In this document: piece after piece, positions 1-64,000 of the stretch
Layout of the letters: every line of letters begins with the position of its first letter
How positions within the stretch are numbered: the stretch's first letter is position 1
DNA from: Octopus vulgaris
Lineage: Eukaryota
Assembly: GCA_951406725.2 (NCBI GenBank)
Contig: OX597819.1
Coordinates: 16,988,001 to 17,052,000, forward strand
Direction of reading: 5' to 3'
DNA: 64,000 nucleotides
Made by a program: the position numbers and the translations under genes
Notes under the pieces: generated by a model
The model's database searches: none
Seen by the model: the letters and a program-made list of their open reading frames with translations, nothing else
What the model was told of the DNA's origin: nothing

Positions 1-170
1 TTTAATTTAATGTATGTTAAATTGGGATGAAAAAAGTTGTTAAAATCGTCTTTTTAAGTATCAACAAAAGGGGTTAGATTAAAGGCTTTATGATGCTCCA
101 ATTCATGTTTTTTGCCATTCAAATCAAACAATAAGTAACATATGTTTATTTTTCATTTTATTTTGTATAG

Positions 171-397
171 GGTACTAGTTTTCTCAGATGAAGAGGATGT
201 TGATGATGATTCTGAGTGTCAATGGCGGACGCTTCCAAAGCCACTTCCTGTCGTTCAGTTTCCAAGAGAGAGCATCTCAACTCCACTTGTCTTCTCTAGA
301 GTCAAGTAGGTATCCACAACCAACTGACATTCACAATACGCCAAAAAAGTGCAAATGTAGCTCCTCCCAACTTCTCGGGAAAATCTGAACAGTTTTG
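171..397 (+). pseudogene. Possible decayed exon, perhaps from a transposon-borne gene
   Basis: Polypyrimidine tract plus AG ending at 170 and GTAAGT donor at 398. One frame reads VLVFSDEEDVDDDSECQWRTLPKPLPVVQFPRES but stops at 307-309, so a frameshift would be needed. No recognisable homology. Confidence 0.25.
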
Positions 398-779
398 GTA
401 AGTCAATATTATATCATTGGTATACTTTAGGGTATGTGGAAGGTGGTTTCAAATTTATTTATAAACAGAAAAATAAAACATTCTGTGTTTGAAAACAGCT
501 CTTGGGGTCATTCCATGGAGAGCCATGTTTGAAATGTATGCTTTCACCCTGACACATAATTACAGTGCTTAAGAAATAACTGGTAGGTGAATGAGGGTAG
601 AGTCAAAAGAAAAAAATCACATTTTCAAGAATGTTATCAATTTAACCTATCTTGTTTCAAAAGGATTACTTAAAAACAATAAATTGTATAACTCATCCAA
701 GTTTTACCTTCATACAGCCACAAGGTCTCCACGTCGGAGGGTTTTCTTTTTTTGGTGAAGAAGTACAAAAACTTGGCTT

Positions 780-1640
780 ACTGTTATTTTCTTTTTACCA
801 TAGGTTTTGTTGGAGCTCCTGAGTTTTGCATGCGTAGCGAGCTTACTACATGCAGCCTTCATTCTTTTCAGCTATCTAATACTTTCCTGATAATTCTGCC
901 CGTGCCAAGGCGGCAAACCTTATGTAACACATCTACTGGGCATTCTGTTCCAATTCCCTTGTTATTCCTCGTAATGCCTTCTGATACAATTCCCACAGAC
1001 CCAACATTTTACCTCCATTTTCCATAGCTGGGCTATTTCGTACATAAGAGGGTTGTATTTATTTACTTTTTTGCCTTCCTTCTTGACTATTCATGAGTCA
1101 AAGGGGCATGCAACGTCAACTATATAGCATATTTGGTGCACTTTGTCCACCATCACTTGGTCCAGTCTGTTATGCTCTAGCACCTGATCTGTTTGGATTG
1201 GGAAATCCCAGAAGATTTTGCTAGACTCCGACTGTCACTCTCTGCGGTCTTTACTCATACCACGTCTTGCCTCTTTCTAGTTCCCACTTTTCGCAGTTTT
1301 CAATGTAGCACTTTCGCTACATGATCGTATCGTGACAACTTGTAGTGGTTTGGGGCAAGTCTAGGGCGTTCTTTCGTGATATGGACAATGATTTCATCCA
1401 CTCTATTACAGATGCGACACAGCGGAGACTCTTGTTCATTCCTAAGGTTGAACTTCCAGTTCGTGGCCAAAGCTTGGTCTTGCGCTGCCAGTATAGTACT
1501 CTCGGTCTCTTTTTTTTTAGTGTTCCTTTCTTCAGCTAATCCCGCCTATTTTGTCCAGCAACTTCTGTTGTGGCTGCATGGACTTGATTGTGTAGTCCCT
1601 TCTTGCGTAATTCTTCATGTCCTTATATTCAGAGTTGTAT
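780..1640 (-). mobile_element. 3' fragment of R4/Dong-clade (RLE) non-LTR retrotransposon, degenerate
   Basis: Minus-strand translation across stops and frameshifts gives LKKGTLKKETESTILAAQDQALATN, SPLCRICN (CCHC knuckle region), KILWDFPIQTDQVLEHN..VDVACPFD (restriction-like endonuclease) and VLHKVCRLGTGRIIRKVLDS*. Confidence 0.85.
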
Positions 1641-2212
1641 AAAGATATTAATGCGTCTAACCTGGTATCCCCCTCGAAGCAAAGTCACTGTTCAAAATTA
1701 CAGTTCACAAGAAATGAACAAACCATCAGCGCCACAGTAATTTTTGGACGCATTTTCACACACTCTGTATGTTTGCATATCGTGGTCGGTTCGGCTTAGC
1801 AGTAGAGTGTTGTTTCGGAAATGTATAGATTGATGGTGTACTTGAATGGTAACGAAAACAGTATCTTGACTTGTGACCACTGTGAAGAGTTCTTGAGAAT
1901 GTCCTGCATAGTACAAGGCAAAAGAATACAAATAATTAAACGAACAGTAATGATGAGAAAAAAACATTATTTTAATGAATCATTTTGGTAAAAATCACAG
2001 GGAGCAGAACCGCAGAATTACAATAATTAAATAACCAAGAGAGCTATGAGTGAATCTTATCAGTACAGTGGCAGCATTCTTCGATCTTATTAGACCTCGT
2101 CAGTCAAATATATTTTACCCGTCACTTCTAGATCTGAGAATGATAGGAGACAAAATCAGTGTCTTATTAATGAACCCTTAGAGGTGTACTGACGTAAAAG
2201 TTTGGTGTAAGG

Positions 2213-2431
2213 CAGTACTTTTCAAACATTTTGCTGGAGCGGAACCCCAAGAAAACATTTCACTGGCTCGAGGAACCCCTGTGCAATAATTTAATTGTCT
2301 TATGCACACATATCTGCACAGGAGAATTAAAAATTACTGTCGATTTTAGCATTTTTGTAACTTCCTGCGGAACTCCTGGACTGTACTGGCGGATCCCTAA
2401 GGTTCTGCGGAACCCTGGTTGAAAACCACTG
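2213..2431. mobile_element. hAT-superfamily MITE
   Basis: Imperfect TIRs CAGTACTTTTCAA / TTGAAAACCACTG and a perfect 8-bp TSD GTGTAAGG (2205-2212, 2432-2439). Confidence 0.85.
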
Positions 2432-3106
2432 GTGTAAGGTATGCCTCCTACATACACAAATATTCATCCACATAAGCACATACACACACATACATATATA
2501 CGTGTGTGTGTATATATATATGTATATGTGTGTGTTTATATATATGTGTGTGTGTATATATATATATGCACACATACAACACACACATATACATGCATAT
2601 ACATATAAATGTACATATATTTATACACATGTGTGTATAAACACACAGGTATATACATATATATGCGTAAAATTATATAACAGTGTGCATATATTATATA
2701 ATCCAGGTATTATCTATAGGTGAGTGTATATTAAATGTTACTCTGTGGAGTTTGTATTCGTCGATAGTGTGTGTGTGTGTGTCTGTGTTTGTGTATGTGT
2801 GTGTGTGTGCGTGTGTCTGTGTTTGTGTGTGCGTGTGTGTGTATGTGTGTGTGTGTGTGTGTTTGTAGATAGCTATGTAACAGAACATATATCTGACATG
2901 GTAAACATAGAAAAGCTTTCACTGAGGAACTCAGATTAAGTTGTCATATTTACTGGAGAATTGTATCAGTTTCATTTCCGCTTCATATCATCAAAGACTA
3001 TACACACACACACACACATACATACATATATAAACACATACACACATATACGCGAATATACGCTAAAAAAGTATATTTATTAAATATACATATGCTCGCG
3101 CGGGCG

Positions 3107-3232
<126 letters not shown>

Positions 3233-4143
3233 ATTCCCACGAAAGCAAAGCCGGGGTTGCACACACACACATACGCACACACATGCACACACACTCGCTC
3301 ACACGCACACGCATGCACACACGGACACACACACACGCACACGCTCATACACACACGCACACTCACAGAGACTAAATTTTTCGAGACACCCTTGTATATA
3401 TATTTGTATATGTGATAGAATGTATTTGTATATATCTGTGAATGTGTGTATGCACATAAATACAAAGCAGACATATATGTGTGTATATATATATTTATAC
3501 ATACATACTTACACATATACATACATATGCGTGAGTCTCTGTGCATATATATATAAATATATATATATATATACATGTATTTGCTAACATACATATATCT
3601 ATAAATATTCTTAGACATATTATGTATGTATATTATGTATCCACATTTTTGTATACTCATGCATACATCCATAGTTACATACATTTCTGTTTACCTGGAC
3701 ATAAGCATATATAAACGTTTGCATACACACACGCACTCCAGCCCCTCCCACTCTACTCACATAAGCACACACGCACGCGCGCACACATACACTTACACAC
3801 ATACATACATGTGCGCGCGCGCACATTTTCATGCATATACACAAACCTTTGAAAAATATTTTCTTCCTGGTAATGGCTAACCTGAAAGATATGAGGATGC
3901 TTAAGGCATCCACCCGTATCTATCTTAGATTTAAGACGGCGTGCTTTCATCTGATTCCTTGCCGTCTGAGGAAGTAGAGCGTGCTTATTTTGTTTTTTAC
4001 CTTGGATATAATCATTTCAACGTGAATACTAGCTAATTCAAGTGGCTGATACGACTAATAGATAGATATAAAATGGACACAGGAAAAATGGATAAACGTA
4101 TATCGATGTATGCACATACATCGCACGTGTGCACACACACACA

Positions 4144-4224
<81 letters not shown>

Positions 4225-4337
4225 GTGTGTATATATTTATGTATTAATATACAATGCACACTATACATATATTTATATTCATACATATATACATATATAC
4301 ATACATACACGTATATACATATATACATACATACACG

Positions 4338-4369
<32 letters not shown>

Positions 4370-4799
4370 GACCCAGAGGAGGACACACAGAAATGCACAT
4401 GAAAAAATGCCACCACCACCACTACCACCAACATCAACAACAACAACAACATCAACAGAACTTATAAGTGCTAGCAAGAAGGTAAGAAAATATCGTACTC
4501 AGCATCAAAAATAGAGTTATACACTAGACTTCATTGGAAGCTGAATTCTTTTAGAAATCGTTACTCGAAGTCTTTTTGTTCCGATCTTTGGACAATTCCG
4601 AAACAAGTAGAAGATATTGAAGAAAATTAAATGTAGCTGTATAAAACGAACGAGAATGAAAGCGAATATCAACTGAGTGTATATGTGTGTTGTGTGTGTG
4701 TTTGTGTGTGCCCGTTCGTGTGTGTTTCTGTCTAGCCTAAATGTGGGTTAATAAAAATCTAAACATTTCTTCCATTCTATATAAGTGCAGAAAGAATGT

Positions 4800-4955
4800 A
4801 TATCATGTGCATGCTGAAGCTTCTTCCGCCAAAAAATACCCGCAGAAATGCCACTTCCAGGACATCAAGGTTTCTATTGAGGTCAGGGATCGAAATATTG
4901 GGAAGCTTAGAATAAAAGAAGCTATCATCAATAGTGAGACCAAACCAAGTATTAT
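4800..4955 (+). mobile_element. Penelope-like element fragment, C-terminal end of the GIY-YIG endonuclease region
   Basis: Translation DIKVSIEVRDRNIGKLRIKEAIINSETKPSI matches the LxIKEAxxIxxxKPxIN terminal motif typical of PLE ORFs. Confidence 0.55.
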
Positions 4956-5338
4956 CAAGATAGCGACGTACGCACACACACACATACACGCGAGAGCGCG
5001 TGCACCCAAACCCACACTGAGAAACACACACACAAACACATACAAACACACATCACACACACGCACACACAAACGCATACAAACACACGTACACAGTTGA
5101 TTAGCTATTATAGCAATGCTATCCTGCAAAGCAACCATCCGTATACACACAGAGCCTAAAGCGAAAACGCTAGCTGCAACTCCAGATCTCAGAAGAGTTC
5201 ATCCCCACCCCCAAATATCGAAACAAGATGAGAGTACGAACCATTGACGAACCATTTCTTATAAATGGCATTGTTTTGGTCTTTGAAAAAGAAAATTAAA
5301 AACGTTATATATATATATGTATATATATATATGTATAT

Positions 5339-5429
<91 letters not shown>

Positions 5430-5455
5430 TAAATACATACATATATATATATATG

Positions 5456-5501
<46 letters not shown>

Positions 5502-5532
5502 TGCATACATATATACATATATACACATGCAT

Positions 5533-5827
5533 ATATGGGCACAGGACCTAAACAGCGTGAATAACATGAAAAACGAGAACAGGAAAAAAAACATGGAAAA
5601 CGAAAGAAACAAATAGAGAAACGCGACAGGTGACATAAAGAACAATCCCTTCATCAGTTGTCCTCTGTTTTATCTACTCCGCGTTTCGAACGCTTGGGAC
5701 AAGACGCGTCTTCGTTAAAACATTCGTTCCTGCAAAGCAAATTAAATAGAATTTGAGATTTTTTGCAGAGGGTTAAAGTGATAAACAAAAACAAGACAGT
5801 AAGAACAAACCAGTATGTACCAAAACA

Positions 5828-5830
<3 letters not shown>
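5533..5830 (-). mobile_element. Short (TA)n-embedded element, family A copy 1 (probable PLE pseudo-LTR derivative)
   Basis: Homologous to 7350-7810 and 29457-29920, flanked by (TA)n on both sides, and contains the permuted hammerhead. Confidence 0.65.
5647..5722 (-). ncRNA. Putative non-circularly permuted hammerhead ribozyme with k-turn (intact copy)
   Basis: Minus RNA: UGUUUUA AC GAA GA CGCG UC^UUGUCC CAAGCG UUC GAAA CGCG GA GU AGA UAAAACA GA GGACAA CUGAUGA A GGG. Perfect stem I (UUGUCC/GGACAA) and stem III (CGCGU/ACGCG), 3-bp stem II, intact CUGAUGA, GAAA and GUC. Confidence 0.7.
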
Positions 5831-5899
<69 letters not shown>

Positions 5900-5901
<2 letters not shown>

Positions 5902-6085
5902 CAACGCCCCAACTACAACGAAGCGAAAGAAGACATCGCGGAATTCTGTAGAAAATGACGACAAATACAACGAGGACGAATCATTAGTCCGAAATAGAAG
6001 TAACTACACCCTCTCAAAAGGTAAGAACAAACCTCTTGATCATTTCTGTGAATACATCTCGAATTAACCTTATCAACATACTAAA
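5900..6085 (+). mobile_element. Penelope-like (Neptune-type) ORF N-terminal fragment
   Basis: Frameshifted translation KEDIAEFCRK..YNEDESLVRNRSNYTLSKGKNKPLDHFCEYI resembles the region upstream of the RT in PLE ORFs (recalled motif). Confidence 0.55.
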
Positions 6086-6127
6086 ATGTTTTTCATGACA
6101 AAATTATTGTAGCATTTTCTACCTTGA

Positions 6128-6199
<72 letters not shown>

Positions 6200-6200
<1 letters not shown>

Positions 6201-6674
6201 TAGCAGTATCGCCCGGCGTTGCTCGGGTTTGTAAGGGAAATAACTATATAAGCATTTTTAGAGAGTTTTATAGATGCCAATTCGGGCTTTCTTAGCCATT
6301 TCTGTTTTGGTTTCTTCAAGCCATGAAGTCGTTGTTCTAAAAGAACGCTGGTCTCCTTGACAACGCTGTACGACGTTGATTTCTTTACACTCCCTTCCCC
6401 ACAGCTTCACGAGGGAGGGTAGGGGGAGAAGCAAACAGGTGCAGCTGTGAGCGTGGACGCCAACTCCGCCGCCATCGACACACGAAAAATTATGCATTAA
6501 AATGGAATAAAAAATGATGTTAAATTATTTTTAAAATCGTAGACTCATCGTTGACACGCGCTAATAGCCAGACGGGCTCGATATGAATCACGACTATAAG
6601 ATACCCGAATTTGGTTAAACTGCACCGCAAAATGTGGGAGGAGTTAGGAATCTAAATCGAAGGGGACAGACACT

Positions 6675-6685
<11 letters not shown>
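6200..6685 (-). mobile_element. Non-autonomous Helitron-type element
   Basis: Minus-strand 3' end CCCGAGCAACGCCGGG-CGATACTG-CTAG (subterminal hairpin plus CTAG), identical to the 3' end at 62256-62283. The 5' end merges into (TA)n. Confidence 0.75.
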
Positions 6686-6730
<45 letters not shown>

Positions 6731-6736
<6 letters not shown>

Positions 6737-6925
6737 TAATCCAAACGGGAAAACAGAAAAAACAACAATACAAGGAGGTGGAACAATTAAAGTATTATTA
6801 TTAGGCGCTCAGGAAAAAGGGAAGAAGGAGGGTATGACGTTTCGAGCGGAGCTCTTCGTCGGAAACAAAAGAGAAAGAAAGATCCCGAGGTGGGCGAACG
6901 GAGGGAAAAAACGCGACTGGTTATT
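6731..6925 (-). mobile_element. Short (TA)n-abutting element, family B copy 1, with minimal type I hammerhead motif at 6832-6866
   Basis: Homologous to 18853-19055. Minus RNA GUUU CCGACGA A GAGC UCC GCUC GAAA CG UC^AUAC. Confidence 0.65.
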
Positions 6926-7211
6926 ACGAAGTAAACATGCTGAAAGGCCGGAAGTTTTGGACAACAGGGGCTGGTTTTTAAAGACAGAAGAGCGGAAAAA
7001 GGAAGGTTGGTAACAACTCGATGAATGGGAAGAATAATGTGTATGTGTGAGTGTGTACGTGTGCGTGTGTGTATGTGTGTGTAAGGCGAGATAAAAAAAT
7101 ATGTATATGTTAGTGCGTGCGTCTGTGTGTAAGTGTGTGTACGTAGAGCGAAAGGTAGTCGACATAGCAGTCGCCAGGTCAGTGGTCAGTGGTAAACGGA
7201 GGAAGGAGGGA

Positions 7212-7283
<72 letters not shown>

Positions 7284-7349
7284 ATATAATATATGCATAT
7301 ACACACATACATGTACATACCTACATATATATGTATATATACATGCATA

Positions 7350-7810
7350 TATGGTTACTAGACGTCAAAAAACGTGAACAAAATGAGAAACGAGAACATA
7401 AGAAAAACAAAAGCATGGAAAATGAACTTTTTTTCGAACAACGAAAGAAACAAATAGAGAAATGATACAGACAACATAAAGAACATTCCCTTCATCAGTT
7501 GACCCCTGTTTCATCTACTCCGCGTTTGGAAGGTAGGGACAAGACGCGACTTTGTTGAAACAGTCCTTCCCGCAAAGCAAATTAAATAAAATTTGGGATT
7601 TTTTGCGGAGAGTTAAAGTGGCAACAAGAACAGGACAGTAAGAACAAAACAGTAAAAACTAACGGTGAGGGCTGTTAGGCCATAACGAGGTGAAGTGGTG
7701 AACGCTGGAAAACGAGCTTTGCAAAGAGACAGGCAAAAACACGTCTTGTCTTTAAGAACGAAGTGGAAGAAAGAAAGATAGATGGCCGTTGGTCACGTTT
7801 GAGCAATGAG
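7350..7810 (-). mobile_element. Family A copy 2, with degenerate permuted hammerhead at 7488-7563
   Basis: Clear alignment to 5533-5830 and the 3' end abuts a TA-rich tract. Confidence 0.65.
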
Positions 7811-8089
7811 AGAGTGAAGAAGGAAGAGTGAGAGAGAGGGGACGGTAGAGGGGAGAGGAGAAGAATTAGAGAAAGAGTAGGAGAGAAAAAGAGAAAGGAA
7901 GTAGAACAAGAGGGTGAGATAGAATACAGATAGGTTGTAGAGTGCGCATCAAAAATATTAAGATAAATCTTATTTGGAAATGGTTGTGTAATCAGCTAAT
8001 GGCTCAAACTTCCAATTCAAATTCATAATAGTAAAATTGGATGGCAACAGAGTCATGGGAACCTGCGAAAGCAGCGAAAAAAAACTTCG

Positions 8090-8990
8090 TGTACTTTGTG
8101 CAAAACTCAAGCAAATGTTTTACGTTGTCTTTTATGCTTCAAATCCCGTGCACCTGAAGCAGCTTGGCCAGGAATCGAAGTTCTGTAGAATAGAGGATTG
8201 GTGCATAGACACTGGTAAGGTCGACAGGCCCATAATATATATGGAATGGAAGTGAGAAAATCCACTCGCTTACTCTGTCGTCTTTCGTATGCTGCTGATC
8301 TTCAGGAAATTATATGACAGTTCGATGGTCATGGCCTGTACATTTCAGCATTCTAGTGTTATTGTTGGCTTCTTTTGTTTTTTTTCTGTGCCTAGTGCAG
8401 TATTTGCCATCAGCAATTCAAGCTACTTGTTTCCCCAAGCCCCACACTCAGTGAATCAGGCTAACTCTGGCAGGACAAGACCTAATTGACCAGAGTATGC
8501 CCGACTTAAGGTGCACGGTAGTTGATCAGTGAGATCCGGTCACCTCTTCCTTTGTCAAAAAGTACCCTGGAGCCTACCTTCACGACAATTGTAGTGTAGG
8601 TTTTTTACTGGTAGACAGCTGCCATTGGGGTGAGGAATTCTGTACTCTGCTTTTGTCAATTTGATATGGGAGACCAACAGTCGGCCACACAGCAGATGAC
8701 CACTCTTCATACCAACCATGTTGTTCAAGGGACAGTCAATGAACAATACAGCTTGGCACCAGTGTTGTTGTAGAGTTTGAAAGAACAGTGTTGAAAACAA
8801 CGTCGGACTACATTAGGGACTTCAAATCCAGACTTTTTCCTCTCGGCTTATTCCCCGAAGTTTTTCCTACGGGTAGGTATTACCTCAAGGAAGCGAAAGT
8901 TTAATATCAAAGTTTGCCTTCTCTTAGCTGATAGTACCCACCTTTGCCCCGCCTGTAAGTAAATATAGTTCCGTCAGAGGTTAAATTACA
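8090..8990 (-). mobile_element. RTE-clade LINE 5' fragment (5' UTR and decayed APE endonuclease)
   Basis: Minus translation includes NVQAMT..ISSIRKT, GPVDLTSVYAPILYS, DSWPSC and IKDNVKHLLEFCTKY, which are degenerate APE motifs. Confidence 0.65.
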
Positions 8991-9009
8991 CATGATGGTC
9001 AGGAACTGG

Positions 9010-9335
9010 AACTGGTTGTCACAGATGCTTGTTATAAGAAGCAATTCTTAGTAGTGGGAGCTTGTCCGCACACGTACTCCTCAGAATGACAACCTTGGAA
9101 ATATACATACAGGAGTATATGGATAAACTGGGATTTTCAGAAAGAGAAATCGACTGTCTAATTCGTACATTACAAGTGCAATCGTTGAGTGGAACAGCAA
9201 AAATATGCAAAACTTTTCTCAAGATCTAAATGTGAATTTGTCTGTGTTAACTACATCTCAAATATAGAGCCTTGTATCTTTGTTGGAAACCGGGTTCCTA
9301 CTCAGTGGAAGATTTATAATGATTAAAAAGTAGAA
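9010..9335 (+). mobile_element. 3' end of an RLE-type non-LTR retrotransposon
   Basis: LGFSEREIDCLIRTLQVQSLSGTAKICKTFLKI* resembles the RLE C-terminal tail. Confidence 0.45.
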
Positions 9336-9997
9336 CACACACACACACACACACACATGCAAATATCTATCTTTCTTTCAGTTTATCTAGCTCTCATTAC
9401 ACGTAGAGAAAGATATTCATAAACACACATATATACTCCACATACTCCAATGTCATCTGACTCTAGAAACCGTATTCTCGCTAGTCTTGTTTACTTTGTG
9501 CTTCTGTTGTAGCTAAAACTTGATCTCTTCTTTCTCTTTACATTGTTCTCAACCAAACATACTCGGGTCTTTCTCTTCTGGTAACATTTTACAACTTGGC
9601 TTATTATCTGGTCTTCAAGCTGTGGGCATATCACGCCACCCGACCATCACTCTCCAATTTTGTATTTCTTCATCTATGATGCAACTACTTTGTTTCTCAG
9701 TGATCATAGTTCAATTCCTATGTCAGGATGCTTTTTTCATATATTGAAATATTTCTTACTATTAACATATACAATCAACTTTTCATATAAATCGACAAGC
9801 GATGTGATTTCCACACATAGGAAAAACTTCCTGTTGCTTGATTTGGATTCTTAAAGACACATTTATACACAAGACACCTCGTTAAGAAGATATATATACA
9901 AAAATATATATTATTTACAATTCCTTATAGATATTAATTGGTATCTTTATCTGAATTGATGCGTCAATATCATCAACATATATAGACAAACGTATGC

Positions 9998-10039
<42 letters not shown>

Positions 10040-10827
10040 CTGTGTGTGTGTGTGTGTGTCTGTGTATGTATGGGCACGCACACACATACACACACAAAGA
10101 CAACTATCTGTACACGTACATATAGTGGTGAATTTACTTTCTGTTGAAACACACAAAAAAAAAAACAAACTCACGCAAACACACACGCACCCATATGTAC
10201 GCCCGCGCATGCGCGTATGTCTGCTGTGTTTCTAAACACACCTTTACTTCTATTTTTCTTAACAAGAACTACAAAACTGTTGATATACATTTTAATTCTT
10301 TAGAATTGTTACATTTTTGTTGTTGTTGTTGCTGCTGTTATTGTTGTCTTTGTTCTGTATAATAAACAAGAGCAACAACAAGCACTGCAGCAGCAGCAGC
10401 AGCAGCAACAAGTGACGACATAAAAAACGATGTTGGTGCCAGCGACGGAGACGACGATATCGCTAATGATGACTGTGTTGATGGTGTTGATGATGGTGAT
10501 GATGATGATGGTAATGTTGATGATGGCATTAATAATAGCAGCCAAAATGTTGAAGACGAAATAAGTATATATATATATATATATGTATCCATCCATCCAT
10601 CCATCCATCCATCCATCCATGCATCCATGCATCCATCCAATCCAACCATCCATACATATACATATATATTATATATTGTATTTTATTATATATTATATTA
10701 TATATATATATATACATACATATACACACATTATATACATACATATCCATATTACTCACAGACACACACGTACACACACACATATATATATATACATACA
10801 CATCTCTCTTTTCTCTTACATACATGT

Positions 10828-10872
<45 letters not shown>

Positions 10873-10873
10873 C

Positions 10874-10931
<58 letters not shown>

Positions 10932-10959
10932 ATATCTGTATATTTTCACACACACATGA

Positions 10960-10993
<34 letters not shown>

Positions 10994-11006
10994 GTGTGTG
11001 TTTGTT

Positions 11007-11039
<33 letters not shown>

Positions 11040-11324
11040 ATGTATGTGTGTCTCTGTGTGTGTAAATTTATTTATTTTATGTTTGCTAATGATTTTAGTC
11101 ACTTAAAGATTCATTAAGTAAATTTTATTCCGCAAAAATTTTAGTTTTTGTTTCACACAAAATATTTTTATTTTGAAATAAAACAATGAAATAAGGAAAA
11201 AAAATAATGTTATTAGTGATTTTCTCCTGAAAGCTTTATAGTCCGGTTTAGTGCTGCTGTTACTGATGCTGTTCTCGTTTCTGCTGTTACTATTCTTTTA
11301 TAAATTAATATTTTATCGTCTGCT

Positions 11325-11470
<146 letters not shown>

Positions 11471-11499
11471 TTATGATATGTACATTGAATTTTATATAT

Positions 11500-13040
11500 A
11501 CTTATTTTAAGTTTGTTTCGGGAAACGTTTTTGAATATGCAAATAAAACTCTTATTCCATTATGCCAGCCACTGTCTAATGATGCTGACTGGTGAATCAG
11601 ATTTTTGAGGTCGCATCGAGCTGTGCCGATATAATGTAAGATAAATATAGTAATAGTAACAATAGTCTTTAGATGAAATTTATAAACATTTAATGCATCG
11701 CTACGCGAGTTTCCATAAATCGCATGTCTCTTAAGATCATAGCCTGTATTCCTGGGATGATTACAGTGTAGTCTGTAGAATCTTTGGGCATCGGGTAGAT
11801 TATCTTTATGGATTAATTCTTCAGTCGATATAGCATTAATGGATGCTTAACAGAGGAATGTTTATCCGTTTTGACCAGTGTGAATGTTGACTGAATTATG
11901 TAAGTATTTCTGTGTGTATTTGGTAGGGAAGAGGTAAAGGTAATGGATAGAGTAGAAGGAATGGCAGTTATATGGGGATGGAGGTGTGTGTGGTGATGAT
12001 AGTGGACTTTATTTGCCATTCAGTCTGCAGATGTCAAGAATAGGCAGTACATTCGTCAGTTCGATCTCATTTAATGGCGTGATTATCTTCAATGAAGTCT
12101 GAAGTAAAAAGGTAAGCCGGTACAGAGTTCATTGTCTGAATTGATAAATGATACTTTGTTTGGGCGACCTTTTAATCATTTCTGGTGGTACAGTAGTATA
12201 GTGTATAACATCTTAAACATGTCAATGTGAATATGACAAATGGCGGTCGTCCATGTCGTATTTAAATAAGATGTTTTGCAAACATTAAATAGCTATAGAC
12301 TTGGTCGCCCAAACTTTTGGCCCATTGATTACAGAGATCACAAGTTTGTACTCTGTTCGGCCAAGGTAAGTAGGCTACATAAACAGAGATATGGTTATTT
12401 CGATTCTGATTTCTGATGTGTCATTCTCTGTGTATGCCAATACATAGTATATGACATCCCAGTTCGAGTTACTATGGTTCTTGTCTCTCATATTTTCTGT
12501 ACGTTTTGGTTCTCTTGTAACTGCAGCGGAAATTCGAGGTGTTAAGTAGCGTCGTACTCGAACTGGGATGTCATATACTATGTATTGGCATACACAGAGA
12601 ATGACACATCAGAAATCGAGCGAGTTGGAACCATATTGAAGGGAAAACCTATTGGTCGGGACAATCTGATATTACAAACGGCACATGTTGATACAACTCC
12701 ATGACATCCAGTGGTGGTGACGCTATCATCTCGTGCTCGACGGATTATCTCGTTAAAGCGTTTCGGATCTAGGTCGGTCTGGTTTCTCTTGGTTACGAAT
12801 ACATGGTAAACATTTTCACCCAAAAGTGTGCTTCACTGAAAGCTACCCTCCAAATATCGGACAGGGGTAGCAGTATGTACATTATCTCTGTAATCTATTA
12901 TCACCTGGCCATTTCTTAGAAGACTAGACCGCCTACTCTTCCCCTCTTTTTGTAGGTCCCCGTACTCCTGAACAGAACGTTCATCATTCCAATCATAACC
13001 ATATCTTATTTTTGGACATAGTTTTTGCCAAACTACATTA
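11500..13040 (-). pseudogene. Highly decayed Penelope-like RT/GIY-YIG ORF
   Basis: Scattered minus-strand motifs in expected order: GRP-like, LYT..VP, VLPILD (LPFLD), [24 protein letters not shown] (YIG..R.LK.RI.QH). Many stops and frameshifts. Confidence 0.5.
12408..12617. repeat. Perfect 62-bp inverted repeat with 86-bp spacer
   Basis: 12408-12469 is the exact reverse complement of 12556-12617. Confidence 0.95.
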
Positions 13041-14365
13041 TCTTACATATCCTTCGTTTTCTTTAAACAGCGCCGTATAATTTGAAAAGAGAAAGAAGAA
13101 AAAAGCTTAGCTTCGGTTTTTAACGACAAAGCAGATTTTGTCTCATGGCTCGTAATACTTATTAGTATTAGTATTTGTAGCAATTGCAGCAGTAGTGGCA
13201 GCAGTAATAGTAGCAGTAATAACAGCAGCAGCAGTAGTAGCAGAAATTGCAACGGGATTGTCAGCAGTAGTAATAGTAGTTGTTATTGTTGCTGTAGTAA
13301 TGAATTAATTGTGGCGTTTTTCTGTAATTCATTAAATACCTAAATCTGAGAAAAAATTTCTTCGTCTTTATTTCATCTTTTGTCGATTTTTTTCTCTGTA
13401 TTTTTTCATAATTTAGTTTTTACCTTTCGTAGCATTGAGAAAACACACAATTACAATCACACACACACATACAGACATACATGCACATATATACACGCAC
13501 GCACAAAAAAGTAGAAATAATAATCGAAAGATTATTTTTAAAATTCCTGATTTCTTGAAGTCATTTAGGATTAGAGTGTTTATATATTTATAACTGATTT
13601 TTTTGTGTGTAATTATACATACATAAATACATACATAAATACATACATAAATACATACATACATACATACATACATACATACATACATACATACATACAT
13701 ACATACATGCATACATACATATATTTGTGTGTACATACATACAAACGTAAATGTGTATATATGTGCGTAGGCTTATAACTAAATATACCGATGTATAGAT
13801 AGATACATACATACATACATAATACATACATACACACACACACACGCATATATATATATGTATACATATTCTAATGCATATATACGTTTCTGTGTGTGAC
13901 AACGCGTGTTTGTGGAAGCTACCCGAATCGATACCGTATCAGATAACGAGTCGATGATTTATTTTACCTCTCTAGACCCAGTATAGTAGTTGGAGGAGCA
14001 CAGTATATGGCTCTTCTCCCTAACTGTGAATCGGTATCATGAATAGGTTTCCGCAACTGATAGTGTACAATCTCCTAATAACCAACGAATAGAAAGTAAC
14101 ACCCCAACGTAACACAATACTCATACATTATTGTAATGGTGTCTGCGCTGATACTGAGCAGCGTCGTGTGTTTCTGTGGATCAATGTCATTTTAATGTAA
14201 AGTATAGAAGCCATCTTATCATGGCTAACCACATTGGGGAGGGGGTGTTACTGTAGCTTTATAGCCCCAAGAGATCTTCGTCTCAAGCTGGCTTTAGACA
14301 CAATATCTGTGTCCTTGGAGTATTTGCAAAGGGAGGCCATCCCTTCCTCGCAAGCCTGAGTGATA

Positions 14366-14408
14366 CGCTCGAACTAGTTTCGGGATTGTTGTCCCTCGTC
14401 AACGGGCG
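14366..14408 (-). ncRNA. Minimal type I hammerhead-like motif
   Basis: CGCCCG UUGACGA GGGA CAACAA UCCC GAAA CUAG UU^CGAGCG. Palindromic stem III, C3->U core variant, one mismatch in stem I. Confidence 0.6.
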
Positions 14409-14549
14409 GTAACCACCAGGTAGCGATGAAAGAGAAGGTTCCTTTGCAAATGTTTCCATTAAGGTTCAACGCGATTGCTTGGTCTCCTAGAAAGTCGTAC
14501 CGTACCATCTTCATAAAGAAAGGGCGATATTGGATTAATGAGAATCTTT

Positions 14550-15078
14550 GTGATGATGGTGACGATAATAATAATAATGATGATCATGAGGACAATGACG
14601 ATGATGTTGATCACCGTCATCAAGATTATCACTATCCTCCTCCTATTGATCGTCATTATCGTCGTTGTCACCGCCACCACCGCCACCACCACCACAACCA
14701 CCACCACCACCACCACCACCACCACCACCACCACCGCCACCACCACCACCACCACCACCACAACAACAACAACAACAACAACAAAACAACAGCAACAACG
14801 ACAACACTGTCCTACCACAGCTGCCATTTCTGTCGTCGTAGCTATCATCATCATCATCATCATCATCATCATCGTCATCAGCATCGTACTCATCATTGCC
14901 GGCCTTGCCGCTGTCATCATTACCAACACTACACCACCACAATCATCATCTTCTTCTTCTTCTTCTTCTTCTTCTTCTTCTTCTTCTTCTTCTTCTTCTT
15001 CTTCTTCTTCTTCTTCTTCTTCTTCTTCTTCTTCATTATTATCAGCAGCAGCAACATTATAATCATCAGCAGCAGCAT
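14550..15078. repeat. Compound trinucleotide microsatellite (GAT, CAC, AAC, CAT, TTC)
   Basis: Seen directly. It generates the His/Phe/Thr/Ser homopolymer ORFs. Confidence 0.95.
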
Positions 15079-15867
15079 GGTATTTGATTGGGTAGCTATT
15101 TTAGAGGACCATTCCGTGCTAATTTTTATTGAACAATGGCAGAGTGTATGAAGACTACACTGTACATTTAATCTAAACGCTAACCTTGTAGTACGGTGAT
15201 GTTTCACATTTCAAACGTTTCTGATCCCGTTGACATTGATGTCACTTAACGAATGATGCTATATTTTGACTGACACACTCAATCAACAAAGAACAGACTT
15301 CTGTCATGTCGTGGTGTAAAATAACCTTTACAATTGCATAAGATACACTGCATGTACGCCCTTGTGCATACCTGCACGTCGACTTATACCCACATAAGCA
15401 CACACGTATGTATATACAGTCGGAGATAGCACTTGCCCTTGATATTCAGAGAGATCTTGGATGGTGGGGTTCCTCGATTATGCCAAGAGGGCCTTCTGTA
15501 TCAGGAAAACTCCATTACACTCACGCCTTTTTCTTTTTCTTAGGGTCGTATGCTTGGCATGCTTCTCTTCTTTTAATGTCTACCGTATACTTTTTCTTGT
15601 GTTTTTTTTTTTTGTCATTCCATTATATGTAACCCGCAACATTTTATGTAGTCTTAGTATTGTCCTCCTCATCCTTCGCCCTGGTGGCAAATAAAAGAAA
15701 TTATTATTTTCTTTTCATTCATTTCATTCAGTTATATCTTCTTCGGTACATATTCTTTACATATTGAACTTATTTATTCATTCACGTATTCATTTACTTA
15801 GTTAACACACTCTGTTCTCTTTCTGCCTGGTTTCCATTTCATTCACCTTTCCTCTGCTCTCAAACTC

Positions 15868-16100
15868 TACTCTCTTTTACTCTTTTACTTGTTTCAGTCA
15901 TTTGACCGCGGCCATGCTGGAGCACCGCCTTTAGTCGAGCAAATCGACCCCGGGACTTATTCTTTGTAAGCCCAGTACTTATTCTATCGGTCTCTTTTGC
16001 CGAACCGCTAAGTGACGGGGACGTAAACACACCAGCATTGGTTGTCAAGCAATGCTAGGAGGACAAACACAGACACACAAACACACACACACACACATAC

Positions 16101-16158
<58 letters not shown>

Positions 16159-16319
16159 TACGACAGGCTTCTTTCAGTTTCCGTCTACCAAATCCACTCA
16201 CAAGGCATTGGTCGGCCCGGGGCTATAGCAGAAGACACTTGCCCAAGATGCCACGCAGTGGGACTGAACCCGGAACCATGTGGTTGGTTAGCAAGCTACT
16301 TACCACACAGCCAATACCT
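15868..16319 (-). mobile_element. tRNA-derived SINE family 1, full length with internal (CA)n/(TA)n
   Basis: Minus head has A box TGGCTGTGTGG and B box GGTTCAGTCC and a (GAGTAAAA)n-like tail. Many copies in the window. Confidence 0.85.
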
Positions 16320-17298
16320 TTCCCACCATTTTCTCTCTCTTCCGCCCATCTTTCTTCTATTTGCTCTCTCTCACTCTCACTCTCTCTCTCTCTCTCTCTC
16401 TCTGTTTGCTCTCTGTGTTTCTCTCTCTCTCTCTCTGTTTGCTCTCTGTGTTTCTCTCTCTCTCTCTCTTTTCCATTTCCCTCCCTATAGATAGATATTC
16501 TATTATTTCTGACCACGTCCTTTCCTCGTCTAGTAGGTGATATAAACTACCCCAACCACATATAAAGAGTGAATTCCATCATTTTGTTCATATTTTGATA
16601 TATCTTGACTGGGAAAGATTTTACGTAAGAAATGAAACTCCCCTTTATCTATTGCCCTATTATCTGAAACGTACGTATTTAATACATCCAAAATATCATT
16701 ACTTGGTTTGACTTCATTATATATATATGTACTAACCGTCCACTACCGCCATACCAACGTACCATCCAACAAACATACCAACATACCAAGCAACTAAATC
16801 CACCAGCCTAACACAAGTGGTATTTCTGAACTAATAGTTTAAGAACTGGCATCTTAGATATGACCAAAGGTGTTTCAGATAAGATTTGTCAGTCTCGGCC
16901 TTAGCTGTAAGTGCGTGCATGTGTGTGTGATTGTGTGTGAGGTTGCACTTCATTTTCTTTGTATATATGTATGTATGTCACTATATATATTCCCAAAATA
17001 TATGCTCTCCCTCTCTCTCTCTCTCTCTCCGCGCGCGTGCGTATGTATATATGTATGTATTTCTGATAAGAATATTCAGTTTCGGGCTCTGCAATAAAGT
17101 TTGGGTGTGTGTCAAATCTGTCTAATTTCTAGAGTGTCTATGTATGATTGGGTGTGTCTGTACTTTAGTTTGTGTGTGTGTATGTGTGAGAGAGTATGTG
17201 TGTGGGAGTGTATGTGCGTGAGTGTGCGTGTGTATATATATATATATATACACACATACACACACATATATATATATATATATAATTTTTTATACCAC

Positions 17299-17330
<32 letters not shown>

Positions 17331-18218
17331 ACATTTATGCATATATGTATATGTGCATGTGTATATATATATATTTAGTTATATGTATATATGTATGTCC
17401 GTGTATATATTTAAATGTATGTATGTGTGTGTATACATGCATATATGTGAGTGTTTGTGCCTGTGACGGCGTGTAACTGTACATATATATATGTGTGTGT
17501 GTGTGCTTGTGTGTGTATGTGTGTGTGTATGTGTGTGTGTATGTGTGTATGTGTTTGTGTGTGTATGTGTATTTGTGTATTTTCAGACGAGGAAAGCAGT
17601 AATTTCGAAACTAAACTTATCTTAACCAGATTCTTGACATAAACACAAGATAGAACCAATGACAAACTGATAATGGTTTTCTCTTTCTCCTGCAGACAGA
17701 ATGTTGCTTTATTTGTTTAGTTATTCGTAGGAATCGGTATATTTGGAGGAGTTAAAGAGAGAAAGTCTCGTTGATTATGGCTGAGATAACACCAGTGAGA
17801 TTTCAAGGAGATTTTCAAGGATCTATGTACGTGTATGTATATCACACACACACACATATATGACATTTACATATATATGGAGATATATATATATATATGT
17901 ATATATGGATATCTATGTATACATTTACACACACACACACACATACACACATATATATATATATATATGTGTGTATGTATGTATTAAACAATTGCGTGTG
18001 CGCGCACACACCAATAAACATATATTATATATATATACATACACTTAACCATTCTATGCTGTGCAATGTATTGTTCCAGTTCTGCGGCGAATGTACTATG
18101 GTTTCTTTGGATGGTTTTTCAAGATTGCTAGTCTTCAACTGAACACCTCCTCCATTTTATGGAAGAAAGGATTATCTGATTGGTCACTTGCAAACCCTCG
18201 TATGGTGTAGATTATATT

Positions 18219-18307
<89 letters not shown>

Positions 18308-18812
18308 TGGCTGTTACCTTATTTGAATGTAAGATATTTGTTCGATATCACATTGACCCGTGATATATCTCTATTTAATTTTCACTCATATAAATGTAGA
18401 CGTTTGATTGGTTGATTTCTCCAGTTGCACTTTACATGGTATAGAGAAAGGGGAAGAAAGAATAAAAGATAGATACAAAGTGAGTTAGCATAAGTGGTGC
18501 AAGAAGTAGACACATACTAGGCTAGGTGGCAGGCAAAGAGTAAAGAAAGCTACACACAGTGAGAGAGAAAAAATCCTAGAGATAGGGGAGAAGGTTGTGG
18601 AGAGGGAGTAAATGAAAGTGTAGTGAGAGGGAGAAAGAGAGAGAGAGAGAGCTAGAGGAGTGAGAGCAGAACAGTTCAGTATACTATGATTAAATGTAAA
18701 ACCTATAGTAGAAACCAAAGTTATGAAAAAAAACAGAAGCAGTAAATGGAAAATGAAAGAGAGAGAGAGAGAGGGGGAGGTGATAGATACACACACACAC
18801 ACACACACACAT

Positions 18813-18852
<40 letters not shown>

Positions 18853-18853
<1 letters not shown>

Positions 18854-19055
18854 AAGTTAATCCAAACAAGAAAACACAGAAAAACCACAGCAACGCGAGG
18901 ACGTGGAACAATTAAAGTATTATTTGACGCTCAGGAAAGAAGGGAAGGAGGGTTTAACGTTTCGAGCGGAGCTCTCCGTCGGAAACAAAGGAGAAGGAAA
19001 GATCCCGAGAAGGGAAGACAGAGGAAAAAAATTTTTTTGCTGGTGGTGCTCAAGA
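18853..19055 (-). mobile_element. Family B copy 2, with minimal hammerhead motif at 18952-18986
   Basis: Minus RNA GUUU CCGACGG A GAGC UCC GCUC GAAA CG UU^AAAC with perfect stem I. The 3' end abuts (TA)n. Confidence 0.65.
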
Positions 19056-19091
19056 GATCACACACATATATATATATATACATACATACAT

Positions 19092-19175
<84 letters not shown>

Positions 19176-19420
19176 AGTACTGAGAGAGAGAAAGTGTGTG
19201 TTTTGGGAGAATGTGAGTAGTAGAGTGATGAACAGAGGAGGATAGGTGGGAAAATATAAATGTAGTATGGAAGAAACTAAAGCATATCATATTTGTAAGA
19301 CAATGCAAATGTTGTAATAAAGACGAGAATCATCAACTGAAATTCTTTAACATTTCAAAGGGCAGAAGTATGTTTATATATTCGTCTCTAAACATATATA
19401 AAAAACATTTATCTTTTAAA

Positions 19421-19708
19421 AGTGGATGTTGTAGAACACAGAATAATGCGTTATTTACTATGAGAGAATCTCTCGTATGGACTTGTGGTGCATATAAGAA
19501 TTCGTGTTTATATCACCGACGAGTGACAATCGTCCGCTGCAGCCACAGGAACTGCCAGATCCCGTGATATCGCCATTTCTTAGACTTTTCAATGAAAGAC
19601 GTCCGGCGATTGTCGTACAGTGAACGATTATCGCCCGTCAGCGATGTAAACACTAGTGCTTATATCCACCACAAGTCCATTCTTTTGTATTCTAACACAA
19701 CATCCGCG
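19421..19708. repeat. Long imperfect inverted repeat (fold-back)
   Basis: Arms 19477-19541 and 19616-19680 are about 80% complementary, with outer arms (GGATGTTG../..CAACATCC) and inner small stems. Confidence 0.8.
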
Positions 19709-20433
19709 TTTGGTGGGAGACGACTATTACCTTTTGGTATCAATGCTGATTCTGTCGCTATTAATTAAATATGAAAATACGTTCGTAGCGAAATAAGCAT
19801 TGAAATATGTATTTGTCTAAACGGACACACTCAGAATTATGTGTATATCGTATGCATAAATCCACATTCACATACATATGTACTCATACACATGCGATTA
19901 CACTGATATACATGCTTACATGCGTACACACATATACACGCACGCCCATTATTTTAAAAAATAAATAATTGTTTGAAAATTATTATTCGCTTACAACATT
20001 TCATATCAGTATGAAGAAATTTGATAGGTGTTATATTTATAATTATTGCATGTATACCATATTTCCTGATATTACCCATAGTAGCAAAAGTATAACTTCC
20101 AAAGTTATCCGTCACATGAAGGGCTGCAATCTGGTATAATTATAATGAATATAGTTCGCACTCGTTTTAGCATTGATATAAAACACACGCACATGCACGC
20201 ACACACACACAAATAGGTTTACTCCCCCCCCCGCTAGACATTTAAATACATAATATATATATGTTGTTGTAGACACTGTTGCTGGAACTTCTTTACAAAA
20301 GTAAAGCTTTATACATACATATATATATATATATATATACACATACACACACACATATATATATGTATATATATACATACAGACATATATACATACATAC
20401 ATTCATACATACATACATACATACATACATACA

Positions 20434-20520
<87 letters not shown>

Positions 20521-20521
<1 letters not shown>

Positions 20522-20708
20522 GCCATGATATATCGTTAGCCACTACACACATTTTTTCTCTTCCTTGTTTTTTCTGTGTACCTTTCTGTAGAAGAGCGTA
20601 GGCTCGAAATGTAAAATACTTTTTCTATTCCTGATCGCTATCCTAATACATCTATTTGTTTTGTACACCACCTGTCTTCGTCTTTTGTTTTTTTTTCGTA
20701 AACTTACC

Positions 20709-20712
<4 letters not shown>
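20521..20712 (+). mobile_element. (TA)n-embedded element related to family B, hammerhead-like motif at 20582-20617
   Basis: CUUU CUGUAGA A GAGC GUAG GCUC GAAA UG UA^AAAU. Same layout as family B (motif, CCTGA(G/T)CGC..TAATA, T-rich run, (TA)n). Confidence 0.6.
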
Positions 20713-20771
<59 letters not shown>

Positions 20772-21809
20772 CAGTACCAATGAAAATTCCCCAGCAAATG
20801 CGAACTTTTTTAGATGGTTGTAAGTTTATATAGAGATATAAAAATTAGTGTACCTATATAAATTGAATATTCAGTATAATTTTCGTTTAAAAACACCTTT
20901 CAGTTCTTCTGGATGAGGCTGTAATTGAAGGAGCATGAATTTCCCATTCTTTCAGAAGTTCAGAGGTTCTTCAATAAATCTAAGAGCTTCACAATGATTA
21001 CAGAGAATATTAATGTCATCAGTGTTGTAACTTTCAGCCATTTGTTTACAGTTTTTAGACGTTCTTTCTCATTTTCATTTTATATTCTCTCTTGAACACA
21101 ATCCCTTATCTCTTGTAAATACTCACACTATACTCTTTGATTCGCATTTTCCTTTCTACACGCTGCTGCTCCCGTGCTTCTTCTAGTGTTTCGGCCCTCT
21201 GCTTCCCTTTGCGTCGTTGCCTGTTCGCTTTCATTCCTTCTGTTGTTAGCTTACATCATCTGTCATCTATATTTTATTAACAAATATCAATTTACAAGCG
21301 AACAGACGATCGATAATTGCACTTATGCGCATGCGTTAAGTGATTAGGTCATATAAAAAACTTAGTTCAATTAAAAAACTTTACACTTTTCATAATTCAC
21401 TGACCACAACCATCATCATCATCAGCATAATCCCCCCTCTCTCTCTCTCTAACCTCACCATCAGAACGTCACCTCTTTGCTTAATATATATTTCTAACTC
21501 GCCTTGTCTATGATACTATCTTCAACTAACTATTTAACCACGTAATAAATATTACGTTCCCCCTACCTCACGTCATGGACGCTTCTCTTTCCTTCTTTTC
21601 TCTCTTCCCCTTTCTCTCTCACTCTTCGCCTCTTTTCTCTCTTCCCCTTTCTCTCTCACTCTTCGCCTCTTTTCTCTCTCTCTCTTTTTCTTTCTCCCCC
21701 TTTTCTCTTGCTCTTCGCCTTTCTCCTCAGCTAATCATGTCACAGAGTTACAAACGGGCTAAGTAAATAACCAACGGAACAAGCAGAGTTATTGTATCTC
21801 TATCTATAT

Positions 21810-22287
21810 CTTTTACTTGTTTCAGTCATTTGACTACGGTCATGCTGCAGCACTGCATTAATGGGCTTTAGTCGAAGAAATCGACCCCAGAATTTATACT
21901 TTTCTAAGTCTAATACTTCTTTTATCGGTCTCTGTTGCCGAACCGCTAAGTTACGGGGTTGTAATCACACCAACGACGGTTGTCAAGCGGTGGTAGGGGA
22001 ACAAATACAGACACAAAGACACACAAACATAGATACGTACATACATACGTACGTACCTACATACGTACGTACATACATGCGTACATACATACATACATAC
22101 ATACATACATACATACATACATACATACATACATACATACATACATACATACATACATACATGCGACGGGCTTTTATCAGTTTCCGTTTGCCAAATCCAC
22201 TCAGAAGTCTTTTGTCAAGCCGAATGAGACTGAACCCGGAACCATGTGGTTGGGAAGCAAGCTTCTTACCCCACAGCTACACCTGCG

Positions 22288-22288
<1 letters not shown>
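21810..22288 (-). mobile_element. SINE family 1 copy with internal deletion
   Basis: Aligns to 15868-16319. Confidence 0.8.
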
Positions 22289-22362
<74 letters not shown>

Positions 22363-22574
22363 AATTGAGAAGGAGAGAAACAAATTTCAAAAGTCGGTGT
22401 ATATATTCATTCAATCCATCTCAGATTATCGAAATTGTCCACAATATACAATATACATAGATGCGTTCATATATATAAGATTTGCTAAAAATCTATAAGA
22501 ATTTATAAGCCCATATACATACAAATATTTATAAATATATAAAAATTATATATATATTAAAGAATAATAACAAC

Positions 22575-22799
22575 ATCTCTGACAGCTGTTTCGATTCAGA
22601 AATATTTAGATGATTAATTTGAAAATTAAAATCATTATAAGATATATCTCTGAAGAGATTCATCTTACAGTTAAAGGTGTATAGCCGTTATCTCAACATG
22701 TATTTCTAATCGGTATTTCTTTACTACCTCTGAAGAGATTCATCTTAAAATGATCTTAATTTCTAAATTAATTATCTAAAGATTTCTGAATCGAAACAG
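22575..22799. mobile_element. Inverted PLE pseudo-LTR-like segment with hammerhead halves on both strands
   Basis: Arms about 22586-22643 and 22742-22799 are inverted. Plus strand CUGAAGA GAUUCA..UGAAUC GAAA CAG, minus strand UGAAUC GAAA CAGCUG UC^AGAG. Confidence 0.6.
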
Positions 22800-22928
22800 G
22801 TTATTTTTAGTATTTGAACTTAAGAATGCAATTTTTAAAAAAACAAAGCCTATATGTATACCTACACCAATAAAATGGATTTGTTTTTTTAAAAATTGCA
22901 TTCATAAGTTCAAATACTAGAAATAACC
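22799..22928. mobile_element. MITE-like hairpin element, about 130 bp
   Basis: About 50-bp inverted arms GGTTATTTTTAGTATTTGAACTTAAGAATGCAATTTTT.. / ..AAAAATTGCATTCATAAGTTCAAATACTAGAAATAACC. Confidence 0.7.
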
Positions 22929-24211
22929 TTGCTGAAAAGGCTCATGTGCGCCTCTCTTTCTCTAGATTCTTTTTTGTCCATGATAGGCAGCTGGAATTTG
23001 GGTACATGCATACTATAGGTAGCACTGGATTAATCATCAAGCAAAATAAGCACGTGATTTGGGTTTCAAGGGAAGTGCGATACCACAGAAATGGAAAATA
23101 GTTCACGGCACAAAAGAAATCGCTTGAAACGTGCTTAAATAATATTCGAAGTGGTTTGTATGATCTGGGTTGGCTGGTTTGGCTTCATGCTCTTCCTTGA
23201 TGGGGATGGGGTCATTCCACGTTAGTGGTCCCGGGGGCGTCCTCATGCGTAGAGCCGACTTGGTCCACTATTGTTCTCCATCGATGGTGACAGCGTGCCA
23301 GCCCTTCTGTGTCCTTCACGGAAATATAATTTCGAAGTGTTCATGGCGTCATAGTGAAGATCTGAGCAGAGACTTCGCAATTAAAAAATGCAGAGGAAAA
23401 CTTTTCAAATATAAATTAAGTGGAAGTATGTAAAGATAATCATTATCTTTCATCTTACTTTTGTTTCATTTTGAAAAACAAAAAAAAATTATTTTATTGT
23501 TTATTATTGCTTATATTTTGAATTACATATATATAGGGTAGCGCTGTCAAAGAAGGACCAAACACAGGAAGTCCCTTATGCGGTCACTCGGCCTGCCAGA
23601 ATTAGCCGTGAAATTAAACTCTTCCTTAAATTACAGACTGATCTCTTAAATAAAGAAGTTGTAACATACTGTAGCCCTTTCCCATCTAATCAATAAGAAA
23701 AGGCATGATCATGGTTGGAAGGCCTTTTGATCTTAGTTCTGCTCGATTAGGGAAAACAGGACCTCGACGATGACAGCAACGTCAACGACGACGGCGATGA
23801 TGACTAGGGCGGAATCGGAGTCATGTACCAAAACGTTACTGGAAATCCATTTCACTTTCCACCCACTTTCTTCCCGACCACATATCTTTCACCTCTCCAT
23901 CACTGCCTGAGTAGGGGGTTCATTTACCGATATTTCACAGGCATATCTCCGCCAATCTCTTAACTCCCTGCTCTTCCTCACACAAACCTATACAACCCCA
24001 CCTACCGTAACAACCTCACTATACTCCGCTCATCAAACTATCAATAGACTGAGACTCAAGTGTATTTTTATGTATGACTGCTGTGTATGAGTATGAGTAT
24101 GTGTGTGCAAGGGAGGGGTGTATGCCAATGCTTGTTCATATCTGTACGTTCAAGCGTGTGTGTATGCGCATCTGTGTATGTGTGAGTGTGTGTGCTCATG
24201 TGTATGTGTGC

Positions 24212-24268
<57 letters not shown>

Positions 24269-24883
24269 TACTAAATACGTGTGGTAGAATTTTTTTAGGT
24301 TTGCATCATTAAGATTGTGGCCCTGGTTTGTTTCTTTAAGAAGGAGCATGTGTACAGATTAGTGGATAGGGGTAGAAGAGAGAAAAATTAAGGGTGGGGG
24401 GAAAATATCACTATCCACCCCACCACCAAGTCTCAACCCTTCATCAGTACTTCCGATACCCTCGCAGCACCTCCACCACTTATCCTCTTCTCACCTACAC
24501 TTCACTTGCCTCACCCAAATGAGACAATAGTGGATGCCTGTATGTATGTGTGTAATGTGTATGTGTACGTATGTCGTGTCTGTGAGTGGACCTGTGTGTG
24601 AGGAATTGTCTATAGAACTGTGTGTTGGATTTTAGCTGTAGGGTACTTTGTGGTTGATACTGTGTGTAGGGTACAGTATAAATATATATAAATATATATG
24701 TATTAGGATATGAAAGGAACAGTGAAGTATTTTTCAGGCAGTTGTAGCAGAGCAGCAGTAGAATTGGGTTATTGGAAGTGTTGAGAGGGATAAATAGACA
24801 CATAAATAATGTGAGAAAAAGGGATGCCATTTGTGATATACACACGCACATAGACAGAGAGATAGATAAACAGATAGAAAGGC

Positions 24884-24924
<41 letters not shown>

Positions 24925-25757
24925 GTACTCACGTATATATATTTATATATGCATGTATATATACATGTAGATGTAGGTACGTACATATATGTATGTATGT
25001 ATGCATATATTTTATTTTTTACACTATTGTATGACTGGGCGCCCTCGCGTCGATTCGATTCGCTTCGTTTCGTTTCCTCCAAGTAAGTTTATATATATAT
25101 ATAGATATATAGATAGAAAATTAGATTGATTTGCTCGGCGGACAATTAAACTGCAAAATAGATAGACATGTGTACGATCGAAAAACAAACAAAAAAAAAA
25201 ACACTCAGCTGCTTGACTCAGAATCGAGTGCCACTTATTCTCTCCCCTTCCCTATCTCCCTGCATCTCTCTTCTCCCCATCTCCGCCCCCCGCACATACA
25301 CACACACACACGTTAATGTTGCAAATATACTTCTCATGAAATCAAAAAAATATTTCGTGTGTAAATAGATTCTTCGAGGGCCGTAGGTGGAAAATACTTT
25401 TGAGTAATGATATTTGAAAATTACCTTCTGTAGATATCTTTTAGCCTAAGAATGCAGAAATTTGGGTTCAACAAAGCAACATTCATTCCTTCATTCCTTC
25501 ATTCATTCATATGTATGTACGCGTGTATATGTCTTTGTGTGAGTGTGTGTTTGTATGTGTGCATTTTTTCATAGTTGGTCTCGACAGACTCTAACCACAT
25601 CCCTGCTTATTCTTAGGATATTTTTTGTTTGGTCTTTTATAACGGAGTAACGTTCTCATTCTTCTATTAAAAAGTTATGTAATGACCTGACAATTATCCA
25701 TCGTATGTTCTTATTCATTTGATTATATATATGTATATATAGATATATATACACACA

Positions 25758-26959
25758 CAGGGTGTCCCCAAAAAATGTATACACTAAATAATTGTAAAGT
25801 TGGTGTTTATCAAAATACATTTCATTTTCAAAATCTAATAGAATCTACACATTATTTTACTGTGTTGTCAACGCCTGTTTTCTGGTCCAGGCACTGCTGA
25901 CAACGCGAAGCAATGGAATCGCAAACATCACGAAACAATTAGCTTGGTGTTTGTACGCATTCTCGTTCAATGTCTACTCTCAAATCAGCGAGTGTTGCAG
26001 GTTTCATAGCGTAGATTTTGTCTTTTAGATATCCCCATAAAAAAATATAGTCTAGTGGAGTGAGGTCTGGTGAACGCTGAGTGTATTCAACGAAACCCCT
26101 TCATCCAATCCACGTGTTTGGCAAGATCTCATCCAGGAAGGATCTAATATCGCGACGGTAGTGTTGGGGTGTCCCATCTTGCTGAAAATAGTCTTCTCTA
26201 ATACTTGGCATGACAGACAGTTGCAGAAAGTTCAAGTAAACGGGACCAGTCGTAGTAGCGTAAAAAAAGAATGGTCCAACTAATTCTCTTGATGATAAGC
26301 CACACCACGATGTAACTCCTGGTAAATTAACAAAGTGTTCCACCATAACATGCGGGTTCTCAGATCCCCAGTAGGTGCAATTGTGGCGGTTAATTGAACC
26401 ATTTAATTAGAATGTGGCCTCATTACACCACACAACCTCTGTTGGAAAGTGTGCATCTTCTCCACATCGTGCCAAGTACCACTCTTCGGTCTAGATTATC
26501 GTCGTTAATAGAATGGACTAATCTTGGAACGTAACTTTTCTATTGACAACGCTTCAAAATGCATTGGACGGACGATTTTGAAATACCTACTTCCCGACTC
26601 GCTTGCCGCACGGATTTTCTTGGACTTTAGTGATACATTTCCAGCACTCCTTCTTGCTTTGTGGGAGTTGTCGATATTCATCGTCTTCTGGAACATTTCT
26701 CGTGGACGTTCTGAACAGTTCCATCGGTTTCAAAGTGATGGTAAGTCGCGTTGGTGGATCTGTTTGAAACTCCTTCCTAAACTGTCTTTGCACTTCAACT
26801 GCGTTTTCACACTTCCAGTAGCATTTTAGAATGAATTTCGTTTGTTCAAAGCTTACTCTGACTACCATCGTCAATTCCAATGGGTTTCATCTGGAAAGAA
26901 AAAGCATCAATTGAGTTATCAGCTGCTAAAGTGTGTATACATTTTTTGGGGACACCCTG
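25758..26959 (-). mobile_element. Tc1/mariner-superfamily transposon relic with frameshifted transposase (DUF4817-type HTH plus DDD domain)
   Basis: TIRs CAGGGTGTCCCCAAAAAATGTATACAC at both ends. ORF pieces [43 protein letters not shown] and RSPDLTPLDY. Confidence 0.9.
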
Positions 26960-26988
26960 TCTACACACACACACACGCGCGCGCGCCT

Positions 26989-27020
<32 letters not shown>

Positions 27021-27237
27021 ATACATATCGTCCACAGATGAGACCCAGCCGTTCTCAGAATAGAAGACACTTTTGGAGCGCTCAAAAGGATTCAAACTTA
27101 GACTCCATTAACTTTATAGGGGATCAATTCCGTGGGGCAAAAGATGGCTGTAAGAGAGATCAAATTGAGCAGATATGGAAGCAGTTATGGGGATAAACAA
27201 ATTCAATATATGAAATATCATAGCTTGGATAGGAAAT

Positions 27238-27290
<53 letters not shown>

Positions 27291-27514
27291 CACGCATACT
27301 TATTACATAAATATATATTGCACGCATCTATGTTACTCGTAATCCTGTGAGAGGTAACTCAGACAACACATGGTAACTTCATCAGAAGCAGTTCTCTAAT
27401 TGAATGTGAGTAAAACAATTTCAAATTATGCGGGAATTTATAAAATGAAGCGACGAAGCGAAACGTCCGTTTTTACTTAGAATTCTGATTGTAGCTAAAT
27501 ATAAAATGCAGTAC

Positions 27515-27990
27515 ATGTCAAGGACTGGAGTAGATTAACACGTCTCTGTACTCGGCTGGTACTTGATTTTATTGACCCTGGACTTTGAACACAGAAGGGA
27601 AAGAGTCCGGTACGAATTGTTGTAATACCACCACCACCACAACAATAACAAAAACTACAACAATAATAATGGCTTCAAATTTTGGCTCAAGGCCAGTAAG
27701 TTCAGGGGAGTGCGTAAGCCAATTACATCAACCCCAGTACTTAACTGGTATTTATTTTATTTACTCCGAAAAGATGATAGGTAAAGTCGGCCTCAGTGAG
27801 ATTTGAACTCAGAACATAAAGACAGACGAAATGCTGTGAAGCTTTTTGCCCGGCGTGCTTATGGTTCATTGAAAGGAGAGGCTTAGTTGATTATATCGTG
27901 TCCAGCATGTGACAGATATTTTGTTTTATCGGCCGCGGAAGAACGAAGGGAAAGTTTATCTCATCGGGATTTGAACTTGGAACATAGAGT
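27515..27990 (-). mobile_element. Cluster of degenerate SINE family 2 fragments
   Basis: Repeated decayed CTGGTACTT-TTTATCGACCCCGAAAGGATGAAAGGCAAAGTCGACCTCGGCGGAATTTGAACTCAGAAC motif. Confidence 0.6.
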
Positions 27991-29018
27991 AACTATGTTA
28001 TACGAGGTATTTTGTCCCCGTCTTTCTACAATTCTGACAACCTACTGCCCTAAATATATGTAAAACCCTCAAATGTAGAAAGATATATCATTTAGGAAAT
28101 ATCAGAGTAATCCGACTTATTAGCAACATTTACCCCAGTTCTTATCGTTTCTTGTCCATTTATTGTAGAAGCCCCTACAAGGTGTTAGACCTCTATTATA
28201 ATTCTATCGACATCGAATATATCTATATGAATATGAATTTGACTCTTCTGGCACGTTATTTTGTCAGCATCGGAAGAATGAAAGGCAAAAATTTAAAGCT
28301 CAGAATACAAAACGGTTATTACCACAGCCAACACACTACCAATCCATCACAAACTTTCGACCAGCTAAAAATAACAGCTAAACCTCCCGAAACTAAACTT
28401 TAAAACCATAAATGTGCGATATTTTGGATAATATAGTCTAGATACAATAAGTCTGAATAAAAGAATTGGGTGGAGCAATTTTGGTTATAAGATAATTAGA
28501 TTAGGGCTGACTTGAAGCAGAACAACAATTACTGACGTTAATGATAAGAGCTATTTGTGGTTACTCGACTTGGTAAAAATAACAGCCAAATCTTGTTCGG
28601 ATCACATCCTAGTGTCATACCTGACAAAGGACAATTTTTTAAAATGTAATTCTAGATACACTATAATTAAAATAAAAAAAAGAGAGAAAGATTAGGTTGG
28701 GGACAGCTGGGACATACTTGATTGTAGATCTGCTGGTTTAGGCTTGACCTGGGGTGAAGCAACTACAACAGCAGTAGTAATCTAAACGTGTTTGGCGAAT
28801 TCCTTCCGTCTGCAACGCAATGTCGACCTCAAAAATATTTTGTAGTGTTTGGGGTCTGAGTAGAAGTGGGAGTGAAATTTCACTGTTTGTTTACATCTTT
28901 CGGTTGATCACCAGAGTAAACCTGGCTTTAACTGATCGTTAATATATACATACACATATTTATGTTTATATACACTTCCTTCTTTCAAAATGTTTCGCAC
29001 ACGTATAGAAACAAATAA

Positions 29019-29106
<88 letters not shown>

Positions 29107-29456
29107 ACACACACACAAATACATACACAAATACACACCTACACACACTCACACATACAGACACGCAAACACGCACACACACACTTGTTCTCTCTTTCTC
29201 TTTCTATCTGTCCTTCTATCTGTCTGCCAATCTATCTGTTTATTATACAAACGTGTGTATACAATTGACATACATACATTCACAATCACATACACAACAG
29301 TAAACAGATACACACACACACAAACACACAATAATCTATATATCTACAACTATAAGTATACATGTTTATAACTTATATACTTCCTGACACATTTTCATCT
29401 TCCCCCGCTCTCGCTCTCTCTTTCTCTCTGTATATATATATGTATATATATGACTA

Positions 29457-29920
29457 TATGGGTATAGGACGTCACCAGCAGTACAAATAACATGAAATAC
29501 GTAAACAAAGGAAGGAAAAACGAGTGGAATACTTGAACAACGAGATAGAAGGGAAAATAGGACAAGTAAACAGAGAGAAAAGCCCCTTCATCAGTTATCG
29601 GTTGTCTGTCTGCTCCCCATTTCGAGCATTCAGCGACAATAGGAGTCTTCAAAGACAGTTGCTCCCATAAATTCTAAAATAAAATTTTGGGTTTATGGAG
29701 GGTCAAAGTTGGGAACAAAAAAAAAAAGTGACAGTGGAGACATACAAGGAAACCGAACGAAAACAAACATAGAGGGTCGTTAGACCGGAACGAGAGGAAA
29801 ATAGTGAACGCTGGGAGAAACAATTTTTTGGAAAGAGAAAAGATAGAAGAGAGAGAAAGAGAGAAAACACGTCCTTTCCTTTAAATGTCCGTGCAGGAAA
29901 AGAAAGAGGGTCACCCAGAC
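29457..29920 (-). mobile_element. Family A divergent copy 3, permuted hammerhead at 29584-29658
   Basis: Same order of motifs as copies 1 and 2, flanked by (TA)n on both sides. Confidence 0.6.
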
Positions 29921-30399
29921 ATATATATATATATATATATGCATATATTTCTAAATTTGGAAACCGTTTTTCTTATAGATATGTGTCGAAAACACGATTA
30001 TGTTCTACTTTCAGCTCTTTTTCTTTTCGCATTTTCGTATGAGTTTCTTACAAGTGTGTTTGGAATATTAAGATTCTGTCATGAATGTTTCTAAAATGTC
30101 ATAGTCTCGTATTCAAGACGGAGTGATGGTGGCGTGTTTACTCCCTCTTTACAGTGTTAGGACCACAGAAATATTGCCGGATTTTGAACTTTGGCTGTTG
30201 GATTTAAGCACCATCATCCAGCTGTTTTCCACTCACTCACATCGCTGGATTGGTGGAAGTTTTAGAGTTTCGGATATTATGCTTTGGAGTATCAATTCCG
30301 GTCCCTTATATTTTTATAGTAACAGTTGCGACGACACCATTTGGGGCTACTAATATCATATTCACCAATCATTTTCAGTACATCTCATAAACACACGCG

Positions 30400-30474
<75 letters not shown>

Positions 30475-30733
30475 TCACTCACTCATTCACGCGCGAAGCA
30501 CACGCACATGCACAGGCACAAATATACAACATAGGTAGCTGAAGAAGGGACGCTTTTATGCATGGGTAGCTGCCAGCCTTCGATACAAAAAACAAAATCG
30601 TGCCCATGCCAGTAACTGTATACGCAGATCTGGGTAAGACTTTTTTTCTTTTTTGAATTGTCAATCGTGACCCTAAAGTGGTCTTAGCGAGTCGGTTATT
30701 TATTTTTGATTATGGCAAGTATTGGTTGTAAAT

Positions 30734-31030
30734 GCCTTGTGAGTGGATTTGGTAGACGGAAACTGAAAGAAGCCTTTTCTATATATGTATATATATGTAT
30801 GTGTGTGTGTTTGTGTGTCTGTGTTTGTTCCACTAGCATTGCTTGACAACCAATGCTGGTGTGTTTACCTCCCCGTAACTTAGCGGTTCAGCAAAAAGAG
30901 ACCGATAGAATAAGTACTGGGTTTACAAAAAGAATAAGTCCCGGGATCGAGTTGTTCGACTAAAGGCGGTGCTCCAGCATGGCCGCAGTCAAATGACTGA
31001 AACAAGTAAAAGAGTAAAAGAGTAAAAAGA
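30734..31030 (+). mobile_element. SINE family 1, 5'-truncated
   Basis: Reverse complement of 15868-16210. Confidence 0.85.
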
Positions 31031-31597
31031 GAGAGTAACACTTTAATAGCAAACTAGGATCAAAAGAAAGTCTGTCTCGAAAGTATTTGAAATTAGAACT
31101 TAATAAGATATGTCTAAATTAAACATTTTAAGCATTTTTCGAATCTTTACCAATTCTGTAAATCTATTGCCATAAATATGTGAAATAGTGATACCTAAAG
31201 TGGAAAGATAAGTCACTTAAGGAATATCAGAACAAATTCCTCACTCAATCTCGCTCGACACTCGAGCAACTACTGCTCCAATATTTCTCTTTCTTATCTG
31301 TTCGTTCTGGAAGCTTCTACGAGGTGTTAGTCATCATCTATTATAATTCCATTAAAATCTAAGATGCCTTTAGTGGAAAGATAAGTCATTTAGGGAACAT
31401 CAGAACAACCTCTTCACCCATTTTCGCCCGATTCGCATTCATGTAAACTCGCGAAGTTGCTATTAATCACTCGTGTAGTATACAAAATTAAATTCCTTTG
31501 CAAAAGTGAGTTATAGACTTCCTAATGGTAACTGTTATATTAGTCGTACGTACACATGGAAGAAATAGCAATGTACTATGCCACGCAATACACGATA

Positions 31598-31985
31598 GTG
31601 GATGTAAGCACTCCGTCGGTTACGACGATGAGGGTTCCGGTTGATCCGATCAACGGAACAGCCTGCTCGTGAAATTAACGTGTAAGTGGCTGAGCACTCC
31701 ACAGATACGTGTACCCTTAACGTAGTTCTCGGGGATATTCAGCGTGACACAGAGAGTGACAAGGCCGGCCCTTTGAAATACAGGTACAACAGAAACAGGA
31801 AGTAAGAGTGAGAGAAAGTTGTGGTGAAAGTATAGCAGGGATCACCACCATCCCCTGCCGGAGCCTCGTGGAGCTTTAGGTGTTTTTGCTCAATAAACAC
31901 TCACAACGCCCGGTCTGGGAATCGAAACCACGATCCTACGACCGCGAGTCCGTTGCCCTAACCACTGGACCATTGCGCCTCCACT
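31598..31985 (-). mobile_element. tRNA-derived SINE family 3, full length, 35-bp TSD
   Basis: Minus head GTGGAGGCGCAATGGTCCAGTGGTTAGGG..GGTTTCGATTCC. TSD 31563-31597 and 31986-32020 with one mismatch. Confidence 0.9.
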
Positions 31986-32433
31986 AAATAGCAATGTACT
32001 ATGCCATGCAATACACGATAAACATAATAGGAAAACATTGGTGGATAACAAATGTATACTCTAAAGAATTTCTTTACGAAAATTGACAAATATTGATAAA
32101 CACAATAATCAGACTCAGCATTATGCATTTTGGGATTTAAGCACCATCATCTTTTAGACAAACCTCAAGGAACCCATACGAATATATGAAGACCTCGAAA
32201 AAAGAAATAAAAATTAGTGTACAGTCGTAAATTGAATACAGCGCATACAATCACACATACTAACACCCTCCCCCACCACACACATAAAGGTAAAAAACTT
32301 TGCGTCGATGAATGAATAATTTGTTTTAACAGTACAATAGTATTAAATACGATACTAATGCATTTTGGCGAATATACGATTATATCCGCAAAATTTCAGT
32401 CTTAGTTTGAGCAGGGATTGCAGTTCTGAGAGA

Positions 32434-32519
<86 letters not shown>

Positions 32520-32555
32520 GTGAGAGAGAGTGAGAGAGTGAGTGAGTGAGAGAGT

Positions 32556-32586
<31 letters not shown>

Positions 32587-35050
32587 TGAGAGAGAGTGAG
32601 AGAGAGTGAGAGAGAGAGTGAGAGAGAGTGAGACAGTATGAGAGAGAGAGAGTGAAAGGAGGTAAGGAGAAAGAAAAACAACAGCCAAGTCATCAAAATG
32701 CATTCTTGGATAGTGTCTTAGGTCAAGAATTACATTCTGGAAAATGTAGTTCAAGAGACATTATACTGGGAGGAATTTCGTGAATTAGAAAAGATGAGCG
32801 TGCGTGCGTTCGCGCGCGGGTGTTTGCATGTATATATAGAAATGGCTGGTAAATATTCATATCTAACTTCGGCAAAGGAACATAATTATGGGGAATGAGT
32901 ATAATCCATTGTAGCGATTCCAGTATCTGTTTGGTGCTTATTTTTGTACAGTAGTATGAATGAGAAGCAAGGTTGAACCTTATCAGGATTTCATCTCAAG
33001 AAGCAAATGGTTGTAATCAAATGATTTTGTAGCGTTTCCGCCAGTCAACCAATTATAAATATTAAATCACGTTCTTAATCTGTGGCATTTGGATGTAGGA
33101 TTGGTAGAATGTCGGACGATGTGTGGCGATTGAATAGTAGAATCGGAAGAGAACTGTAAAAAGCCTTACATGTGGCGGTTGGTTTGGAGATTTCGTCGAA
33201 CATCTGACTATTTTGGGGTATTATGAATCGTCTCTTTAGTTCAGTGTTCAGATTCTATCTTTCGTCCTAAGGTTATTGTCATTGTTGTTTAGTCTCAGGT
33301 CAAGACTGATCCAGCAGATCCATGATCAAATATGTTCCTACTGTCCTAATATATCGTGTGTTCAGATATAGTGCAGCAAAGTCTATATCGTCTTAATACG
33401 TCCTTCAGATGTAATGCGTCTGGGAAGACATTATCTTCATGTAGTTTTACTTTTATTCAAAATAGTAATGTGTGGTTTCAGGTATATTTGGCTACTATTT
33501 TGGATCTGTTTCATTGGTTTGGCCTGCTGTAGTCGATAAAATCAACAGTATCAAAGAAGGCATAGTTCCAGCATGGCCAGACATTAATTATTAAAGCCAG
33601 TAAATAAATAAATAAAATATAAAATAAATTGAAAGGTGGTTTTGTGTGGGAGATATTTAGTTAAATTCGTGTAAGTAATATCCTGAAGCTAGAATTTGAT
33701 AGAGTTTAGAGGTTATACGCCGAAACCTAAGGAGATGAATTCCTATGCGGGTCACATAACATCATAGCATGAAATTCGATCTTTAAATTCGTATAACAAA
33801 GAAGAGCAAAGAAAAAATTACTATTTTAACAACCACAGAAAATGGACAAAATAAATATTATTTAAGAAGAAAAAAAAACCACTCTAAGCCTACAGCAGTG
33901 GTGGAATTAAAATAACATTTCGTATTTATCGAAAAACTTCAAGGAAAGATTTTTATTTCTAATACATTAACACCGATGAAACCTTGTGAAGAAAATCAAT
34001 GATAAAAACTATGTTTAATCATTCTTTCCGCAAATTGTTCGGAAAGCAAAAAGAAAAAATAGCAAAGAATAAGAAACGACGAATCAATATAGCAATGAAA
34101 CATAATGTATGTAAAATAAACAACAAAATCCGAGCAAGAAATATGTAAGTAACAAAAGCTAAAATCAAAATATAGCTCCCTCAGCCAACGAAAAAGAAAA
34201 AGCAAAAAAAAAAAAAGCAAAGCAAAACAACAAAACATAACAAAAATTGATTGACCCTGGAGAAATGTGGTAGAATTTGTCGACCATCGTCAACTGTGAA
34301 ATAATATATTTCTTGAGTTCAAAATTTAAAATTCTAATGAGAAACTATTTTATATGGAATTCTCACCTCATAGAATTAGGGCTTGGTAAGAAATGGAATA
34401 TAATTTAAGTAGCTTTAAATAGATTCATTTGTGCACTTCTAAACTGACATGTATACACACATACAAACTCTGAAATAGACATATGCGCGCGTACACATAT
34501 ACTTCTATACACACGAACACACACATTCACATATTTAAATAGGTCAGTATATATTCATACGTAAACATAGTAACATCACATGCAAATTAAGATAATCAAA
34601 TAGACGCAGGAACATCCACACCATACACGCTAAACAAGATACATACACACAGAAAAAAGACCACGCATACATCACACAAATAGACACAAACACACAATTA
34701 CACATACACCCATACAACACATAATAGATATAGAAGTGATAACAAATTTGTCAAATGAAATATTGAACTACTTAGAACATAATTTTGTACACATACGTTT
34801 GTGACTTTGTAAGCTGCTATGAGTCAGTCGTAAAGAAGTTCGCCTCACCAGCTCGGTGGTCAGGATTCGATTTCTCTTCACGGATTTGGAACTAATATCT
34901 TTTAATCTAGCCTCGATTTAACCTTTAAAATGAAAGGAGGAATTTGGTAAGCAGAAACTGTGCGGCCACCGTGATGTGTTGCGACGTGTATGTATGTGTG
35001 TGTGTATGTGTGTATGCATATACGTGTGTATGTATATATAAATATATGTA

Positions 35051-35099
<49 letters not shown>

Positions 35100-35100
<1 letters not shown>

Positions 35101-35324
35101 TTATTTTAAGCAGCAGAAAATTCAACAAAATCTGTTACTCTGAGTTTTCGTGCCGTTCATCAGACAGTTTTTGCTAGAATCTAGCAAAAACTGTCTGATG
35201 AACGGCAACGAGAAACTCAGAGTAACAGATTTTGTTGAATTTTCTGCTGCTTAAAATAAAGCATATTATACCACTGGTATTTGATACTCTTTTCCACCTT
35301 GTTTCACATTTATGTGTTTACTCC

Positions 35325-35327
<3 letters not shown>
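35100..35327. mobile_element. (TA)n-embedded element with about 160-bp near-perfect palindrome carrying divergent hammerhead motifs
   Basis: Arms 35100-35178 and 35180-35260. Plus strand CUGU CUGAUGA ACGGCAACGA GAAA CUCAGAG UA^ACAG at 35191-35228, mirrored on the minus strand. Confidence 0.75.
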
Positions 35328-35368
<41 letters not shown>

Positions 35369-35823
35369 GAACAAACTTACTTAGAAATGGATGCGTGCGT
35401 TCCGTCATATAATAACAAATTACCCATATATGTGTATGCATGTGTATATATGCATGTATGTATGTGTGTGAATATGTGTGTGTATGTGTGTGTCTGTGTT
35501 TGTGTGTGCCTGTGCTGCTGCGAGGGAAGAAGGTTGACAACGTTTTACTGCCCTGAAGGTTTTTCTTTTATCATTTAACTTACAAAGTATCTGTTTGGCT
35601 TTAATGACCTTAAGGACAAGTATAGTTGCAGCATGTCTGTGATTCTTGTGTTTCGCATTGTCAGTTTTGACTATGTACAAATTTAGATAAATAATGCAGT
35701 ATTATATAGTATTTCAATCCCTTTACTTGTCGCACGCCCGGTAAAGCTACTCCTAATTTCTCTATTGGAATGTTCTTTTCAAAATAACATGCTGGTCGGA
35801 TTCGTCTGATCAATTTGAAAAAG

Positions 35824-35903
35824 TTATCTGAAGATGGTGGATTATATGTTATAGTGTGATCTATGAATACATCAATAAAATTCTACCGAAACAGCTGTTG
35901 TGA
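35824..35903 (+). ncRNA. Type I hammerhead-like motif with long loop 2
   Basis: UUAU CUGAAGA U GGUGGA [40 nt] UCUACC GAAA CAGCUG UU^GUGA, with palindromic stem III. Confidence 0.6.
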
Positions 35904-36572
35904 ATGTTGGACTGCATTTGTGTTCTTTTTGTACTTAGGCCATACCTGGAATCAGCCCTGATTCGGATCTATGGTTTAAATCGAATTTAGTACTTATAGC
36001 TCTGCAGTATCCTACCAACACTTCATGCCTTCATTGTTGTTTTACCTTACAGTGAACCCTATGTTATAGTTTCTTGCCATTTCCGGTGTCCTACATGCTC
36101 ATGTATTTAGATTCTAGTGAATTCAGTAACTAACACACATACACAATTATTTTGCTACAAATTGCAATATGCTACTAATGATTATCTTTTGGATATTTTA
36201 ATAGCAAGAAAACGAAGGAAAAGCAACAACAAATTTCTGGGATTCAAACGAGGATTGTTTACATTATGAATACCTCACAAGGCATTCGCCCAGTCCTAAA
36301 ATACTTGAATTTCTAAAAAGATTCGTTTGAGAGAAAAGTGAAACGAAGAATTTACATAAATACATAAATAGGAACAAACCAATGCTTTAAAAGAGAGTGG
36401 GGGAGAAAGAAATGCAGAGAGTGGGAGTAAATGGCTGAACTTATCACGGAGGAAAGTTATAGTATATACTTGTATTTTATCAAAGCTTACAAATTCAAGT
36501 AAATGTAGTAACGATAAGATAAATGTTAGCTTGATGATGGTAATTATGATTCTAGTTTTTTCTAAAAAAAAT

Positions 36573-37162
36573 AAATAGTTAAAAATAATAAATAGAGATT
36601 GATAGAAGACCAACTATAGAAGACTCAGAGAAAATAGTTAAAAATAATAAATAGAGATTGATAGAAGACCAACTATAGAAGACTCAGAGAAAATAGTTAA
36701 AAATAATAAATAGAGATTGATAGAAGACCAACTATAGAAGACTCAGAGAAAATAGTTAAAAATAATAAATAGAGATTGATAGAAGACCAACTATAGAAGA
36801 CTCAGAGAAAATAGTTAAAAATAATAAATAGAGATTGATAGAAGACCAACTATAGAAGACTCAGAGAAAATAGTTAAAAATAATAAATAGAGATTGATAG
36901 AAGACCAACTATAGAAGACTCAGAGAAAATAGTTAAAAATAATAAATAGAGATTGATAGAAGACCAACTATAGAAGACTCAGAGAAAATAGTTAAAAATA
37001 ATAAATAGAGATTGATAGAAGACCAACTATAGAAGACTCAGAGAAAATAGTTAAAAATAATAAATAGAGATTGATAGAAGACCAACTATAGAAGACTCAG
37101 AGAAAATAGTTAAAAATAATAAATAGAGATTGATAGAAGACCAACTATAGAAGACTCAGAGA
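36573..37162. repeat. Minisatellite, 10 identical copies of a 59-bp unit
   Basis: Unit AAATAGTTAAAAATAATAAATAGAGATTGATAGAAGACCAACTATAGAAGACTCAGAGA starts at 36573 with period 59 and no spacers. Confidence 0.95.
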
Positions 37163-37219
37163 GAGAAAGAGAGACAGAGAGGATATAGTGAGTATTGAGG
37201 AGAGAATGAAATGCAAAAT

Positions 37220-37310
37220 GCAACCCTGATTGTATGCATGCAGCAGACCATAAAAGGATCTGTAGAGCCTTGGCAAGCCGACTCTGCCCCCAAGGAGAGG
37301 GGGATGGTAC
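37220..37310 (+). mobile_element. Short RTE-like LINE 3' end
   Basis: AADHKRICRALASRLCPQG resembles the A.DR..W..L...LC tail of RTE ORFs. Confidence 0.35.
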
Positions 37311-37657
37311 CTGGCTGACTGAGTCTGCTCCATTGATATCTATAACTTCAAACACGTATTTGCTGTACGGTAATTCTTCGGGAGAGATTTTAAAGTTGCT
37401 AATAGAATAAAATTATTATTTTTCCATATTAGTAAGTGGCTGTCTAGTTAGGGTATTAGGTGAGGACAGTACAAAGAGAATTATTTTTCGAGTGATCAGT
37501 GAAAGGTAATTGTTGAAAATTTTTTCTTGGAATACGTTTGTAAAATCTGTTATTTTAGTTATTGCTTTGTTACCTACTTCATTATGAAAGAACCTACTTG
37601 TAAACCTGAAGGTATGTTTAACATTAGAATTTCTGTGGAACAAGTTATTGTAATCTA

Positions 37658-38555
37658 TCAGGTCATCCCATGAGTTCCGTCCGAATTTTGAATAAAGAAA
37701 ACAAGTGGTCAAATGTTATATTTAATTGAAATTTAATCATCAATGTACTTTCCCTGATTATCTATGACTTCCTTCAATCTATTTACAATCTTTTTAATCC
37801 CATCAATGTAAAACTCTTGCTTTCAAAGCGAAGAACTCTGAAATGTCAGTTTCGACTTCCTCGTGGCTTGCGAAAGTTATGTCCTTTAAATGCTTCTGTA
37901 AACTACGAAACAAATGGTAGTCTGAAGGAGCAAGGCCGGGAGAATAAGGTGGATGAGAAATTTTTTCCCAACCAAGCTCTTCGATCTTCTGTGATGATAT
38001 CTTTGCAGTGTGGGGTCGCGCATTGTTCTGATGAAACATCACTCCGCTTTGATTCACTAAAGCAGGTCCTTTTTTCTTCAAAACTTGGTTCAAGCGCTCT
38101 GATTACTGACAGTAGACTTGAGCAATGAATGTTGCTTAGGTGGTAACAATTCAAAGGGAATTACACCTTTGCAATCCCACCTGATAGAGAGAAGAACCTT
38201 TTTCCATGAACTTCCCTACTTGGTTGTAGTTGAGCTTTTCCCCTTTTGCCAATCCACTGTTTACGACGTTTAACATTTCAATAGAAGATCCATTTTTCGT
38301 CACCAGTCACAAGTCTATCCAAAAAGAGTGAAATGAGTTCCCGAGAATGGAGAGAAGAGCAATGCTCTTTGGATACTTCCATGTTAGAAATGGTTTTAAT
38401 CAAAGAAATTTCAATTCTATTATTCTGTAAAATAATATTTAATTAGTTTAAATGTACACAAAGACATAAAAATAATTTTAAACTCCATTAGACATTCTAA
38501 AATACTAATAAATTTCATTCAATATTAAAAAGGTAAAATCGGATAGAACTTATTT
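37658..38555 (-). mobile_element. mariner (DD34D-type) transposon relic, internally deleted
   Basis: FLDRLVTGDEKWIFY, FHQNNARPHTA and HPPYSPGLAPSDYHLFRSLQ. TA precedes the left TIR TCAGGTCATCCCATGAGTTCCGTCCGA, and the right TIR is partial. Confidence 0.9.
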
Positions 38556-39759
38556 AAGTTTTAGGATACATCTTAGAAATTGATTTTAGCTGAGGTTGAT
38601 TTCTAGGTTTTATAGCATTAGTTTTCATGCCCTCATGTATGCATGTATTTAAAAGTAAATATTTTTGTTGTCTATGTTTAGGACCTGTACTTTTGTTAAT
38701 ATGTAATATGATAGCTTTTCTCTCGATTGTTCATAAATTACAGGGTCATTAATTACTTTGCTTCGATAGATACGATGCTCTATTCTAGTTTGTGGTTGAG
38801 ACTGTAATTTTCTAAATCCTACATAAATGAGTCATTTCATTGCTTTCATTAGGGTTATTAAATGTATTGTTATTAAGGAGTAATTTAAAGTGTGAAAAAT
38901 ATGAGAAAGGATTATCAGCTTTCACGTTACATTTATAGTCTATATAACTACTGGGTACTTAGAATCGTGGCGGGGATATAACAGGGTTAATGCAATTGTA
39001 ATTTGGAGTAAGCTTAAAGTGAAACCAGTGATTAAGATAGTGTGGTAAATTCAATTGATACATGTTAGAAGTACAGGTTTCGGCGAAATTTGTTATGGTA
39101 GCATATGATATTTGAATGGTGTTCCTATTAAATGTGGTATATCTTATGTGACTGAATGAAGTCTATTTTAATAAATTAAAGAAAGACCTAGAACTCGCGT
39201 AGTTACAGCGAAGTTAAACGGGGCATTGCACTGAATGTTATTCTGTCTTTCTCTTTCCCTCTCTTTCTCTCTCCCTACACACACATACACACACACGTAC
39301 ATAAATACGCTTATATATGATGATCTTTCGAAAATTGTCCATTGGATATGACGAACAAACTAAGTAAATTACAACAATTGAAATTGAAAGATAATCAAAT
39401 AATAAGCAAGCATTATCAGCGATCAATAATAATGGTTCCCTAGTCTTATGTCGCGGTCATCTTAGCTTATTTTGATATTTCTATCTATCAAAATTATTAA
39501 ACTGTAGATTTTATGGCAAAATATTTGTTTCTGCCTTGAGCTGACGGACTGATGGTGCTGGGCCTCGCCTGGGGTTTCCAGACGTCTAGGGGGAGATTAC
39601 AAGATTCTCCTTCGATAGGACGCCCGTATTTTCTGGAGAAGTATCTTGTTCAAGAACACAGTGCGCCACCCGGTTCACTAATAGAACCGAAAATCTTACG
39701 AACGTGATTCTAATACCCTATACACAAATGTATACACGCGTGCGCACACACTCACACGC

Positions 39760-39812
<53 letters not shown>

Positions 39813-40639
39813 CGCACTCAGTTATACATACCGCACATAGGTACACATACACATGCGATGACAATTAGTGGGTTCGTTTCACTTTCAACCAGTACAGTTT
39901 ATTGCACTTTGCCATATTATATGTACAAATATCGAAAGATCGCATTGCGCCGCTCACACACGCACACACACACACACGTGTTCTTTTCCTGTATTTCTGT
40001 AACTGTAAGGTTTCTAAGAATATGTTTATACACGTGTCAGACTAATCGTGTATATATATATATCTGTGTATATATCTGTGCGTGTGTTTAAAAACAAACA
40101 TTATATACACATACATACGTACGCACATACGTACATACACACATACATACATACATACATAAATACGTATATATGTGTGTATATATATATATATATGTAT
40201 ATGGTGTATGTATGTATCTATCTATATATATATATATATATATATATAAACATATGTATCTATGTATGTGTGTAAATGTGTGCATGTATATGTTGCTTGT
40301 GTGTTATAGTAATCAGTGAAGTCGTAAACACTATAGATGAATAACTTTAATTAGCGTATCGTAAATTATGGTTAATTGCACTGTCGAACTGGGAGTGGTG
40401 TAGGGAGATGAGGGAGAGCAGGGAGAAGGAAAAGTCTAATTTGGAGGGGTGTGTCTTTACCTCTCTCTCTCTCTCTCTCTCTCTCCCTCTAAATATTCAT
40501 ATACATTTAAACGTACGTACACACCCACTCACACTACCAACTCATATATGTATGCATGCATGTATGTATGTATGTATGTATGTATGTATGTACGTACGTA
40601 TGTGTGCATGTATATGTTTGTATGTGTGTGTGTGTGTAG

Positions 40640-40671
<32 letters not shown>

Positions 40672-40672
40672 C

Positions 40673-40745
<73 letters not shown>

Positions 40746-41364
40746 GTATGCATATATATAAGTGCGTATGTGTATGCAAATACGTACACAAAATCTCTCC
40801 CCTTTCTCTCTTAATCACAAACACATAAGCACAGAAATACACACACGACACGCGCATGCTCAATATATGGGCCTTTGCTGTGTTTCATGAAGGTTAACCT
40901 TGTACCTGAAACGTGCTGTGATCAGCGAAGCAAAGACATTTTTTTTCTAATATCGGCGGTTTATCACGCCGGAAGTAATGTGACTTTCATTGTTAGACGT
41001 TTCATCTTCATGCAAGGAGCGAGCGGGTTATTATGGAAAATCCGCCCCTAGCATATTTTCAGTAGGATGTAGTAAACTGTTTACATGTTGCTGAAGGTAT
41101 TTAGCATATGAATAACCAACACACATCCGACGAACTCTCAATGCGACCGCGACGCAGTGGAGGAGACCACTATGTGGCCGCGTCAATTAACAGATTTAGT
41201 AATAGAAAGAGTAGCGAAATCTCCCTCCAATCTCTATCTATTGTGTGTGGAAATGATTAAAAAAGAAAAAAAAAGAAAAAACAAGCATGTCCTAGAATCT
41301 CCCCTTTCTCTCTTCACACTTTGTGTGTGTGTATAAAATATACATGTACACACACTCACACAGA

Positions 41365-41478
<114 letters not shown>

Positions 41479-41614
41479 GGTGTGTCTAGTGTTCAGCAGT
41501 ATTTCTTTCTTCCCTCCTTTCTTCCTTTCTTTCATTCTTTCTTTCCTTCATTCTTTCTTCCTTCATTCTTTCTTTCTTCCCTCCTTTCTTTCTTTCTTTC
41601 ATTCATTCTTTCAT

Positions 41615-41646
<32 letters not shown>

Positions 41647-41895
41647 TCGAAATTTCTTTCTTAGCGAAATTTGAAGATCTATTCCACCTTTATACGAGCG
41701 ATCAAGGAAGCCATACCATCACTGCGTCTGACTAATCTTTCTATATTTTAATATATAATTCTGTACACTACCAAGAACTTCATATACAAACTTTGGCAAG
41801 TAGAGTCGGAATCAATGATGTTGCTTCTCAATTAAAAAAGATTTTAATATGTGTACATCAGGTAGTGCGTGTGTATGTATGTGTGTTTGTATGTA

Positions 41896-41946
<51 letters not shown>

Positions 41947-41955
41947 ATGTATACT

Positions 41956-42145
41956 TGTACCTGTATTTCAAAGGGCCGGCCTTGTCACTCTCTGTGTCAC
42001 GCTGAATATCCCCGAGAACTACGTTAAGGGTACACGTGTCTGTGGAGTGCTCAGCCGCTTACACGTTAATTTCACGAACAGGCTGTTCCGTTGATCGGAT
42101 CAACCGGAACCCTCATCGTCGTAACCGACAGAGTGCTTCCACATC
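41956..42145 (+). mobile_element. SINE family 3, 3' half
   Basis: Reverse complement of 31605-31790. Confidence 0.85.
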
Positions 42146-42280
42146 TATACTGTTCGTTTCGTAAGGCACAACTTTTCATTTAAACATTATATTGAAAACC
42201 CATAACTATTGTTTTCTAATCATATTTATAAAAGATTTTTTATTATCTCCAGCTTAGTCCTTTATGGGAATCGCTTAAGC

Positions 42281-42536
42281 CAGTCATTCTCCATCAATTT
42301 TGGCTAATGCAACCCCTTGATTCTGAATTTAACATACTGGACCCTATAACCATTCAATGCAGATAAAAAAAGATCCTACTAGATTTTAAAAATTTAATAT
42401 TATTAGGAATTAAAAAAAAAACTCAAAAATTGTGTATTGTAGAGGTATAAGCAATTAATTACACATAAATTTTAAGAACAAAATCTTTTATGGCCCCACC
42501 CCCAGAACCCGTATGGACTCCAATTGAGAATCACTG
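42281..42536. mobile_element. hAT-superfamily MITE
   Basis: TIRs CAGTCATTCTC / GAGAATCACTG and 8-bp TSD GCTTAAGC / GCTTAAGT. Confidence 0.75.
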
Positions 42537-42661
42537 GCTTAAGTGAACAGAAATACTGAATATCGTTGTGAATTTCAATGCTGAAATGAGACTCATCGAA
42601 TGCGTTGTTGCTCTGGAGTTTCCCCCGTTGTATTGCCGGTTCTTCAGAGGAATGATCTGTA

Positions 42662-42663
42662 TT

Positions 42664-42719
<56 letters not shown>

Positions 42720-42723
42720 TCCT

Positions 42724-42804
<81 letters not shown>

Positions 42805-42820
42805 ATTCCTTCCTTCCTTC

Positions 42821-42861
<41 letters not shown>

Positions 42862-42872
42862 CTCCTGTCTTC

Positions 42873-42921
<49 letters not shown>

Positions 42922-43063
42922 CTCCTTTCTTCCTTTCTTTCATTCTTTCTTTCCTTCATTCTTTCTTCCTTCCTTCCCTCCTTTCTTTCTTTCTTCCTTC
43001 CTTTCGTTCTTTCTTTCTTTCTTTCTTACCTCCTTTCTTTCTTCTTTTCTTTCTTTCTTCTTT

Positions 43064-43097
<34 letters not shown>

Positions 43098-43136
43098 TTT
43101 CTTTCTTTCTTTCTTTCTTTCTTCCCTCCCTCCCTC

Positions 43137-43173
<37 letters not shown>

Positions 43174-43259
43174 CTCCTTTCTTCCTTTCTTTCATTCTTT
43201 CTTTCCTTCATTCTTTCTTCCTTCCCTCCTTTCTTTCTTTCTTCCCTCCTTTCTTTCAT

Positions 43260-43307
<48 letters not shown>

Positions 43308-43340
43308 TCGTTCTTTCTTTCTTTCTGTTCTTTCTTTCAT

Positions 43341-43396
<56 letters not shown>

Positions 43397-43400
43397 TCGT
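42662..43400. repeat. Long degenerate (CTTT)n polypyrimidine tract
   Basis: Seen directly. A similar shorter tract lies at 41503-41661. Confidence 0.95.
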
Positions 43401-43782
43401 CTCCCTCCCTCCCCTTCTTTCTCGCCACCTCTCTCTCTCTATATATATATATGATAAAAAGACTGAGATTCTAAGATTCTTAGTTGTTAAATATATTTTC
43501 TAAACTAATAAATGTAATTCTTAATTAGTAATTTCTTTTAATTTAACATTTTAATTAAATCCTTGGAAATCTAATCCATCAATAGCTACATTATATTGAT
43601 ATTTTTAAATGAATCTCTTTGCGAGGGGAGAGAGAGAGAGAGAAGGAGAGAGAGGTGGAGGAAAAAGAAGGTGGGTTTAAATTATATAGCTACCTACGGT
43701 GTTGAATGATTAACAATAATAAATGCGATATCGGAATGACCTACGTGAAAATTTGTACAGACAGACAGCAGCAGCAGTACTT

Positions 43783-43824
<42 letters not shown>

Positions 43825-44034
43825 ATTATCAGCAGTGGTTGTTTAGTCAATGGTCAGTTATCACATTCCTCTTCTTTTTTTATGTAATCTCCCAGAAGCA
43901 AATCGAAAATTGTCCTTGCAATGTCCCCCTTATTGGTACCTCTGTGGCGAAGAAATGAAACCATCATTGTCCCCCTCTCCTCCTCCTCCTCCTCCTCCTC
44001 CTCCTCCTCCTCCTCCTCCTCCTCCTCCTCCTCA

Positions 44035-45022
44035 TTTTAATGTTTTCTTTGCTCAGCCTCTAACGCGCTGGAAATGTATTCCAATGTTAGCTGTTTATTA
44101 CCAGTGAAATGAGGTTACAGCTCTTATTTTTCAAGTACCCCGCGGAGTATTAGAGCTGTTCTAAACAGTACTGCTTTCTGCAAGTACTCCACTCATATTG
44201 CAATTCCTATTTATTTGTTCAATGTATTTCTAACGATCTTTACTTACCGTTCCTAACGCTCCGACAGTTATTAGTGTTACTACCACATTTTTCAGCGACC
44301 ACTTCTTATCCTTTCAAGCTAACCAGTCATATTTGTCGACATTGTTTTCTTCTTTGTCACAAATCTTCTGGTTAGCTGGACATAATATATCTATGATTCA
44401 GAATTGTTTGCTTTCTTTCTCAATTATCGCTATATCTGGTTTTCTGTTCCCTGGGAAGCACTCCGTCGGTTACGACGACGAGGGTTCCGGTTGATCCGAT
44501 CAACGGAACAGCCTGCTCGTGAAATTAGCGTGTAAGTGGCTGAGCATTCCACAGACACGTGTACCCTTAACGTAGTTCTCGGGGATATTCAGCGTGACAC
44601 AGAGAGTGACAAGGCCGGCCCTTTGAAATACAGGTACAACAGAAATAGGTACTAAGAGTGAGAGAAAGTTGTGGTGAAAGAGTACAGCAGGGATCACCAC
44701 CATCCCTGCCGGAGCCTCGTGGAGCTTTAGGTGTTTTCGCTCAATAAACACTCACAACGCTCGGTCTGGGAATCGAAACCGCGATCCTACGACTGCGAGT
44801 CCGCTGCCCTAACCACTGGGCCATTGCGCCTCCACTTTCTGTTCCCTATCTCATGGTCATACTGAAACATGAAATTCCACAGAATCTTTGCATTTTCATT
44901 TTCGATAATGCCTTCGCGTTTATATTCCTATCACTTTTCCACGCTGCTAAGTCCATAACTGTTGCAAATTCAATGAACTATCTTTGCTATGACGTCATGT
45001 CACCTCTTATATTCTTTCTGAG
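44035..45022 (-). mobile_element. R4/Dong-clade LINE 3' fragment interrupted by a SINE
   Basis: ENENAKILWNF..HEIGNRKPDI, VGALGTVSK and LQKAVLFRTALILRGVLEK*. The 3' end runs into (GAG)n. Confidence 0.8.
44453..44835 (-). mobile_element. SINE family 3, full length, 12-bp TSD
   Basis: Near-identical to 31598-31985. TSD TTTCTGTTCCCT at 44441-44452 and 44836-44847. Confidence 0.9.
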
Positions 45023-45024
45023 TT

Positions 45025-47940
45025 AGTGGTGTATATTAGTTGGTAATATGCTATTTTCTATGTTATATATACTTGCTAGTCCTGGTGTTTTTGTTATGTG
45101 TTTGTCTGAATATATTTTTATCACACCTAATGCACCTTACTATGATAGGAATTGTTTAAGATTTTAGGCTCCACATTCGAGTTACCTCTATTTTCAGATC
45201 TTTTTATTTTGAAAGTTTCTTCGTTTCTTTGAGAGAAACATTGTCATCTGCTGGTATTGATGCATCGCTTACAAAGCAATTTTTCTTGGTGCTCTCTCAC
45301 AACTCTATCCGTCCTATTGGCCTTAATTTCTTTGTCTGTGTATATTGGCATAGCCAATAGTATGGTTGCTTTCTCATTTTCTGTGACCTTTTCTGGCGTG
45401 TGCCTATACCATTTTTTCTATTGTTATTCCATTGTGTTGACATAGCTTCTAGTGTATATAGGTCCCAACTCTGTCGCATCTGTGAATATATTCTTTCTTA
45501 GCCTCGACTGGTAAGCCAGAGACAACATGATTTGTTTACTCTCCATCTCCATATATTCTGCAGTTACTTGTTGCAATTCTTTTCATTACATGTTTTTGGT
45601 AATTTCTGGTGGGAAGGCTTTGATCTTGTTTTGCAGTTAAAGGTCCTTCAATCTCTACTTTGAGTCCTGAGCTTCTCAGCCATTGTTGGGATTTTGCTTT
45701 GTCTATTTCCTTTTTGTTTAGTTTAACCTAGTATTTGCCATGAAGGGGCTTTTCGTGCCATCATTTTATCATGATCTTAAGTTAAGTTAAGTTAATTTTT
45801 TGGCTCAAAAAGCAAAAGCAAGGCCATGTAGAGGGACATGGAGTTATGTACAGGGAGGGTGTTCATGCAAAGAGTTCAGGCCATTTCTGGTCAAGATCTG
45901 ATGCTGTTCTAGTTTTAGTTTGGATTTCAGTTGTTTTACAGCTTTTGATGTTTCTTCTTTTTCTTCATAGTTGTTAGGTTTTATGATTTCATTTTTGTAT
46001 TTGTCAGCTTCCTTAAAGACTGAAGACAGTTTTTTGTTTTGTTCGTGTTTTGTGGCTATTTGTATTAGTTTTCCTTGCTTCTGAAGTAGACATTTTTGTA
46101 GTCATATGGTTGCTATTTTATAGTAGTTTTATAGCTGTATAAGTCCTCTAACAGCTTCTAAACGTTGTATATATAACCTTTCTATGTCCGATTTTGAGTA
46201 GTGCATCCTAAATCCTGTCATTATTTTTCTTGTTTCCCTGTCTATTTTGATTAGTTCATTTAGAATCCAATTAAGAATATTGCAGTTGTAACTTACACCT
46301 GGGACGGCTTGAGTGATGATACATATTATCTTGTTTTTCGCATTGAGTTCTGTTTTCAGAGCTCAATCTAACTCGTCTATAGTATTCTGTTTTTAAATTT
46401 TCCTCTTTCATTTGTGTGTGTTGTATCGTATCTAGTTCATCGATTCCTAAGTTTTTGTATGTCTTGCTTTGATCTAATTCTCTTATTTCATTTGCTTTAT
46501 CTTGTGTGATGTTGCTACTCTTAACTAGTTTTCCTCTTTTCAATGTTGCTTTGGCACATTTTTCTAAGCCAAATTTCATATTTATTTCTTTGGTAAATCC
46601 ATGTAATAGCTATAGTAACGTTTCCAGCTGTTTATCATGTGTAGTATACAGTTTTAGCTCATCCAAATATAAGGAGTGGCTGATTGTTTCGTCGTAACAG
46701 TTGTATCCACATCCAGTTCTGTTTAGCATGTCAGATAAAGATGTCAGTGCCAAGCAGAAAAGGAGTGGAGAGAGCCTGTCTCCCTGGAATATTCTTCTTC
46801 TAATGGGAATGGCTTTGCTTTTTATGACTCCCTCTTTTGTCTGGAGCTGTAGAATTTTCTGCCATTTATGCATGGAATGTTTTATATATTTTATGATTAT
46901 TGGTGCTACCTTGTTCATGGCTAGTGTTTCTAGGTTCCATGTGTGGGGAATACTATCAAAAGCCTTTCGGTAATCGATCCAGGCCATACTTAGATCCTTC
47001 TTATTTCTGCGGCTCTCTTCAGTTATAGCTTTACGGATCAGTAGTTGATCTTTACAGCCGTATGAGCCCTTGCAGTACCCCTTCTGCTCTTCAAGCTGTT
47101 TGCTCATTCTCTGGGATATTATTGCAGTAAAGGCTTTATAGATTGTAGGGTGACAAGTTATCGGTCTGTAATTTTATGGATTTGCCGTTTAGGATAGCTT
47201 TCCCTTCCATGAGCCATTCAGGCATTGTCTCTAACTCTGCTAGTATTTCATTAAATTTCTCAGCCAGCCTTTAAGTGTTCTTGTTAGGTATTTTAACCAG
47301 CAGTTGGAGATCTTGTCGTGTCCGGGTGCCTTCCAGCTGCTTAGTTTTTGCGGTGCCTGGGTGACCTCTTCAGTTGTTCTAGGGATCCAGAATTGTTCAG
47401 GTGTTGTGTTCGTTGTTTTGATAGATCTTTTCCGACCATATTTCTCTATTTTATTTTTACCAAGTTCTTGGTAGAATCATTTGGGGTTGGAGTTCAACAA
47501 CTTGTTTTGTTCAGAGAAACGTTGGCTTTTCTCTTTGTGCTTTGGCGAGGATATCTTGCTTTAGCTGTTTACCCCAGGTATACCTTGCTCTGTAATTTTG
47601 TATTTATGTAGTATTTTTCTTCTCTTCTTGTTGTTTAGCAGTGTTGATTGTCTACTGGTTTCAATTAAGGATTGACAGATCCTTTCTCTTATTTTCTATT
47701 TTTTCTGGATATTATTTATCCATAGCGTTTGTTTGGGTAGTGATGCTCCTGTTTGGATGGGTTTTAGGGGGTATCCAGCTTCTTTTGTGCATATATTATA
47801 TCATTTAGCCTGGTCATATTGACATTTGTTTCTGTGGCTATTAGTTCTGTGACGGCCAGGTTCATGCTATTTATTATTGATGGTGCTTTATTATAAATTT
47901 CAATTTTCATCTTCACTGTTTCCAGGTTTTAGATTTGTTT
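45025..47940 (-). mobile_element. R4/Dong-clade LINE, reverse transcriptase plus RLE pseudogene
   Basis: EEQKG..GSYGCKDQLLI, AWIDYRKAFDSIPH, IFQGDRLSPLLFCLAL, ISHSLYLDELKLY, MKFGLEKCA and WYRHTPEKVTENEKATIL. Many stops and frameshifts. Confidence 0.9.
45778..45894 (-). mobile_element. Short retroposon 3' end nested in the LINE
   Basis: 117-bp insert with a (TTAAC)n tail on the minus strand and GATCT duplication (45773-45777, 45895-45899). Confidence 0.6.
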
Positions 47941-47950
47941 CGTATTCCCT

Positions 47951-47988
<38 letters not shown>

Positions 47989-47989
47989 T

Positions 47990-48155
47990 CATCATAGACG
48001 TCGCACGGTATACAATATCGTGAGGTTGTTGATTGAAGATATTGTGTCTGTTGGGGGTTTGTACTGTTTGTCAAGTCACAACAAGAATCTCAGACAGACA
48101 GTACTTTACTCAATATGCGTAGTTACAAGTAATGCCGACTTTTGCAATAAATCTT
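47990..48155 (-). mobile_element. R4/Dong LINE extreme 3' end
   Basis: DLLQKSALLVTTHI..KVLSV* followed by UTR and (TAG)n. Confidence 0.65.
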
Positions 48156-48176
48156 TTATTATTATCATTATTATTA

Positions 48177-48253
<77 letters not shown>

Positions 48254-48255
48254 TT

Positions 48256-48645
48256 CTGATTGAATTGCATCTTAATTCATCTTCTGACCGAGTCTCAACC
48301 AGAGACCTAAGGCGCATATATATTAGACAGAGAGAAACTTCCTGGGAATGTGTTCGGGTGATGTCAACACAATTTTTTGAGTTTCATAGATTGTTGGTTA
48401 CCCAAGGATCTAATCAAAAAATTTGTCATTATCTTTCTTGATCATTCCTAGGGCACCTACAGCAACAGAGATGGTTTTCGCTTTTAATTACCACGACCTA
48501 GATATCTCAATCCCAAAGTCCTTATATTTCGACAGTTTTTCAAATTTTTTTGCTGAGCTGTTTGTATCAGTATGTACTGCCATGTCAATTAACAGGCATG
48601 TTTTTTTTGTTTTCGATCTTTGATGACAATATCTGGTCTGTTATT
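48256..48645 (-). mobile_element. R4/Dong LINE 3' fragment
   Basis: NNRPDIVIKD..CLLIDMAV..FEKLSKYKDFGIEISR..VAVGALGMIKK, ending in (TAA)n at 48156-48253. Confidence 0.8.
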
Positions 48646-48974
48646 CTCTCCCTCAGTGACTGGCTCTGGATGACGTTGATACCAGTTCATACCAGTTCTT
48701 AACCTCTCCCCTGAAATTATTGGTCTGGTTTCAGTCAAATACCGGGCTTATAAAACTACCAATCAAATGCTGAGGCGACTTGTCTTCGCTCAAAATTGCT
48801 GCCTTACGCGAAAATTAGAAAATAAACTTATTATTATAAATTATATAATTTGTTATTTTACTTCAGTTTATTCCCAGCGCTATTCAGGGATTATATGAGG
48901 AAGAGTTCAACCAGTATATCTGTTCGGAGTTTAAAGAGCCAGGTGGGGGGGCCAGTGAATATTTTTCAGCCCCC

Positions 48975-49138
48975 TTCGTCTGTCTTTATGCTCTGAGTTC
49001 ACATTCCGCAGAGGTCGACTTTGCCTTTCATCCTTTCGGGGTCGATAAATTAAGTTCCAGTTGCGTACTAGGGTCGGTCTAATCGGCTAGCCCCCTCTCA
49101 CCAAATTTCGGGCCCTGTACCTAGAGTAGAAAAGAATA
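48975..49138 (+). mobile_element. SINE family 2 fragment
   Basis: GAGGTCGACTTTGCCTTTCATCCTTTCGGGGTCGATAAATTAAG core. Confidence 0.75.
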
Positions 49139-49991
49139 TCTTTCAGCCCTTTCCTCAAAAACAGTCTCTTTTCATTTTATTATTTTGCAAAGGTTAACAA
49201 ACATATTGCCTCTTCAGTTACTTGCCTGGCGTATTTTCCCTATAGAACGAACAATTCATCCCATCATGTGAATCAATAACTGATAACACCTATCGACGAG
49301 GTGGTCAGCTATGTCCTATTTCGGACATTACGACTGTTTTTAACCCTGTATATTCAACTGAAATTTAAATCGATCAAGCATTCAAATTCAACCGAATTAA
49401 ATCCTTCTTAAAGCCCTCCTACACAAACTTAGTTTGTTACTTTCGAAATTAAACACTGCATAGAAACCACCCATTAGATGACTATAATTTAGACTCATTA
49501 ATTACATTTAATTATTAAGTTTCATCTCAAAGTGGAAAGATAGAGAGGTCGATACGTTTTAATTACACCATAAATTACTTTATTATTGCAGGTGAACATT
49601 AGGATCAAAATAACCTGATTTTTCCTGGAAAATGCCATCATTATTTAAATCGTAAAAAAGTAATAATAACTGATGCATTTCATTTCCATTTTAGTTTTTC
49701 TATTTTCAAAAGCTATATTGTCTCAGCGAAAATTTAGACAAACAGTGAAGAAATCTTGTGTCTGGATGTTTGATATGTGAAACAACGAGATCATATGAAC
49801 AGCGAACGATCAAACCTTGGATTTATAGTACTGTGCTCTATCATTTCTATGATTAGAGAATTTTAAAGCTCAAAATTTATAAACACACACACACACGCAT
49901 CGCTTAGACATTGCGAGACTAATAACCTGGTGGAGAACTCAATATACGTATGTTTCAGAACGAAGTGTTAGCTGTTACAGAGCAGTAATAA

Positions 49992-50387
49992 TACTCTAAG
50001 CACAAGGCCCGACATTTTTGGGGAGGTGGGGGGAGGGCAGTCGATCAGATCGACTGCAGTATGCAGCTGGTACTTAATTTATCGACCCCGAAAGGATGAA
50101 AGTACAGTCGACCTCGGCGGAATTTGAACTCAGAACGTAACGGCAAACGAAATACCTATTTCTTTACTACCCACAAGGGGCTAAACACAGAGAGGACAAA
50201 CAAGGACAGAGAAACGGATTAAGTCGATTATATCGACCCAGTGCGTAACTGGTACTTATTTAATCGATCCCGAAAAGATGAAAGGCAAAGTCGACCTCGG
50301 CGGAATTTGAACTCAGAACGTATTGGCAGACGAAATACCGCTAAGCATTTCGCCCGGCGTGCTAACGATTCTGCCAGCCCGCCGCCT
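49992..50387 (-). mobile_element. tRNA-derived SINE family 2, dimeric form
   Basis: Head GGCGGCGGGCTGGCAGAATCGTTAG..GAGTTCAAATTCC with a duplicated central domain. Same layout as 58500-58896. Confidence 0.85.
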
Positions 50388-50441
50388 TCTAAGAAAAAGA
50401 AATGACAAAAGAATAAACAGTTATGTTATGAACTTCATTAG

Positions 50442-50750
50442 CTTACAGCTGTTTGTGCTTTTAAGATGCAGTGGACTCAGAGCTGAGTGCCTGAATAACA
50501 CTTTTTATCTTCATCGGTGTCTCGAATATGAAGTGCAATTTATTTGGGAAAGAACTACATCTGTGCTTATATAGGGAACGGCATCGACAATTTGTTCTCG
50601 CAAGACTTTGCCATTGCTGGTAAACTGGGATAGCGGCTGAATGGTTCGCATTTGTGTTGTGGTGGGAACCATATCTGAAGATCTTCTTTGTAGCAAGACA
50701 ATTGCCGTGGCATGGTTCAGTTGTGCTGTAGCAGATTCCAGCCAATCAGA
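50442..50750 (-). promoter_or_regulatory. Candidate Pol II promoter and short first exon
   Basis: Non-repetitive island with CCAAT box (50742-50746), TATATAA on minus (50567-50573) and GTAAG donor (50446-50442). Motif spacing only. Confidence 0.25.
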
Positions 50751-50867
50751 GCTGGAGGCGTATGAATGAAACGGCAGTGATCTACCTTTGCAGCAGAACT
50801 CACTACACAAACACACACGCATTCATTGATGCGCGCACACACACAAAAACATATTTATGTACGTCTT

Positions 50868-51205
50868 TTATCTTTTACTAGTTTCAGTTATTGGACTGCG
50901 TCATGCTGGAGCACCGCCTTGAGGAATTTTAGTCGAACAAATTGACACCTGTACTCATTATGTTTTTGTAAAGCCCGATTTTCTTTTGCCGAACCGCTAA
51001 GTTACGGGGACGTAAACACACTAAGCAGTGGCGGGGGTGGGTGGAGGGTGGGGACAAACACTGACACAAAGACACACACACTCATATAAATATACGACGG
51101 GCATCTTTCAGCTTTTGTCTAACAAATCCACTCTCAAGGCTTTGGCTGGCCTGAACCCGGAACCATTTGGTTGGGAAGTAAACTTTTTGCCATACAGCCA
51201 CAGCT
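50868..51205 (-). mobile_element. SINE family 1, degenerate
   Basis: Aligns to 15868-16319 with deletions. Confidence 0.75.
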
Positions 51206-51655
51206 GTGTACATATCCAAATCGTCAACATGCGTACATGTATACATACACAAACATAATCACACAAGAGATATGTACACGCACACACATACACATGCGCA
51301 TGTGTAAAGTTATAAAATACAATCTCTCTACACCTTTCTCTCTCTCTCGCGCTCAGACAGTTTTTGGCATCAGACAAAAGAGAGTTATCGTCATGTTTGG
51401 GGCCTAAGGTTTAGAGATAGTGAGGGGAACAGGAAGAGGATTTGCGGATAAGGCAGGGAGGGAAGAGGATGTAATGAAGATGAAGGAAGGGAGTGATGAT
51501 AAAGGAGCTGAAAGTGGGTATTAGAAGGGTGGCTGAGGAAGAACTGCTGTTGTTAGATCTCAGATGTTAAACAGAACAGCCAAGACACGACGGCGGCTTG
51601 AAGACTAGACACAAGGAAATAAACTCACGCGCACACACACACACGCACACGCACA

Positions 51656-51700
<45 letters not shown>

Positions 51701-52123
51701 CCACGCACGCACGCACACAGCATGCACACATATATACGTACATACATACATACATACATGCATACATACATACATACATACGCACACATGTACAATCACA
51801 CGCGAACACACACACATACATTTCTCTATCTCTCGCTCTCTCTCCCTCTCTGTACATACACATATCGTATGGGTGTGTCTATACACACATATATGATACA
51901 CATGTATAGGTATATATTCGCTAATTTCTCTCTTTCTCTCTCTATCTATCTATTTATCGATACATCCGTCCAATCATTCACCCCTAAATATGAGAGCAAA
52001 TTTAAGAATAACAACAGTACGTGTATCAAATGGGGTCAAACTTATTGAAGAATCTATTTGACTGGAAATTTTATTGTTCACCTGAATGCTTATTCCTCTT
52101 TGTGTGTGTGTGTGTATGAGAGA

Positions 52124-52163
<40 letters not shown>

Positions 52164-52814
52164 GAAAGATAGGGACAGAGAAAGAGAGGGACTTTCAAGT
52201 CACTGTAAATAAAATTATTTAAAATAAAATTTATGGCTGTTTATTTAGCCAATATTGGCTGTTTTTCCATCTGTCTAAAAATACTCATTTTTAACTACAC
52301 CCCACCACTACACGGACACATAGATATATGTAGCGTCCAAATGTTAATATTCATAATCGGTCCTACTACATTCCCTCTTTATATTTGCCAGTTGAAGCAA
52401 ACATGGCTTGTTGATACGTTATGAGAAAAAATCGAAATACTTTCGTTTCACCATTTGGCCTTAAAGGCAATATCCACTCCTCTTTGCACTCTATAAGAAG
52501 TAAAAAAAAATCGTTCCGATGATATTATCAAATTTATCTCCCTTAGACGTTTATCGTTTTTTTTTAAAGACCCTACAAGTGAAATTTCGCCCGCTATGGA
52601 TATTTCTAGTGAAACTAAGTTATGTTGTGTTTTTTTTTATCTCTTTCTTTTACATATGCAACACCCCCACAGAGAACTTTATACACGGAATTAGTTGCTA
52701 AAATCTCTCTACTGGAGTGCTGCCTATGTAATATAAGGAGATAAAAAGATAACTTAATGTTCACTAGAAATGTTCATTCAATATCCCCACGTGTGTCTAG
52801 CTGCATGTGTGTGT

Positions 52815-53030
52815 ATCTTTTATCTTTTTTTGTTTCTGTCACTGGACTGTGGCCATGCTGGGGCACCGCCTTAAAGAGTTTTAGTCGAACGAAGCGATTC
52901 CTGCTCTTATTTTATTTTCGAGCTTACTACATATTCTATCGGTTTCTTATGCTAAACCGCTAAGTTATAAGGGGGTAAGCAAATCAAGACCGGTCGTGAA
53001 GCGGTACTGGGGGGGGGGGGGGGCAAACAT
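52815..53030 (-). mobile_element. SINE family 1, 3' part
   Basis: GACTGTGGCCATGCTGGGGCACCGCCTT..AACCGCTAAGTTA motif. Confidence 0.7.
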
Positions 53031-53049
53031 ACATACATGCATGTGACAC

Positions 53050-53575
53050 AGAGAGAAAGAATACTAGACAAATGGAAAAATGGGATTACCATCAAATTAC
53101 CAAAGAATGGTGACTTGAAGGAATGCCGGAATTAGATGGAATAGCACTACTTTATGTAATGAGTAAAATCATGGAGCAAGTCATCATTGAGCGAATACAG
53201 AAAGGAGTAGATCAGTCTCTCAGGAAAGAGCAGGCTGGATTACGCAGGAAAAGAAGCACAATGGAACAAATATTTCTTCTTCAGAGACATTTTAAAGCAA
53301 GTCCAGGAGTGGAGAGCAATGGTGTATATTCGATTCTGTTGACTTTGAAAAAGCTTTCGACTCAGTCGAAGGATTAGAAAATAAGAGATTATATGGCATT
53401 GCTGACTAGCTCACGAGGATTGTGCAGACAGTATACGACGACTTTGATTGCACAGGCGGGGATCAAGACAAAGTGGTTTAAGGTTACAACTGGAGTAAAG
53501 CAGGGGTGTGTTATGTCAGGCTTCCTGTTTCTCATGGCGAAAGACCGGTTCATGCGAAGAACAACAGAAAAGATT
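53050..53575 (+). mobile_element. RTE-clade LINE reverse transcriptase fragment
   Basis: IKLPKNGDLKEC, LRKEQAGLRRKRSTMEQIF, VDFEKAFDSV and WFKVTTGVKQGCVMSGFLF. Confidence 0.9.
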
Positions 53576-54268
53576 CTCCATCTAATGCTACTTAAGTAAA
53601 GCTTCCGATAATAACAGTGTAAACGTTTTGAAACTTAAATATCTTCGGTTGGAGGATACTTCTTATTTAGGAGAAAATGTGAAAATTCGGATGCACATAC
53701 GCAGAAAACTTTGATTATTGTCCAAAACAAAATTCACTAAATTCTTGATATCATGTCCGTTCAGATATTTCACTAACATTGATGAAACATTAGATTGAAC
53801 AAGTACCATACAATATGCGTCCGATTCATTTCTAAAGTAATTACGGGGCCTATGAACGGGTTTTAGGCAACGTCTTCTTATGAAAGGATTGTTCACAAAA
53901 GCAGAACGCTTACACACACCATGGAATAATTATTTTGGTGAATTAAGAACAAACACATCAAAGATGTTATATTAATTTAGCGTTTATTGGTTAATAGAAA
54001 AATATATATTATGGAGTGTGCAACAATTCATAATAGACTATGTGACTAGGTCACATCTGCGAAGTCTGTGTAGTAGGTCATTTCTGTAACCTAGTCACTG
54101 ACATGCGCTGCCTCTTTTGAAAACAAGTTACTCGTGAGATGTTACATGTCTCGTGTATTTTCTTTAGTGTTCTTACTTTTCTTTTCTCTCTCTTTTGATT
54201 CTCATTTCTGTTGTTGCATTCGACGTAGAGTTTGCCTGTTTATAAAATATCATTTGTTTCGTCCGCTT

Positions 54269-54312
<44 letters not shown>

Positions 54313-54797
54313 TGTGTGTGTGCTTGAGTTTAAGGGCTCTTTATTTTTTTCTTTTAGTGTTTGTGCTGTGTGAATTTTTGCTTTTTTGTGTACTGAAATT
54401 TGTATCAGTTGATCTAACTTGAACTCTAACTTGAGGGTATTTTATCACTTGTAGTTTCAATTCCTGTGTTTACCTTCTCTGCCTATCAGTATACAGAAGC
54501 ATGTAGTTATTTGTTTGTTTGTTTGCTTGTTTGTTTGTGTGCGTGCGTGCGTGCGTGCGTGCATATCTACTAACATGTATGCATATATGTATGTATGTAT
54601 GTGTGTAAATATGTATTGGAATGTAGGTCGAAAAGTTATAAAAAAAGTGACCTGCGTGCGGTATTGTACAGGTTAATTTTATGGATATAAACTTAAGAGA
54701 ATATATACATGTACACACATGCATATCCGAGTGTATATAAATATGTGTACATGCTTGTATGTGCGCGTGCATGCATATCTATTTATCCGCACATAAA

Positions 54798-54913
<116 letters not shown>

Positions 54914-55789
54914 TATACCCCTCCCAGCATATAACAAGGCAAGTTTACTCCTGCCAATAAAGTAGGGGATAAGTCGGTGTTCTCTTTCCTTCACTTTCTC
55001 TATCCCTCTTTCACTCTTTCTCTGTCTGTCTGTCTGTATATCTCTCTTTCCTTTACTTCTAGGATGGTTTATTTAAAAGGCTGCGTTCCACTTCAGGAAG
55101 GGGAAAGGGCCTTTGTTCTGTAAGGACCTCGTTAAGTCGTGTACTGACTGGCCTCTAAATAGTCAAGCTTTTCCTTATTCTCTTCATCAGTTCTGCTTCT
55201 ATCATCTATGGATAGAATAGATTAAATGATGTCAGACATGTACACACACTCTCTCACACACATACACACGCACCCCCCCACACACATATACACGCACCCC
55301 CACACACACATACACGCATACACATATTTACATACAGTCGCATATTCACTCACACAATCCGTTATAGACAAGCACACACACGAAAAAATTCACAGTACAT
55401 AGAGAGACAAGTACAGACCCATACACACGTTAGTATTTATATACATGTATAAAACGAGACTATTTGTTTTGCTTTTATTCTTTAGTGTAAGGGAGACGGG
55501 CAGCGGCCATGACCTTTGCTTTGTCCCTCAAACTGCAGAAGGAAGACGGTTATACTCTGACCTCAGACCTGAGTGCCCGCAACAGCGTTGACTTTAATAA
55601 AGATAACAAATCACCAGGCTGTGGTAGATAACAGATTAAGTCTCATATCGACCAGCTTCCACACAATGTTTGTTTATTCTGTCTTTCAAATGATATTCGC
55701 TATCATTTGGTTTATTCCAGAACAAGGATATGATAATAAACATTTGCTCGGTGTAGGATGGAACCCACAGACTTCTGCTTCAGATATTT

Positions 55790-56035
55790 AGATAGGTTCC
55801 GGCCAGGATTGACCAAATCATGACTAACATAGCAGCACCTCGTGTAGAAGACATTTAATCATTTCCATGTTACAGTCATAGTTTCGGTACCATTGTCCGT
55901 TCGAGTAAAGAATTAATCTTTGTAGAGATATATCCGGGTGTTGGTGGTTTACCTGGAATCTGGGGAAATTCATCCAGGAACCGTTTGAATGTTACGAGAT
56001 CTTTCTCTTTCCTTTTGTGACTTAGCACGATGTCG
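55790..56035 (-). mobile_element. CR1-like LINE 3' end
   Basis: DLVTFKRFLDEFPQIPGKPPTPGYISTKINSLLE resembles the FK..LD.FL..IPD.P..PGY...NSL tail. Confidence 0.55.
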
Positions 56036-57126
56036 GATCTTTTCTAAAAGATGGACAGAATTTTCTACTTAACTAAATAATTTGAAACTTCGTATACTGG
56101 TAGAATGTGTCAAAAGAAAACATTAACTTCAATTAGTTTTTTTGAGAAAATATGTATTTTGTAACTTTTACGTAGTTTAATTCTTCGAATTTTAACCAAT
56201 CGTATTCTCTGTTTTGAGCTCAATTCATTGCTGCCGTGTTATTCATCCTTGTCACTGTCTTCTGTCTTCTGTCTTCAAAGGCTTCTCGCATGTTTATTTC
56301 AATGTCATCCCTGACTTACGGAACGATTACCCGTGTGTGTGTGTTTTTGTTGTGTATGTGTGTGCGTGTGTGTGTTTGTTGTGTGTGTGTGTGTGTGTGT
56401 TATTGTTGTGTATGTGTGTGTGTGTGTTTTTGTTGTGTATGTGTGTGTGTGTCTTTTTGTTGTGTATGTGTGTGTGTTTTTGTTGTGTATGTATGCGTGT
56501 GTATGTGTGCGCGTGTGTTTTTGTTGTGTATGTGTGCTCGAACGAAAACAATTGCAGCGTGGAAGGTGTTTGTAAGCCATTTAAGAAACACGGATTTTTG
56601 TCAGTGAACAGGTCGCGGTCTTATAGCGGCGAAAATATTTTGACAAATTAAACTTAAATGTTGAAGTGAATCGAACGGCTTTTGTGTGTTTCTTAAATTT
56701 ATTCTTAATTTATTATCGCCGCTTTATGAGAGGGTGCAACAATAATTTGGTGTCAATTTTGACTGACTTTAAATGAGGACGCGAGCTAATCTCAGGAATC
56801 ATGAATTGCTCACTATTGACATTACCTTAAAGAAAAGACAAGAGGACAACTGTTCATACATGTTTCTGCCTAATTAGGCGTCATAAGTCCAATTGCTATC
56901 TTATCGCACATACATACACACATACATACGCACATACATACACACACACACACATACACACACACACACACTTAAGCATACACATATATGCACGCACAAT
57001 AATTTGCACATCCGATTTAAATTGGATGTGCTGATTTAATGCCATAAACTGCAGCGTATCGTTCCGAGAAATCATCTTGTATAGACAAAGCACGCAAAAA
57101 TCACAGATTATATCAGCAGAAGTGAT

Positions 57127-57304
57127 AGGCGCAGGAGTGGCTGTGTGGTAAGTAGCTTGCTTACGAACCATATGGTTCCGGGTTCAATCCCGCTGCGTGG
57201 CACCTTGGACAAGAGTCTTCTACTATAGCCTCGGGCCGACCAAAGCCTTGTGAGTGGATTTGGTAGACGGAAACTGAAAGGAGCCCGTGGTATATATGTA
57301 TGTA

Positions 57305-57371
<67 letters not shown>

Positions 57372-57695
57372 TTTACTGCCCACAATGAGCTAAACATAGA
57401 GGGGACAAACAAGGACAGACAAACGGATTAAGTCGATTACATCGACCCCAGTGCGTAACTGGTACTTTATTTATCGACCCCGAAAGGATGAAATGCAAAG
57501 TCGACCTCGGCGAAATTTGAACTCAGAACGTAACGGCAGACGAAATACGGCTACGCATTTCGCTCGGCGTGCTAACGTTTCTGCCAGCTCACCGCCTATT
57601 ATATATATATATGTATGTGTGTGTGTATGTTTGTGTGTCTGTGTTTGTCACCCCAACATCGCTTGACAACCGATGCTGGTGTGTTTACGCTAAGT
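57127..57695 (+). mobile_element. SINE family 1 with nested SINE family 2
   Basis: tRNA head at 57127-57200 (A and B boxes). The body resumes at about 57640 after the nested insert. Confidence 0.85.
57370..57597 (-). mobile_element. SINE family 2 monomer inserted in the (TA)n of a family 1 SINE
   Basis: Aligns to 50160-50387. Confidence 0.85.
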
Positions 57696-57953
57696 ATGTT
57701 ACAGATCGCCCCTCTCTCTCTCTGTATGCATACATACATACATTCATTATATGCAGCAGGACAGAATCAGTATTAATTTAAAATAACAATATACGCATCA
57801 TACTTAATGACAGATACATCACGAAAAGCCTAATCAACTGCGCTATTCGTCCTGAGATAATATCTAATTGCGACGTGTGTGATTTTTCAATCACTGTTTT
57901 ACAGCATTAGTTACGGCATGTTTTGCCGTAGCAAGCAGTTGCTATATGGATGC

Positions 57954-57998
57954 ATGCTACTGAGGACGCCAAGAGAGACAGAAATGTGCATTTAGCAT
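57954..57998 (+). ncRNA. Minimal type I hammerhead-like motif with decayed stem II
   Basis: AUGCUA CUGAGGA CGCCAAGAGAGACA GAAA UGUGCA UU^UAGCAU. Perfect 6-bp stem I and near-palindromic stem III. Confidence 0.5.
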
Positions 57999-58259
57999 TG
58001 TCACCGCTGCTGCCGGACGATTTTAGTCTGCTACTGAATTTTTTGTACGTTTTTGACACTCTACGTCCACGAGAAATACTAGCACGGGACAAATATCGTA
58101 GTTAATTAGGTTTCCCGTGATGTATCTACTTTACGAGTGATGCACAGATTGCTAATTTAAACTAATGCTGCTTCTATTGCGCACAATGAATTTTTATTCT
58201 ACTGGTCAGCTAACTGTAACCTCAGTGATTTTTCAATTACTGTTTTGAAAAAGGATGAA

Positions 58260-58462
58260 AGATCCTTCCCCAGCCAATAGCTCGTAAGGCCAGTTTCCCG
58301 GGTTCTGTGGCGTATATATTCATTTTTGCCAACAGAGTGAACTAGAGCAACGTGAAATGAAGTGCTTTGTCCGAGAAACAACGCGCCGCCCAATCCAAAT
58401 ATCGAAACCACAATCTTACCATCATGAGTGTAACACCATAAGCACAAAACCACGTGCCTTCA
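58260..58462 (-). mobile_element. Degenerate tRNA-headed CORE-like SINE
   Basis: Minus TGAAGGCACGTGG..GGTTTCGAT..GGACAAAGCACTTCATTTCACGTTGCTC. Confidence 0.5.
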
Positions 58463-58499
58463 TAACCACTGTTTTACTATATCAGTAACAGCAGATATT

Positions 58500-58896
58500 C
58501 TTTACTCCTATAGGCACAAGGCCCGAAATTTATGGGGAGGGGTCAGTCGATTAGATCGACTCCAGTACGCGGCTGGTACCTAATTTACCGACCCCGAAAG
58601 GATGAAAAGCAAAGTCAACCTCAGCGGAATTTGAACTCAGAACGTAACGACAGACGAAATACCTGTTTCTTTACTACCCACAAGAGGCTAAACACAGAAG
58701 GGACAAACAAAGACAGACAAACGGATAAAGTCGATTATATCGACTCCAGTGCGTAACTGGTACTTAATTTATCGACTCCGAAAGGAAGAAAAGCAAAGTC
58801 GACCTCGGCGGAATTTGAACTCAGAACGTAACGGTAGACGAAATACCGCTAAGCATTTGGCCCGGCGTGCTGACGTTTCTGCCAGCTCGCCGCTTT
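58500..58896 (-). mobile_element. SINE family 2 dimer with 16-bp TSD
   Basis: TSD AGTAACAGCAGATATT at 58484-58499 and 58897-58912. Confidence 0.9.
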
Positions 58897-60588
58897 AGTA
58901 ACAGCAGATATTGTCTAAACATACAGTTGCCAATAGCGACTTGATATCGATGAAAAATCAAAGAGTCAGACATCTGTATTTAGCAATGCTGGACGGTTTT
59001 CATCTGTTACTGATATATATTTGTGTTTTTAACACTGTACGTCCGTCCGCCCATCCATCCATCCATCCATCCATACATACATATACACACATATATGTAT
59101 ACAAACATACAAGCACACATCAACCTAGATATATAGGTAATGTAAACTATAAGATTAAGTTTGTTGAAACTATTGTATATTGTATAAAGAGTGATGCACC
59201 TGAGATCGACACACCGTATATTTACATCAAGCCCAGTAAGAACGCTATAACAGCATCTGTGTAACAGTGTGTGTATATACAAACTGTTGATACAAGAAAA
59301 CTTTTGCAGAAGATTAAATGTCAGTCTAGATATAGTGGAATGATGCAAGATCGGGCTTCCTATAACAATTTTTTTTCATGGTAACATTGTATTGTTATGT
59401 GTAAAGTTTATATATAAGTAGTTTGTTAAGCGGGTAGAGAATGGATAGTTTTATACATACATACATACATACATACATACATACATACATACATACATAC
59501 ATACATACATACATACATACATACATACACGTATGCGTGTATGTGTGTGTATGTGTACTACGTATATATGCACATACACACATGCACACATATACATTTA
59601 AGAAGAGAGAAATAGACAGGTAGAGACAGGTAGAGATAAATCTATGTATGTAGCTGTGTAGGAAGGTAGTGGGGCAAATAGATTTATGATGGCTGTATGT
59701 GTGTGAGAATGTGCGTGTACGTATGTGTACGTATGTATGCGTGTGTATGTGTATTATTATACGATGAAAGCCTTCTAGCTATTCACCATCCAGTCTTATT
59801 TGCAAACAAAATTTATCTGAGACTCATTATTTAATGCATCCTTCCTTTTCTCTTAAGATGGTATTGAACAATTTGGAGGAGATAAAGTTGCTCTTTGTGG
59901 CCGGTCGAGTAACTGCCGAGAGTTTCGTCGTTCGCTGTCGCGATGATACAAGTGTAGAGGCCAGTCTATAAAGCTTAGCAACAACAACAACAACAACAGC
60001 AGCAGCTCGTAAGCATACACCACATTCGTTCCCGTTCCCCACCATGATCATCACGACGATGACCACCACCTCTTCCTTTTTCTCCTCCTCCTCCTCCTCT
60101 CTCCTGCCACCAATGGCAACAAAAACAACATTAAAAGCAACAGCTCATTTTATGAATTTATCACCACCACCACCATCATCAGCAACAATAACAACAACAT
60201 ATTAAACACATTTTCCTCCACGACGACGACGACGACGACGAACAACAACAGCAACAACAACAACAGCTTATGTACCCAATCACTCCCATTCCTCGGCGGC
60301 GACCACGCCTAATCCCTTTTATTTCCTTTCTTCTATAGGCACAATACCTGAAATCTTACAAGGGGATTCGTCGATAAACTGGTACTTTATCGATCTCGAG
60401 AGGATGAAAAACAAAACAGAATTCTGCAACCACGACTGATAACGACAATCTCAATAACATTTAAAACATGTGACACAGTCACCGTCATGTACACGCATAT
60501 ACACCTATTATATGCAATCAGCACCCTCAAAATACAAGGTATACATAATTAGTATGAGCCATCCCCACAACACATACTAAAATATATA

Positions 60589-61149
60589 TCTCTTATTATA
60601 AAAGGCAGTTTTTATCTGCCTCCCTTTGTCAGTTATAGAAATCTACAATATAGGATTTCTTCAATTACAATTTACCTAGCATTTTTAAGAGTAGAATGCA
60701 TCGGGTCATGCCAGGTCCAGTTTTTAAAATTTAAACTCCAATTAAGCAAAATTTACAGAAAACTCACATTCTGGTGTGTATGTCAAATGCTTTTCTTAAT
60801 GTGGTTTACACCACACGTACCGCACACACACAGTGTGCAACGAATAAAATGAAAGTAATTGGAAGAGAGTAAATAGCGACAGAGTGATTTGAGGAAGACT
60901 AAACTGAAAGTATTTAAACCACTACTCAAAAAATAAAAAAAACACAGCAAACAGAAACAAATAAATACATAACGATTTACTCCTCACACAATTTCTTCAA
61001 TTAGAGTTTACCTAAGATTTTTCAAAGTACTCCATTCGGTCATGCCATAATATATTTCTTTCAATTTCACCCCCAATTAAGACAAAATTCGAGAAAACTC
61101 AATATTTTAACATTTCACTCCGAAAGCATTGATGTACATGTGTGCGTGC

Positions 61150-61198
<49 letters not shown>

Positions 61199-62283
61199 AT
61201 GGGTTGTGCGACACAGAAAGTGTGGTGTGTAAGTGAAGTGCTTTTGTTAGTGTGTGTAAAGAGACAGACAGAGTGAAAGACAGAAATAACTGAACTTTTT
61301 TTATTCACTTTTTGTAGTGAGTGACTGAGAGAGAAAAGAGAGAGAGAGGTTATGTATGTATATATGTATGTATGGCTTCAGTGACACACACACACAAAAA
61401 CACATACCTAAGTACACCTAAAGCACGCACACACACACACACAAGCGGAGCGCGAACTTCAAAATTTTGGTAGTATTAATTTGCGAGCGTACTTCTAAGC
61501 GCGCGTAATTGAAAGTTTTCACTATGATATCATCACGTGCGAAAAAATTCGAAGGGTTTTGAACAATTGAGATACAGATGTCACGCCTGTATTGAAACCA
61601 TTGCTAAGCTGCCGTAATTGCTTAATTAAGACTTTGCTTAAATTGAAAGGGGCAAATATGTGACGAAGTTGAAAAAAATAACCCAGAAAAAAAAATGTAC
61701 TGCTGGTATTTATATAATTCACTACTATTTTGCTACAATGTCATGAAAAAGAAAAATTTAGGTATGTAAATCGAATTCGCCACCCCCTTTTCCCCGTTCG
61801 CGTTTGTGTAAAAAAAATTATTATTTAAGTTTTAAAAATTATTTACTTTGTTCAAAAAATATTAATATTAATTAATTTTCAAGAATTATTTAATTTTATT
61901 CTGTAAAATAGTAATTAATTCATTTATCTGTAAATCCGCGAGGTTGTTACTCAGGCACCTACAATGGTAACCTTCAACTAACACTATCTCCTCCGAGACC
62001 CTGCGGCGCAAGTTGACCAAAATTGAGAGTATGGTAGAAGAAGGGTTGCTCTTCCTTCCGTAGAACATAAAATTCAAATCGGACCATGTTAACACCAAAA
62101 ATTATTTACATCAAAAAGATGCTTTTTTCTATGAAAATCCCTATTTTTTACGATTTTTTCACTGCTGTGTCGCCACTTTTCGGTGTATTTCGACCAGAAA
62201 AATGTTCACAAAATTTTTACTTTTCAAAATTACAATTCCAGCGGGTCGAAACAAACCCGAGCAACGCCGGGCGATACTGCTAG
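60589..62283 (+). mobile_element. Non-autonomous Helitron, about 1.7 kb
   Basis: 5' TC after A (60588), 3' hairpin CCCGAGCAACGCCGGG plus CTAG followed by T, and no TSD. Confidence 0.8.
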
Positions 62284-63794
62284 TTCACAAATACAAAGTA
62301 CAACATATATTATACACAATCACCATCAACGATACATAAAAATATCTGTTATCATAATCATCAGCAAAATACATCTGTTATTATAAACAATCATTACTAC
62401 CAACCTATAAAACCCACACTTCACACAATCACTGCCCGATATGATGACTTAATTCACACAACACACACGAAACATAATTATGTTCCCATATTCACAAGAG
62501 ACAATATTACAAGTATTTCTGTAAGACGGAGATGCGCTTGTTGGTGCAGTAGAAGTTTGGTGAAAACTGTACAACTGTGGAGCGTCGATAATTAGGAGTT
62601 TTACTGCACATTTCAAAGAAACATACAGACACTTACAGTATATATATATATATATATACATACTCGCTACAACATATGTCCACACACTCAAAAAGTTCCT
62701 GTAGACAAACATACTACACACAGAAATGTAAATAGTTGTTTGACGTTCGTATCGAAAAACACATTGGCACACACATATGAAATATGTATGTTTTGCGCGT
62801 TGCGTATATGTGCGTGCGTGGATATGGACACGTGTTTGCATGCATGTGTGTGTGTGTATACATGCATGATTGTGTGTGTTATGGTGTTTTATATATACAT
62901 GTTAGTGTGTATATCATCATTGTTTCATGACCTTTTTTCCATGCTGGCACGGGTTAGCCGTCGAGCAAGAGGAATGCGTCAAGCCCCAATGTCTGCTATA
63001 ACATAGTTTCTACGGTTGCTTTTCCCAACACCAACCACTTTACAGAATGCGGTGGGTGCTTTTTCCAAGGCACCGGTCCAAGTGAGTTCTCCAAGTAACT
63101 CGCAACTAAGTATGGAAGAGCAGTATTGAGGAAGGTGGTTTTTATGGCAGATGATGAAAGGGTGAAGCATGATAGAGCGACAAAAACAGGTGTCTTGCAA
63201 TAGAGGAGATATGTGGCTACCCCAGTTGGAAAATGGGAGAAGATGGCTTTGAAGAGGTGTGAGGACATACTCTCAAGTTACATGAAGGCTAATATAAGAG
63301 AAGTGGTCCAGACGTACATATCTACGTATATAAAATATATAGTCATAGAAGCTGTAATTACACTCCAGGTATAACAATTACGTCTTTTAGACAGTGTCAT
63401 ATAGTATCGCTTGTATTTTGACCCAGTTTTTACTATGGACATTTTATAGTAAGTGTCGTGTCACCAATTATATTTGAAAGATTATTCAGCTCATGGCCAT
63501 GCACATAACTTCGTTAACAAGGCAGTAAAAGTATTGACACGTACCCCACAAGCCTCTCAGATACTTGAGATGCCCTAGATAAATGCACAGAGGTCTGAGA
63601 TTTGACATATACATAGTTAATTGTGATTACAATATAATGCTGGAGATATTTTATTGTTTTGATGGTTTCAATCATTAGACAACAATCATGGTGTATAGTT
63701 TTAGTCGATCATATGAAATACAGTATTTATTTTATCGATTTCTTGTCGATTGGCTTAGCATTTTGACGTGCTGTTTTACTTTTCGTTTTCTATA

Positions 63795-63990
63795 GACGCA
63801 GGAATGCCTGTGATCTTAAGAAACTCGCTTTACAAACTCGTAGTTTCGGGTTCAGTGCCTTCTACTATAGATCCGGGCTGACTAATGCCTTGCAAGTGAA
63901 GTTTCTAGACTGCGTGGAAACTGTACGGAAGCCTATCCGATATATGTGTGTATGTGTGTATGTTTTGTACGTATGTATGCGTGTATATCT
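63795..63990 (+). mobile_element. Degenerate SINE family 1 head
   Basis: GACGCAGGAATGCCTGTG..GGGTTCAG..TTCTACTATAG..GGAAACTG. Confidence 0.6.
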
Positions 63991-64000
63991 TGTATGCATG

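Follow-up and report, generated by a model that had tools for sequence, protein, structure and literature searches.

The DNA motif that an earlier note read as a kink-turn lies in a dispersed repeat of the octopus genome whose RNA is best explained as a probable self-cleaving hammerhead in the order S-G-C, with a predicted four-way junction at A9/G10.1 and with the k-turn letters in a freely varying joint of its stem III arm. The order of the blocks, the size of the repeat family, the covariation of the helices, and the variability of the joint are all established directly. Here, "the window" denotes the whole 64,000-nucleotide stretch of DNA that was analysed. The labels for subfamilies (A-J), for strands (a-e), and for hairpin P0 are our own.

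The repeat family and its hammerhead core

The repeat unit is approximately 0.7-0.9 kb in length, has no ORF, and occurs singly, head-to-tail, or inverted between (TA)n runs. The copy in the window is decayed, matching the majority of its sub-lineage at 185 of 196 bases. Its core elements are as follows.

5540 to 5829, minus strand: repeat copy, 5'-truncated, of the dispersed ORF-less type, between (TA)n runs
5708-5704 with 5684-5680, minus strand: stem III
5704 to 5708, minus strand: 3' strand of stem III, ending in U16.1; 4 of 5 pairs change on both sides
5703, minus strand: C17, with predicted cleavage between 5703 and 5702
5697 to 5702, minus strand: 3' strand of stem I; 4 of 6 pairs change on both sides, and 94.8% are paired
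5680 to 5687, minus strand: G12-A13-A14 and the 5' strand of stem III (block G)
5663-5658 and 5657-5651, minus strand: 5' strand of stem I and the CUGAUGA box, respectively

Hammerhead positions (A9, G10.1, C11.1, H17, and so on) are given in the usual hammerhead numbering.

A first survey of the source genome, which is 2.8 Gb in size and rich in microsatellites, yielded 2,415 candidates, 40 of which were scored. A pattern that fixes only two core boxes finds at least 4,908 copies, compared with 4 for the reversed control. The first 100 of these 4,908 matches form our unbiased sample; 2 of them look like chance matches, and 62 keep the upstream part of the repeat. The tree calculated from the 3' flank alone (63 rows, at most 7 per subfamily) resolves two clades with support, A-D and E-H; branches are shortest in subfamilies G, H, and E3. 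Since the copies are related to one another, cell counts overstate the number of independent events, and it is the approximately 13 subfamilies in two clades that carry the signal.

The window holds a second copy of the repeat, of the subfamily C type, at 29563-29712 on the minus strand, in which strands e and a, P0, and both core boxes are recognisable and the stems are decayed. It also contains, at 36573-37162, ten identical head-to-tail copies of a 59-base unit. Elsewhere in the genome, three loci (L097, L064, and L036) each combine copies of different subfamilies within a single array, tandem or inverted, a pattern suggestive of template switching or of several insertions into one and the same microsatellite. 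Among the pattern matches found in metagenome (9) and viral (5) collections, none of the 14 has this architecture; the patterns reach near relatives only, and these collections contain few animal genomes.

From 5' to 3', the repeat presents the cleavage site, the GAAA box, and the CUGAUGA box, which is the non-circular order S-G-C. The U16.1-A15.1 pair is present in 61 of 63 sequences, and position 17 in 62 copies is A in 23, U in 24, C in 15, and G in none, such that the NUH rule is held. CUGANGA and GAAA boxes appear in the majorities of copies that were selected by similarity, where they were not fixed by the pattern. At least 9 of the 11 pairs of stems I and III are kept in 75 of the 100 fetched copies, a few of which are truncated copies that parse by chance, as compared with 6.6% when the upstream part is shuffled. 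Judged by its sequence, the RNA borne by the repeat is likely a self-cleaving hammerhead.

Might the fold be non-catalytic, or no longer catalytic, and persist as a structured relic used as a handle in reverse transcription? This would be in keeping with the lack of any excess of truncations at the predicted cleavage site: only 5 of 98 5' truncations fall within approximately 5 nt of it, with boundaries that are blurred by microsatellites. We consider this reading quite improbable given that diverged subfamilies keep the core boxes, the U16.1-A15.1 pair, and the NUH rule, and that the changes in their flanking helices compensate one another. A search of the window against Rfam returned no match at the gathering score, and near the site it returned only miRNA matches driven by microsatellites. 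An HDV-like fold was rejected as well, as its loop and P1 strands do not fit when compared by eye with the consensus.

The joint in the stem III arm

The k-turn-like motif of the window copy occupies 5722-5666 of the minus strand, where the following elements can be distinguished.

5722-5716 with 5672-5666, minus strand: outer helix, 7 bp
5716 to 5722, minus strand: 5' strand of the outer helix; its closing C-G pair at 5723 is lost in the window copy
5709 to 5715, minus strand: 5' strand of the joint (AC, GAA bulge, and GA)
AC 5715-5714 with GU 5677-5676, minus strand: AC/GU helix
5713-5711, minus strand: GAA bulge, which is also the GAA half of the AGUA/GAA motif
GA 5710-5709 with GA 5679-5678, minus strand: tandem GA; 5709 is k-turn position 2b, which varies freely
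5673 to 5679, minus strand: 3' strand of the joint (GA, GU, and AGA); in the other register, AGUA at 5678-5675, closed by G5674-C5714
5675-5673, minus strand: AGA bulge
5666 to 5672, minus strand: 3' strand of the outer helix, 2 nt from stem I here and 0-1 nt in subfamily majorities
5665-5664, minus strand: 2-nt linker from the outer helix to the 5' strand of stem I

The earlier note had described the outer helix, the AGA bulge, the AC/GU helix, the GAA bulge, and the tandem GA, and all of these elements are present where it placed them. It was likewise right that the letters of the window copy fit the definition of a standard k-turn, in which a 3-nt bulge is followed by G.A and A.G pairs (PMC5061560); as in the Kt-7, box C/D, and U4 k-turns that this source describes, a C-G pair lies 5' of the bulge. 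Such letters arise in only 0.19% of 200,000 shuffles of the two arm segments, so the match in the window copy is not trivial. The same letters also permit a second register, in which C5714-G5674 closes a 5x5 loop with AGUA opposite GAA, and which arises in 0.43% of arm shuffles. The nearest-neighbour energy is -12.7 kcal/mol for the AGUA/GAA register versus -10.5 kcal/mol for the k-turn register, neither of which values scores non-canonical motifs.

We then compared the joint across the family. The adenine at 2b accepts one of the two near-universal hydrogen bonds of the k-turn, and the non-standard k-turns described in the same source (PMC5061560) vary at 2n rather than at 2b. Exact copies of the window's own subfamily, counted with a 19-base pattern, have A at 2b in 7 cases, U in 155, C in 3, and G in none, and the 62 unbiased intact copies have A in 26, U in 22, G in 10, C in 3, and a gap in 1. 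The letters of the bulge are kept and 2b is variable, which is the reverse of what is expected of a k-turn. A census of the joint covered 198 copies, 43 of which are without the upstream part and 13 of which are unclassable. Among the 142 classed copies, which include ones chosen for their likeness to the window copy, 27 have the k-turn letters and 11 have them together with a 2-bp C helix; for the unbiased part, the corresponding numbers are 7 of 56 and 0 of 56. The second pair of the C helix is Watson-Crick in 2 of 54 copies of subfamilies B, C, and D. The family departs from the standard k-turn described in PMC5061560 in its variable 2b adenine, in a C helix that amounts to one pair in B-D, and in the absence of the motif in k-turn polarity from E-J. 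In subfamily H (42 exact copies, the 30 shown being nearly identical), the joint has a pyrimidine bulge and no G.A tandem, and in the youngest subfamilies it is a plain bulge or a reversed G.A loop.

These data bear on the proposal that a conserved k-turn kinks the joint, returns the arm to stem I, and binds a protein of the L7Ae/15.5K type that tunes cleavage. Agreement with it can be found in the perfect letters of the window copy, in an A at 2b in 7 of 7 members of the small sub-lineage to which this copy belongs and in 11 of 14 copies of subfamily C, and in an AC/GU helix that is pairable in 60 of 61 copies of subfamily A, the window's own. Furthermore, E (7 of 7), E2 (2 of 3), and J (12 of 23) have a G.A tandem with a bulge of 2-3 nt, in the opposite polarity, so kinking may be one recurring solution. 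However, the GA/GA pairs are not conserved in the family, an outcome that the earlier note had itself named as refuting, 2b is only rarely A in the exact copies, the second C-helix pair is almost never Watson-Crick in B-D, and the motif is missing from H and G, which are subfamilies with the shortest branches. A conserved k-turn with L7Ae-type modulation of cleavage is therefore very unlikely; restricted to the small sub-lineage containing the window copy, the k-turn reading could still hold. Across the family, the k-turn letters fall in a freely varying joint of the stem III arm and are not a conserved motif. As for the idea that a kink folds the arm back, its conserved k-turn is lost, but the outer helix and the spacing of 0-2 nt to stem I stand: every subfamily has an outer helix at that spacing together with an asymmetric loop or bulge, which makes a bendable joint plausible.

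The conserved letters of the window's clade likely fit an AGUA/GAA loop better than a k-turn. AGUA/GAA is the sequence of the sarcin-ricin motif (PMC1865062), for which loop sizes of 5x4 or 6x5 are described in PMC8450098. The constant letters in clade A-D are GAA, AGUA, and the closing C-G, while the adjoining stem III differs between subfamilies. The AGUA/GAA letters are intact in 68 of 115 A-D copies and in 0 of 27 E-H copies, the majorities of A1, A1x, A2, B, C, and D1 have the exact letters and a Watson-Crick closing pair, and part of subfamily D loses the bulged G. The loop measures 5x5 in the window copy, A1x, B, and C, and 6x5 in D1. It thus resembles the sarcin-ricin or loop E (bulged-G) motif in its letters and closing pair (PMC1865062, PMC8450098), and differs from the motif as described in PMC8450098 in that the 5x5 loop has one spare nucleotide; nor do subfamilies E-J of the repeat family have AGUA/GAA. 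The joint of the window's clade likely folds as a sarcin-ricin-like AGUA/GAA loop with one spare nucleotide, and the other subfamilies would solve the joint by a reversed G.A loop or a plain bulge. The GAAG(A/U) letters of subfamily A are plausibly a relic of a duplicated GAAA box.

In every subfamily the asymmetric loop or bulge lies 5-6 bp away from the core, an outer helix is present, and a spacer of 0-2 nt leads to stem I. The 5' strand of the arm is 14-16 nt in all 12 subfamily majorities that parsed cleanly, despite their differing loops; D2, with 2 copies, did not parse. Given that the joint differs between subfamilies while this geometry is kept, selection likely acts on the length and flexibility of the arm rather than on a protein-binding kink.

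Stem II and the predicted four-way junction

Upstream of the arm, the repeat contains further strands that pair with the flanks of the core boxes.

5769 to 5774, minus strand: strand e; 5772-5769 pairs with strand c just after the CUGAUGA box
5730 to 5768, minus strand: hairpin P0, arms 5768-5762 and 5736-5730, with an AU-rich loop; abuts e and a with no linker
5725 to 5729, minus strand: strand a, which pairs with b; its first G is the would-be G10.1, and it is the predicted 5' strand of stem II
5688 to 5692, minus strand: strand b, 3' strand of stem II, ending in C11.1; a 4-nt linker (5696-5693) separates it from stem I
5647 to 5650, minus strand: strand c (A, then GGG), which pairs with e in the best model and with b in a rival model

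When a six-helix model is applied to 63 aligned sequences, 91.2% of cells are paired, as compared with 78.6% for shuffled and 39-45% for slid strands, and 18 of the 29 pairs change on both sides. The outer helix, whose register the aligner shifted between clades, is not part of this count and was read per subfamily instead. The strand before GAAA covaries with upstream strand a, which directly follows P0, which in turn directly follows e. In helix a-b, which is 5-6 bp long, both-sided changes are seen in 3 of 5 pairs, the fourth of which, within subfamily A, is G-C in 18, C-G in 13, and mismatched in 7 of 38 copies. They are seen likewise in 5 of 7 pairs of P0, whose mean pair probability is 0.78-1.0 in all 11 subfamily majorities that were folded. 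For e-c, the inner 4 bp are paired in 97.6% of cells and vary on one side only, the next pair is A-U in 31 and C-G in 24, and the outer two pairs, paired in 66.7% of cells, both change on both sides. The P0 loop (window 5753-5740, minus strand) holds a U-rich motif around one A that is kept in 60 of 62 copies while the stem changes; no partner for it was identified.

The earlier note implied a stem II formed by the G run and the strand before GAAA, but this helix (c-b) has just 3-4 bp, most of them G-U. The calculated duplex energies are -4.9 to -8.0 kcal/mol for a-b, -5.3 to -10.3 kcal/mol for e-c, and +0.1 to -2.6 kcal/mol for c-b. A hairpin c-d, at -0 to -3.9 kcal/mol, is a weaker competitor of e-c. 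None of the named helices appears when the window copy is folded in nested form, with probabilities of no more than 0.09; stem I and a-b cross other helices and could not be scored together in a nested fold. When the nested part of the model is forced on 11 subfamily majorities, it lies 0-8.6 kcal/mol above the minimum before stem I and a-b are added.

A search for copies with a changed G run gave 426 matches and led to subfamily J, with 23 exact copies. In subfamily J, 3 nt separate A9 from the G run; e has gained an A and c a U, and these are pairable. A 2-nt linker lies between P0 and a, and a-b is unchanged. The strands were counted in 21 (c), 19 (b), 17 (e), and 16 (a) of the 23 copies. 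These changes speak for helix a-b being stem II, with the pair G10.1-C11.1, and for a four-way junction at A9/10.1. Copies with a changed 10.1-11.1 pair were also sought: there were 165 matches with a purine at 11.1, and none of the 30 loci read has a matching change in strand a, so these copies look like decay.

The rival model is that of an ordinary type-SGC hammerhead, in which c-b is stem II, the A of strand c is an extra nucleotide after A9, as described at the A9/10.1 step of hammerheads of Penelope-like elements (PLEs; PMC4209133), and a-b with e-c forms a stable off state, making the RNA a switch. In its favour, c-b is pairable in 96% of cells, although the search pattern fixed the G run and C11.1. 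We nevertheless regard this model as unlikely, since only 1-2 pairs of c-b are Watson-Crick and its energy is several kcal/mol less favourable than that of a-b and e-c combined, and since subfamily J would need a 3-nt insertion after A9. In neither model is block C uninterrupted (with at most 1-2 nt inserted): its partner lies upstream in the best model, and 3 nt follow A9 in subfamily J in the rival one. Possible pairings for a helix joining the two flanks of block C are visible by eye.

Active form, relatives, and significance

In the favoured a-b model, stem II would keep the G10.1-C11.1 pair, the chain would exit after A9 via helix e-c, and P0 would form the fourth arm. At their ends away from the core, the outer helix and stems I and II would meet in a second junction with linkers of 0-5 nt. 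Predicted cleavage after 5703 would free unit-length RNA from tandem transcripts of a retrozyme-like element; processing of tandem transcripts has been proposed for PLEs (PMC4209133) and for retrozymes (bioRxiv 10.64898/2026.07.22.740005). We see about an even chance that the whole of this describes an active four-block hammerhead: non-circular in order, with a break at A9/G10.1 that opens a four-way junction and a second junction that closes the distal side, present in an animal genome in thousands of copies, and with its joint solved variously as an AGUA/GAA loop, as a k-turn-like loop of either polarity, or as a plain bulge.

Hammerhead stems II and III stack coaxially (PMC4209133), and therefore a monomer would need the arm to turn back sharply; this turn-back is the sound part of the earlier kink idea. 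Alternatively, the active form could be a head-to-tail dimer, in which a second copy supplies stem I and strands a and c and the arm runs nearly straight, an arrangement that is compatible with the four-way junction. In its favour, the monomer, with stems II and III stacked, would have to make a U-turn although hardly any unpaired nucleotides are available as linkers; the dimer is described as the working form of metazoan PLE hammerheads (PMC4209133); the repeat also occurs in tandem units; and the sequence of the joint is unconstrained. On the other hand, most copies are single, only 4 of 30 subfamily H loci having a same-strand neighbour within 1.5 kb, and stem III is not palindromic outside subfamily A. 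Taken together, we view the dimer as a less probable but serious candidate.

Like PLE hammerheads and non-LTR retrozymes (PMC4209133; bioRxiv 10.64898/2026.07.22.740005), the repeat is ORF-less and occurs in tandem and inverted arrangements, and its RNA, like that of the PLE hammerheads, has an A and a G run after CUGAUGA (PMC4209133). Unlike them, as these two sources describe them, it is not of type I and circular order. The unit here is also approximately 0.7-0.9 kb, and we found no linked RT/GIY-YIG partner. PLE coding sequence lies near 1 of the 92 ribozyme loci and near 1 of another 46, antisense in both cases and in one separated by another repeat. No autonomous partner was found, and 29 of 29 other endonuclease loci are without the repeat's ribozyme. 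At L257 (6181-7824, minus strand), a 548-residue frame with a Pfam RVT_1 match runs antisense to two tandem copies of the repeat, with another short repeat between. A separate Penelope-like family (L202, L206, L209-L211, L214-L219, L223, L224, and L226) has, approximately 250-400 bases past the endonuclease match, a hammerhead core of the ordinary type I in which an extra A follows CUGAUGA.

The closest precedents are the type-SGC hammerheads, which according to Eckert et al. (2023; PMC10085705) are reported only from metatranscriptomes, with block C intact. Apart from one GCS candidate, that study detected none in the genomes of known organisms, and it assumes that block C is never interrupted. 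The repeat shares with type-SGC and HRIMA-1 RNAs (PMC10085705) the S-G-C order, a short linker between stem I and the 3' strand of stem II, and the puzzling direct connection of a helix to the far end of stem III. It differs from the type-SGC RNAs described there in its thousands of copies in an animal genome and in that the 5' strand of stem II apparently lies upstream, via a four-way junction, in the best model. The main text and one supplement file of PMC10085705 contain neither "kink" nor "k-turn". Hammerhead variants with additional helices have been reported (PMC13725137), and term searches of PMC10162972 and PMC3088659 found short core insertions and no four-way junction of the A9/10.1 type. 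Neither an animal SGC hammerhead nor an A9/10.1 four-way junction was found in the literature searched, which is mostly open-access. The novelty would thus lie in the architecture of the host RNA, a non-circular hammerhead with an interrupted CUGANGA block in an animal genome, and the k-turn would be a weak lead.

If this architecture is correct, non-circularly permuted hammerheads, so far placed on unassigned metatranscriptome contigs, would gain a home in an animal genome; the CUGANGA block could no longer be treated as uninterruptible, as the working rule has it; and the range of hammerhead forms would be widened. Searches with descriptors that rely on this rule would then overlook an entire set of ribozymes. 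Whether SGC ribozymes act as monomers or dimers was left open by Eckert et al. (PMC10085705), and the approximately 13 natural subfamilies with their different joints are a ready series for studying this question and the folding of the cage.

What the first reader, a model, noticed from the sequence alone, without database searches (positions are those of the whole stretch)
29584..29658. Third, divergent subfamily keeps the same permuted architecture
Seen: minus RNA CUGUCU UU GAA GA CUCC UA^UUGUCG CUGAAUG CUC GAAA UGGG GA GC AGA CAGACA AC CGAUAA CUGAUGA A GGG. Primary sequence has diverged, but stem I covaries (UUGUCG/CGAUAA versus UUGUCC/GGACAA), stem II is GGG/CUC, stem III is re-written (CUCC/UGGG, one mismatch), and GAAGA/GA, GAAA and CUGAUGAA are invariant. 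This is the strongest in-window evidence that the fold is real and old.
Basis: partly seen in the sequence, partly recalled or inferred. Interest (0 to 1): 0.75.

Follow-up and report, generated by a model that had tools for sequence, protein, structure and literature searches.

The report
Rearranged hammerhead ribozyme in mobile repeat
This stretch is a slightly decayed copy of a hammerhead ribozyme motif whose three parts stand in a rearranged order (cut site, then GAAA, then CUGAUGA), carried by a non-coding mobile repeat present in thousands of copies in this large genome; the intact version likely cuts its own RNA, and this order was so far reported only from environmental RNA.

Summary
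The sequence is exactly as described. It is one copy (9 changes in 82 nt from its subfamily majority) of a repeat family with at least 2,219 motif-bearing copies against 63 in a reversed-pattern control. The block order, site-GAAA-CUGAUGA, is the non-circular 'type-SGC' hammerhead permutation of Eckert et al. 2023 (PMC10085705), shown there to cleave in vitro and listed there only from metagenome and metatranscriptome records.

I found seven subfamilies. Their majority sequences keep CUGAUGA, GAAA and U-H and rewrite the helices compensatorily. Stem III has six forms, stem I four. An outer extension of stem III is wholly rewritten in the most distant subfamily.

On 114 copies, 93.4% of pair cells are paired, against 79.4% when shuffled (0 of 500 shuffles reach it) and 40-51% when slid. 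Copies sampled without regard to their 5' extent begin just downstream of the predicted cut: 25 ends in the 26 nt after it, 3 in the 26 nt before (p = 1.4e-5). This is indirect evidence of cleavage in vivo.

Weak points are a 3-bp, non-covarying stem II that is absent in one subfamily, no cleavage assay, and no usable RNA reads. The focal copy is probably impaired. I rate it a new variant of a known kind.

The parts
29431..29914 (-). This copy of the non-coding repeat (subfamily F), 5'-truncated relative to longer family members. The ribozyme lies in the sense orientation of the element.
   Evidence: Among 29 other F copies the 5' limits vary from 29914 to 29695, and 16 of 29 share the 3' limit at 29431. 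No tRNA was found. No ORF-bearing extension was seen in 90 loci.
29653..29658 (-). Outer helix (extension of stem III), 5' strand CUGUCU.
   Evidence: It pairs with AGACAG in the family register. It covaries with CUGUUUUA/UAAAACAG (A, B), CUGUUU/AAACAG (E), CUGUUUU/AAAACAG (G) and CCAGAG/CUCUGG (H). Five of 6 pairs change on both sides.
29646..29652 (-). 5' side of a conserved purine-rich internal loop (UU GAAGA).
   Evidence: GAAG is kept in 6 of 7 subfamilies. It lies opposite GAGUAGA(U).
29642..29645 (-). Stem III, site-side strand (CUCC here, CUCA in the subfamily majority).
   Evidence: The A-to-C change makes a C.U mismatch next to the core.
29640..29641 (-). U16.1 and A17. The predicted cut lies between 29640 and 29639.
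   Evidence: The U pairs with the last A of GAAA in 109 of 112 rows. In the subfamily majority sequences the next base is A (F, H) or C (A, B, D, E, G).
29634..29639 (-). Stem I, 5' strand UUGUCG.
   Evidence: It pairs with 29600-29595. Two of 6 pairs covary across subfamilies.
29627..29633 (-). Linker joining stem I's 5' strand directly to stem II's 3' strand. This join defines the non-circular permutation.
   Evidence: Read directly from the sequence. It is 5-7 nt in the subfamilies.
29624..29626 (-). Stem II, 3' strand CUC.
   Evidence: It pairs with GGG 29586-29584. Only C/U varies against an invariant G. Pairing is 85.4% over all rows and is not formed in subfamily H.
29620..29623 (-). 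GAAA box.
   Evidence: Each column is at least 90% conserved, one is invariant, over 114 copies.
29616..29619 (-). Stem III, GAAA-side strand (UGGG here, UGAG in the majority).
   Evidence: Stem III has six complementary forms among the subfamilies.
29608..29615 (-). 3' side of the internal loop (GAGCAGAC here, GAGUAGAU in the majority).
29602..29607 (-). Outer helix, 3' strand (AGACAA here, AGACAG in the majority). One base (29601) then leads into stem I.
29595..29600 (-). Stem I, 3' strand (CGAUAA here, CGACAA in the majority).
29588..29594 (-). CUGAUGA box.
   Evidence: Every column is at least 90% conserved over 114 copies of 7 subfamilies.
29584..29587 (-). One extra A (29587), then stem II's 5' strand GGG.
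   Evidence: The extra A is at least 90% conserved. Many published type-SGC sequences have one extra U at the same place.
5647..5722 (-). Second copy (subfamily A). It is the only copy in the window that meets a strict type-SGC pairing descriptor. The predicted cut lies between 5703 and 5702.
7488..7563 (-). Third copy (subfamily B), with CAAA in place of GAAA. The predicted cut lies between 7543 and 7542.

Best explanation
The stretch is a decayed copy of a hammerhead ribozyme motif in the non-circularly permuted 'type-SGC' order, lying in sense orientation inside a non-coding retroelement-like repeat of thousands of copies; the intact family version likely cleaves its own transcript 3' of the U-A (or U-C) site.

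Shown here:
- The block order and the conserved core.
- Covarying stems I and III and a covarying outer helix.
- The repeat's 5'-truncated, partly tandem and inverted copy structure.
- An excess of copy 5' ends just downstream of the predicted cut.

Inferred:
- The three strands fold into the usual hammerhead three-helix core, although every pair of helices crosses in the linear map.
- Cleavage leaves a 2',3'-cyclic phosphate and a 5'-OH, as in other hammerheads.
- In transcripts spanning more than one unit, cleavage would release unit-length RNA of about 0.7-0.8 kb, possibly circularised.
- That RNA would be copied back into DNA by a reverse transcriptase supplied in trans, most plausibly a Penelope-like element.
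- The focal copy itself is probably slow or inactive, because it has a C.U mismatch next to the core and three weakened pairs.
For: 1. Core. CUGAUGA, GAAA and the U of the site are each at least 90% conserved over 114 copies of 7 subfamilies. Subfamily H is otherwise not alignable to F or B by blastn, yet it keeps them.

2. Covariation. Majority sequences of 30 copies each give these forms (D rests on 5 copies):
- Stem III: CUCA/UGAG (F), CGCG/CGCG (A, B), CGCA/UGCG (D), CACA/UGUG (E), CGUA/UACG (G), GCAA/UUGC (H).
- Stem I: UUGUCG/CGACAA, UUGUCC/GGACAA, UUGUCA/UGACAA, UUAUCG/CGAUAA.
- The outer helix is fully rewritten in H.

3. Pair counts on alignment A1.
- 93.4% of 2,238 cells are paired, against 79.4% shuffled (0 of 500 shuffles as high) and 40-51% with partners slid.
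- The covariation score is 0.422, against 0.182 shuffled and at most 0.121 slid.
- Changes on both sides occur in 5 of 6 outer-helix pairs, 4 of 5 stem III pairs and 2 of 6 stem I pairs.

4. Strand. The commonest pair at one stem II position is U.G (89 of 112 rows). That pair works only on this strand as RNA.

5. Abundance. The motif pattern has 2,219 matches against 63 for the reversed control.

6. Copy 5' ends. Copies were fetched with queries lying wholly downstream of the ribozyme: 29 F, 29 A/B and 29 E copies.
- 25 ends fall in +1..+26 from the predicted cut, against 3 in -26..-1 (binomial p = 1.4e-5).
- Without the four inverted-copy junctions the count is 21 against 3 (p = 1.4e-4).
- In A/B, none of 29 ends lie in the 53 nt upstream of the site.

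7. Precedent. The same order was shown to self-cleave at the analogous site in vitro (PMC10085705; sections and supplementary alignments read).
Against: - Stem II is only 3 bp (GGG with CUC or UUC), shows no change on both sides, and is not formed at those columns in subfamily H or its young relative H2. Published type-SGC examples have about 5 bp.
- I found no helix joining the flanks of the CUGAUGA strand, which Eckert et al. showed to be needed in their RNAs.
- One base links the far end of the extended stem III to the far end of stem I. This needs a sharp bend that I cannot model.
- Predicted folding energy is no better than for shuffled sequence (z from -0.2 to -2.0). Competing hairpins that bury the CUGAUGA strand are predicted.
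- No Rfam 15 hammerhead model scores here even at E = 10.
- No cleavage was measured. All runs that could be laid are kept as contigs, which cannot show RNA ends.
- The 5' ends are spread over +1..+33 rather than stacked at +1, so reverse-transcriptase fall-off in a structured region or an internal start site could mimic the signal.
- The sequences are related, so pair counts count copies, not independent events.
- For A1 I kept the 18 of 30 copies nearest each majority, which raises the percentage paired.
Confidence: 0.75

Rival explanations
1. It is a conserved structured RNA element of the repeat with no catalysis. The hairpin made of the outer helix and stem III would serve, for example, as a recognition or priming structure for the reverse transcriptase. 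The resemblance to hammerhead boxes would be a relic or a coincidence.
For: The two best-supported helices (outer helix and stem III) are nested and form the minimum-energy fold in 4 of the 7 copies folded (the A, E, G and H representatives). Stem II is weak and does not covary. The young H2 repeat spread with a damaged site strand. Folding energies are not significant.
Against: It does not explain why 7 + 4 unpaired core letters and the U-H stay fixed in subfamilies whose loops and linkers are otherwise rewritten. It does not explain the two compensatory pairs in the pseudoknotted stem I. It does not explain the step in 5'-end density exactly at the hammerhead's predicted cut.
Confidence: 0.13
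2. It is a hammerhead that works between molecules or units. The CUGAUGA strand of one copy or transcript would pair with the site/GAAA hairpin loop of another, as in split laboratory hammerheads or the dimeric hammerheads of Penelope-like elements, rather than folding in cis.
For: The CUGAUGA strand is topologically a separate arm that binds the loop of the stem III hairpin. The one-base link to the outer helix strains the cis fold. Copies are often clustered, in tandem or inverted (29 of 231 held sequences have more than one core). Small Penelope-associated hammerheads are reported to act as dimers (title seen in reference lists; paper not read).
Against: Only 9 pairs (stems I and II) would hold the two molecules together. 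The strands are always found together, in the same order and at the same spacing, in 2,219 places. Published type-SGC RNAs cleave in cis.
Confidence: 0.07
3. It is part of an ordinary type I or type III hammerhead whose missing strand lies elsewhere in the element.
For: Animal retroelement hammerheads described so far are type I (passages seen in the preprint 10.64898/2026.07.22.740005).
Against: No Rfam hammerhead model hits the window, the focal copy or the intact copy. The only GAAA placed to pair with both neighbouring strands lies upstream of CUGAUGA, inside what would be loop 1. The sequence directly downstream of CUGAUGA, over the 34-46 bases of each subfamily majority that I examined, is U-rich and holds no GAAA flanked by the needed strands.
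Confidence: 0.02

Closest known systems
Type-SGC hammerhead ribozymes (HRIMA-1 motif and 'type-SGC variants'), Eckert, Friedrich, Weinberg & Weinberg, NAR 2023 (PMC10085705)
   Same: The 5'-to-3' order of blocks is the same: site, GAAA, CUGAUGA. Stem I's 5' strand is joined by a short linker straight to stem II's 3' strand. Stem III is open at the 5' end. Often one extra base lies between CUGAUGA and stem II (U there, A here). All three stems cross in the linear map. The published form is proven to cleave at the analogous site.
   Different: All rows of the two published type-SGC alignments that I read carry metagenome or metatranscriptome record names, and the held supplement has no hit for Octopus, cephalopod, Mollusca or Eukaryota. 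Here the motif is DNA-encoded in thousands of copies of a mobile repeat in a 2.8-Gb genome. Here stem II is 3 bp, not about 5. The linker is 5-7 nt, not typically 3. There is no helix clasping the CUGAUGA strand. Instead stem III continues through a conserved purine-rich internal loop into a covarying 6-8 bp outer helix whose 3' strand abuts stem I. Sequence homology to the published RNAs was not tested.
Type I hammerheads of Penelope-like elements and of animal non-LTR retrozymes (Cervera & de la Pena 2014, PMC4209133; 2020, PMC7229834; Li, Clavereau & Pollet 2026 preprint)
   Same: A hammerhead sits in sense orientation in a non-coding, partly tandem retroelement of an animal-type genome. 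Copies are 5'-truncated, in partial tandems and in inverted pairs. TA-rich flanks occur at many junctions. The presumed role is to cut multimeric transcripts to unit length.
   Different: Those are type I (CUGAUGA, GAAA, site) with a tiny stem III, often acting as dimers. This one is type-SGC with a long stem III. I saw listings and abstracts of the first two papers and passages of the preprint only. No sequence link to a Penelope-like element was found here.
'HHR_half_core' of Naiad Penelope-like elements (Craig et al. 2021, PMC8557442)
   Same: The supplementary table lists Naiad_Ovul of Octopus vulgaris (sinensis) with (TA)n insertion preference and 'HHR_half_core'. That label means CUGANGA in the 3' UTR with GAAA 35-50 nt away on either side, fitting no descriptor of that time. 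A type-SGC motif would look like that.
   Different: The nucleotide consensus is not in the held supplement, and my motif search found nothing, so identity is untested. I did not verify that this genome is an octopus.
HDV-like ribozymes at the 5' ends of non-LTR retrotransposons (recalled, not looked up here)
   Same: A self-cleaving ribozyme defines the 5' end of the RNA that is copied back into DNA, which leaves a pile of copy 5' ends at the cut.
   Different: That is a different ribozyme class, with the cut at the ribozyme's very 5' edge. Here the cut lies inside the motif and many copies extend upstream of it.

Membership tests
Hammerhead ribozyme (any permutation) | CUGANGA box | tested here: met
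   CUGAUGA at 29594-29588. Every column is at least 90% conserved in 114 copies of 7 subfamilies.
Hammerhead ribozyme (any permutation) | GAAA box whose last A pairs with the U of the cleavage triplet | tested here: met
   GAAA at 29623-29620. The U-A pair is present in 109 of 112 distinct rows.
Hammerhead ribozyme (any permutation) | Cleavage triplet N-U-H (H not G) | tested here: met
   U-A in F and H, U-C in A, B, D, E and G, in the majority sequences.
Hammerhead ribozyme (any permutation) | Stems I and III flanking the core, kept by compensatory change | tested here: met
   Stem III has 4 of 5 pairs with changes on both sides and up to 4 Watson-Crick types per pair. Stem I has 2 of 6. Both are about 93-96% paired.
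Hammerhead ribozyme (any permutation) | Stem II next to CUGANGA and GAAA | tested here: inconclusive
   GGG with CUC or UUC gives 3 bp. Only C/U varies against G. Pairing is 85.4% overall and is not formed in H or H2.
Hammerhead ribozyme (any permutation) | Site-specific self-cleavage | not testable with these tools
   The only evidence is indirect: 25 against 3 copy 5' ends just after against just before the predicted cut.
Hammerhead ribozyme (any permutation) | Match to a curated Rfam hammerhead model | tested here: not met
   No hammerhead family appears even at E up to 10 on the focal copy or the intact copy, and none at gathering score in the window. This is expected for an order that covariance models of types I-III cannot represent.
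Type-SGC permutation (PMC10085705) | Order site block, GAAA block, CUGANGA block on one strand | tested here: met
   Read directly from the sequence. The same order is found in all 7 subfamilies.
Type-SGC permutation (PMC10085705) | Short linker from stem I's 5' strand to stem II's 3' strand | tested here: met
   5-7 nt here, against typically 3 nt in the paper.
Type-SGC permutation (PMC10085705) | Helix between the 5' flank of stem I's 3' strand and the 3' flank of stem II's 5' strand | tested here: not met
   The 5' flank is used by the outer helix with the element's upstream CUGUCU-type strand. Only 4-5 bp, non-aligned complements occur downstream.
Animal non-LTR retrozyme / non-autonomous Penelope-type element | Tandem units, each with a hammerhead | tested here: inconclusive
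   Eight same-strand neighbour spacings fall at 670-810 nt and two at 984 and 1,019 nt. Six long copies run on into a previous unit. Most copies are solitary and 5'-truncated.
Animal non-LTR retrozyme / non-autonomous Penelope-type element | Type I hammerhead | tested here: not met
   The order is SGC, not CGS.
Animal non-LTR retrozyme / non-autonomous Penelope-type element | Insertion into (TA)n and a Penelope-like partner | tested here: inconclusive
   7 of 11 truncated A/B copies, and the flanks that I read of the three window copies, abut TA-rich sequence. A crude survey gave only 15 of 176 upstream flanks against 11 of 352 controls. [quoted passage not shown]

The most novel reading that the evidence does not exclude
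This is the first non-circularly permuted ribozyme encoded in an animal genome. It is active in vivo, as its cut is fossilised in the 5' ends of hundreds of retro-copies. It is also the long-missing ribozyme of the (TA)n-targeting Penelope-like lineages whose 'half-core' motifs fitted no hammerhead descriptor. If so, the rearranged hammerhead is a mainstream tool of eukaryotic retroelements and not a curiosity of environmental circular RNAs.
Probability: 0.45. Interest if true: 0.88.

Novelty: new variant of a known kind. Interest (0 to 1): 0.78.

Why it matters
Non-circular permutation of a functional RNA has one published case, from environmental RNA of unknown hosts. In the library I could search, only that paper uses the term type-SGC, and no paper links a cephalopod genome to such a ribozyme.

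A genome-encoded family with thousands of dated copies and several covarying lineages would bring three things:
- A host and a biological role (retroelement RNA processing) for this fold.
- Natural sequence variation with which to study how a triply crossing hammerhead folds, including a short stem II and an extended, probably bent stem III.
- A reason to re-scan animal genomes and Penelope-like elements said to 'lack hammerheads' with descriptors that allow all six block orders.

Tried and rejected
- **Rfam.** Nothing relevant at gathering score or at E up to 10.
- **Sequencing runs.** No RNA holder is listed. All eight runs laid are contigs. They show that the family is present under six coded organism labels, that its majority letters equal my F majority at seven positions, and that contigs bridge the cut site. 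They cannot show RNA ends or strand. Two earlier tries of the second laying failed because the machine was busy.
- **Folding energy.** Not significant.
- **TA-richness of flanks.** A crude survey with blast-defined borders was unreliable, because low-complexity masking moves the borders.
- **Penelope-like partner.** A family with a 765-aa ORF exists with its own pseudo-LTR, but it has no similarity to the repeat beyond microsatellite, no Rfam hammerhead and no hit to my SGC descriptor.
- **Craig et al. supplement.** A search for the CUGAUGA-strand motif found nothing. No nucleotide consensus turned up in the held supplement, and I did not type the paper's protein sequence into a search.
- **tRNA-derived SINE.** No tRNA in the window or in 9 long loci.
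- **Stem II in subfamily H.** No register gives more than 2 pairs.
- **A clasping helix like that of HRIMA-1.** Only short, non-aligned complements were found.
- **Earlier notes of this scan.** None on this genome and no look-alike windows. One parallel case in another genome.
- **5' ends in H.** The downstream query pulled out a different, young 4.2-kb repeat (H2) instead, so it gave no 5'-end distribution.

Full report
**What is there.** In 5'-to-3' order it holds:
- a strand CUCC followed by U-A
- UUGUCG
- a 7-nt linker
- CUC, then GAAA, then UGGG
- a 15-nt stretch
- CGAUAA, then CUGAUGA, one A, then GGG

These are the three strands of a hammerhead core, but in the order site strand, GAAA strand, CUGAUGA strand. 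No rotation of the classical types I, II or III gives this order, and in a linear map all three stems cross one another. Rfam 15 reports no hammerhead here, even at E = 10. This holds for the window at gathering score, for the focal region, and for the better-preserved copy at 5.7 kb.

**It is a repeat.** Two more copies lie on the same strand of the window, at about 5722-5647 and 7563-7488. The window is part of a 2.8-Gb assembly in 227 contigs. A 131-nt query around the focal copy had 2,525 first-look candidates, and the two other window copies had 2,467 and 3,330. A pattern asking only for GAAG, U-H, GAAA and CUGAUGA at the observed spacings matches 2,219 places, against 63 for the same pattern read backwards.

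Among 29 other copies of the focal subfamily (F), the 5' limits vary and 16 share one 3' limit, at window 29431. So the repeat behaves like a 5'-truncated retro-copy, with the ribozyme on the sense strand. No tRNA module was found. No coding extension was seen among the 90 loci of subfamilies F, A and B.

The majority of 30 F copies has stem III as CUCA/UGAG and stem I as UUGUCG/CGACAA, both perfect. The focal copy differs from that majority at 9 of 82 positions. Four of them hit helices:
- A to C and A to G in stem III
- C to U in stem I
- G to A in the outer helix

The same majority letters appear in contigs of public runs under six coded organism labels. So the consensus does repair stem III, and the focal copy is a decayed member. 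A strict pairing descriptor (stem I at least 5, III at least 4, II at least 3 pairs, G.U allowed) accepts only the 5.7-kb copy in the window. It gives nothing in the reversed window or in 20 shuffles. Among the 30 copies fetched per subfamily it accepts 15 (F), 7 (A), 1 (B), 12 (E), 9 (G) and 1 (H); for H it accepts 12 if stem II is waived.

**Seven subfamilies and covariation.** The first 100 pattern matches revealed further lineages. I fetched 30 copies each of E, G and H, and five of D.

| Helix | Forms seen in the majority sequences |
|---|---|
| Stem III | CUCA/UGAG, CGCG/CGCG, CGCA/UGCG, CACA/UGUG, CGUA/UACG, GCAA/UUGC |
| Stem I | UUGUCG/CGACAA, UUGUCC/GGACAA, UUGUCA/UGACAA, UUAUCG/CGAUAA |

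It becomes CUGUUUUA/UAAAACAG, CUGUUU/AAACAG, CUGUUUU/AAAACAG and, in H, CCAGAG/CUCUGG. H has no blastn similarity to F or B outside these motifs.

Alignment A1 has 114 rows: the focal copy, the 18 of 30 copies nearest the majority in each of six subfamilies, and 5 D copies. I dropped the 12 most diverged copies per subfamily, which favours the percentage paired. On A1 the named structure gives:
- 93.4% paired cells, against 79.4% in shuffles (0 of 500 as high) and 40-51% with partners slid by 1-3 columns
- a covariation score of 0.422, against 0.182 shuffled and at most 0.121 slid
- changes on both sides in 5 of 6 outer-helix pairs, 4 of 5 stem III pairs, 2 of 6 stem I pairs and essentially none of 3 stem II pairs

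The rows are related copies, so these figures count copies, not events. The list of distinct helix forms above is the better measure of events.

**It has a name.** Eckert, Friedrich, Weinberg and Weinberg (NAR 2023, PMC10085705) divide the hammerhead into blocks S, G and C. They describe natural 'type-SGC' ribozymes, found near hairpin ribozymes in metatranscriptomes. These cleave at the expected site in vitro and need all predicted helices. I read the sections on discovery, other permutations and discussion, and the two supplementary alignments.

The present motif has that order. It also shares the direct link from stem I to stem II, and even the frequent single extra base after CUGAUGA. It differs in four ways:
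- Stem II has 3 bp, not about 5.
- The linker is longer.
- There is no helix clasping the CUGAUGA strand.
- Stem III continues through a conserved purine-rich internal loop (GAAG opposite GAGUAGA) into the outer helix.

From memory, AGUA opposite GAA is the signature of the loop-E / sarcin-ricin type of bend. That is a lead, not a test.

All rows of the two published type-SGC alignments that I read carry metagenome-type names. The supplement has no hit for Octopus, cephalopod, Mollusca or Eukaryota. In the searchable library only that paper contains 'type-SGC'. Searches pairing hammerhead or self-cleaving ribozymes with octopus or cephalopod found no such report. Papers outside that library could not be checked.

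**A genomic trace of cleavage.** If the RNA is cut, templates for reverse transcription should often start at the first base after the site. I fetched copies with queries lying wholly downstream of the ribozyme, so that their 5' extent did not influence selection. This gave 29 F, 29 A/B and 29 E copies. I mapped each 5' limit by chained blastn and read the junctions near the site by eye.

| Subfamily | 5' ends just downstream of the cut | 5' ends just upstream |
|---|---|---|
| A/B | 11 of 29 between +3 and +24 | none in the 53 nt upstream |
| F | 7 between +2 and +15 | 1 at -17 |
| E | 7 between +1 and +25 | 2 at -3 and -16 |

Two apparent ends were internal deletions and were left out. In E, fourteen alignments stop at the reference's own limit (-24 to -27) and were treated as censored.

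Together that is 25 ends in +1..+26 against 3 in -26..-1 (p = 1.4e-5). Without four junctions to inverted copies it is 21 against 3 (p = 1.4e-4). Only 6 ends fall in +27..+52. The ends are ragged rather than stacked at +1. Premature fall-off of the reverse transcriptase, or an internal start site, is therefore not excluded. Still, the step sits where the hammerhead rule puts the cut in three subfamilies.

**Context.**
- Six long copies run on upstream into the 3' part of a previous unit.
- Same-strand neighbouring cores are 670-810 nt apart in eight cases. Inverted neighbours are common.
- Many 5' junctions abut TA-rich sequence: 7 of 11 in A/B. A crude flank survey was not convincing.

This is the pattern described for Penelope-like elements and animal retrozymes, which are reported to carry type I hammerheads only (passages and abstracts). 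[quoted passage not shown] It shares nothing but microsatellite with the repeat.

Craig et al. 2021 list a Naiad element of Octopus vulgaris (sinensis) with (TA)n preference and an 'HHR_half_core' that fitted no descriptor. That could be this motif, but I could not compare sequences.

**Weak points.**
- Stem II is short and does not covary, and it is not formed in H or in a young relative, H2.
- Only one base joins the outer helix to stem I, which demands a bent stem III.
- Folding energies are unremarkable, and competing hairpins that bury the CUGAUGA strand are predicted.
- No RNA ends could be read.

**Verdict.** I put 0.75 on a true self-cleaving type-SGC hammerhead at the level of the family's founders. 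I put much less on activity of the focal copy itself.

Noticed in passing
window 35157-35201, both strands: A near-perfect inverted repeat of about 26-nt arms. Each arm ends in CUGAUGAACG-like sequence, around a short spacer. It was picked up only because both strands contain CTGATGA. It looks like a hairpin or terminal-repeat structure unrelated to the ribozyme repeat.
   Followed up: no
L261 (G000 C16), ORFs at 645-1685 and 1993-4290; also L262-L266: An apparently intact Penelope-like element. [quoted passage not shown] Its pseudo-LTR (130-585) is repeated at 4868-5372. Many copies in the genome list keep a 781-codon open frame. There is no Rfam hammerhead.
   Followed up: partly
L261:4440-4890: The 3' region of that Penelope-like element holds about five tandem units of about 100 nt, each with a UGAUGACGUC-type motif. 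This resembles a degenerate CUGAUGA box, but no canonical box is present.
   Followed up: no
L328-L356; L387:16-4193: A young non-coding repeat of about 4.2 kb (copies 92-98% alike, on many contigs). It contains the GAAA and CUGAUGA strands of the H-type motif. Upstream of the cut site, the reverse complement of the repeat's own 3' region appears to be joined on, so stem III's site strand and the outer helix are lost. It spread without an intact ribozyme.
   Followed up: partly
alignment A1 columns 66-72 with 83-90; e.g. window 5662-5657 with 5644-5639: Stem I's 3' strand can instead pair with sequence just downstream of stem II, putting CUGAUGA in a hairpin loop. Examples are GGACAA with UUGUUC in A, CGAC with GUCG in E and G, and CCGAU with AUUGG in H. 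This may be an 'off' conformer, and the partners change together with stem I.
   Followed up: partly
window 29646-29650 with 29609-29615, and the same columns in subfamilies A, B, D, E: The internal loop GAAG opposite GAGUAGA is conserved in sequence. From memory, AGUA/GAA is the loop-E / sarcin-ricin motif. It might provide the bend that brings the outer helix next to stem I.
   Followed up: no
G000 C7:59070906-59071261, C4:75549277-75549782, C2:185212709-185213246, C10:28305284-28305583 (one search list): Copies of the repeat often occur as close inverted pairs, and in L131 as three head-to-tail units of different subfamilies. This suggests repeated insertion into earlier copies' TA-rich tails.
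   Followed up: partly
all subfamilies, junction of stem II and GAAA (e.g. window 5680-5679): The C before GAAA and the G of GAAA form a CpG. Many decayed copies have UG or CA there, which alone destroys the core. Only 13 of 30 B copies keep GAAA...CUGANGA.
   Followed up: partly
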